This document shows positions 1 to 40,989 of a DNA stretch of 40,989 nucleotides, piece by piece. The translations under genes were made by a program, and so were the position numbers. Origin of the DNA: a virus. Lineage: Duplodnaviria; Caudoviricetes. The stretch spans positions 1-40,989 of the IMG/VR virus record IMGVR_UViG_3300044960_000205, one strand, 5' to 3'. The notes beneath the pieces are model-generated. The model worked only from the letters and a program-made list of their open reading frames with translations. It was not told where the DNA came from and made no database searches. Position 1 is the stretch's first letter. The number at the start of each line of letters is the position of its first letter.

Positions 1-291
1 CGATAGCTGCAGATGCCGACTGGCTGCGTATCCGCTTGCCCTCCGGCCGTTCCCTATGCTATCGCGAACCGCGGGTAGAAGGCGATGTCGTGTCCTACAT
101 GGGCGTCAACCAGCGCACGCGCCAGTGGTCGCGCATTCAGACCTACGGCGGGAAGCTCACGGAGAACATCACTCAGGCCGTTGCGCGCGATGTGCTCGCA
201 GCGGCCATTCCGCGCATCGAGGCGGCCGGCTACCAGATCGTGCTCACGGTGCACGACGAGATCGTTGCTGAGGCGCCGGATGAGCACAGCT
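1..291. repeat. Terminal overlap, copy 1 (imperfect direct repeat of 40699-40989)
   Basis: 291 bp with 11 substitutions between positions 47 and 164; the last 127 bp are identical. Confidence 0.97.
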
Positions 292-398
292 ACAGCGCCG
301 AGCATCTGGCGGCGCTGATGGCGACGCCCCCGTCGTGGGCAGAGGGCCTGCCGCTCGCAGCGGCGGGGTTTGAGACGTATCGCTACAGGAAAGGATGA
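1..398 (+). CDS. Family A DNA polymerase, C-terminal part (continues from 39030 across the circular join)
   Basis: Contains [10 protein letters not shown] and motif [10 protein letters not shown]. In frame with the ORF starting at 39030; the joined protein is about 688 aa. Confidence 0.93.
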
Positions 399-401
399 CG
401 C

Positions 402-636
402 GGCATGGCTCGGCAGGGCATGGCAAGGCGCGGCAAGGCCGGGCGTGGCGCGGCTCGGCTGGGCCTGGCGCGGCAAGGCGAGGCTAGGGCTGGGCGAGGC
501 GGGGCTGGGCGAGGCGAGGCGTGGCCTGGCGAGGCTGGGCACAGCAAGGCACGGCAAGGCAAGGCAAGGCATGGCAAGGGCTGCAAAGCAGCGTCAGACG
601 CCTTGGCAACAGGACGTCTGGCGATGCGAAAGCATC
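402..636 (+). ncRNA. Putative guide RNA 1: 35 GGC-NN pentamers (402-577) plus a three-hairpin tail
   Basis: Strict 5-nt period with constant GGC and variable NN (one AGC variant, one extra G at 487). Hairpins: GCTGC-AAA-GCAGC (580-592), 593-622 with a GCAA tetraloop, and GATGC-GAAA-GCATC (623-636). Confidence 0.8.
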
Positions 637-640
637 AAAC

Positions 641-806
641 GTGGCGTGGCATGGCGGGGCAAGGCGTGGCGGGGCTCGGCGTGGCCGTGCAAGGCCGGGC
701 TCGGCTAGGCATGGCGTGGCGAGGCTGGGCGAGGCAGGGCCTGGCTAGGCAGGGCAAGGCAGGGTGTAGTGGATGGCCATCAGGCCATCCGGTGCGCCTT
801 GCACCG
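641..806 (+). ncRNA. Putative guide RNA 2: 25 GGY-NN pentamers (643-767) plus a two-hairpin tail
   Basis: Same 5-nt period (one TGC variant, last unit GGT). Hairpins: GGATGGCC-ATCA-GGCCATCC (771-790) and GGTGC-GCCTT-GCACC (791-805). Confidence 0.8.
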
Positions 807-826
807 ACAACACACATGGAGGCATT

Positions 827-1396
827 ATGAAAACAGTCACCGTTGAAATTCGTGGCACGTCTCCGTTGCTGATTCATCGTTTCGGTGAACAAAACGAAGT
901 CGAACAGGCGACCAGAAGGGTCATCGTCGAGACAGTGAAAGACCCGCGCGAAGAGGCACGAAAAGCGGCCTACATCGCGGATGACGGTACCTTCTACTTC
1001 TCTGCGGCTGCGATTCCGAACGCCATGAGTACGGTCGGAAGTAACCACAAGATGAAAGGGTCTAGAAAATCGCTCCGCTTCATCGTGCCGAGCGCGGTGC
1101 GCGTGACATCGGACACCATCACGATTCTGAACGGAGCAGGGCCGGCAAAGGATTTTGAGGTCGACGGCCGTCCCGTCACCATCCCTGCGACAAAAGGTCG
1201 TGTCATGCGTTACCGCCCGCGGTTCAACGACTGGGGCGCCGTGTTCGATCTCGTCATCAACGACAACCTGTTGTCTGTCGAAACAGCTCATCAACTGCTC
1301 GTGGAGGCCGGCGAGCAGGTCGGCGTCGGCGATTTTCGACCTGAGAAGCGCGGCCCGTTCGGCTGCTTTCGCGTCACGAAGTTTGAGGAGCAGTAA
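827..1396 (+). CDS. Stand-alone RAMP/Cas7-like RNA-binding protein (Vipr-like), 189 aa
   Basis: GGAGG RBS at 818-822 before ATG 827. N-terminal strand VTVEIRGTSPLLIH, the segment FYFSAAAIPNAM and a C-terminal glycine-rich loop GVGDFRPEKRGPFGCF resemble RAMP motifs. Immediately follows the pentamer arrays. Confidence 0.75.
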   Translation: MKTVTVEIRGTSPLLIHRFGEQNEVEQATRRVIVETVKDPREEARKAAYIADDGTFYFSAAAIPNAMSTVGSNHKMKGSRKSLRFIVPSAVRVTSDTITILNGAGPAKDFEVDGRPVTIPATKGRVMRYRPRFNDWGAVFDLVINDNLLSVETAHQLLVEAGEQVGVGDFRPEKRGPFGCFRVTKFEEQ

Positions 1397-1407
1397 GGAG
1401 TAAAACC

Positions 1408-1593
1408 ATGCTAATCAGAACCGAAAATGGAAGAACAAAACACATCGAGCCAGCTCCCCACATTAAGCGCGTGCCGTCCAAGCGCGAGGCAGAGGCTGCC
1501 TATGCGCAGATCGTGGCGGCGCTACCGGAGCAGCGAGCCGATGAACTCAGTGACCAGATCGAGATCGTGAGGGACTTCTTATGGAGCCGCTGA
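1408..1593 (+). CDS. Hypothetical protein, 61 aa
   Basis: AAGGAG RBS upstream; directly follows the RAMP-like gene. Confidence 0.7.
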   Translation: MLIRTENGRTKHIEPAPHIKRVPSKREAEAAYAQIVAALPEQRADELSDQIEIVRDFLWSR

Positions 1594-1736
1594 TGGCATT
1601 TGTGTTTGATTTAGCTCAATATTTTGGGGGATTGCCTGTGGAACTGCTGATTGTCTTTATGCTGGGGTTCGGCCTAGGGTTTTTCTTGTATTCGCTCATG
1701 GAAATGGCGGCATGGCCGGCCGATGGCGACGATTGA
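1593..1736 (+). CDS. Small membrane protein, 47 aa (not in the ORF track)
   Basis: TGATG overlap with the previous stop. Translates as MAFVFDLAQYFGGLPVELLIVFMLGFGLGFFLYSLMEMAAWPADGDD, with one hydrophobic helix; fills the gap before VRR-NUC. Confidence 0.55.
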   Translation: MAFVFDLAQYFGGLPVELLIVFMLGFGLGFFLYSLMEMAAWPADGDD

Positions 1737-2043
1737 ACGAGACATCGAGCGCTACCTCGTCGAGCGCGTAAAGGCCATCGGCGGGATGGTGCGCAAGGTG
1801 AAGTGGGTGGGGCGGAGAGGTGCACCAGATCGTCTCGTGTTGCTTCCGCCGCGCGAAATCCCCTACATCGCCGGTGTCGCGTCGTCGTACTGCTACCGCG
1901 AGCCGATCTGGGTGGAACTCAAAGCGCCGGGCGAAAAGCCAAAGCCGCACCAAGCGCGCGAGATCGAGCGTCTGCGCTCGTATGGGCTGCGCGTCGAGGT
2001 GGTCGATTCGCGGGAGCAGGTGGATGAGCTTTTAAGTGGTTGA
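1723..2043 (+). CDS. VRR-NUC domain nuclease
   Basis: Motifs ERDIE, GAPDRL, WVELKAPG and Q..EIERL; usual position before the SNF2 helicase. Confidence 0.88.
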   Translation: MATIERDIERYLVERVKAIGGMVRKVKWVGRRGAPDRLVLLPPREIPYIAGVASSYCYREPIWVELKAPGEKPKPHQAREIERLRSYGLRVEVVDSREQVDELLSG

Positions 2044-2055
2044 CTGATAACGTCT

Positions 2056-3447
2056 ATGCCACGCAAGCCCTTCACTCCACGCCCCTACCAGGAGGACATG
2101 ATCGACCACGTGGTCGAGATGCCGCGCTGCGGTGTGTGGGCGGGGATGGGTCTCGGAAAGACCGTATCGGCGCTCACGGCGCTCAGCATCATCGACGTGC
2201 TCGAAGGCGGCCCGGCCCTGGTCATTGCACCGCTTCGCGTGGCCGTGAGCACGTGGCCGGACGAGGCGCGAAAGTGGGCGCACCTTGCCGGCATCGAAGT
2301 CGTGCCGGTGGTCGGCTCGGCTGCGCAGCGGCGCGCAGCGCTTGAGCGCTGCGCGCCGATCTACACGATCAACTACGATAACCTTCCGTGGCTGATCGAG
2401 CACCTGGGCGACCGCTGGCCGTTCGTCACCGTCGTCGCCGACGAGAGCACGCGGCTCAAGAGCTTTCGACTGCGGCAGGGGAGCGTGCGGGCAAGAGCGC
2501 TCGCACGCGTTGCGCACTGCAAGATACGGCGCTTCATCGAGCTGACCGGCACACCGGCGCCGAATGGTCTGCAAGACTTGTGGGGCCAGGCGTGGTTTTT
2601 GGACAAGGGAGAACGGCTTGGTCGCAGTTTCTCAGCGTTCCAGAGCCGTTGGTTCCGCGCTGTGCGCGTGGGCGCAGACCCGCACGCAATTCGGCTTGAG
2701 CCGCTGCCGTTCGCCCAGGCCGAGATTGAGGGGCGCCTGTCAGACCTGTGTCTGTCGGTGGATCCCCGCGACTGGTTCGACCTCCGCGAGCCCATCGTGT
2801 CTACCATTCGCGTCGAGCTGCCGGCCAAAGCCAGGCAGATGTACGACGAAATGGAACGGAAGATGTTCCTGTCACTCGGCGACATAGAGATTGAAGCGTT
2901 CAACGCGGCTGCGAAGACGATCAAGTGCCTCCAGCTCGCGAACGGCGCGATCTACACCGACGAGTCGTGTACGGCATGGGCTGAAGTGCACGACGCCAAG
3001 CTCCAGGCGCTGGAAGACGTGATCGAGGAAGCGGCCGGTGCGCCGGTGCTGGTGGCGTACCAGTTCAGGAGCGACCTCGTGCGGCTGCAACGCGCCTTCC
3101 CACAGGGGCGCGTGCTCGATAGCAACCCGCAGACGATCCGCGACTGGAACGCCGGCCGCATCCCTGTCCTGTTCGCTCACCCGGCGAGCGCAGGGCACGG
3201 CCTGAACCTGCAGGACGGCGGAAACATCCTGGTGTTCTTCGGCCACTGGTGGGACCTGGAGCAGTATCAGCAGATCATCGAGCGGATCGGCCCGACGCGT
3301 CAAGCCCAAGCCGGGCATGATCGACCGGTATTCGTCTACCACATCATCGCTGCGGACACGGTGGACGAGCTGGTTATGGCGCGTCGCGAGTCGAAACGCG
3401 AGGTGCAGGATTTGCTGATGGAGGCGATGAAACGGAGGAACGGATGA
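2056..3447 (+). CDS. SNF2-family (SF2) helicase
   Basis: RPYQ Q-motif, GMGLGKT, VVADES, LTGTP, GHGLNLQ and QIIERI. Confidence 0.93.
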   Translation: MPRKPFTPRPYQEDMIDHVVEMPRCGVWAGMGLGKTVSALTALSIIDVLEGGPALVIAPLRVAVSTWPDEARKWAHLAGIEVVPVVGSAAQRRAALERCAPIYTINYDNLPWLIEHLGDRWPFVTVVADESTRLKSFRLRQGSVRARALARVAHCKIRRFIELTGTPAPNGLQDLWGQAWFLDKGERLGRSFSAFQSRWFRAVRVGADPHAIRLEPLPFAQAEIEGRLSDLCLSVDPRDWFDLREPIVSTIRVELPAKARQMYDEMERKMFLSLGDIEIEAFNAAAKTIKCLQLANGAIYTDESCTAWAEVHDAKLQALEDVIEEAAGAPVLVAYQFRSDLVRLQRAFPQGRVLDSNPQTIRDWNAGRIPVLFAHPASAGHGLNLQDGGNILVFFGHWWDLEQYQQIIERIGPTRQAQAGHDRPVFVYHIIAADTVDELVMARRESKREVQDLLMEAMKRRNG

Positions 3448-3453
3448 GCGCCG

Positions 3454-3924
3454 CTAGGCGGTCAACAGCAGGGCCTCGGCCTCGCGCCGTGCGACAAGCC
3501 CCGGAAGCACTCTCCCGCCACCGTACACCCACCGTCGCAGCTCGGCTGCGGCCGCAGTCCAGTCACGCTGGTTGATCCGCCGCCGCAAGGTCGAGGTCTG
3601 GAGCCGCCCCGCGCCCAGGTTGAAGGTGAAATCCACAATGGCCGCAAGCCGCCCCTCGGGCTCGGTGGCCAGCACCGGGCAGTGACGCAAGGTGGCGCGA
3701 AGCGCCGCTTCGAGATCGCGCATCAGATAGGCTTCGGCTTCCGCCTCCGTAATCGGCGGGTGTGTCGGATCGCAGAGGTGCCCGTAGCCGATGGTGTGAT
3801 ATCCAGCTGGACAGACGTAAGGGTAGGCACGGCCAGGGTCGTTCTTCAGAACGCGGTGGAAGCCCTCGAAGCGCTTGGCGAGTTCGACGGCCTGAGGCGG
3901 AACTTGGATCAGAGGTGCTTCCAT
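3454..3924 (-). CDS. Endolysin, GH24 (T4/P21-type) lysozyme
   Basis: RFEG, CPAGYHTIGYGH, FTFNLGAG and LPGLVARREAE. Confidence 0.93.
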   Translation of the reverse strand: MEAPLIQVPPQAVELAKRFEGFHRVLKNDPGRAYPYVCPAGYHTIGYGHLCDPTHPPITEAEAEAYLMRDLEAALRATLRHCPVLATEPEGRLAAIVDFTFNLGAGRLQTSTLRRRINQRDWTAAAAELRRWVYGGGRVLPGLVARREAEALLLTA

Positions 3925-4385
3925 GTCACTCCCGCCTTGATCATTCCGACCGTCGACTTCCCGATCCCATAAACCCGCGCCAGTTGTCGATGGCTTCTTG
4001 TATCGTTGCGGATGGCAAGCACGATAGCATCAGTCAGCCGCGCTTTTGGATGCAGATTGCCGCGTGGAGGGTTGCCGCGTCCCTTTGCATGCATATCCCG
4101 AAGGTTGTCCGCTTGACTTCCAAGGAACAGATGATTTGGATTGACACAGCCGGGGTTGTCGCAGCGATGGCAGACGACGAGACCGGCTGGAATCGTACCG
4201 ACGGCGAGTTGATATGCCACGCGGTGAGCGAGCAGAATGCGACCGTCACCGCCAGCAAGTTTGCCGTAGCCTCCCTGCTTGGTCGATGCAAGCCACGGCC
4301 AGCATTCATCAACACCGCGCACATCGACCTTTTCCCAGAATCTTTCAGCCAGAGGCCGCCACTTGCGAGACCAGCCACCCATCAC
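3909..4385 (-). CDS. Free-standing HNH homing endonuclease (HNH_3 type) with C-terminal HTH
   Basis: CWPW, GYG, AHRVAY and VVCHRCDNPGCVNPNHLFLGSQADN; located between the holin-like gene and the endolysin. Confidence 0.9.
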   Translation of the reverse strand: MMGGWSRKWRPLAERFWEKVDVRGVDECWPWLASTKQGGYGKLAGGDGRILLAHRVAYQLAVGTIPAGLVVCHRCDNPGCVNPNHLFLGSQADNLRDMHAKGRGNPPRGNLHPKARLTDAIVLAIRNDTRSHRQLARVYGIGKSTVGMIKAGVTWKHL

Positions 4386-4858
4386 TGCTTCACTCGGTCA
4401 AATACCCTACCCAAGAACCAAAAGTTGAGCACGCCAGCCCATAGCGCCTGGTCGGCCTCCGTCCAGGCGTGTTGGACGGCCGTGCTCCAGTCCGTGCCGG
4501 AGGAGATGGCCGCGGTGAACGCTGCCGTCTTGGCCGCGCAATAGAGCGCCATGAACCAGTAGGTGATGACCGGCCGCACGCTGGAGGAGAGCGCATCCAC
4601 CCACTTCACGCCGGACTGTTTGCCTTGCGCCGCCACGGCTTCTTTCAGTGCTTCGATGGCCCCGGTGTTCCACGCAGCATCGGCAGAAGCGCTAATCTCG
4701 GCCATCTTTTGCGCACCACGCAACTTCTCAAACTCCAACGCTTTGTCTTGCATGGCAAGTTCGTGCATGCGTTCGTTTTTCCTGTCGAGCCATTTCAGCA
4801 CTTCAGGCGCTAACCGGAACGCGCCACCGAGTAGCCCGCCAAGTAGAGTCTCGATCAT
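4382..4858 (-). CDS. Putative holin-like membrane protein
   Basis: GGAG RBS; hydrophobic segments; SSSVRPVITY and LNFWFLGR motifs typical of proteins found upstream of GH24 lysins. Confidence 0.65.
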   Translation of the reverse strand: MIETLLGGLLGGAFRLAPEVLKWLDRKNERMHELAMQDKALEFEKLRGAQKMAEISASADAAWNTGAIEALKEAVAAQGKQSGVKWVDALSSSVRPVITYWFMALYCAAKTAAFTAAISSGTDWSTAVQHAWTEADQALWAGVLNFWFLGRVFDRVKQ

Positions 4859-4874
4859 TGCCAACTCCGTTCCG

Positions 4875-5120
4875 TCAATCTCCGTCTACCTCGTGCGCCT
4901 GCTCAAACTGGGCGCATGCCTTGGCGTGTGGGTAGCGCGGAAGCTGCCTGACACAGACCTCAACCCACTTGCCGGTACGCGTGTCGAACTCGCCCTCGAA
5001 GAAGTGGAGGGCTGAATTCCAGTAGCAACGCTCGCACAGCGTCGTCAGAACAGCCCCGCTTTCCCAGCGACGAACACCATCGCGGCGGCCGCCGCCGCCC
5101 ACACCGCCTTTATCACCCAT
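4875..5120 (-). CDS. Possible small Cys-containing protein (start uncertain)
   Basis: The only sizeable minus-strand ORF filling the gap; contains CERC...C...C. No clear start or RBS. Confidence 0.3.
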   Translation of the reverse strand: MGDKGGVGGGGRRDGVRRWESGAVLTTLCERCYWNSALHFFEGEFDTRTGKWVEVCVRQLPRYPHAKACAQFEQAHEVDGD

Positions 5121-5362
5121 TCCGACACCCGTTCCTTGATTGGCTCTCGTACTTCCAGCGTACGTAGCCGGATATCTAGTTTCTCTATCGCGCCCGCCAG
5201 TCGATCAATCGCCGTGCTTGTGGCGGCCTGCCGCTCTTCCACCAACGCCAGGCGCGTGACGGCGCTGGCAAGTTCTCTCATGGCGCCCTTGATTTCGTTC
5301 ACGTCCCCACGCAACGACGTGACGTGATGCATGATCAGCTCTACGCGCTCTTCTCCGCCCAT
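5045..5362 (-). CDS. Coiled-coil protein with C-terminal transmembrane helix (lysis-module accessory)
   Basis: Heptad pattern followed by WVIKAVWAAAAAAMVFVA. Confidence 0.7.
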   Translation of the reverse strand: MGGEERVELIMHHVTSLRGDVNEIKGAMRELASAVTRLALVEERQAATSTAIDRLAGAIEKLDIRLRTLEVREPIKERVSEWVIKAVWAAAAAAMVFVAGKAGLF

Positions 5363-5686
5363 CTATTGGCTTCCGTGCTTGGGGCTGTTCAAATCAAGGC
5401 TCCACCGGTATCCCCTCGCATAAACGGGGCCGGCGATGTCGATTCTCATCTCGGGCGGCGGCTGGTAGCCGCGTCGCTCCGCTAGACGATAGCGAGTGAC
5501 ACCGCCTTCTCGTTCTGTCACCACGGCCCCCGCCACCTTGAGACCGGACAGCGCATTGCTCGCGGCGCGGCTTGAAATACCCAGCACGCCGGCAGCTTCG
5601 TGTGCGCCCATTGGGCCGCGGTCCTTGAGTGCGCGCAGCACGCGCTGACGGACCGAATTGTGCTGTAGTGTTCGACTTTTCCGCAT
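5363..5686 (-). CDS. Winged helix-turn-helix DNA-binding protein
   Basis: VLRALKDRGPMGAHEAAGVLGISSRAASNALSGLKVAGAV; AAGGAG RBS. Confidence 0.75.
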   Translation of the reverse strand: MRKSRTLQHNSVRQRVLRALKDRGPMGAHEAAGVLGISSRAASNALSGLKVAGAVVTEREGGVTRYRLAERRGYQPPPEMRIDIAGPVYARGYRWSLDLNSPKHGSQ

Positions 5687-5723
5687 TGATGGCTCCTTAG
5701 CTCGTGGTGTTTGTCGCTTTCAA

Positions 5724-6095
5724 CTAGCCGCGCCCAAGATCTGCAAACAGCCGGATCGATAGGCACACGGCCTGCGATCCCTCAAACACCTCTTCCGGCG
5801 GGCACAGCCACGTGGCGTACACCGGGTGATGCACTCCGTAGAGTTTCCACCCAAGATACCCGCCGCGACCAGTGAACGGCCAGCGCCAGGCGATGAAGGG
5901 CAAAATCGGCCAGCGCACGCGGACATGCAGCACGCGCTTGGGGAACGGCGGCTCGAACCAGTTTGTGCCGATGCCAATAGGGTCGAGCCAATCGCCGGAA
6001 TACAGGCGGAAAATGAACCGCCGCCCGCCAAGCTCTGGTAGCGGATCGATAAGCTCCCGTTCCGGGTCGTTTCGGTAGTGGCAGACGACTTTCAC
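5724..6095 (-). CDS. Hypothetical protein, 123 aa
   Basis: GTGA overlap with the upstream gene; Trp/Pro-rich with GYLGWKL. Confidence 0.6.
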   Translation of the reverse strand: MKVVCHYRNDPERELIDPLPELGGRRFIFRLYSGDWLDPIGIGTNWFEPPFPKRVLHVRVRWPILPFIAWRWPFTGRGGYLGWKLYGVHHPVYATWLCPPEEVFEGSQAVCLSIRLFADLGRG

Positions 6096-6604
6096 ACCAC
6101 CTCCAGCTGAGCGATAGCCTCATCCCGCGCCGCATCCACGCCTGCATGATCCACCGCGGCGTCCACCGCCAATTTCCCACCGACCCGCAACGCCTCAATA
6201 ATCGCCGCAAGCTGAATCCACTGGTCCCGAGTCGTGCGCACGAGATCGGCCATATCAGAGACCGAGATCCCCCGCGCTTGTGCCTCAGCGGTGAGGATGG
6301 GATAGGGCGTGGTGTCCACTGGTCTCTCTGCGGCGACGTATGAATCCGCTTCGGTAGCCTTGGCCTGGTAGGTGGCCTCTTGGCCCGGGGCGACCGTGAT
6401 GTATCTAGCGCGGGCACGCCCTGCGGCCTGGTCGATGACGTCCTTGGCTTGGGATTTGTATTCTGATAATGTCGGTGTCCATTCGCCAGAAGACTCGATC
6501 TCCAATCCCTGCTCAGACTCTGCGTCTATACGAATAAGGGAATATCCGTCCGCCCCAAGCTTCTCAAATACGTGGCGCCCTTCGAATATAGTTTTTTTCC
6601 ACAT
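6092..6604 (-). CDS. Putative tail fibre assembly/chaperone protein
   Basis: AAGGAG RBS; directly after the tail fibre; IDQAAGRARARYIT...GQEATYQAK pattern. Confidence 0.7.
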   Translation of the reverse strand: MWKKTIFEGRHVFEKLGADGYSLIRIDAESEQGLEIESSGEWTPTLSEYKSQAKDVIDQAAGRARARYITVAPGQEATYQAKATEADSYVAAERPVDTTPYPILTAEAQARGISVSDMADLVRTTRDQWIQLAAIIEALRVGGKLAVDAAVDHAGVDAARDEAIAQLEVV

Positions 6605-6615
6605 ATCAAACTCCT

Positions 6616-8529
6616 TTAAAACTTATTCAAAAATGGGCCAAGCAAGGTATCCATTGGGATTCGGTTGTTATTAACCCATGCGCCTGATAGCCCCGCGGCA
6701 GTTGTGCTGTTGTTCGGAACACAGAATACTCGACCATCTGGCAAAAGAACGCCTCCAACGAATGCGCCGGAACCTGGGTAGGTTCCATTTGGTGTTGATA
6801 AGGTATTCGTAGATGGATCGTAGATACGGGCACTTGTGCTGTTGTTCGAAACACAGAATACTCGACCATCTGGCAAAAGAACGCCTCCAACGAATGCGCC
6901 GGAACCTGGGTAGAGTCCGTTTGGTGTTGAGAATGTGTCCGTAGATGGATCGTAGATACGGGCACTTGTGCTGCTGTGTGGAACACAGAATACTCGACCA
7001 TCTGGCAAAAGAACGCCTCCAGCGAATGCGCCGGAACCTGGGTAGACTCCAGATGGTGTTGATAATGTGTCCGTAGATGGATTGTAGATACGGGCACTTG
7101 TGCTGCTGTGTGGAACACAGAATACTCGACCATCTGGCAAAAGAACGCCGTCGTAGAATGCGCCGGAACCTGGGTAGGTTCCACTAAAAGTAATTCTTGT
7201 GTCTTTCAGGGGGATTCCTGGATTCGCGGATATGGCTTTTGTTAGCGTTTTTAGAATTGTTTTCCTTGCATCTGGGTTTCCTGGATTATAAGTTGTCCAC
7301 CCCGTAACTTGTAGAGCACTCGTGTATCGTACCCGGGGGGAAGCTACTCCACGTTCTCCAATAGGTTGGACCAATTTTGGTGCAGTACTCCATACACCAG
7401 CAGTTGTTTGGATTGAGCGCAACAACCCAACTACACGGTACGCAACATCAATTCGTTCCGACGCGGAGTAAATGACACCTAAAGAATCTGAACTTGTGTT
7501 GATGGCGGTAGTTGAAATAAGTTCCATTTCATCCAACCACTCACCACTTGGGGAGCATACCACCGCAAGCTCTATTATCCCTGCGTTATTAATCGCAAGA
7601 ACATAGATGTTTGATTCTGCGTTGTTGATTGTGCCAAGAGTTGCACCGGACGGAACAGTAAGCGAAATCTGTGAATTGATAGCTATAGTTACTGGACTAC
7701 CATCAGTCAGCGTGGTGCTTCGGAAAGAAATAGTACATGGATTGAGTTTAATTGTGAGAGAATTTGAAGCAACAGACGCTTCAATGGAAATACTTGAAAT
7801 TCCAACACCAAGCGTCCCCCTCGCCGTCGCCGCGTCGGGGTCGTCGAGGAGGGTCTTGGCGAAGTTTGAGACGCCAAGGTTGGTCAGCGCACCGCTCGCA
7901 GTGGTGGCACCCGTTCCCCCGCTGGAGATGGCAAGCGGGAGGTTCAGGCTGTCTACAGCGGCCTGCGCCGCCGCAGCAGAGTTCGCGGCATTGCTCGCCG
8001 AGTTGGCCGCGCTGGTGGCAGAGGCTGCGGCGCTGGTTGCGGAAGTTGCCGCGTTGGAGGCTGAGCTGGATGCGTTTGACGCAGCCTGGAAGATGTCGTT
8101 GATGAGTTGGTCTGGCGATGTGCTGCTGGAGATTTGTACTTTCACTGCCCGGTTGACCTTCTCGGCCAGTTGTTGGGCCAAGATGGTTAGACGATCGAGT
8201 GCGCTGTTGATTATCTGCGGGTAAAACCCGCCCTGGTTGGTCAGGTCGAGCGGTTGCAGACTGGCCACCTTGCTCGTGATGGTGAGCTTGTAGCCTGTCT
8301 GCAACGCGGCCGGTAGAGTGACGGTTCCGCCTGGTGACGTGTCCTGGTTGGGATTCAGGCTGACGCTGTAGTCCGAGCCGAGCGTGAGTTCGGTTTCTAC
8401 TCCCTGCGGGTTAGTACGGACAACGAGAACGTCAGACGTTGAGAAAACCTTGAAATCAAACGGGAAATTCGTGGTAGAATCGTTTCCCAGGAACGGCCCC
8501 GCCTTGCGAATTTCTGACGAGATGGTCAT
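6616..8529 (-). CDS. Tail fibre / receptor-binding protein with C-terminal Kelch-like repeats
   Basis: T7-gp17-like anchor (FPFDFKVF...ALDRLTILAQQL), Ala/Ser stalk, GGTGATTA motif and 44-aa repeats. Confidence 0.88.
   Translation of the reverse strand: MTISSEIRKAGPFLGNDSTTNFPFDFKVFSTSDVLVVRTNPQGVETELTLGSDYSVSLNPNQDTSPGGTVTLPAALQTGYKLTITSKVASLQPLDLTNQGGFYPQIINSALDRLTILAQQLAEKVNRAVKVQISSSTSPDQLINDIFQAASNASSSASNAATSATSAAASATSAANSASNAANSAAAAQAAVDSLNLPLAISSGGTGATTASGALTNLGVSNFAKTLLDDPDAATARGTLGVGISSISIEASVASNSLTIKLNPCTISFRSTTLTDGSPVTIAINSQISLTVPSGATLGTINNAESNIYVLAINNAGIIELAVVCSPSGEWLDEMELISTTAINTSSDSLGVIYSASERIDVAYRVVGLLRSIQTTAGVWSTAPKLVQPIGERGVASPRVRYTSALQVTGWTTYNPGNPDARKTILKTLTKAISANPGIPLKDTRITFSGTYPGSGAFYDGVLLPDGRVFCVPHSSTSARIYNPSTDTLSTPSGVYPGSGAFAGGVLLPDGRVFCVPHSSTSARIYDPSTDTFSTPNGLYPGSGAFVGGVLLPDGRVFCVSNNSTSARIYDPSTNTLSTPNGTYPGSGAFVGGVLLPDGRVFCVPNNSTTAAGLSGAWVNNNRIPMDTLLGPFLNKF
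6701..7183 (-). repeat. About 3.7 near-identical 132-bp (44-aa) tandem repeats in the tail fibre tip
   Basis: ACAGAATACTCGACCATCTGGCAAAAGAACGCC recurs at 6721, 6853, 6985 and 7117. Confidence 0.95.
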
Positions 8530-8572
8530 TAGAAGCCCCCAAAGCTCTGCTGCACCAGTATTTTAGCATCAA

Positions 8573-11500
8573 TCAGCGCCTTTCACGAAACCCAAACACC
8601 ACGGCCGCCGGGTTTTCTGTTTCGCCTTCCGACAGCGCTTGAATGCCCGTCACTGTGCGGTTGATCTGGGCGGCCGGCAGCCCGAACAAGCTCCCGGAAA
8701 GATTGATGGCCGCCTTGCGGAAGGCATCATCAAGCTCACCCTGTGCGGCCTGCACGGTGAACTTGTACGTGTCGCCGAACAACCGCAGCCCAGCCGGGCC
8801 TTGGTAGCCGAACCCCTGTCCGGCCATGGCCTCTACGGCGGGGACGACCTCGCGAACGAAGGCAATGCCGCCGAGCGGATAGCTGATTTGCTCCGCTAGG
8901 AACTTCTTCAGCTTTTCCTCATCATCGTCACCAGAGTCGCCGGGGACAATCAGTTCCTTGGTCAGCATGTTCACGAGCACCGGCACGGTGAAGACCATCA
9001 CCATGTCCATGAGGCGCACGCCGGCACTGCGCCCGGTTTTGATGGACAGGTAAGCCAGGTTCGTGCCGGTGTTTTGGAAGTTGAAGAACGTCGTGAAAAG
9101 CTTCGCCATCGCTCCTCCGCGCTCGATGGCGGACAGATCGACGATTTCGCCGCCGCCCTGGGAGTCGCGCACCACCTGGTCGGCGATGGCGCGGGCTTCC
9201 TCTTCTGCGATTGCCGGGTTGTCGGCGAACGCTTTCTCGTAGCCCGCGCGCCAGGAAATGGTGTCGGCGATGAGCTGCGTACGGATGATGCCCCACATCA
9301 TCCACGGTGCCATGCGCTCGCGTAAGCCTTCCACGCGGACGGCGTTCCTGATCTCGTTGAGTTCCCGGAAGCGGGTGCGTGCGCGGTTACGCATGAAGGC
9401 GGACGCTTCCATCATTTCCTGCACGGCTCGCTTTGGATTGGCTGCGAAGTACAACAAGCCGCGCCACACCCACTTCGCGCCTTCCAAGCCACCGCCAAGC
9501 CGGGTAACCGTGTTCGCGATGCCGAATGGTTGCTGTAGCCAGCTCGTGACGTTGAGCCCCAATCCGGCTAGAGTGACGTTCTTGCGGATGAATGCGCTTG
9601 CCGCCTCGAACCCATCGGCCACGCGCTGCGATCCAATGATAATGTCAGACACCCACCGCCGCACCTGACGCAGCTCCTCATCGCCATAGTGCTCGCGAAT
9701 GGCGTCCTGAATGCGCTTCGAGCGCAGCAACCTGCCTGCGTCAATGGCATAGCGCCGGAAGGCCAGGTCGTGGATCACCATGTCGAGGCCGGAATAGAGG
9801 GAGTCCAGCGTGAGTAGGAGCGGCCGGCCCTTGACCTCCTGAAGCCGCTGCTTCGTGAAAGTCTGTCTGGTTGTGGCGTTGGCGCGCACGGCGGCCTTGG
9901 CCATGTCCAGTTCTTGCAGTTCTTCCAGCTCCGCAGCCCGGGTGTTGAGTGCAGGATCGTAAACGATGGGATAGTAACCCCCGCGTAGGGTGACGACTTC
10001 GCCGTCTTTGGATCGGATGGAAATTGGCCTCGGCTGCACCCACTCCGGTTCTTTGCCCTTCGTCTCGCGCTCCAACTCGGCGATCTTCGGCCGGTAGGAG
10101 TCGAGCAAGTCCCAAATCTGCTGCGCGGCCTCAAGCTCGGCCTTGGTGAACGATCCGTCCAAGGCCCGCACAACGTCTTCGAGGGACAGCCCGCGGTATC
10201 CGCCCACCCCGCCGGAGAGAAGACGCTGCGTATTCCCTTCGTTGCCTAAGTTGAGCAGGATGGAAAAGCGGGCCTCCCAGTTAAGGCTCGTGCCCAGGGC
10301 GGGATAGGCCCTTCCCTTGCCGACGCGGTCGGATGCCGGCACGTTCTTGAGTACCGGCTTCAGGATAGCGTTGAGCTTTTCCGTCGCCTCTGCGCGCATA
10401 GCGACCTGCACCTCTTCTGCCTCGTTGGCCGGCATGACGAAATACCGCCACATCGGCCCGCCGTCTTTTCCGCCATCCATGACCAGCGCACGGATGCCCA
10501 TTCGGATATGGTCGGCACCGAACCGCCGCAACGCCTTCGCCACGCGGCTCGCGATGTCCGCCCTGGTTGGGCGCGCTTTTCCGGAGGTTCGTGCGTTGCT
10601 TCGAATTGACTCGGCGATTTCCTCCTTAACCTCATCCAGGGCCTTTTCCGTCTTCGCGGTGAGCAGCCTGTTCTTGAGCCGGCCAAGGTGCTCGATCTGA
10701 CGCACGGTGTCCACCAGGCCCCTGAACTGCTCCAGGGTCATGTTCTTGTAGCTCGTTTTGGCCGAGCGGTCGATGTAATCGGCCAGGAGCTTTGCGCGCT
10801 CAGCCTCGTCGGCGTATATGTACTCCCCATCCTCGTTGACCATCGTCGTTTCGGCGATGTAACGCTGCCGATCTTCCGGGCTGAGCAGGGTCTCGGCGAT
10901 CTCCGGCACTTCCCCCTCGGCCAGGCGGGCCATAACCCAGGCGCGCAGGGATGTCGTCTTGTCGATGTCGGCCGGGCTTTGCTTGCGCAGATCGTACTTG
11001 ACGAGTAGGGCGCGAATCTGGTTCAAGTAATCCGCGTCGATACCCTTGATGTCGCCGTCGAATTTTTTGAGATAGCGCAGCCCTTTCTCCACCTCGGCCA
11101 GCGCTTCGTGGGCCGCCCGAGCAGCGTAGAGGTTGATGAGCTGGTTGCGCTTCTCCGCCGCCGCCAGATTTACGTTGCCGGCTTTGAAGGCCTCCAGCGA
11201 TGCCTTCGCTGCCTTGACTTCGGCCGCGGCAAAACGCCCAGGCGAGATGGCGCGCACCTTGAGACGGGCGATCGTTTCCGCCGCATACGCCTTTGCCGCC
11301 TGAATGAGCACCTTTGGCTTTCCTATCGCTTTCAGCAAGGCGTTGACTTCTGTAGCCACGAAGCGCGCCCGTATGTCGTTGTGGACGGCTTTGTCCGCCG
11401 CCTTTTCAATAGCTTCTGGGCTGGCCAGGTCGCCGTAGCGTTCCAACATCCGAACGTCGGTGAGCGCTTCGATGGCCTCTTTTGGCGGTTCCGCCGCCGC

Positions 11501-14500
11501 CAGGGCGCGCGCCAGCTCGTCGCCGGACGAGAATCCGAACAGCTCGGCCACAGTATCCGGATGCAGACCGCCTTTTGCGGCGGTCATGCGGCGCGCTTTC
11601 AGCGTATCGACTACCTCGGTTGGTAGGTCCATGGCGAGCAAGCTGTTGATGTCCAAGCGGCCGGCGCCAAGGGCCTGGGGGTTTACTACCTGGTCTCCTG
11701 CCCGTTCGCTGGCGGTTGTGTAGTCATAGGAGGCAGAATACTGCGTGTCGCCCCGCAACTCCGCAAAGAACTTTTCCTCGAACTCGTGGAGGTCCCACTT
11801 ACCATATTCGTCCAGGGTAAGGTAGCCGTATTTGGCCAGCAGCTCGGCCATTGCGTTGATGGACTTGCCACCCTCGCGACGCAACACGTGCTTGCCGAAG
11901 ACGGGCATGGGAATGCGCTCTTTCGGATCAAGCCCCCATTCGGCCTGTACGGCTTCTCTGTCCAAGCCGCCAAGTTTGGCGATGGCGGTGAACAGGGAGT
12001 CCTTGGCCTCGTCTACGGCGTTGGGACTCCGCGTGCGCTGTTCACGCGGCCCGATCTTGTCTTCGCTGGACAGCTTGCCGGTCAGAAATTGCCAGGCCTG
12101 GTAGATCGGCCGGCTCATAACTTCCCGGCGAATGCCGATCCGCACCTCCGCCCGTTTTTCCTTGGCCTCGCGTTGTAGCCGCTTGATGGCTCGGCTGCGT
12201 GCATTGTGCAGCCACCGCATGTCGCGCAGGCTGCGGGTCTGTAGCTCCTCGATGGCCGCAGCGGTGGCCTCCACGCCAAGCGCCTGGTAGGCTGCGAACT
12301 CCTCCGGCGTCATTCCTGCCTGGTCGGGGGAGGCGAACAGCGGCATCATGCTGCGACCTTGCTCGGCGAGCTGAATCTGTTCGTTGGTGGCGAGCATCCG
12401 GTCGAATACTCCGCGCACCTCGTCGGTCAGCTCCACATTGAGCGCCTTGAGGCTTCTATAGACGTGGAGCAACCAGGCGCGGAAGCGCTGGAACAGGCTT
12501 TGCAGTTCAATGCTCGGTGCCTTGCCCTCGAACAGGTAGGCCTCAAAGCCGCGCGCAAACCGCTCGTGATAGGAGCGCTTTTCCTCGAAGTTCAGGGCGT
12601 ACCATTCTTCCAGGCTCTTCAGCCCAAACCAGCGCAGAATTGCGTCCGTGTCCTCCAGCCACTGCCGGCTACCGGGCGCGAGGCCGGCTTCGCCGAAGAT
12701 TTCGGCCTCCTTCTTGATCCGCGCGGCGAGGTCGAAATGCAGCTCCAGGAAGAAATGCCCGGCCTCGTGCAGGAAGGTTGACAGGTCGGCATTCTTGAGC
12801 AGGGTGACCGTGAGGCTCGACGGGTCGAACATTCCGCGCGCCCCACCGCCACCCTGACGCAGGATGTTCGGATTGTCCGGGTCGAACGTGCCGACGTTGC
12901 CGATGGCGGATTTGATCTGCGCAGCGTCGAAAGCCAGATACGTATCACCCTCCACATCAGGTGCGACAATCCCGTCGTAGCCGGCTCGTCTTGCAAGCGC
13001 AGAGATATCCCCAAGGACTGTAGAGTACACGTTGGTCATTGCTAGCGCGTTTTTTGTTTTCTTTTCCTCTTCGATGTACTCGTACGTGCTTTTCCACTGC
13101 TCGTCGCTTATCGGCGGCAAGTTGCGCTCAGCGCGGGACAGATCGACCATCCTACGCCATTCGTCACCAGAGACAGTAGCTGGATTTAGCGGATTCTTCA
13201 GCGACAAGAATACCGGGTATATGGCGGGCGCTGAACGAGCACGCCTACCTGCCGGCGCTTCCGCAAAATACCCGGCCCATTGCGGAGACGCAGTAAAGTA
13301 GAAGCCCTTTCCGATGAACCCAGCATCGCGCAGTCCCGTCTTTTTGAACTCCGAAAACGACGGGGTGGCCGTCCCGTGATACACCACCATCGGCTCGCCG
13401 GTGTCCGGATCGACTACCTTCGACGCGTTGGCTGGGTCATTCTCCCAATCCCCGAACCACGCCTTGAACTCCGGCGTGCGCACCTGTACCCACTGCCCAT
13501 AGGTAAGTTTCGTCTTTCCTTCTGCCCTGGCTTTCTCGTGGGCTTCGCGTCCGCCGTACTTTTGTTCGGTTTCAACGAACGACTTGCTCTGATACAGAAC
13601 GGCGGAGCCGTCGTCCAGAAAACGCAAAGCTCTGAAGCGCTTCGGCGCCTCAACACGGTAGTCCGCGCGCCCGTCGGCAAACTCGTCGTCCAGGATTAAG
13701 AGTTCCGGCCTAACCCGCACAGGGATGGCCACCTCACCGTATCCTGTCGTCGTGTCCTTGGTCGTTGTGAAGTACAGGTCTGGTTCAGCAGCAGAACGCA
13801 ACATCCCTTCTTTACGGATTCGTTCGGCCGCTTCTCTGCTGGTGTGGTGGTACACCGTGACCGTGCCGTCAGCGTTGAGCGGTAACCCAGTAATTGGGTC
13901 GGTGCGGTCTGTTTTTGGGACCTCCCCTTGGTCGAGGACGAACTCCGGCGCAGAAACACTTTGCGCCGCCACCTTGAGCGGATACCGCTGGAAAAGCTCC
14001 TCCGGCGTCGTGCCAAGCCGCGCTGCGGCCACGGCGAAGTAATTGCCAATCAGGGATGCGTAGGCATCGTTCACGGACGGCGTAAAGCGCCCGGTAGCGT
14101 CGAGCTGCGCCTTGATCTGTTCGCGTACCCTTTCTGCGGACTGCTTGAAAGTCTCGTCGCCCTGCTTCTCAGCGATGGCGCGCTCGAACTCTGCGCGCAG
14201 TTCCTGGGCGGCCGGCCCTTGCAAGTAGGCTTTCGCCTCCGCCCGGCTGAAACCTTCGGGATCGGTCTTGAGATGATCGAGCAGGCTCTGCGCATACTCC
14301 GTCGGCGCGATCCTGGCGGTATACTCCTCCACCGGAATGGCGATCTGCCCGCCGGTCTGTACTGCCTCTGTAAGCTGCTCCGCGACAGACGGCGAGACGG
14401 CTGCCACTTGCTCCGCCACACCGCTCTGCATGAGCGCGTTGGCATCGATGTAGACCTGCTGTACAGGGCCGTCTTCCGCCGCTTTGGCGATGAACTGCTC

Positions 14501-15733
14501 GAAGGTTTCCGGGTCGCGCTGAAGCACCTTGCTCGCGGCGGCAAGCTTGTTGAGGTTTTCGATGAGTTCCGCGTCTTTCTGCGCGCGCTGGGCGTTTTCC
14601 AAGGCGCGCTGATAGTTACCTGGCACCTCGACAATGGCGGTTGGTATTTCGGCCACTGCCTCCATAAGGATGTCCCCCGGCTTGTATTCGCCGGTTGCCA
14701 GTTGCGCGCCGGCCTCCCCCGCCGCGCCGCCAGCGGCCTGTATTCCGAGTTCACCCGCCACACGCCCGCCGACGCTGGTAGCGGTGGGCTTTGCTCTGGC
14801 CAGCAACCGACCAGCCAAGCCCGCGGTCAGGGCGTCAAAGACGGCTATCGGGATGCCGCGCTTGAGGGCTTTCTCCCGCGCGGCCTCCATAAACGCCTGG
14901 TCGTTCAGGGCGGCGAGAATCGCCTGCGCGTCGGTGCCGTCCACGCCCTTCTCGCCCATCACGTCTTGAAGGGTGCTGCCGTACTCTACCGCGTAGCTGC
15001 CCAAGGCTGCGCCAAGCGCCGTGCCAAACGGGCTGAACACGGAACCGCTTGCCGCGCCCACCAAGGACGGCACGCTGGCGCCAAGGGATTGCAACGTGGT
15101 TTCCAGTACGGCACGCGGGTTGGCGATAACCTCGGTGAGCGCTTCGCCCATGGTTTTTGCACCACTGATATCCTGCATGCCCCGGGCGATGTTCTCCGGC
15201 ACCGGATAACGCTCAATCTCGCGCTGTTGTTGGGCCAAGCGCACAGCCAACTCAACCGAAGGGTCATAGTCGATGCCGTGCGCCGCAGCCGCGGCCGCCT
15301 GCCGCCGTTCCAGCCCCTTGAAGACGCCCATCTGGTCCAACAACAAAGTCAGCCCACGGCGGCCTTGGGCAAGGCCGCGACGCACCGGCTCGATGATGCC
15401 GCCTAAAAGGCTGCGCTCGATGCCGGATAAGGTTTCCACGTCGTCGTGGGCGATCTTGGCTTTCTCGATGTCTGCCAGCAGGGCGGCCGTGGTCGGCGAT
15501 ACCTTCGCTAAAGAATCGAAGTCAACGGCTCCGATTTCGGCCTGCCTCTTCATTTCCTTCGGCTGGCCGAGCACGGTTTCGACCGGCACGCCCGTTTTGC
15601 GCGCAACGCGCAGCGCATTGGCGTATTCGTCCGGGTCTGTAGACTGCGCTGATACTACGCCGACCTTGGCCTGTGTGGAAAGGCTGTCGGTCAGGACCGC
15701 ATCGACTGCAGCAGCGATATCGTTTTCGTTCAC
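8573..15733 (-). CDS. Giant internal virion (ejection) polyvalent protein with two ADP-ribosyltransferase-like domains and an HExxH motif
   Basis: About 2,386 aa; probable GTG start overlapping the upstream stop. Motifs YHHTS..LYFT, VYHGT..GFYFT..VFLSLKNP..GYDG..QIKSA and FLHEAGH. Confidence 0.8.
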   Translation of the reverse strand: MNENDIAAAVDAVLTDSLSTQAKVGVVSAQSTDPDEYANALRVARKTGVPVETVLGQPKEMKRQAEIGAVDFDSLAKVSPTTAALLADIEKAKIAHDDVETLSGIERSLLGGIIEPVRRGLAQGRRGLTLLLDQMGVFKGLERRQAAAAAAHGIDYDPSVELAVRLAQQQREIERYPVPENIARGMQDISGAKTMGEALTEVIANPRAVLETTLQSLGASVPSLVGAASGSVFSPFGTALGAALGSYAVEYGSTLQDVMGEKGVDGTDAQAILAALNDQAFMEAAREKALKRGIPIAVFDALTAGLAGRLLARAKPTATSVGGRVAGELGIQAAGGAAGEAGAQLATGEYKPGDILMEAVAEIPTAIVEVPGNYQRALENAQRAQKDAELIENLNKLAAASKVLQRDPETFEQFIAKAAEDGPVQQVYIDANALMQSGVAEQVAAVSPSVAEQLTEAVQTGGQIAIPVEEYTARIAPTEYAQSLLDHLKTDPEGFSRAEAKAYLQGPAAQELRAEFERAIAEKQGDETFKQSAERVREQIKAQLDATGRFTPSVNDAYASLIGNYFAVAAARLGTTPEELFQRYPLKVAAQSVSAPEFVLDQGEVPKTDRTDPITGLPLNADGTVTVYHHTSREAAERIRKEGMLRSAAEPDLYFTTTKDTTTGYGEVAIPVRVRPELLILDDEFADGRADYRVEAPKRFRALRFLDDGSAVLYQSKSFVETEQKYGGREAHEKARAEGKTKLTYGQWVQVRTPEFKAWFGDWENDPANASKVVDPDTGEPMVVYHGTATPSFSEFKKTGLRDAGFIGKGFYFTASPQWAGYFAEAPAGRRARSAPAIYPVFLSLKNPLNPATVSGDEWRRMVDLSRAERNLPPISDEQWKSTYEYIEEEKKTKNALAMTNVYSTVLGDISALARRAGYDGIVAPDVEGDTYLAFDAAQIKSAIGNVGTFDPDNPNILRQGGGGARGMFDPSSLTVTLLKNADLSTFLHEAGHFFLELHFDLAARIKKEAEIFGEAGLAPGSRQWLEDTDAILRWFGLKSLEEWYALNFEEKRSYHERFARGFEAYLFEGKAPSIELQSLFQRFRAWLLHVYRSLKALNVELTDEVRGVFDRMLATNEQIQLAEQGRSMMPLFASPDQAGMTPEEFAAYQALGVEATAAAIEELQTRSLRDMRWLHNARSRAIKRLQREAKEKRAEVRIGIRREVMSRPIYQAWQFLTGKLSSEDKIGPREQRTRSPNAVDEAKDSLFTAIAKLGGLDREAVQAEWGLDPKERIPMPVFGKHVLRREGGKSINAMAELLAKYGYLTLDEYGKWDLHEFEEKFFAELRGDTQYSASYDYTTASERAGDQVVNPQALGAGRLDINSLLAMDLPTEVVDTLKARRMTAAKGGLHPDTVAELFGFSSGDELARALAAAEPPKEAIEALTDVRMLERYGDLASPEAIEKAADKAVHNDIRARFVATEVNALLKAIGKPKVLIQAAKAYAAETIARLKVRAISPGRFAAAEVKAAKASLEAFKAGNVNLAAAEKRNQLINLYAARAAHEALAEVEKGLRYLKKFDGDIKGIDADYLNQIRALLVKYDLRKQSPADIDKTTSLRAWVMARLAEGEVPEIAETLLSPEDRQRYIAETTMVNEDGEYIYADEAERAKLLADYIDRSAKTSYKNMTLEQFRGLVDTVRQIEHLGRLKNRLLTAKTEKALDEVKEEIAESIRSNARTSGKARPTRADIASRVAKALRRFGADHIRMGIRALVMDGGKDGGPMWRYFVMPANEAEEVQVAMRAEATEKLNAILKPVLKNVPASDRVGKGRAYPALGTSLNWEARFSILLNLGNEGNTQRLLSGGVGGYRGLSLEDVVRALDGSFTKAELEAAQQIWDLLDSYRPKIAELERETKGKEPEWVQPRPISIRSKDGEVVTLRGGYYPIVYDPALNTRAAELEELQELDMAKAAVRANATTRQTFTKQRLQEVKGRPLLLTLDSLYSGLDMVIHDLAFRRYAIDAGRLLRSKRIQDAIREHYGDEELRQVRRWVSDIIIGSQRVADGFEAASAFIRKNVTLAGLGLNVTSWLQQPFGIANTVTRLGGGLEGAKWVWRGLLYFAANPKRAVQEMMEASAFMRNRARTRFRELNEIRNAVRVEGLRERMAPWMMWGIIRTQLIADTISWRAGYEKAFADNPAIAEEEARAIADQVVRDSQGGGEIVDLSAIERGGAMAKLFTTFFNFQNTGTNLAYLSIKTGRSAGVRLMDMVMVFTVPVLVNMLTKELIVPGDSGDDDEEKLKKFLAEQISYPLGGIAFVREVVPAVEAMAGQGFGYQGPAGLRLFGDTYKFTVQAAQGELDDAFRKAAINLSGSLFGLPAAQINRTVTGIQALSEGETENPAAVVFGFRERR

Positions 15734-17904
15734 GGTTTCTTCGCCATTTGAAGTTGCCAATACGCGAGAAGGATTTGGGCGTCTGTCGGGCTATCCACGC
15801 CACGGCGCTTATACGCTTCCTTGATTGCCTTCCTCGTCGCGCTGTCGATATCGCCCACCTTCATCGTCAGCATGGGGCCTGACGAGTCGGAGAAAAACCC
15901 GCGGAATGTCGCGTTCTTTGCGAACAAGGCATCAAGGTGTTGCGCGACTTCAGCGTCCGTGAACTTCCGTCCAGCTTCGCGTTGCGCAGCGTAGAAGTAC
16001 TGATTGACAAACTGGCGGATCGCGCCGACGCGCGCAGCGTCTTTGCCGCCGTTGTCCTTCGGCGTGGGGTCGATGCCGATCATGCGCAGCCGGTTGGTGA
16101 GTTCCTGGTTTATGGCTTGGGTGTTCAGGTCGCCGGGGCCGGCATTTCCTTGCGATTTCCCGAGCAGTTTCGCGCGCTCGTTCGCAAAGTGCTTGAAGTC
16201 GGCTTCAGAAAGCGAGGAACGCAGCTTGTAGAACTCCGCGTCGCTCATGCCGGCCAGCGCTTCCGGCTTGCCGGCGAGTCTGGCATAGAGCCACAAGTCT
16301 GTCGTGTCTTCGCCCTTCGCGATCTTGCGGGCAAAATCGATGAGGTTGTCGATTTCCTTCGGCGGCACCGCGGCACGGATACTGGCGGGTAGCGACGCGA
16401 AGCTACCACCGTTTTCAAGGATGGCGCGCATGGCCGTCGCCACGGCCTCGTCTTCCTTTTGTTTGATGGCCTTTGTCTGCTCGTTGTACAGCCGTTCCGC
16501 CACTTCTCTGGCCGCCTTGTAGCGGAACGGGTTGTCCCTCAAGCGCGGGTCAGCGCGCAGCATTTCGTCGATCTCGGCAAACGTCGGCCGGCTTGGGACG
16601 CCCTGTCCGGCTTCGAAGGCGCGCATGTTCTTCGTAACGTAATCGCGAGTCTCCTGCGGCAAAAAATCAAGCCACGTCTGCGCCCGGCCGTCCGGACCTT
16701 TCTCTGCCGACTTTGCGGCCTGTTCGGCCCGTTTGATCGCCTCGGCAAGGCGTCCTGGGCCTGCGTTGTAAGCGGCATAGGCTTTGGCTAGGTCGCCGCC
16801 GTTCTGACGCAACATTTCCTGGAAATAGGCAAGCCCAAGGGCCTTGTTGTACTCTGGGTCGTTTCGGTAGCGGTTTTCGTCCCAAGGCAGCCCAGCCAGT
16901 TTCGCGGCCTCTTTCGCCGTTTCCGGCATGACCTGCGCGATGCCGACGGCCCCCTTCGGGGAAGCAAGCGGGCTTCCATCCGGCGCAAACTGGCGCCCGC
17001 CGGACTCCGCGCTAATCAGGATGTTAAACGCGCGGTCGAGTTCGTTCGGCTGAATCCTTGGCTGCGCCTTCTGCAACGCTTCCTGGGCGGCCGTCATAGC
17101 GACGGTGGCGTCCACAGCCTTAGTGATGTGCCCCTGGACCGTAAGGCGGTCCGCCATATCCATCTGCTCGCCGTACCTCTTCAGGTAGGTGTCTGCGTAG
17201 AGTAAATCGTTGTTCTCCAAGGCAGCCATCAGCGCCTCTTTGTGCGCCCGGCTGGTGAGCTTGAGGACGGCGGCCTCTTGCCACTCCGCGGATTTGCCGA
17301 GTAGCTGCGCTTGGCGGTAAGTCTCGGCCTTGATGCGCTCTATGGCTTTGTCGATGACCTCTGGGTTATTCCAGTTGAGGGCGATTTCCTTCATCGCCGT
17401 GCTCTGCACGCCCTCCGCAACGGACAGCCCGTAGGTCGTGTACTCGCTCGCCATGTGCTGCAGCGCTTGGCTAAGGAACGATGTCCGGATGCTGTTCGCG
17501 TGCGCAACGAACATCTGGCGCTGCGCGTCGTTCGCCAGTGACGCGGCCGCGTCTTCTATTCTCTTCGAGAGTTGTTCTACGTACTCATCCGCCAGCGGCT
17601 TGCCGCTGGGACGCTCCAGCGCGTCGCGGCCCCTGAAGCGCTTGAAGCCGACCTCCGGATCGTAGGTCAGACGCAAAGCCTCTTCCTTGACGCGGTTCAG
17701 TGCATCGTTCACGCGGAGCTGGTCCGCCTGCTGCTGCATGTCGGCGGCGATTCGACCGATATCGGCGCTTGCGTTTTGCAACGCCCGGCCCGTTTGTCGC
17801 GCCTGCTCTCCAGCAACATCCGGCATGGATGGCAGCTCTATGCCGGCGCGGGGAAGCGTGCCTTGTGCTACTTGAGGTTCGTCATAAGTTGGAACGCGGG
17901 GCAT
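15730..17904 (-). CDS. Internal virion protein with lytic transglycosylase (SLT) domain
   Basis: AESGG, SPKGAVGIAQVMPETA, AAYNAGPG and ETRDYV. Confidence 0.88.
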   Translation of the reverse strand: MPRVPTYDEPQVAQGTLPRAGIELPSMPDVAGEQARQTGRALQNASADIGRIAADMQQQADQLRVNDALNRVKEEALRLTYDPEVGFKRFRGRDALERPSGKPLADEYVEQLSKRIEDAAASLANDAQRQMFVAHANSIRTSFLSQALQHMASEYTTYGLSVAEGVQSTAMKEIALNWNNPEVIDKAIERIKAETYRQAQLLGKSAEWQEAAVLKLTSRAHKEALMAALENNDLLYADTYLKRYGEQMDMADRLTVQGHITKAVDATVAMTAAQEALQKAQPRIQPNELDRAFNILISAESGGRQFAPDGSPLASPKGAVGIAQVMPETAKEAAKLAGLPWDENRYRNDPEYNKALGLAYFQEMLRQNGGDLAKAYAAYNAGPGRLAEAIKRAEQAAKSAEKGPDGRAQTWLDFLPQETRDYVTKNMRAFEAGQGVPSRPTFAEIDEMLRADPRLRDNPFRYKAAREVAERLYNEQTKAIKQKEDEAVATAMRAILENGGSFASLPASIRAAVPPKEIDNLIDFARKIAKGEDTTDLWLYARLAGKPEALAGMSDAEFYKLRSSLSEADFKHFANERAKLLGKSQGNAGPGDLNTQAINQELTNRLRMIGIDPTPKDNGGKDAARVGAIRQFVNQYFYAAQREAGRKFTDAEVAQHLDALFAKNATFRGFFSDSSGPMLTMKVGDIDSATRKAIKEAYKRRGVDSPTDAQILLAYWQLQMAKKP

Positions 17905-17908
17905 GGGC

Positions 17909-18529
17909 TCACCATTGCGACGCCAGCATGGCGGTCTGCTGCGAGAACGGATTGGTGCCGTACTCCATCGCCGTTAGCGGATGGAATCCGTGCACACCGC
18001 CGGAAACGTTCTTGCTCAACGCATACCACGAACCAGCCACCTGCCCGGCACTTCCGAGCAACGACGTCATGGCGCTACCAAACGGGCTGATGGCCCTGGC
18101 CGTCGCGCGCCTAACCAGGGCCTCGTTCTGGAAATTGATGGCCTGGTTCCGGTAGCCCCAAGCGTTCAGGATAGCGTTGAGTTCCAGCGTAGTCTTGTCG
18201 ATTTCCTTCATGGTGTCGGCCGAAGCCTGAAGCTCTGCCGCGCTGCCGACACCAAGGTCCACGCCATTCGCAGCCAAGGCGGCGCGTTGTCTTCCCTTGA
18301 GCTGGCCTGCCTTGAGGGTGAGCGACCCGATCTGTCGCTGTCCTTGCATCAACGCGGACTGCGCGCCAAGCTCCGCTATCCTTGCATTGATGTCGGCCAC
18401 CCCCGCCTGGCCGGAAAGCATGGCTTTTTGCGTTGCAGCACCGTAGTAGCTGCCGATTGAGGAGGTAAGCGCCCCGCCAACGGAGCCGATCAACGAGGCC
18501 GTAGCAAGCGGAGATGCGGAAAAACCCAT
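17909..18529 (-). CDS. Internal virion protein (T7 gp14-like)
   Basis: Gly/Ala-rich, QRAALAANGVD motif; position after the tail nozzle gene. Confidence 0.7.
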   Translation of the reverse strand: MGFSASPLATASLIGSVGGALTSSIGSYYGAATQKAMLSGQAGVADINARIAELGAQSALMQGQRQIGSLTLKAGQLKGRQRAALAANGVDLGVGSAAELQASADTMKEIDKTTLELNAILNAWGYRNQAINFQNEALVRRATARAISPFGSAMTSLLGSAGQVAGSWYALSKNVSGGVHGFHPLTAMEYGTNPFSQQTAMLASQW

Positions 18530-18557
18530 ACGGCACCTCAGTTGTCTGTCAATCTAA

Positions 18558-18586
18558 ATGATAACGCAACGCCAAGGCGGCACGCA
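18558..18586 (-). promoter_or_regulatory. Late promoter motif copy (TGCGTG-N14-CGT-TATCAT)
   Basis: Same motif and spacing as at 23981, 29377 and 31992. Confidence 0.55.
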
Positions 18587-18588
18587 TG

Positions 18589-20637
18589 TTAACCACCCAA
18601 CGCCACTTCTGCCGTGATGCTCAACACGGTCAACGGCAGCGGATCATACTGCCGCACGAAAATTTGCCCGCTGTCTCCCCAAGACGGAACGACCACGACA
18701 GCCACCTCCTCACTCTTCAACCTTGGCGGCACGCCATAATTCTCGGTCGTGCGCTGCTTGACCTCGGTCAAATGATTTGCATCGGGACCGACGAAGATCC
18801 CCGACGAACGGTACACCCGCAGCCACGCCTTGTTCACGTTCTTAAATCGTCCTTGGCCGAAACTACCGTCGTTGATCATCAAGGCCATTGGAAGCGTTTG
18901 TAGGTCTGCCTGAATCGGCAGGCCGACCTGCACGACGCTTGCAGCCACGTCCAGCGTGATACTGCCGCTGGTGACGACCCGCTGCGGATGCACGGCACCG
19001 TCAGCTAGGATGCTGACGGTCTTGCCCTCCAAATGAGAGAGCCCGCTGATCGTCGTTGCCGGCGGCCCGGAGTAGGTCAGACCGGAGTCAACAAAGAAAG
19101 CGTCTTCCTGCTCGACAAACTGCCGGGACCCCATGCGCTCGACGTAGCGCTTGACTTGGTTATTGATCGTCCGGCGGACAACGCAGTAGAGAACGTCTTC
19201 TGCGCCCTCGGCGACAACTGCACACGACTCGAACACCCCGTCCGTGTCGTGCCAGTGCCAAGCGCCCACCTGCTGCTCCGGGACGTAGGTGAGGCCAAGG
19301 AGACGACCGGAGGACGACACGAACCACACGATCGGTAGGGGCGCCTTGGCGTAGGCCATGTCTACAATGTCAAAGGTGTCGAACAGATGCGAAGCGCGCA
19401 GCGACAGGTCGCCGGTGACAAAGCCGTTTGCTTGCCAGTTGTAGGCCAGCTCGCGTACGTGCCCGCCGCGTGCCGCTGCGTAGAGCAGGGTGTTGTTGAT
19501 GATCACGGGCTGGACGTTGGATGCCCCGACGTAGGACTGCGGCCGCACGCTGATGCTGCTCGGTGTGATCGCGTCGGAGTTAACGGAGGTAACCCGCCAC
19601 TCCGCGGACGACGTGAGCAGGAGCAGTTGGCTGAGCGGAACAATGTGGCGAATGGTGTTGGCTTCGCGTGCAGCGATCCGGAAGGAAATACGGTCGTCGT
19701 CCCTGACAGGGATCGAATAGCTCATATCGCTTTCCGTGCCGCTTCTGGTCATCCAAATTTGCTGCGGCTTGTTGATCGTGCCGGCGAAGCACCGCCGCTG
19801 CTCGAAGTAGGACACCGCACCAGGATAGTTACCTGAAGAGTTGAACACGGTGTCGTAGATTGGCGGCGTCTTTGACAGGTCCGGAGCGATGTTGTCATCG
19901 ATGATCGACGTGCCCGTGGTCTGGCCGATGTAGCCGAACAACCCGCCCTGAAGCTTGTAGACATTGTAACGCGACGCGCCGGTCACCGCGTTCCAGCTTA
20001 TCGTGTTCCAGCGACCGTTCGTATACAGGTTGTTCGTGCAGGACGCTTCGCTCGATGCGACCGATTCCGAGATGCCATCCGCGGCTATCGCGGTTACGAC
20101 GTATCGGTAAGTGTAGGTCGAATCGGCGGCGTTCGGCGTCGCCGACACCCCGGTCGGCGCGGCCACCGGCGACGAGAACGAGATGGTCGTGAGCTGCCAG
20201 TTGAGCGGGCCAAGCCGACGCAGCTCCCTTGGCGCATAGCTCGGATGCACCAGGGTCAACACGTCCGCCGACTGGACGTAATGGATATCGAACAGGTCGG
20301 CCTCGGCATAGGGGTTGGCGATCTCGTAGGGCACGCTTCCGTTCATGAGCGTCGCGCCCATCGTGTGGAAGCGGAAGTAGCCCGCGCCCATTTCGATCAC
20401 CATGGTCTGCGTCGTCGAGTACGTGAAGGGGAGTAACCGAACCTTCTTCGTGGAATCCTTCACCTCGCGCACGAAGGCGAATCCGGGGCGGTTTTCCACA
20501 GGGCCTTGCGGCTTGACGATGAAATTACGACAGCGTGCGAGTCCGGTCTGGTACTTGCCGTCATCAATGCGCCCGAACATTTCCGGGCTGATCTCCCCGC
20601 CGGCAAACGAGCGCTGAAACACACGGACGTTAGGCAT
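18589..20637 (-). CDS. Tail tubular protein B (nozzle)
   Basis: SFAGGEISP N-terminus, YPGAVSYFEQR; 682 aa; synteny. Confidence 0.85.
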   Translation of the reverse strand: MPNVRVFQRSFAGGEISPEMFGRIDDGKYQTGLARCRNFIVKPQGPVENRPGFAFVREVKDSTKKVRLLPFTYSTTQTMVIEMGAGYFRFHTMGATLMNGSVPYEIANPYAEADLFDIHYVQSADVLTLVHPSYAPRELRRLGPLNWQLTTISFSSPVAAPTGVSATPNAADSTYTYRYVVTAIAADGISESVASSEASCTNNLYTNGRWNTISWNAVTGASRYNVYKLQGGLFGYIGQTTGTSIIDDNIAPDLSKTPPIYDTVFNSSGNYPGAVSYFEQRRCFAGTINKPQQIWMTRSGTESDMSYSIPVRDDDRISFRIAAREANTIRHIVPLSQLLLLTSSAEWRVTSVNSDAITPSSISVRPQSYVGASNVQPVIINNTLLYAAARGGHVRELAYNWQANGFVTGDLSLRASHLFDTFDIVDMAYAKAPLPIVWFVSSSGRLLGLTYVPEQQVGAWHWHDTDGVFESCAVVAEGAEDVLYCVVRRTINNQVKRYVERMGSRQFVEQEDAFFVDSGLTYSGPPATTISGLSHLEGKTVSILADGAVHPQRVVTSGSITLDVAASVVQVGLPIQADLQTLPMALMINDGSFGQGRFKNVNKAWLRVYRSSGIFVGPDANHLTEVKQRTTENYGVPPRLKSEEVAVVVVPSWGDSGQIFVRQYDPLPLTVLSITAEVALGG

Positions 20638-20640
20638 CGC

Positions 20641-21246
20641 TCACCTTGCTGCGATCCAAGACGGCTTGTGCTCGGTCTGGAGCTTGCGCTGGTTAGCGTC
20701 GGATACCCGGGCCGCGGAGAGCGCCAACATGAAGCTCTGCATGCACATCCTAGCCATCGCAGCGCCGGCATCGCCCTTGATCACCGGCCCGGCAAGATAA
20801 GACGCCAGCAACCACGCCAATGCGTCAACGAACAACGGATTGAAGCGCGTCGTGTCCGTCACGCGAGCAACGTAGCGCGCCGTCGCCTTTTCCTGGTTGG
20901 TGAGGATCGTTATCGTGCCGTCTTGCGCGCTCTCGATCTCATAGGGCTGCGTAGCTGCATCGTTCGGAGCAGTGTCCGGCAGAACAGCAAGGATCTTCAC
21001 CGCGTCCGCCGGGGCCGCGTAAGCGTACGCCCACGTCCAAGAAGGTGCGACGAGTTGCGCAAGCACGACCCTCCGCGTCGCGAACGACCAGGGGTGCATC
21101 TCCAGTAGCAAGTCCCTGGCAATGGGGTAGAAGCGCGCGCAATGCTCCGCTTGCGCCGACCCCTCCGGTGGGTTGATGCTCGACACAGAAGCGACATCGC
21201 CGAGACGGGCGAGCGCCAGATTGCAGATATCGACTTCTGAAGCCAT
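20641..21246 (-). CDS. Tail tubular protein A (adaptor)
   Basis: SEVDICNLALARLG, HPWSFA and FVDALAWLLA. Confidence 0.85.
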   Translation of the reverse strand: MASEVDICNLALARLGDVASVSSINPPEGSAQAEHCARFYPIARDLLLEMHPWSFATRRVVLAQLVAPSWTWAYAYAAPADAVKILAVLPDTAPNDAATQPYEIESAQDGTITILTNQEKATARYVARVTDTTRFNPLFVDALAWLLASYLAGPVIKGDAGAAMARMCMQSFMLALSAARVSDANQRKLQTEHKPSWIAAR

Positions 21247-21257
21247 AGCGCGCCTCT

Positions 21258-21283
21258 AAAAAAGCGGGGGCGCTAGGCCCCCG
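21258..21283 (-). terminator. Rho-independent terminator after the capsid genes
   Basis: Minus strand reads CGGGGGC-CTAGC-GCCCCCG-C-TTTTTT. Confidence 0.8.
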
Positions 21284-21313
21284 AACCGTGCACGCAACAC
21301 GAGGAGGAAACGC

Positions 21314-21511
21314 TTAAACAAGCCCCTCATCGGCGGGAGGCGCCTTTCGGCCACCTCTGCGCGGCGCTTCGACAGGGGCGACGGCGGCGGTTTCCGTGCC
21401 CTCCACCGGCGCCAAGTTGCCAGAAGCCGCGCCGTCGTACTCGACAATCTCGTCGGGTTCGACGATCCGGTTGCCGATGAACGACTTCTGCAAAACGCGA
21501 TACTTAGGCAT
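21314..21511 (-). CDS. Small hypothetical capsid-region protein, 65 aa
   Basis: GAGG RBS; MPKYRVLQKSFIGNRIVEP. Confidence 0.7.
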   Translation of the reverse strand: MPKYRVLQKSFIGNRIVEPDEIVEYDGAASGNLAPVEGTETAAVAPVEAPRRGGRKAPPADEGLV

Positions 21512-21519
21512 CGCTCACC

Positions 21520-21984
21520 TCACAGCACGGAGAAGCCGGACGGATAGAACGACTGACCGTCCTGAGTTTCGAGGCCGAAGTCGGTGACGAAAGCCCCCGC
21601 CGTACCCGTGCCGGTGATCACGTAACGCACCCCAAGGTAGCGCTGCCCTTTGTCCCTAACCCGCGGGTTGACGGCCGCGACAAAGCGCGACCCCGCAGTG
21701 AGCTTGGCCACCGGGATCGCACCCGTGCTTCCGACGACGGTCACGTTGGACGTGAGCGCCGCATCGTCCGCCTGGATGGCCTGGATCTCGATGGCAGTCG
21801 CGCCGGCCACGGTGGTCACCACTTGGCTGCGGAGCACGACCCCCTCCCCTTGGCCAATATCGCGGTTTTGCAGCAGGTCGATGACGTTGGTGGACAGCAC
21901 GTTGCCGGTACCGGTAACAGTCTGCCCAGTGACATTGTTTCCGGAGATGGAGCCGGAAACCAGAAGACCGCTATCAACAAACAT
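21520..21984 (-). CDS. Capsid cement/decoration protein (Bbp16-like)
   Basis: STNVIDL..RDIGQG..QRYLGVRY; directly after the major capsid gene. Confidence 0.8.
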   Translation of the reverse strand: MFVDSGLLVSGSISGNNVTGQTVTGTGNVLSTNVIDLLQNRDIGQGEGVVLRSQVVTTVAGATAIEIQAIQADDAALTSNVTVVGSTGAIPVAKLTAGSRFVAAVNPRVRDKGQRYLGVRYVITGTGTAGAFVTDFGLETQDGQSFYPSGFSVL

Positions 21985-22002
21985 GGTACGCTCCTTTCAC
22001 CG

Positions 22003-23010
22003 TTACACGACACGAGCTTCGGTATTCAAAATCGCGTCCACCTTGCGCAGCGGAACGCCCAGGAACTCCAGCCAGCGCATCGGAGTGCCGAACTGCGACA
22101 GGCCCTCCTGCACGGAGATGGCGTTCTGGCTCTTGATGAGCGCCTGCACGCGCATCATCGAGAACACCGTGCGGTTCATATAGAACGCGGCGCGGCCCAT
22201 CGAGAAGTTCGGCACGCGATCCATCGCGCGGCTCATCAGCTTGAGGATGTCCGCCGCGCCGGTCTCGCCGACCAGGTTGTTGACGTCGATGTTCGCGATT
22301 CGCACCGCATACCGCCAATCCTTGACGACCAAACCGTTCTTCCACTGGTAGTGGGTTTGGTAGGCCTTATACGGGTTGCCGTTCGCGTCGTAGATGGTCA
22401 GGATGCCGTCGTCCTCCGCGACGAGGCCCGCCTTGGAGCCCTTCGGGAACGTGCAGAACACGCTCTGCTCGCCCCACACCACCAGCCAAATGGAGGTGTT
22501 GGCGCTGCCCGTGCCGCCGCCGTCGAGGATGTTCTGCCCGTTGTCGGCGCCGGTCTTCACGCTATATCGCGCGGCCAGGCCAAGGTATTGACGCGGATCG
22601 CTCGCCGGGTTGCCATAGAACATGGTCTGCGCTTGGGCCTGGTTCATGGCCTCCAGGAAGGCCACGTCCTCGGACAGCCGGAAGGCCGCAGTGTTGCCGT
22701 TGAGTTCCGCCAAGTCCTTGTCCACGGCGCTGTAGGCCTCCAGCATCCCACAGGACTCATCGACCTGCACCGTGGTGCTCTTGGAGCGGGGAACGCCCTG
22801 GTTGAGCGACCGCCAGTAAACCGCGGGCAGACCGGTGCGCACCGTGACACGATGCCCGGTCGGCAGGTTGCCCTCGATGAAGACGGCGTCTTCAAGAATC
22901 TCGTTCGTCTGGCTCAGAATCTCGGCGATTTTCGCTTCGACCTTGCCCTCCGGATCGAGACGCTTCGCCCAATCGGCGAGAGTGAGTTGACCACTGTTGA
23001 GCAGAGGCAT
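22003..23010 (-). CDS. Major capsid protein
   Basis: LTLADWAKR, TVRTGLP, DWRYAVRIANID and DAILNTEARVV; AGGAG RBS. Confidence 0.9.
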   Translation of the reverse strand: MPLLNSGQLTLADWAKRLDPEGKVEAKIAEILSQTNEILEDAVFIEGNLPTGHRVTVRTGLPAVYWRSLNQGVPRSKSTTVQVDESCGMLEAYSAVDKDLAELNGNTAAFRLSEDVAFLEAMNQAQAQTMFYGNPASDPRQYLGLAARYSVKTGADNGQNILDGGGTGSANTSIWLVVWGEQSVFCTFPKGSKAGLVAEDDGILTIYDANGNPYKAYQTHYQWKNGLVVKDWRYAVRIANIDVNNLVGETGAADILKLMSRAMDRVPNFSMGRAAFYMNRTVFSMMRVQALIKSQNAISVQEGLSQFGTPMRWLEFLGVPLRKVDAILNTEARVV

Positions 23011-23025
23011 GCTAGTCTCCTTTCA

Positions 23026-23670
23026 CTACTTCAGATCACTGTTAGGATAAAGCGAGCGGATATCGCCTGTGGGGCTTGCCGTGCGACGACCGCCCACGAC
23101 GGTATCCTCGCTCAACCGCTTCCCGGCCCGGTAAAACACCCGAATCACTTCCGGGTGGTTCCCAAGACCGGTTTCATCCAGCAGCTTGCGCAGCTCCGGC
23201 GTGGCAAGCTCATCGAGCGCTTTCTTCGCCACGGCCAAGTGCTCGGCGATCTTCTCCCCGCCGAACTCTTTGTCGGCCACCGAAGCCTGTACCCAGGACT
23301 CCGACAAGGCCTTGAGCTGTTCGGCTTGGCGCGCGGCGAAGACCGGCGCCATCTTGTCGATCACCTTCTGCGCGGCATCCTGCGGCAAGGCAAGCTCTTT
23401 GGCGACCTCGGAAAACGCGCCGAGCACGGCGTCGTCGAGCCGCAAGCCCTCGGGCGCGCGGAATTCGTATTTCTCCGGCACACTCGGCTTGCTCTCCTGG
23501 TCACCGCCAAGCTTCGCGGTCTCGGCTTTCCCACCGCCCGCGTCTTGCACAGCAGTTGCCTGCTGCTTTTCGCCGCTTTCGCCGGCTTGGCCGGCCTCGG
23601 CGGCTTCGGCTGATGCGATGCCTTCAGTGGTCTTTGCGGCTTCCGTCATCAATGTTTGCTCGGTTGTCAT
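23026..23670 (-). CDS. Capsid scaffolding protein
   Basis: Acidic, PEKYEF, GLGNHPEVIR, ends in LYP; precedes the capsid gene. Confidence 0.8.
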   Translation of the reverse strand: MTTEQTLMTEAAKTTEGIASAEAAEAGQAGESGEKQQATAVQDAGGGKAETAKLGGDQESKPSVPEKYEFRAPEGLRLDDAVLGAFSEVAKELALPQDAAQKVIDKMAPVFAARQAEQLKALSESWVQASVADKEFGGEKIAEHLAVAKKALDELATPELRKLLDETGLGNHPEVIRVFYRAGKRLSEDTVVGGRRTASPTGDIRSLYPNSDLK

Positions 23671-23974
23671 GCAAATGTTCCCTCACCATTACATGATAAA
23701 GCTCAGGGCAAAGCGTGTGGATCAACGCCTGCGTGTACAGGCCCTCGTTTTTTCTGCCCTCGTTGAACGCCATCATCATCGCGTTGGTGTTGAACGAGAG
23801 CTTGAACATCCCAGCACGATCCAAGATGCGCCACACGATGCGACGCCCCCACTTGCAGCTCATGAGCCGCTTGAAGTCCGCCTCCTCCGTCTCCCGCTTC
23901 AGTTTTGCGCGTAGGTCTGCATCGGCCTTTTCGCGCTCCTGACTGCGGATATCGGTCGGGTCGTAGTTGCCCAT
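23624..23974 (-). CDS. Conserved head-region protein (Bbp19-like)
   Basis: GRRIVWRIL..AG..SF..MAFNEGRK pattern. Confidence 0.75.
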   Translation of the reverse strand: MGNYDPTDIRSQEREKADADLRAKLKRETEEADFKRLMSCKWGRRIVWRILDRAGMFKLSFNTNAMMMAFNEGRKNEGLYTQALIHTLCPELYHVMVREHLHDNRANIDDGSRKDH

Positions 23975-23980
23975 GTGCTT

Positions 23981-24009
23981 ATTCTAACAGCCGTTTCGCA
24001 AAGCGCGCA
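23981..24009 (-). promoter_or_regulatory. Late promoter motif copy (TGCGCG-N14-TGT-TAGAAT), 6 nt before ATG
   Basis: Extended -10 with conserved upstream hexamer. Confidence 0.6.
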
Positions 24010-24012
24010 AAC

Positions 24013-24648
24013 TCACCGTTCTGCCACCACCACCCCACTCAAGAGCCTCTGGATCGAGGCGAGGGGTACCGCAAAGGCGAGATAGGGGACGGGCGTGCCT
24101 TGGTGGGAGAACACTTGACTCGTGATGCCGACCAAGCGCCACTCGCCGCCCTGGTAAACGAAAAGCCCGCCACCAGAATTCCCCGGTGAAACTTGGGCCG
24201 TGTAGGCCGCCAGCCCGCGGCGAGTCGCCCCCTGGTATCGGCCATAGGTTACGACCTGTAGCCTCAGCACATCGCCGTAGGGGTAGCCGATGGCGATCAC
24301 TTCCTCGTCCAGACTTGGCAGGCTCGTGGCAATAGGTACCGCCGGCGCCGGAGCGGTCGTTCCGAGCAGCGCCAGGTCATCTTCGCATTGTTTCTTCAGC
24401 GGAAGAGCAGGATACCTATTCTGCCCGATCCAAAGCCATATCGCCTTCATGTTTTCAATCACGTGGCAGTTGGTAATCGCAACGCCACGACCGACCATGA
24501 CGGCGCTTCCCGTACCATCATCCACCTCCACCATGACCACGGAGGCCCGTGGAGGCGCAGCGGTCGCGCCGGCATACGCCTGGAGGCCGATTACCGTGAG
24601 GAGAACAGCAACCAAGCATGACAGCGTGTTTGCGTGCTTAGACTTCAT
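24013..24648 (-). CDS. Trypsin-like (S1) serine protease with N-terminal signal/TM segment
   Basis: Catalytic triad motifs TNCHV, DLALL and PGNSGG; GGAGG RBS. Confidence 0.85.
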   Translation of the reverse strand: MKSKHANTLSCLVAVLLTVIGLQAYAGATAAPPRASVVMVEVDDGTGSAVMVGRGVAITNCHVIENMKAIWLWIGQNRYPALPLKKQCEDDLALLGTTAPAPAVPIATSLPSLDEEVIAIGYPYGDVLRLQVVTYGRYQGATRRGLAAYTAQVSPGNSGGGLFVYQGGEWRLVGITSQVFSHQGTPVPYLAFAVPLASIQRLLSGVVVAER

Positions 24649-26059
24649 AGACCCTCCCACGAAACGTAACTTGCCCTTCATCGATCACATGGACGACCTC
24701 GGGCCACAGAAGGCGCCCGCGGTAGAAAGTGAGCACGACGAAGCCGGAGCGCCAATTCACGGGATTATCTTCCGTGTAATGCGTGAACTGCGGGCCATAG
24801 GGGTCCGCGAGCGTGCCGCAATCCACCCCAAAGCGCGTGCCGTTGTAGTCGCTGAGTGGTGTGACTCGCAGGCTGTGCAGGTGTCCGGTGACGATTGTCT
24901 TGCCAGACCACAGCGCGTTGTTGTGCGTCGCGTGGATGCCTGATTTAAAGCGGTGTTTTATGACGACGTCATTATTGATCCACACCGACCAGCACGGCGT
25001 CCAGTCCGGGAAGTGGTCTTTGAGATGCACTCCGTGTATGCGGGCGTACTCCGGCGCAATCGCTGCTAAGCGCGATTCGTAGCGCGAGTTCCCCGTGAAG
25101 TAGGCGCACCCGTTTCGCCGCACCACGAAATTGCCGTGCGGCACGCGCAGGCACCACACCACCCCGGCGTACTTTTCCCGGAAGACCTCTGACCGATCGA
25201 CACGCACCCACCCCGCAAGCGCGATTTGATCCCTGTTCAGATCAACGCCGTCAGCCAGAGCCGCAGTAGGCACATCGAACCACGGGGGAAGATCGTCGGC
25301 GCGACGGTATTCCTCGATGTCGTACTGGGCTGTGCGCCAGTTGAGACGCCGGAGCAGCACCCGGTGGTTTGGCGTCACGGCTATGCTCATGCGGGTCTTT
25401 TCGACGCGCACCAGCTCGCCGACGTAAGGGTATGTGACGATCTCATTTATCGGCGACCAGACGGCTTTGTCGCCGTCTTTCGACAGCACCCAATCGTCCT
25501 GCCTCAGCTCGTCGTACTTGAGCCATCCGCGCTTGGTCAAGCATTCTGTCTCGCGATCTAGGCAGTCATGGTTCCCTAAGGGCCAAAAGCGCTTGGCCCT
25601 GGGGCAGGCCGAGCGAATCTCCTCCAGCCGCTCCTTCGCCGCCTCGATCTCCATGACGACGGAGGGACGCTCCTCCCACCCGATGGGGGCATGTCGGGAA
25701 ATCGCTGGAAAATCAAGCTCATCGCCGTTCTTGATGATGGCGACAGGCCGCAGCTCCTTGGCGAACCGGCAGAAAGCTCGATGCGCGGTGGAGACGATCC
25801 CCGGCCAGTAGTGGGAGTCGGAGCCGACCAGGACGATGCCGGAGTCCACTTCCAGCATCGCACGCGCCTGATGCTCGCTGATGCGGGCTCGCTCGGTCTT
25901 CGCGCCGGGGATGATGGCCACCCCCTTCTTCGCCTCGATGCGCCGCCTGCGACGCTGCACCGTGCGGTAGTCCAGCTTGAGCCGGCGAGTCGCCTCGCGT
26001 ATCCCATGGCGCTCGATCAGCGCCATCAGCTCGTCATCGGTAACTTTAGGTCTTGGCAT
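24638..26059 (-). CDS. Calcineurin-like metallophosphoesterase with N-terminal HTH, containing an intein
   Basis: SDSH, NGDELD, GNHD, IKH and TGHLH motifs; intein immediately after GNHD. Confidence 0.85.
   Translation of the reverse strand: MPRPKVTDDELMALIERHGIREATRRLKLDYRTVQRRRRRIEAKKGVAIIPGAKTERARISEHQARAMLEVDSGIVLVGSDSHYWPGIVSTAHRAFCRFAKELRPVAIIKNGDELDFPAISRHAPIGWEERPSVVMEIEAAKERLEEIRSACPRAKRFWPLGNHDCLDRETECLTKRGWLKYDELRQDDWVLSKDGDKAVWSPINEIVTYPYVGELVRVEKTRMSIAVTPNHRVLLRRLNWRTAQYDIEEYRRADDLPPWFDVPTAALADGVDLNRDQIALAGWVRVDRSEVFREKYAGVVWCLRVPHGNFVVRRNGCAYFTGNSRYESRLAAIAPEYARIHGVHLKDHFPDWTPCWSVWINNDVVIKHRFKSGIHATHNNALWSGKTIVTGHLHSLRVTPLSDYNGTRFGVDCGTLADPYGPQFTHYTEDNPVNWRSGFVVLTFYRGRLLWPEVVHVIDEGQVTFRGRVYEV
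25088..25564 (-). mobile_element. Mini-intein (159 aa) in the metallophosphoesterase
   Basis: CLDRETECLTKRGW...VTPNHR...VWCLRVPHGNFVVRRNGCAYFTGN followed by S(+1). Confidence 0.9.
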
Positions 26060-26474
26060 CCAACACCTCCACGGCACACGGCAGCCCGCTCCAGGGGTCG
26101 ATGGCACACGCCACTTCAATGGCGCGCACGGGGTCAGCCAGCAGATGCATCGCGGCGAGCGCTGCCTGCGCCCCCGAGCCGATGGCCCACCAGTCGTCCT
26201 GGATCTCGTCCTGGGAGCAGTCAGACTGGTAGTAGACCAGTCTGCCGTCCTGGGTCAGCTCCAGCGCCTCCAGCCCCTTCAACCTCGGCCGACGCCGGCG
26301 CCTCCTGGTGTGCCATTCAAGAAATGTCGCGATATCAGACAGATAGCCGGCGATTCCGATGAGGCTGCCACCCACCCGGATGATCTTCCGCGACCGGTAG
26401 CGCCCGGTGTCCGTGGTGCTCGTGGAGTCCGACGCCATGAGACGCCGAGAGCGCATCGCGACGATGGTCGTCAT
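26046..26474 (-). CDS. Ntn-hydrolase, proteasome beta/HslV-like threonine peptidase
   Basis: N-terminal MTTIVA, ASDS, KI, GIAG and AIGSG. Confidence 0.75.
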   Translation of the reverse strand: MTTIVAMRSRRLMASDSTSTTDTGRYRSRKIIRVGGSLIGIAGYLSDIATFLEWHTRRRRRRPRLKGLEALELTQDGRLVYYQSDCSQDEIQDDWWAIGSGAQAALAAMHLLADPVRAIEVACAIDPWSGLPCAVEVLDAKT

Positions 26475-28132
26475 GAGTATCCAGAAAACAATCGTGTAAC
26501 GTCCGTCAGTGCGTTTGGCTTGCTCGTGTCGATCCGCCCAAGCTTCTGCGCTACGTCCGCTCCCTGCGCGAGCACGGCAGCTTGCTGTTGCGCCTGCGCC
26601 GCTTCAGCGCGCTGCCTTCTGATGAGCGCCACCTTATCGCCTGGCACCACGAGTTCTGGATCGACACCGAGCATGTCGGAATAAATATCCGCCCAGTGGT
26701 CCGCGTCGAACTTGTCCAACACCTCCGGCTTTATCTGCGCAATCGCGCCCAAGTTGGAAACGAAGCGGTCCACCGAGTTGGTGGCGATGGCCCGCTGTGC
26801 CTGCGCCAGCATGCTGACGAACTCGACGTGCAGCTCCATGCCCTGTAAATCCTGCGGCGGCGGTGGCACGATACCGGCCTCTACCATCCGGGTGAATGTG
26901 ATGTCGATGAGCGGATCCAGTATCTCGTTGTGCATCCGCTCCAGCACCGGGCCAAGCATGAGGAGCTTTTCCTCATGCCGCTCGGCGACCTCTGTAGCGG
27001 TCATGCGCTGGTCTACCCCATTCGCCAACATCAGGAACAAGTCCGCGTAGAAACAAGCCTTTATACGCTCCCGCACGTCCTGGATATCGGCGAGCAGGTG
27101 GGATAGGTCCAGATTGACCTCGTAGGCCGGCCGAATCCCGACAGTCGCCGACGCGGTATCGATGTAAGTGACTCCGCCGGGCAGCGTATCCACTTCGCGC
27201 GACTTCATGGAAGTCGGCACCTGAAGCGGCGGATTGGTTTTGTAGTCGATACCCAGTGCCTTGCGATATTGCTCGTGCTGCAGCTGCTTAATATCACCCA
27301 AAGCCTCCATGCCGGGGCTGTTGCCGTAGATATCACCCCCCATCACCAACCACCTCGGGCACAGCGCTGGAAACTGCTTGAACCCGGATTCACGCAGCAC
27401 CTCGTCACTACTCGATAGCTCGAAATAGACCGACCGCCACGGCATGTTCTTGCTGTCGCGTTTGGTGGGGTCCCTGACCGCCCTCGGCTCGATAGCGTGA
27501 ACCACGGTCACCCACTGATCAAGCGCCCCGCGGTCAAAGAGGCTCTGCACGGTTTTACTGCAATTGCGATAGCCAAATTCTTCTACCATCTGCGCCACGG
27601 TCATTTGACACTCTCGGTACAGCGTGTCCACCACCCCACGATAGTCCGCCGCGATAGCATACTCGCCTATCGTGAGCACGTAGTGGCGAATCACGTCGTC
27701 GTAGTCCTTCAGGACGATGCTCGCCGCCGTGCCGAACGCGCCCATTTCCTCGTACATGGAGTGCAGCGCCCGATAGGTATTGCTCTTGGCGAAGACCATC
27801 TGCATCAGGCGCGTCACATCCGACAGCCAGCGCTTAACGTCGGCCGACTCGTCCAGCTCCGGGATCGATGTCGTGAGGCGAAACCAGGGGCGGGCAGGGC
27901 TCGTCATGCCGGCCATCATGCCCGCCGCGAGCACCCGGAGCGCGCGGGTCGCGGTGGAATCGTAAATGGAGTTGTGCCGCTTGTCCCCCCGGTTCCTGTC
28001 CGTAGCGAAAAACCGGCCGGACCTGGGCAACAGGTAATCGCTAATCTCCTTCCAGTGCGACCACCAGCTTGAGCGCTCCAGCCTAAGCGCGCTCCACCGT
28101 TGTAGCAACTGTTGCCGCAGCGTCCGTTCCAT
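26471..28132 (-). CDS. Portal (head-tail connector) protein
   Basis: MTSPARPWF, YGNSPGM and MTATEVAERHEEK..LGPV motifs of T7/BPP-1-type portals. Confidence 0.92.
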   Translation of the reverse strand: MERTLRQQLLQRWSALRLERSSWWSHWKEISDYLLPRSGRFFATDRNRGDKRHNSIYDSTATRALRVLAAGMMAGMTSPARPWFRLTTSIPELDESADVKRWLSDVTRLMQMVFAKSNTYRALHSMYEEMGAFGTAASIVLKDYDDVIRHYVLTIGEYAIAADYRGVVDTLYRECQMTVAQMVEEFGYRNCSKTVQSLFDRGALDQWVTVVHAIEPRAVRDPTKRDSKNMPWRSVYFELSSSDEVLRESGFKQFPALCPRWLVMGGDIYGNSPGMEALGDIKQLQHEQYRKALGIDYKTNPPLQVPTSMKSREVDTLPGGVTYIDTASATVGIRPAYEVNLDLSHLLADIQDVRERIKACFYADLFLMLANGVDQRMTATEVAERHEEKLLMLGPVLERMHNEILDPLIDITFTRMVEAGIVPPPPQDLQGMELHVEFVSMLAQAQRAIATNSVDRFVSNLGAIAQIKPEVLDKFDADHWADIYSDMLGVDPELVVPGDKVALIRRQRAEAAQAQQQAAVLAQGADVAQKLGRIDTSKPNALTDVTRLFSGYS

Positions 28133-28133
28133 G

Positions 28134-28448
28134 TCACGATCCGAGCAGGGTGTTCTTGCCAAGGGTCAGCATGTCCGGCGTCACCCCTTGCGGGCCGGTC
28201 AGCATCGTGCCAGACGGCCCGGCCCGCGAAGCCTGCTGCGCGGCATCGAGGAGGGACACGGTATCGGGGCGCTTCTGATTTGCGCGGTTGAACTGCTCCT
28301 GCGCCGTCTTCTCCTGACGGGCAGCGTTCTCCTGTGCCTGCCGTGCCGCCGCCTCAGCCGCTTTTTTCTGCTGCTGGCCGGTCACGATAGAGGTAAGAGC
28401 CCCGACCGCAGAAGCTACCGCCATTACCGCTGTTGCTGCTCCTGACAT
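28134..28448 (-). CDS. Small virion-associated protein, 104 aa
   Basis: TMLTGPQG..LGKNTLLG C-terminus, typical of the gene preceding the portal. Confidence 0.75.
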   Translation of the reverse strand: MSGAATAVMAVASAVGALTSIVTGQQQKKAAEAAARQAQENAARQEKTAQEQFNRANQKRPDTVSLLDAAQQASRAGPSGTMLTGPQGVTPDMLTLGKNTLLGS

Positions 28449-28927
28449 GGCTGTTCTCCCGTGATGTAGACGTGATTCACCGCGCCCTCGGCGCGGCTCA
28501 TGAGCAAATCAACCTCTTCCGTGAACTCCTCTTCGGCCTCCTCCACGGTCTTCGCGCGGGTCGGAAACACCATCGTGAGCCACGTATCCTTGTGCGCAAG
28601 GAAAGCCTGGCGTCGACGGGCGCTTGCAGCGATCACGTGGTAGCCGGCGATCTCCACCGTGCCCTCGCCAACGAACACCGTGACGTGCCCGCTGACCACC
28701 AACATCGTCGGTACGCGGATGAGCACCCCCGTGAGCACCACGCCCGCCGGAATACGGATCGTCCTGGCGTACATGCCGGCGTGCAGCACGTGCTCCGTCT
28801 CGACCGCCACCTGGGGCAGCGTGCGCGTCCACTGCTCCAGCTCGCGCACGCGGGCGATGGCCTCATCGGCCATGGCCGGGATGCACTTTTCCGCAGGGAT
28901 CGGCAGGCTCACGCGAAGCTCCTGCAA
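28424..28927 (-). CDS. Conserved hypothetical protein (possible cupin-like fold); start uncertain
   Basis: HVLHAGMYARTIRIPAGVVLTG beta-rich pattern. Confidence 0.6.
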   Translation of the reverse strand: MQELRVSLPIPAEKCIPAMADEAIARVRELEQWTRTLPQVAVETEHVLHAGMYARTIRIPAGVVLTGVLIRVPTMLVVSGHVTVFVGEGTVEIAGYHVIAASARRRQAFLAHKDTWLTMVFPTRAKTVEEAEEEFTEEVDLLMSRAEGAVNHVYITGEQPCQEQQQR

Positions 28928-29424
28928 AACACCGTGTTCGTCTTACGATACCCCAGGCGGGGCAGCACACGCTCAAGGACGCCGTCCGCCGGCGCGCTCA
29001 CATAGAGCCCTTCCGCACCGTGTTCCGCAGCCACTGCCTCCGCCGCCCGCAGAAGCCGCAACCCCACCCCGCCCGCCCGATACGCCCTCCGAACGAAGAG
29101 GGTTTCCGTCACTGCGATGAGCTTCCCGCCCGCGTGCAGCACCGGCGAGAAGAGCACCGTCGCTACCCCCACCAGGCGGCCGTCAACGAAGGCGCCGAGC
29201 ACCGCCATGAGACCCGCTTGCACCAGCGCAGCGTACCCCTCACGATCCGGCTCTCTCCCACGTAGCGCATGATCGCGCGAAGCCTCCGCCTCGTACTCGT
29301 CACGCAACGTCTTGAATGCCTCGGCATCGAACACCTCATCGACGGATACCGGCCGGATGACCAGGCGCTCGCCGGTAGTATAGCACGCAGCCGCACCCGC
29401 ACGCACACTAGGCATAGGGGTCAT
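28909..29424 (-). CDS. GNAT acetyltransferase (start uncertain)
   Basis: LFVRRAYRAGGVGLRLL acetyl-CoA-binding motif; LPRLGY. Confidence 0.8.
   Translation of the reverse strand: MTPMPSVRAGAAACYTTGERLVIRPVSVDEVFDAEAFKTLRDEYEAEASRDHALRGREPDREGYAALVQAGLMAVLGAFVDGRLVGVATVLFSPVLHAGGKLIAVTETLFVRRAYRAGGVGLRLLRAAEAVAAEHGAEGLYVSAPADGVLERVLPRLGYRKTNTVFCRSFA
29377..29405 (-). promoter_or_regulatory. Late promoter motif copy (TGCGTG-N14-TGC-TATACT)
   Basis: Immediately after the terL stop; same spacing as the other copies. Confidence 0.55.
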
Positions 29425-31486
29425 AGTCCTTCAGCCTCGATTTGCCGATTGCCCGCAGAACGGAGAGCTTCGGCGTGTCCATGAGCGCCAACACGTAGGC
29501 GCTGCCGAAGTCTGGCGACCTGCCCAGCTTCTCGACGATCCGCTCCCGGCTTGCCACCGCGATGGTCGAGCCCGCCAGCTCCCAGGTCGGCGCGCACAAG
29601 TCTGCGAGCAGCCGCGGGTCCGGCGGCAGCGCGATCCCCGTGTTGTTCGTTGGGTCCAGCGCTTCGCGCATCCTCCACCACAGTTCACTGCGCAGATTCT
29701 TGAAGCGCAGCCGGCCGGACTTGTCCGTCCCACCCGAAGCCTCGGCCACGTTGACACCGACCACCTGCAGCCCGGCCTGAGAAAGGAAGTCGTAGGGGCT
29801 CGATCCGACCCCGATCACATCGATATGGATCGGCGCTTGGTCGCGCATCGCCGCCATTACCAGACCCGCCACCTTCGGCCCGTCCGGCGTAGCATCACCG
29901 GGGTAGACCAGCGGCTCGTCGAACCACATCCCGTGCCTGCGCGCGATGATCGTGCTATCGCGCCCACCGCGCGCCACATCCACCCCGAGCGAGTCCATCG
30001 GTGGCAGCTTGTCTGGGCGCTTCCACCGCGCCTGCGCGGCCTCCACCCAGGCCGTCGGGATCACCTGCCACGGGTCATCTTCGATGCCGGCGGTGAAATC
30101 ACCGTAGAGCATCTGAGAGCGCAAAGGCTCGGGAAGCGCTTGCAGCGTTGCCATGTAGCCTGTCCCCATGAGGTAAGGGTTGTCGCTCACGCGCGAAGGG
30201 ATGAAGGTGCGACTCATCGGCTTGATGCGCTCACCACGATGGGTGAACGGCCGGCCGCTCTCCACCTCCACCTCCTCGCCGTCCACCATGGCGAACCAGC
30301 GCAGCTCGCCCGGCTTGGCTGGACGCGGATGCTTGCGATCCAGCCATGGCGCGAAGAAATCCACGATCCACCGGCCTTCCACCGTCGTCGGCGGGTTGAA
30401 GGTGAGCAGCGCCTGGCAGCGTTGATTCGGGTCGGTCGTCCGCAACCAGCCGAGCAGGAAGCGCACCTGACTCTCCAGGAAACTCGCCGCCTCATCGAAC
30501 GCCAGCAGGTCGTGCGGCCGACCCTGGTAGCGCCGCTCGTCACCCGCATTCGGGGCCGAGCCGAACTCGATCTGCCGGCCGTCCGGCAGCCGCCAGATAC
30601 GGTCTGCCCCGTTGTAACCATCTCGCGTGCCAAGGATGGCCGTGATGTCGTCGATGATGCTGGTGAGCTGCGTCGCCTCACGACGAAGGATCATCGCCTT
30701 CTGGTGCTGCGTGAGCGCCTTGCCGATGGCGAGACTGGTGTTGTGTGTCACGATGTAGTCATCCGTGACGTATAGGCCGAACGGAGAAGCGACTGCGATA
30801 CATACCGCCTCGGCTTTGCGGGAGAATTCGATGCTGCTCACCGCGCGCATCTGGATGTAGACGTCGTACACATCCCTTCCTGTACGTGCTTCCCCCCTGT
30901 AGCTGTAGCGCGGTATTCTCGGCCGCTCACCCACAGCCAAGAGCGCCGTCAACTCCCGGGTAGTCCCCACGCGAAGCGTTGTCCACCGATCAAGCGTGGC
31001 CGGCTCTCCACTAAGCAGCGCATTCGCCTTTGCTCGCTCTGATGAGTGCTTTGTCCTTGGCCTGCGACCGTAGTGTCCGTTGCGCTTATACGCCCATAGA
31101 TGCTCTAACCCCACCTCGGTCGAAGCGCCATCATCCATCGTCACCCGGTAGATGTCTACCACGCCTTGCGGGAACACCCCGACCACGCGGGTTACCCCGC
31201 CGGTTGTTGGATCGATGACTGCATCGCCTATCTTGAGATTGCCGATTGCACGCCACCCTTTCGGCGTAAGCACTTTGGCGTCTAAAGGCTGAAGCTTGCC
31301 CCCGCCGGCAGCCCCGCCATAGCCAACGATATCGGCCGTGGACTCGTAGGCCATGCGCTGCGGCCCGGGCAGGGGCCTCCACAGCGCGGTGTCGGTGAGA
31401 AGGAGGCGATCCAGCGCTTCGCGCTCTTTGGGGGTCAGATAGGCAAGGACGGACGGATCAAACGAGGTCGTCGATGTTGCCGTCAT
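29408..31486 (-). CDS. terL: Terminase large subunit, containing an intein
   Basis: Walker A GGAAGGGK/T split by the intein; Walker B AFDEA; TFNP; nuclease motifs GVDVARGGRD and SPD. Confidence 0.92.
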   Translation of the reverse strand: MTATSTTSFDPSVLAYLTPKEREALDRLLLTDTALWRPLPGPQRMAYESTADIVGYGGAAGGGKLQPLDAKVLTPKGWRAIGNLKIGDAVIDPTTGGVTRVVGVFPQGVVDIYRVTMDDGASTEVGLEHLWAYKRNGHYGRRPRTKHSSERAKANALLSGEPATLDRWTTLRVGTTRELTALLAVGERPRIPRYSYRGEARTGRDVYDVYIQMRAVSSIEFSRKAEAVCIAVASPFGLYVTDDYIVTHNTSLAIGKALTQHQKAMILRREATQLTSIIDDITAILGTRDGYNGADRIWRLPDGRQIEFGSAPNAGDERRYQGRPHDLLAFDEAASFLESQVRFLLGWLRTTDPNQRCQALLTFNPPTTVEGRWIVDFFAPWLDRKHPRPAKPGELRWFAMVDGEEVEVESGRPFTHRGERIKPMSRTFIPSRVSDNPYLMGTGYMATLQALPEPLRSQMLYGDFTAGIEDDPWQVIPTAWVEAAQARWKRPDKLPPMDSLGVDVARGGRDSTIIARRHGMWFDEPLVYPGDATPDGPKVAGLVMAAMRDQAPIHIDVIGVGSSPYDFLSQAGLQVVGVNVAEASGGTDKSGRLRFKNLRSELWWRMREALDPTNNTGIALPPDPRLLADLCAPTWELAGSTIAVASRERIVEKLGRSPDFGSAYVLALMDTPKLSVLRAIGKSRLKDYDPYA
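30740..31294 (-). mobile_element. Mini-intein (185 aa), class-3-like, in the TerL Walker A motif
   Basis: Starts LQPLDAKVLTPKGW; block B EHLW; block F AVCIAV; ends VTHN followed by T(+1). Confidence 0.88.
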
Positions 31487-31985
31487 AACCAGCGCGGTCC
31501 TCCCCGCCGCTCGCTTCGCTCTCTCCCCCACCTTCTGCCTTCGCCTTGCGCGCCTGGGCGGCAGCCAGGATTGCGGCGATTCTGGCCGCGCGCTCCGTGT
31601 CGGTAATCCTCACCGGACCGCCGTCCGCGCCGGTGAGTTCCATGCGGTAGTTGTCCCGATACTTCTGTGGCGCGTGAGCCTTGAGCAGAAAGATCGCCAG
31701 GGTGTCGCTGTATTTCTGAATCGAGCCGCACTGGTGGCCGTGATGAAAGACGGGCTCTTCCCACCCACTGAAGGCTCGCCGGTGCGCCTCGTCTTCGAGC
31801 GCCGTAATGCCGATCTTCAACGCCTTGTCCCAGGCTTCCGCGAACTCTGGGTGTTCCTCGCGCCACTTGTACGCGGTGACGCGCGAGATGTCCACGGCCT
31901 TGCATGCCCTAGACACCATGCCCGTCTCAGCCAGGGCGGCGCAGAAAGCGGCCAGCTTTGCTGGCGTTAGCTTGTGTCGTGCCAT
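31458..31985 (-). CDS. terS: Terminase small subunit
   Basis: HTH segment VSRACKAVDISRVTAYKW, LEDEAHRRA, YSDTLAIFLLK and ELTGADGGP; upstream of terL. Confidence 0.85.
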   Translation of the reverse strand: MARHKLTPAKLAAFCAALAETGMVSRACKAVDISRVTAYKWREEHPEFAEAWDKALKIGITALEDEAHRRAFSGWEEPVFHHGHQCGSIQKYSDTLAIFLLKAHAPQKYRDNYRMELTGADGGPVRITDTERAARIAAILAAAQARKAKAEGGGESEASGGEDRAGYDGNIDDLV

Positions 31986-31991
31986 GGTCCT

Positions 31992-32020
31992 AATCTAGCA
32001 CAAAAAATTGGCGCCGTGCA
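31992..32020 (-). promoter_or_regulatory. Late promoter motif copy (TGCACG-N14-TGC-TAGATT), 6 nt before the terS ATG
   Basis: Same motif and spacing as three other sites. Confidence 0.6.
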
Positions 32021-32044
32021 AAGCGGCAGGCCAAGGGCGACAGT

Positions 32045-32240
32045 CATAAACGCAACTTATGGCCCCATAAAAACGTTTAATGGCTGCGCCCGACATAAGC
32101 ACAATTTATGGCCCCATAAAAACGTTTAATGGCTGCGCCCGACATAAGCACAATTTATGGCCCCATAAAAACGTTTAATGGCTGCGCCCGACATAAACGT
32201 AACTTATGGCCCCATAAAAACATTTCATGGCGACGCCCCC
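32045..32240. repeat. Four tandem 49-bp AT-rich repeats, each with two CATAA-N7-T(T/A/C)ATG palindromic boxes
   Basis: Units start at 32045, 32094, 32143 and 32192. Confidence 0.95.
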
Positions 32241-32269
32241 TTGACAAGCCCACGCAACGCGTGGATACT
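32241..32269 (+). promoter_or_regulatory. Strong sigma70 promoter with an inverted-repeat operator in the spacer
   Basis: TTGACA-17-GATACT; CCACGC-AAC-GCGTGG at 32250-32264. Confidence 0.75.
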
Positions 32270-32295
32270 AGGATCGTGGTAGCGCGGTGCTGCCA

Positions 32296-32588
32296 CCCGC
32301 GCCTCGGGGGAGCAGGGGCAGGAGAGGAAGATGAGGAACTTTAGGATTTACAACCGTTTAAGCGGCGCCGACTTCGGCGTCTTCGCGGCCCGCGACGAGC
32401 AGGCCGCCCTGGAAATCCTCGCCCAAGAGGGCGGGGGCGTGGTGACCAGACGTGATGATTCGGCGGTCGAGTGGCACCGCCGAGTTGACCCAAACGACTG
32501 GCTCATCGAGCCGGTCGAGTAACAAGGCCTAGGCCCCCGGCGAGCCGTTGATCGCCGGCCCGCGCCTCGGGGATCAGGGGCAAGGAGA
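32296..32588 (+). repeat. Duplicated 30-bp leader (32296-32325 and 32559-32588) before two small genes
   Basis: CCCGCGCCTCGGGGGAGCAGGGGCAGGAGA versus CCCGCGCCTCGGGGATCAGGGGCAAGGAGA. Confidence 0.85.
32331..32522 (+). CDS. Small early hypothetical protein, 63 aa
   Basis: Strong purine-rich RBS; first gene after the promoter. Confidence 0.75.
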   Translation: MRNFRIYNRLSGADFGVFAARDEQAALEILAQEGGGVVTRRDDSAVEWHRRVDPNDWLIEPVE

Positions 32589-32797
32589 TGAGCATGAAAC
32601 CCATCAGCACTAACATCGCCTTCCAACTCGGGTTCGTCTTCGGCAGAAGATGTGGTCTTGCCTCACCAAGGCAAGCCGAAGAGCGCCTTAGGTGGTACGG
32701 ATACGTCCCTACAGCAGGGGGCATAGATGCCTTCTGTTGCGGGGCAGAGGATGGACATCAACAAGACCACTTTCGCTTTCTTCATTTGAAGAAATGA
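32588..32797 (+). CDS. Small early hypothetical protein, 69 aa
   Basis: AAGGAG RBS (start may be ATG 32594); ATGA overlap with the next gene. Confidence 0.7.
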   Translation: MSMKPISTNIAFQLGFVFGRRCGLASPRQAEERLRWYGYVPTAGGIDAFCCGAEDGHQQDHFRFLHLKK

Positions 32798-33045
32798 GCA
32801 CGTTGTTCAAGCCAAAGTCGCAGTTCCGCCGACACGGGGCAGCCCCAAGTCCCACCCCGGAAGAGATCAAGGCCGCCCGGATCGCCTTTGGCCTCACACA
32901 AGCCAAGGCCGCAGACCTGCTGCACTCCAGCGAACGGAGCTGGCAGGACTGGGAGGCCGGGAGGCGAAAAATGCACCCGGCCTTCTGGGATCTGTGGCGC
33001 GCCAAAGCGAAGCGACTGCATCGCCGCCGCACGACCAAATCCTGA
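32794..33045 (+). CDS. XRE-family HTH regulator (Aca-like), 83 aa
   Basis: PTPEEIKAARIAFGLTQAKAADLLHSSERSWQDWEAGRRKM. Confidence 0.85.
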   Translation: MSTLFKPKSQFRRHGAAPSPTPEEIKAARIAFGLTQAKAADLLHSSERSWQDWEAGRRKMHPAFWDLWRAKAKRLHRRRTTKS

Positions 33046-33429
33046 TCCACCACCGCGCTGCCACTGCGCTCCACAGGAGCAGGCGGCGGCCGGTTCCAGA
33101 ACGCCCCCGCCACCGCGCCGCCTTTTCTCCAACCACGGCGTCGTGTCCGAGCCTTCTACTTTGCAAAATATCGTAAAAAAAAACGAACATGCAATTTTTT
33201 GCGAATACCATTTGCGTCGCTGCCCCACCAAACAAGGCAGACAAGCCCCCAACCGGCATGTCGGACAACCACGGCGCGAAGTGCCTCTCAGAGGCTCTAC
33301 AATGCGCTGTGGGGCACGCGCGTCGTTCCCCCAGTACCCAACCCTTGCCCGCCGCCCTGAATCGCCCAGCGCCTCTTGTAGCGCGTCTGGCGCGCCCCCA
33401 GCCAGTGCGCAATTTTTTGCACTTTTAGG

Positions 33430-33533
33430 TTGCGTCGTTTGCGTCGTTTTGAGGGCATTTTTCAAAAACTTTCCATACGCGTATATATGGAAAAAAGCCT
33501 AAAAAAGGCCTAGAAACGACGCAAACGACGCAA
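33430..33533. other. Nested palindrome, candidate replication origin
   Basis: Perfect 20-bp arms (33430-33449 and 33514-33533) and inner 8-bp arms (33470-33477 and 33486-33493) share one centre; AT-rich; just downstream of the primase-helicase. Confidence 0.6.
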
Positions 33534-33639
33534 ACGCTGCCCCAGAAATCTGCAATTAACAGCAAATTTGCACTTTTATGCGTGCACCCCGCTGGCTGAT
33601 AATCGCCGTTCGGCTGTAAGTATGCTGTTTTTTGCACGG

Positions 33640-36201
33640 TCACGAAAAGTCACCGACTTTTTTTACGCGGATACCAATACGCCAACGTCCGCGCATGCCA
33701 CCGTGGTCCCTGATACCCCGGAACCCGCGGACCTCTAACTTTCTGGCGAGTGCTTTGTCCGATGAGATGTAGCGCACGCCCTTGTCCTTGGCGTATGACT
33801 CCCAGCTCGCCCATAGCTTAGCCATGCTCTCCGTGAACTCCGGTCCGACTTCGCAACACTCTTCGATCCAGTCGGCGAGCAGGTCCATCTCTGTCCGGTA
33901 TTCTTCCCTGGCCTCAATGACTTGCGCGGGCGGCTTGAGTCCTTCTTTTTGGTATGCCAGCGCGCCCCGCACACACCATGCCATCACTCCGCGCGCCTCG
34001 TTGTCGCTTTTGACCGCTTCTTTGTGCCCTTTAGACAGCTTGATTGAGGGGTCCTTGTCGAACTGCCGCAGGAAGGGTATCAGTAGTATTCGCCGCCAGA
34101 TGGCGTGATCGTCGCCCTTGATGATCGGCTTATAGTTTGTTGGGACGATTGCCACCCAAGTCGGCTCAACTTCTATGGTGGATCGCGAGTACAACCCCCT
34201 CGCTGGTATCGCCTCGCCTCCGGTCATGGACTTCACTATGCCTTCTTTAAGCTCGCTGTTTTGGTCAGGCTCATTCACGTACACGAAGCGCGCCCCCCGG
34301 AGACGGAGCACGTCCTCCCGCGCGCCACCAGCGTTGCTGCTACCCCCCTGGCCGCTACGAAGAAAGGTATCCGCCCCAGCCATTTTGGCGTAGTCGCCGA
34401 AGGCATGTTGGACCGCGCCAAAGATCGTGCTTTTTCCGTTCGACCCAAGCCCATAAGGAATTACGATGATGTCCTCGTTCGGATTTCCGAGCATGGCATA
34501 GCCGCACAGCCGCTGCAGAAACGCCATCATCTCCGCGTCGTCGAACATCGCCAGCCGCAGCGTCTCCATGAACAGCGGGCACTCGGCATCCGGGTCATAC
34601 TCCACCGCCGCTTGCATCGTGATTCGATAAGAGGGGTCCGGTGGCAGGAGCTTTCCTGTTCTAAGGTCGATTGCGCCATTCTTGACCCCGAATAGATGCC
34701 GGTGCTTGTCCAGCTCCGACGCGCCCACCACCACCCTAGGATCGGACTTCGCCAGCTCGACCATGGCCCGCACCACCACCGCCCGCTGGCTGATCGAGCA
34801 GAACTTCAAGAACGCCATGCGCTCCTCGTCGTTCTCGATCTTCGCGGCTTCGTCGATAAGGGCTCGCACCGTCTCCTTGGCCATGTGCTCCAGCATGACT
34901 ACCGGAGCCCTTTTCCAATACACGCCCGTCCAGGTGTACCAGGCATCCGTCTCGGGTACGTACATGAGCCCGTCTCCGTAGCGGTCAAGCAGCCGCTCGG
35001 CGTTACCGAACTCGGTCATCGGCCGGCGTCGGAGCACCGTCGGCGTGGGCGCGTGCCCCATGGCCGCCCGCACGTCGGCAACCGGCAGAGCGGTTCCCGT
35101 GAGTTCCTTGAACCGCGCCCGGATCGCCCCTGCAAGTTCGGCTCGCAAGGCCCTGTCGTCGCCGGCCACGGCGCCGGCGCGCCTGGCCACATCGGAGATC
35201 AGCCGGATTGAGTCCCCACACTCCCGCACCAGCGCCTTGACCTCCTCCAGCGCCGCTCGCTTCTCGGCCAGCTCAGCCTCGCGCTCGCCCTCACGCCCGA
35301 CCTTGAGCAGCCACCTGGCCGTCACGGGTTGGCTGCACGACCCGAAACCCGCCCATCGGCGCGCAAGGTCGTCGAAGCCGATGTAGTTGGTGGCGGTTGA
35401 GGACCACCTATCCCACAGCGCCAGGGCCTCGTCAGAGCCCCCGAACTCGTGGTGCAGACACATCCCGGCCTTGATCCAAGTGTCGTAGTCCTCGTTGTCG
35501 AGACACGCTAGCCACCGCTCAGCCTCAGCCAGTGAGAGTCCTACGGGCGGCTCGTAGGCCATGAGGGGATCGTCTACTGGCGCTGAGGTCACCGCCCCCA
35601 TCTTCGCGCGGCTGCCTTCGACGCGCTTGAGCCCGGCCTCCAGCGCCATGGCCTCGAACACCTGGACGGCCTCTGCGACCTGCTCGTGGCCGATCACCGG
35701 CAGAGAATCGACCGGCACCGCATCGAGGCCGCCGAAGAGGTCCACCCACTCGTACGGCCGGCCCGTGTCCGGGTGGACGTGGTAGGCCACGAACTGTTGC
35801 CCCTTGCCCAGCACCTCCAGCCGGTGCCGGCCGCCGCCCGCATCCTCGAACCAGGCGCTGGCCGCCTTCGCCCACCCGGACCCGGCTGCCCGGTAGACCA
35901 GGAGCCGCTTCGGGGCCTGGCCTACTCGCTCGGGCGCCAGCCCGAGATGGTCCGCGCACCACGCGGCGAACCGGATTGCAAGACTTTCGTCGGTCGTGTC
36001 GATATCGAGCGCTGCGATGGGCGCCTCCCCCTGACCGCACAGCACACCGACCCCGTGCCCGGGGTAGCGCTCCAGGTCGGCGGTCGTGAGCCGGGCCTCT
36101 TGCCAGCGCTCCAGCGCCGGCCGCTTGTGGCCGGGTTTGATGGGGACGATGAGGTATCCGGCGGCAGCGAGCGCGCCGCCGTAGGCGCGGAAGTCGTCCA
36201 T
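33640..36201 (-). CDS. Primase-helicase (Prim-Pol N-terminus, PriCT-2, D5/P4-type SF3 helicase)
   Basis: PIKPGHKRP, ALDID, GQQFVAYHVHPDTG, YDTWIKAGMCLH, Walker A GLGSNGKST and DHAIWRRI. Confidence 0.92.
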   Translation of the reverse strand: MDDFRAYGGALAAAGYLIVPIKPGHKRPALERWQEARLTTADLERYPGHGVGVLCGQGEAPIAALDIDTTDESLAIRFAAWCADHLGLAPERVGQAPKRLLVYRAAGSGWAKAASAWFEDAGGGRHRLEVLGKGQQFVAYHVHPDTGRPYEWVDLFGGLDAVPVDSLPVIGHEQVAEAVQVFEAMALEAGLKRVEGSRAKMGAVTSAPVDDPLMAYEPPVGLSLAEAERWLACLDNEDYDTWIKAGMCLHHEFGGSDEALALWDRWSSTATNYIGFDDLARRWAGFGSCSQPVTARWLLKVGREGEREAELAEKRAALEEVKALVRECGDSIRLISDVARRAGAVAGDDRALRAELAGAIRARFKELTGTALPVADVRAAMGHAPTPTVLRRRPMTEFGNAERLLDRYGDGLMYVPETDAWYTWTGVYWKRAPVVMLEHMAKETVRALIDEAAKIENDEERMAFLKFCSISQRAVVVRAMVELAKSDPRVVVGASELDKHRHLFGVKNGAIDLRTGKLLPPDPSYRITMQAAVEYDPDAECPLFMETLRLAMFDDAEMMAFLQRLCGYAMLGNPNEDIIVIPYGLGSNGKSTIFGAVQHAFGDYAKMAGADTFLRSGQGGSSNAGGAREDVLRLRGARFVYVNEPDQNSELKEGIVKSMTGGEAIPARGLYSRSTIEVEPTWVAIVPTNYKPIIKGDDHAIWRRILLIPFLRQFDKDPSIKLSKGHKEAVKSDNEARGVMAWCVRGALAYQKEGLKPPAQVIEAREEYRTEMDLLADWIEECCEVGPEFTESMAKLWASWESYAKDKGVRYISSDKALARKLEVRGFRGIRDHGGMRGRWRIGIRVKKVGDFS

Positions 36202-36211
36202 GGCGCCTCCC

Positions 36212-36430
36212 TTATTCTTCTACCGGGTAGAGATCGGGGCGTAGCTCGTGCCGGGGAATCCCGGTCGCCTTTTCCACTTTCAGCACATACTCGGCGGGGA
36301 TGCGCCGCTTGCCGCGGTGGAGCCATTGCCATATGTGGGCTTGCGTGACGCCGATCCGACGCGCCAGCTCGCTTTGCGACCCCGCGACGGCAATCGCGCG
36401 CGCCAGCGGGGTCTTTGTGTCTTCGTGCAT
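36212..36430 (-). CDS. Cro-like (YdaS-type) HTH regulator
   Basis: AGSQSELARRIGVTQAHIWQW...ELRPDLY; GGAGG RBS before ATG 36430. Confidence 0.88.
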   Translation of the reverse strand: MHEDTKTPLARAIAVAGSQSELARRIGVTQAHIWQWLHRGKRRIPAEYVLKVEKATGIPRHELRPDLYPVEE

Positions 36431-36498
36431 GGGTGCCTCCGAGTCAAATGAGAACAAACCGAAAGGACGGATGGTGGTGGTCGATGTTTACGACATCC

Positions 36499-36528
36499 AT
36501 TATAGGCGCGGACCTGACGATTGAGCAA
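36499..36528 (-). promoter_or_regulatory. Leftward sigma70 promoter for cro and primase
   Basis: TTGCTC-18-TATAAT. Confidence 0.6.
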
Positions 36529-36550
36529 GGACGACCAAAAAAAAAAGCAC

Positions 36551-36579
36551 TTGACTACCGGCGACAATCATCCTATTAT
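36551..36579 (+). promoter_or_regulatory. Rightward sigma70 promoter for the replication operon
   Basis: TTGACT-17-TATTAT with an upstream A-tract (UP-like). Confidence 0.75.
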
Positions 36580-36690
36580 CTGGTCAGAACAGGCAACACA
36601 ACACGAGGACGGCTTGAAGTGATCACCCAGCCAACCCCTTGGCCGCCGCACGGTGCGGCCTCTATTACCTTGATATGAAAGGAGAAACCC

Positions 36691-37074
36691 ATGAGCCTCG
36701 AAGAAGCAATCCGAGAGAATACTGCTGCTGTCCGGGAGCTGATCGCCGCGCTTTCCGCTTTCCGCGTGGCATCTCCCGCCCCTGCCGGAGCCCCTGCCGC
36801 GGCCGAGCCTACCAAGCCGGCCGCCCAGACGCCCGGCGCCGAAGTGACGGCTCCGAAAGCCCCGGTGGCCGAGGTGCCGCCTGACGACGGCGGCGGAGAA
36901 GACGGGGTGTCCTATCAAGAGGCGGCTTCCGCCGTCACCGCCCTTGCCAGGGCGAAGGGGCGTGAGGCCGCTCTGGCCGTGCTCGCGAAGTTCGGGGCGT
37001 CCAACCTCAAGCAGGTGCCGGAATCCAGGTACGCGGCTGTGATCAACGCCTGCGAAGAGGCCATGGGGGCATAA
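36691..37074 (+). CDS. Conserved replication-module hypothetical protein, 127 aa
   Basis: [13 protein letters not shown], Pro/Ala linker, small helical C-terminal domain; AAGGAG RBS. Confidence 0.8.
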
Positions 37075-37075
37075 C

Positions 37076-38308
37076 ATGGCTGAGCACGCCAAACTTTCCC
37101 CGTCATCAGCCCACCGGTGGCTGCGTTGCCCCGGCAGCGTCGCCCTGGAGGCGCAATGCCAGGAGTCGGCGAGCGAATTCGCCGACGAGGGCACCGCCGC
37201 CCACGAGCTGGCGGCGATGGCCCTGTCTTCCGGCCACGATGCGGCGGCCTACCTGGGGCGGATCATCGAGGTGGGCGAAAACCGCTTCGAGGTCACGGAC
37301 GACATGGCTGCTCACGTCCAGGTCTACTTGGATTACGTGCGCGCCATCGGCGCCGAGCCCATGGTGGAGCAGCAGCTCTCCATCGAGCACGTCACTGGCG
37401 AGCCAGGCGCCAAGGGAATGGCTGACGCCGTGATCCCGGCCGATGATGAGCTGGTCATCGTCGATCTGAAATACGGTCGCGGGGTCAAGGTGGACGCGGA
37501 GCGCAACGAGCAGCTTATGCTCTATGCCGCCGGCGCCATTGAGGAATACTCCTTTCTCGCCGACTTCCAGCGCGTCCGCCTGGTCATCGTCCAACCCCGC
37601 CTGGACCATGTGAGCGAGTGGGTGGGTTCCATCCAGGAGCTGACCGAGTTCGCTCAACGGGTGCGGGAGGCCGCCACGCGTTGCCAAGCGGCCGAGTACG
37701 TGCTTGCCAAGGACGGCGAGCTTGATATCGAGCACCTGAACCCGGGCGAGAAGCAATGTCGCTTCTGCCGCGCCAAGACCATCTGCCCGGCACTCCGCTC
37801 CCACGTCCTATCCACGGTGGCCGACGATTTCGTGGACGTCACCAAGCCTGTTGCGCCGCAGCTCGCGGCCGCGAAAGACCGCGACATGGACAACGCGATC
37901 CTCGCCAACCTACTCGGTGCCCTCGACCTCATCGAAGACTGGTGTCGGTCCATCCGTGCCAAGGCGGAAGCAGAGCTGCTGGCAGGACGGGAGGTGCCTG
38001 GGTGGAAGCTGGTCGAAGGTCGCAAGGGCGCCCGCCGGTGGGCGGATGAAGGGCAGGTGGAGGCCTTGCTCAAGGCCATGCGCCTCAAGCAGGAAGAGAT
38101 GTACGACATGAGCCTCATCTCTCCCACGACCGCCGAGAAGCGGGTGAAAGCGGGCGTCATCGGCCCGCGCCAGTGGGAGAAGTTGCAGGAACTCATCGTT
38201 CAAGCGGAGGGCAAGCCGACCGTCGTGCCGGCCGGCGACAAGCGTCCGGCGCTGGTCGTTGCCGCCGTGAAAGAGGATTTTTCTGACCTGACGGAGGTGA
38301 AAAAGTGA
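37076..38308 (+). CDS. DUF2800 / Cas4-like PD-(D/E)xK exonuclease
   Basis: [43 protein letters not shown] and [11 protein letters not shown]. Confidence 0.88.
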
Positions 38309-38487
38309 AGAGAAAACAACCCATTGGCGTCGCACGCGTCCTGCCGCCGGACGCGGCGAGGATGCTGATCGATGCCTCGTGCGTGGAGCGGTCAACACGA
38401 CAGCCGCTTGCGCGTGTCAAGGCCATCGACGCGGCGGTCAAGCGCATCAAGGAGATGTACCCGCAATTTTTCAGACAGGAGAACTGA
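38305..38487 (+). CDS. Hypothetical protein, 60 aa
   Basis: GGAGG RBS and GTGA overlap; fills the gap before SSB. Confidence 0.65.
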
Positions 38488-38490
38488 ACC

Positions 38491-39030
38491 ATGAAAATCC
38501 GACTCGACAACGTTCGCATCGCCTTCCCGGCCCTGTGGGAGCCGCGCACCGTGAATGGCGAGGGCAAGCCGGCCTTCAGCGCCACGTTCATCCTTGACCC
38601 GGACGACTTCCAGGTCACGGCCATCAACCAAGCCATCGAGCAGGTGGCGAAGGAGAAGTGGGGCGAGAAAGCGGGCGCCATTCTCAAGCAGCTGCGTTTG
38701 CAGGACAAGACTCCGCTTCACGACGGAGACCGGAAGTCGAACTACGACGGGTTCGCGGGCAATTTCTACCTCTCCGCCCGCTCGACGACCCGCCCCCTGG
38801 TCATCGACCGCGACAAGAGCCCGCTCACCGAGCGCGACGGCCGGCCCTACGCCGGCTGCTACGTCAATGCGTCCATCGAACTGTGGGCGCAGGATAACGC
38901 CTACGGCAAGCGCATCAACGCCGGCCTTCGGGGCGTGCAGTTCGCCCGCGACGGCGAGGCCTTCGCCGGCGGCGGTGCGGCGAGCGAGGACGAGTTCGAG
39001 GAAATCAAAGACGGAAACGACCTCGTCTGA
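38491..39030 (+). CDS. Single-stranded DNA-binding protein (DUF2815-like)
   Basis: VRIAFPALW, YAGCYVNAS, GLRGVQFARDGE and an acidic tail. Confidence 0.85.
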   Translation: MKIRLDNVRIAFPALWEPRTVNGEGKPAFSATFILDPDDFQVTAINQAIEQVAKEKWGEKAGAILKQLRLQDKTPLHDGDRKSNYDGFAGNFYLSARSTTRPLVIDRDKSPLTERDGRPYAGCYVNASIELWAQDNAYGKRINAGLRGVQFARDGEAFAGGGAASEDEFEEIKDGNDLV

Positions 39031-40989
39031 TGCCAATCCTCTACCTCGACCTGGAAACGTACTCCCCGGTTCCCATCTCGCGCGGGGTGTATGCCTACGC
39101 CGAGTACGCGGAGATTTTGCTCTTCGCCTACGCGATCGACGACGCACCCGCGCGAGTATGGGACTGCACTTCCGGAGCGCTTCCCCCGGCGGAGCTGGCC
39201 GAGGCGCTGGCCGATCATAGCATCACGATCACCGCGCACAATGCAGCGTTCGACCGCACGGTGCTGCGGGTCCGTGGCTATTACCTTCCAATCGCCCGCT
39301 GGCGCTGCACCATGGCCAAGGCCTTGGCGCATGGCCTGCCTGGCTCGCTTAATCAGCTCTGTACGATCCTGGGCGTGCCCGCCGACAAGGCTAAGGACAT
39401 GGAGGGCAGGAAGCTCGTGCGGCTGTTCTGCCAGCCGCAGCCGGCCACGCGCAAGATCAGGCGCGCGACGCGCGACACCCACCGCGCCGAATGGGAGCGG
39501 TTCGTCGAGTACGCGCGCCTGGATGTGGAGGCAATGCGCGAGGTAGATCGTCGCTTGCCGGAGTGGAATTACCGGGGGGACGAGCTTGCCTTGTGGCGCC
39601 TCGACCAGGAAATCAACGACCGCGGATTCCTCTGCGACGTAGAGCTTGCACGCGCTGCGATCCGCGCGGTGGAGCGGGCAAAAAAGGCGCTTGCTGACCG
39701 CACGCAAGAGCTGACGGCCGGGCAAGTGACCACAGCGACGCAACGCGACGCGCTCCTCGAACACATCGCCGCAATCTATGGCCTCCAGCTCAATGATCTT
39801 CGCGCGAGCACGGTTGAGTCGCTGCTGGACGATGAGAGTCTGCCGGAGGAGCTGCGAGAGTTACTGGCCGTTCGGCTCCAGGCAAGTTCCACCAGCGTGC
39901 GCAAGTATCAGGCCGTGCTCGACGCGGTGAGCAAAGACGGGCGGCTACGCGGCGCGCTCCAGTTCTGCGGCGCAAGCCGCACAGGCCGCTGGGCCGGGCG
40001 GGTGTTCCAGCCGCAAAATTTATGCAGGCCAACTATGCCAAATGAGGAAATAGAGCGCGGTATCGAAGCGCTCAAGGCCGACTGCGCGGACCTCATCACC
40101 GACAACGTGATCGAGATCGCGTCCTCTGCGTTGCGCGGTGTAGTGGTTGCGCCGCAGGGCAAGAAGCTCATCGTTGCGGACCTCTCCAACATCGAGGGCC
40201 GGGTGCTCGCGTGGCTTGCGGGCGAGCGATGGAAGGTGGACGCCTTTGCCGCCTTCGACCGCGGTGAAGGCCATGACCTCTACAAGCTCGCCTACGCGAG
40301 GGCCTTCGGTATCCGGCCGGAGGACGTGACGAAGGACCAGCGCCAGATCGGCAAGGTCATGGAGCTGGCCCTTGGCTACGAGGGCGGTGTCGGCGCGTTC
40401 GTGACCTTTGCCTCCGTCTACGGCATCGACCTGGACGCCATGGCCGACCAGGCAGTAAAAGCGCTGCCGGACACGATTCTGCAGGCGGCCAAAGACGCGC
40501 TCGCGTGGGCAAACGAGAATGGGCGCGCGAGCGGGCTGAGCGATAAGGCGTGGGTGGCATGCGATGCGATCAAACGCGCGTGGAGAGCCGCCCACCCGGC
40601 AACGGCTGCGTGGTGGCGAAAGGTGCACCAGACCGTCGTCGATGTGATCGTTGACTCCGTGTTCTACCCCGGTCGGGAGCGTGCCGCGGGGCGGCTGACG
40701 ATAGCTGCAGATGCCGACTGGCTGCGTATCCGCTTGCCCTCCGGTCGTTTCCTATGCTATCGCGAACCGCGAATAGAAGGCGAGGTCGTGTCCTACACGG
40801 GCGTCAACCAGCGCACGCGCCAGTGGTCGCGCATTCAGACCTACGGCGGGAAGTTGGTGGAAAACATCACTCAGGCCGTTGCGCGCGATGTGCTCGCAGC
40901 GGCCATTCCGCGCATCGAGGCGGCCGGCTACCAGATCGTGCTCACGGTGCACGACGAGATCGTTGCTGAGGCGCCGGATGAGCACAGCT
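39030..40989 (+). CDS. Family A DNA polymerase (APSE-like), N-terminal and main part; runs off the end of the window
   Basis: Absent from the ORF track because it has no stop in the window. Exo I YLDLETY, AHNAAFDR, RTGRWAG, motif A ADLSNIEGR and motif B RQIGKVMELALGY. Confidence 0.93.
   Translation, partial: MPILYLDLETYSPVPISRGVYAYAEYAEILLFAYAIDDAPARVWDCTSGALPPAELAEALADHSITITAHNAAFDRTVLRVRGYYLPIARWRCTMAKALAHGLPGSLNQLCTILGVPADKAKDMEGRKLVRLFCQPQPATRKIRRATRDTHRAEWERFVEYARLDVEAMREVDRRLPEWNYRGDELALWRLDQEINDRGFLCDVELARAAIRAVERAKKALADRTQELTAGQVTTATQRDALLEHIAAIYGLQLNDLRASTVESLLDDESLPEELRELLAVRLQASSTSVRKYQAVLDAVSKDGRLRGALQFCGASRTGRWAGRVFQPQNLCRPTMPNEEIERGIEALKADCADLITDNVIEIASSALRGVVVAPQGKKLIVADLSNIEGRVLAWLAGERWKVDAFAAFDRGEGHDLYKLAYARAFGIRPEDVTKDQRQIGKVMELALGYEGGVGAFVTFASVYGIDLDAMADQAVKALPDTILQAAKDALAWANENGRASGLSDKAWVACDAIKRAWRAAHPATAAWWRKVHQTVVDVIVDSVFYPGRERAAGRLTIAADADWLRIRLPSGRFLCYREPRIEGEVVSYTGVNQRTRQWSRIQTYGGKLVENITQAVARDVLAAAIPRIEAAGYQIVLTVHDEIVAEAPDEHS
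40699..40989. repeat. Terminal overlap, copy 2
   Basis: Matches 1-291 with 11 substitutions. Confidence 0.97.

Follow-up and report, generated by a model that had tools for sequence, protein, structure and literature searches.

The VIPR locus and its protein

The window analyzed here is an entire virus genome of 40,989 bases, estimated to be 94% complete. Pfam matches identified virion genes of the podovirus type, VRR-NUC and SNF2 genes and a DNA polymerase A end. No tyrosine integrase and no CRISPR-like array was found in this 94% complete genome, and none of the 41 large ORFs scanned had a Pfam match to a cas gene. Near one end lies a gene for a RAMP-fold protein, vipr, preceded by two tracts of GGY-NN pentamers, each with a predicted structured tail (Table 1).

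Table 1. Features of the VIPR locus, in window positions.
Feature	Position	Strand	Description
Tract 1	402..577	+	Runs of 17 and 18 units separated by one extra G
Tract 1 tail, three hairpins (predicted)	580..636	+	z -5.6
Tract 2, units 1-23	643..757	+	Candidate vrRNA guide of GGY-NN pentamers
Tract 2, units 3-20	653..742	+	18 dinucleotides fitting alpA codons G-L-S-R-S-T-I-Y-D/E-R-L-R-T-D-P-T-F-P, with two rU:dG pairs
Tract 2 3' tail, hairpin (predicted)	760..801	+	z -4.4; takes in NN of units 24-25
vipr	827..1396	+	189 aa, RAMP fold
61-aa ORF	1408..1593	+	3' of vipr; possible accessory (vap) gene

The Vipr protein matched the SUSP1 Vipr structure 36pp_D with an E-value of 2.4e-7 in a single-sequence search and of 1.6e-13 with a 28-sequence profile. 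The best folds for its predicted model (pLDDT 80) were Cmr/Csm3 RAMPs (Z 11.1, rmsd 3.6, 156 residues aligned), and homology and model together indicated a RAMP homolog with an RRM core, thumb and G-loop. Residues H17, R130, D169, F170 and R171 aligned with SUSP1 residues H17, R138, D177, W178 and R179, which are named as the GGY-reading residues in the structure paper (10.64898/2026.04.26.720927). In addition, a GGY tract was located within 3 kb of the vipr homolog in all 29 viral loci compared. By the definition given in 10.64898/2026.04.26.720920, the locus is a VIPR system.

One relative, L001, has a Vipr 92% identical to that of the window, different flanking genes and unrelated NN strings. 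Its tail-vipr-61-aa cassette (L001 2810-3770, in genome G004) follows a RecT-like gene, named by eye from its translation, in a phage with long-tail genes. The presence of the cassette in such a phage suggests that it moves between unrelated phages and that its guides are swapped. The small ORF downstream of vipr has a 63% identical counterpart at the same place in L001, alone among the 29 loci, and another in L137, which has no tract. It had no Pfam, PHROG or Atlas match; it is a possible vap gene, of a kind that VIPR systems typically but not always have.

The two repeat tracts

Tract 1 is likely two staggered guides. A 1-nt register shift follows its unit 17, like that in the staggered arrays of known VIPR systems (fig. 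S18), and its last units are A-rich. The staggering is of another type in loci L010-L019, where the arrays upstream of vipr have 9-17 units and are separated by register shifts of 2 nt that fall at a GGTAC(AT/GC) motif. No targets were found for tract 1 or for the L001 guide.

Tract 2 (643-767) comprises 25 pentamers in one register, of which 23 begin with GGC, unit 10 with TGC and unit 25 with GGT. Re-parsing the tract returned exactly the NN string that an earlier, sequence-only reading had written, and the same codons when it was reverse-complemented with one base skipped after each pair. The window sequence is present in hot-spring and microbial-mat runs, none of those listed being RNA runs, from which it may itself derive. 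Contigs of source-type hot-spring runs covered positions 223-2100 with 0 differences, a result that excludes a local assembly slip only. Tract 1 aside, no further GGY run of at least 5 units was found in the window. The predicted tail stem begins at 760 and has the NN of units 24-25 (AG and GT) inside it, so the guide extends over units 1-23 at most and the last two units belong to the tail, which corrects the earlier reading on this point. L001 has kept this tail; judged by eye in this single relative, one of the pair changes is compensatory and two are one-sided. Rfam returned 0 matches, and no sigma-70 site was found. In runs X1 and X2, the tracts alone (positions 425-705) aligned at 85-90% with several further contigs from this sample, so more GGY-NN arrays exist in the community. 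Together with the adjoining vipr gene, the anatomy of tract 2 indicates that it is almost certainly a VIPR guide.

A guide predicted to read the AlpA family

According to the VIPR papers, one Vipr binds per repeat with a 1-nt skip, and the outcome is transcriptional silencing. Vipr polymerizes on the GGY units, the NN bases pair with a target in which each third base is flipped out, and transcription is repressed on either strand (10.64898/2026.04.26.720920; 10.64898/2026.04.26.720927). The sequence-only reading proposed that tract 2 is aimed at an AlpA/excisionase-like gene. To compare this proposal with natural sequences, we used a seed pattern of nine units (STIY, five free codons, DPTFP) that was chosen with AlpA in mind. 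It had 2 viral, 13 metagenome and 8 GTDB matches, of which 14 of 23 were in-frame AlpA or HTH_17 genes. The other nine were not alpA-like and were dropped (2 of the 13 from metagenomes and 7 of the 8 from GTDB). All nine distinct proteins tested from the seed matches had a match to PF05930 or PF12728 (the AlpA and HTH_17 Pfam families).

The family alignment used for scoring consisted of 129 ungapped rows from 148 representatives. Against it, the nine units outside the seed gave a P of about 1e-3 with Watson-Crick pairs and of 9e-5 when rU:dG pairs were counted; the middle five units alone, which had not been used in naming the family, gave P 0.019. Units 3-20 scored 38.9 bits against the AlpA/HTH_17 subfamily profile, a value inflated by the seed pattern and by a profile chosen with AlpA in mind, compared with 16.0 bits for the best of 54 other tracts and a maximum of 20.9 bits in 5000 shuffles. 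The profile fitted no tract other than tract 2. If every possible subfamily profile is roughly allowed for, the Gumbel P of 1.4e-9 becomes an E that may be as high as about 0.05.

Skips of 0, 2 or 3 nt gave 18-22/36 in 28 alpA loci. The best natural matches have a G at both positions for which the earlier reading had assumed an rU:dG wobble. That reading saw no alpA gene in this genome, and a PF05930 search of the sequence, which is 94% complete, likewise found no match. Its further proposal, that the skipped base falls on the codon wobble position, agrees with the codon register seen here; the mechanism attached to it, in which synonymous escape is defeated and the system serves against satellites, had already been published for VIPR. 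The guide reading, the 1-nt skip, the codon register and the AlpA/excisionase class of target all held up in these tests, and the target of the guide is very probably an alpA-family gene.

Natural alpA genes closest to the guide

The search for individual genes used a contiguous pattern of units 3-16, which accepted G as well as A at each A and tolerated up to 3 mismatches, in 519 genomes, from three families reached via relatives of the phage lysozyme and one Burkholderiales family. The pattern had a single match, which was an alpA gene (L122, in genome G909), and a reversed control pattern had 2 matches in the same 519 genomes. There were no matches in subsets of 401, 52 and 2 of these genomes, and a family-leaning pattern returned only G909 again (1/401 genomes). 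In the predicted frame L122 reads GLARSTIYDRLRNDPAFP, with 29/36 Watson-Crick pairs, four G:T pairs and three mismatches, or 33/36 with the G:T pairs counted. Of the 8 bases in the four units that the pattern did not cover, 7 were pairable.

A second gene, the alpA of a Pseudomonas lambdoid prophage (L030; locus L049), also reached 29/36. At first and second codon positions L122 and L030 agree in 28/36 cases, and at third positions in only 3/18, so the guide is as close to each of them as they are to each other, and the two together cover 33/36 of the guide. Four other relatives of L122 in its order and seven viral relatives scored 19-25/36. The best matches in three sets of proteins were 27/36 (120 proteins), 29/36 (148) and 28/36 (a further set). 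L122 scored 75.2 bits against PF05930, and L030 and L031 scored 54.6 and 54.8 bits, all above the cut-off of 21.

The best natural alpA genes lie beside integrases, primase/helicase or Rep genes. The island that carries L122 (L123) starts just after mnmE and contains an integrase, an ORF, AlpA, HTH_39, HTH_36 and DUF5681 before the contig ends about 4 kb on. In this type of island alpA comes first in a series of genes on one strand, a Rep-like gene among them. The gene order, as far as the contig shows it, is that of an integrase-AlpA-Rep island, possibly a phage satellite. One source assigned the L122 protein to a Methylococcaceae MAG. We consider L122 and L030 to be homologs of the predicted target. 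In another genome (G568), an integrase-AlpA island (L097) has the same Y-x5-x-P-x-F-P spacing, 20/36 and no guide match; prophage lysozymes in that genome are 79-82% identical to that of the window.

Searches for an exact target and the limits of pairing

The pattern given by the sequence-only reading, whole or in parts, had no exact site in the metagenome, GTDB or viral collections. The 18-unit wobble pattern had 0 exact sites in metagenomes, STIY-D/E-R..DPTFP had 0 in GTDB, and LSRSTIY-D/E-R-L/F had 0 in viral contigs, as did a pattern leaning towards L122. The Pseudomonas alpA had no match at 80% in three hot-spring runs, which is not evidence of absence.

We also used the full-length score described in 10.64898/2026.10.15.759431, in which at least 80% of NN positions must match with a 1-nt skip. 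The best score for units 1-23 was 32/46 (70%), below that cut; units 3-20 reached 29/36 (80.6%), and did so only by trimming. The score of 32/46 was above that of 1000 shuffled guides on the L122 contig (maximum 29), a contig picked for holding the match. Within the window itself the best site was 25/46, indicating no self-targeting. Units 21-25 matched 0-3 of 10 bases in the DNA matches, units 21-23 among them matching poorly, even though the tail-side subunits are the first to engage in the SUSP1 structures (10.64898/2026.04.26.720927). The text of that paper does not address G:U tolerance. The locus bears on three open points: guides of more than 16 units, G:U tolerance and the need for tail-side pairing.

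Alternative explanations

It is unlikely, in our judgment, that the guide is real and the AlpA reading a chance, post hoc fit, the true target being some other, unsampled sequence. No site better than 29/36 was found, and the E of up to about 0.05 leaves some room for such a fit. Matches over 12 units with 3 mismatches do arise by chance: in a calibration on 64 genomes, a set that included the L122 match, two tract 1 patterns of this kind had matches in 3/64 and 1/64 genomes, antisense to a heme O synthase-like gene (named by eye from its translation) and in an unrelated frame. However, these matches lay outside plausible targets and did not extend, whereas L122 extended, in a gene and frame predicted beforehand. 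The tests on free positions (P 1e-3 to 9e-5) also argue against chance.

A little less likely again is a guide that once matched alpA exactly but is now weak or dead after drift, having undergone two C-to-T changes, at its G and R codons. Both persistent mismatches are a guide T opposite a target G at conserved residues (G in 83/129 and R in 60/129 family rows), and units 21-23 match nothing. Against decay, the scaffold is intact with 24 of 25 GGY units, vipr is intact with its key residues, and the mismatches may be tolerated, with U reading both A and G. The unmatched 3' units can also be viewed differently. Among homolog tracts, the NN was A-first in 102/204 of the last four units and in 179/568 of the rest, in counts that include related, non-independent tracts. 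This hints at a non-reading linker at the 3' end, and not at decay.

It is less probable still that processing yields two shorter guides, each of about 9-12 units, or that only part of the tract pairs, such that an 18-codon match overstates what one complex reads. The published vrRNAs have 9-16 repeats (10.64898/2026.04.26.720920) and unit 10 has a degenerate TGC lead. Yet the two halves align, with no gap between them, to neighboring codons in a single gene, and tracts of 20-36 units made up 11 of the 52 distinct homolog tracts.

That the repeats encode a low-complexity protein is close to negligible: one 141-codon frame (405-830) is open across both tracts, its stop overlapping the vipr start (ATGA), but the period of 5 with free NN, the structured tails, the linkage to vipr in 29/29 loci and the unrelated NN strings beside a 92% identical Vipr all argue against it. 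A frame of the same phase is open through the tail in L001 (2803-2985), and the open frame may be due to chance or may be a leader that couples translation.

Proposed mechanism

We consider it probable that tract 2 is a guide aimed at the alpA of a rival element. The tract would be transcribed and processed into a guide RNA beside vipr, and units 3-20 would base-pair with the alpA coding strand of an integrated competitor at two positions in each codon, G:U pairs presumably being tolerated. According to PMC10803314, alpA is necessary and sufficient for excision of PICMI satellites. Silencing of alpA by this phage, which shows no integrase, would stop excision and replication of the rival element and keep it in the host chromosome, and a roadblock at alpA in islands of the L122 type, where it comes first in a same-strand series, would likely also cut expression of downstream replication genes. 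The element would somewhat more likely be a satellite-like island than a full prophage.

Such a guide would mean that VIPR, here in a distant Vipr clade, acts against satellites not only through the recombinase but also through AlpA, the switch for excision. More speculatively, and on balance doubtfully, there may be a clade of VIPR phages with extra-long guides (18 or more paired units) that place U opposite conserved G and so read an entire alpA subfamily instead of a single target. If true, this would amount to a broad-spectrum lock-down of satellites and prophages, with the tail-side units as a non-reading linker.

Comparison with known systems

The VIPR system, its code, the wobble argument and its use against satellites are already published. 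In common with the systems of 720920 and 720927 (SUSP1 Vipr, 36pp), the locus has a Vipr of RAMP fold whose G-loop and thumb residues match, GGY/NN tracts adjoining vipr with a structured 3' tail, a 1-nt skip on codon position 3 and no self target. In contrast to those systems, its Vipr is of a distant clade, from a podovirus-like hot-spring phage, and there is no recognizable vap. The reading units number 17-23 compared with a typical 9-16, and the predicted tail is a simple long hairpin.

According to 10.64898/2026.10.15.759431, the VIPR of SUSP1 immobilizes a satellite in the chromosome via its recombinase. With that system and its F5 satellites the window shares an integrase-less phage, a wobble-aligned guide and, as predicted, an integrated competitor kept in the chromosome. 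The target in SUSP1 is the excision recombinase, with a measured effect, whereas here it is the AlpA switch gene and is predicted only. Compared with the AlpA proteins (PF05930/PF12728) of PICMI, PICI and P4-like satellites and of prophages (PMC10803314), the best matches to the guide score above the PF05930 cut-off, but the subfamily that the guide fits is one with Y-x5-D-P-T-F-P spacing. No paper joining vrRNA and AlpA was found, although the published target tables (data S3) and fig. S15 may list such targets; neither AlpA nor excisionase occurs in the supplement PDF of 720920 or in the main text of 759431.

Relatives of the phage and other features

The lysozyme of the phage (3454-3924) is 85% identical to that of Acidithiobacillus caldus phage AcaML1 and 77% identical to that of a Ralstonia phage. 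Genes 76-82% identical to it were present in 7 of 400 Gammaproteobacteria genomes, from several families, and the structural DNA of the phage matched none of five lysozyme-bearing genomes tested. Unlike the lysozyme, the capsid is nearest to those of Limnohabitans and Caulobacter phages (64-67%). Elsewhere in the window, positions 8573-15760 encode a large polyvalent virion protein of 2395 aa that contains LPD22 and ART-PolyVal domains, and a 132-bp repeat is present in 3.7 copies (6697-7183) within the ORF at 6616-8529. An AT-rich 49-bp repeat in four copies (32045-32238) possibly represents origin iterons.
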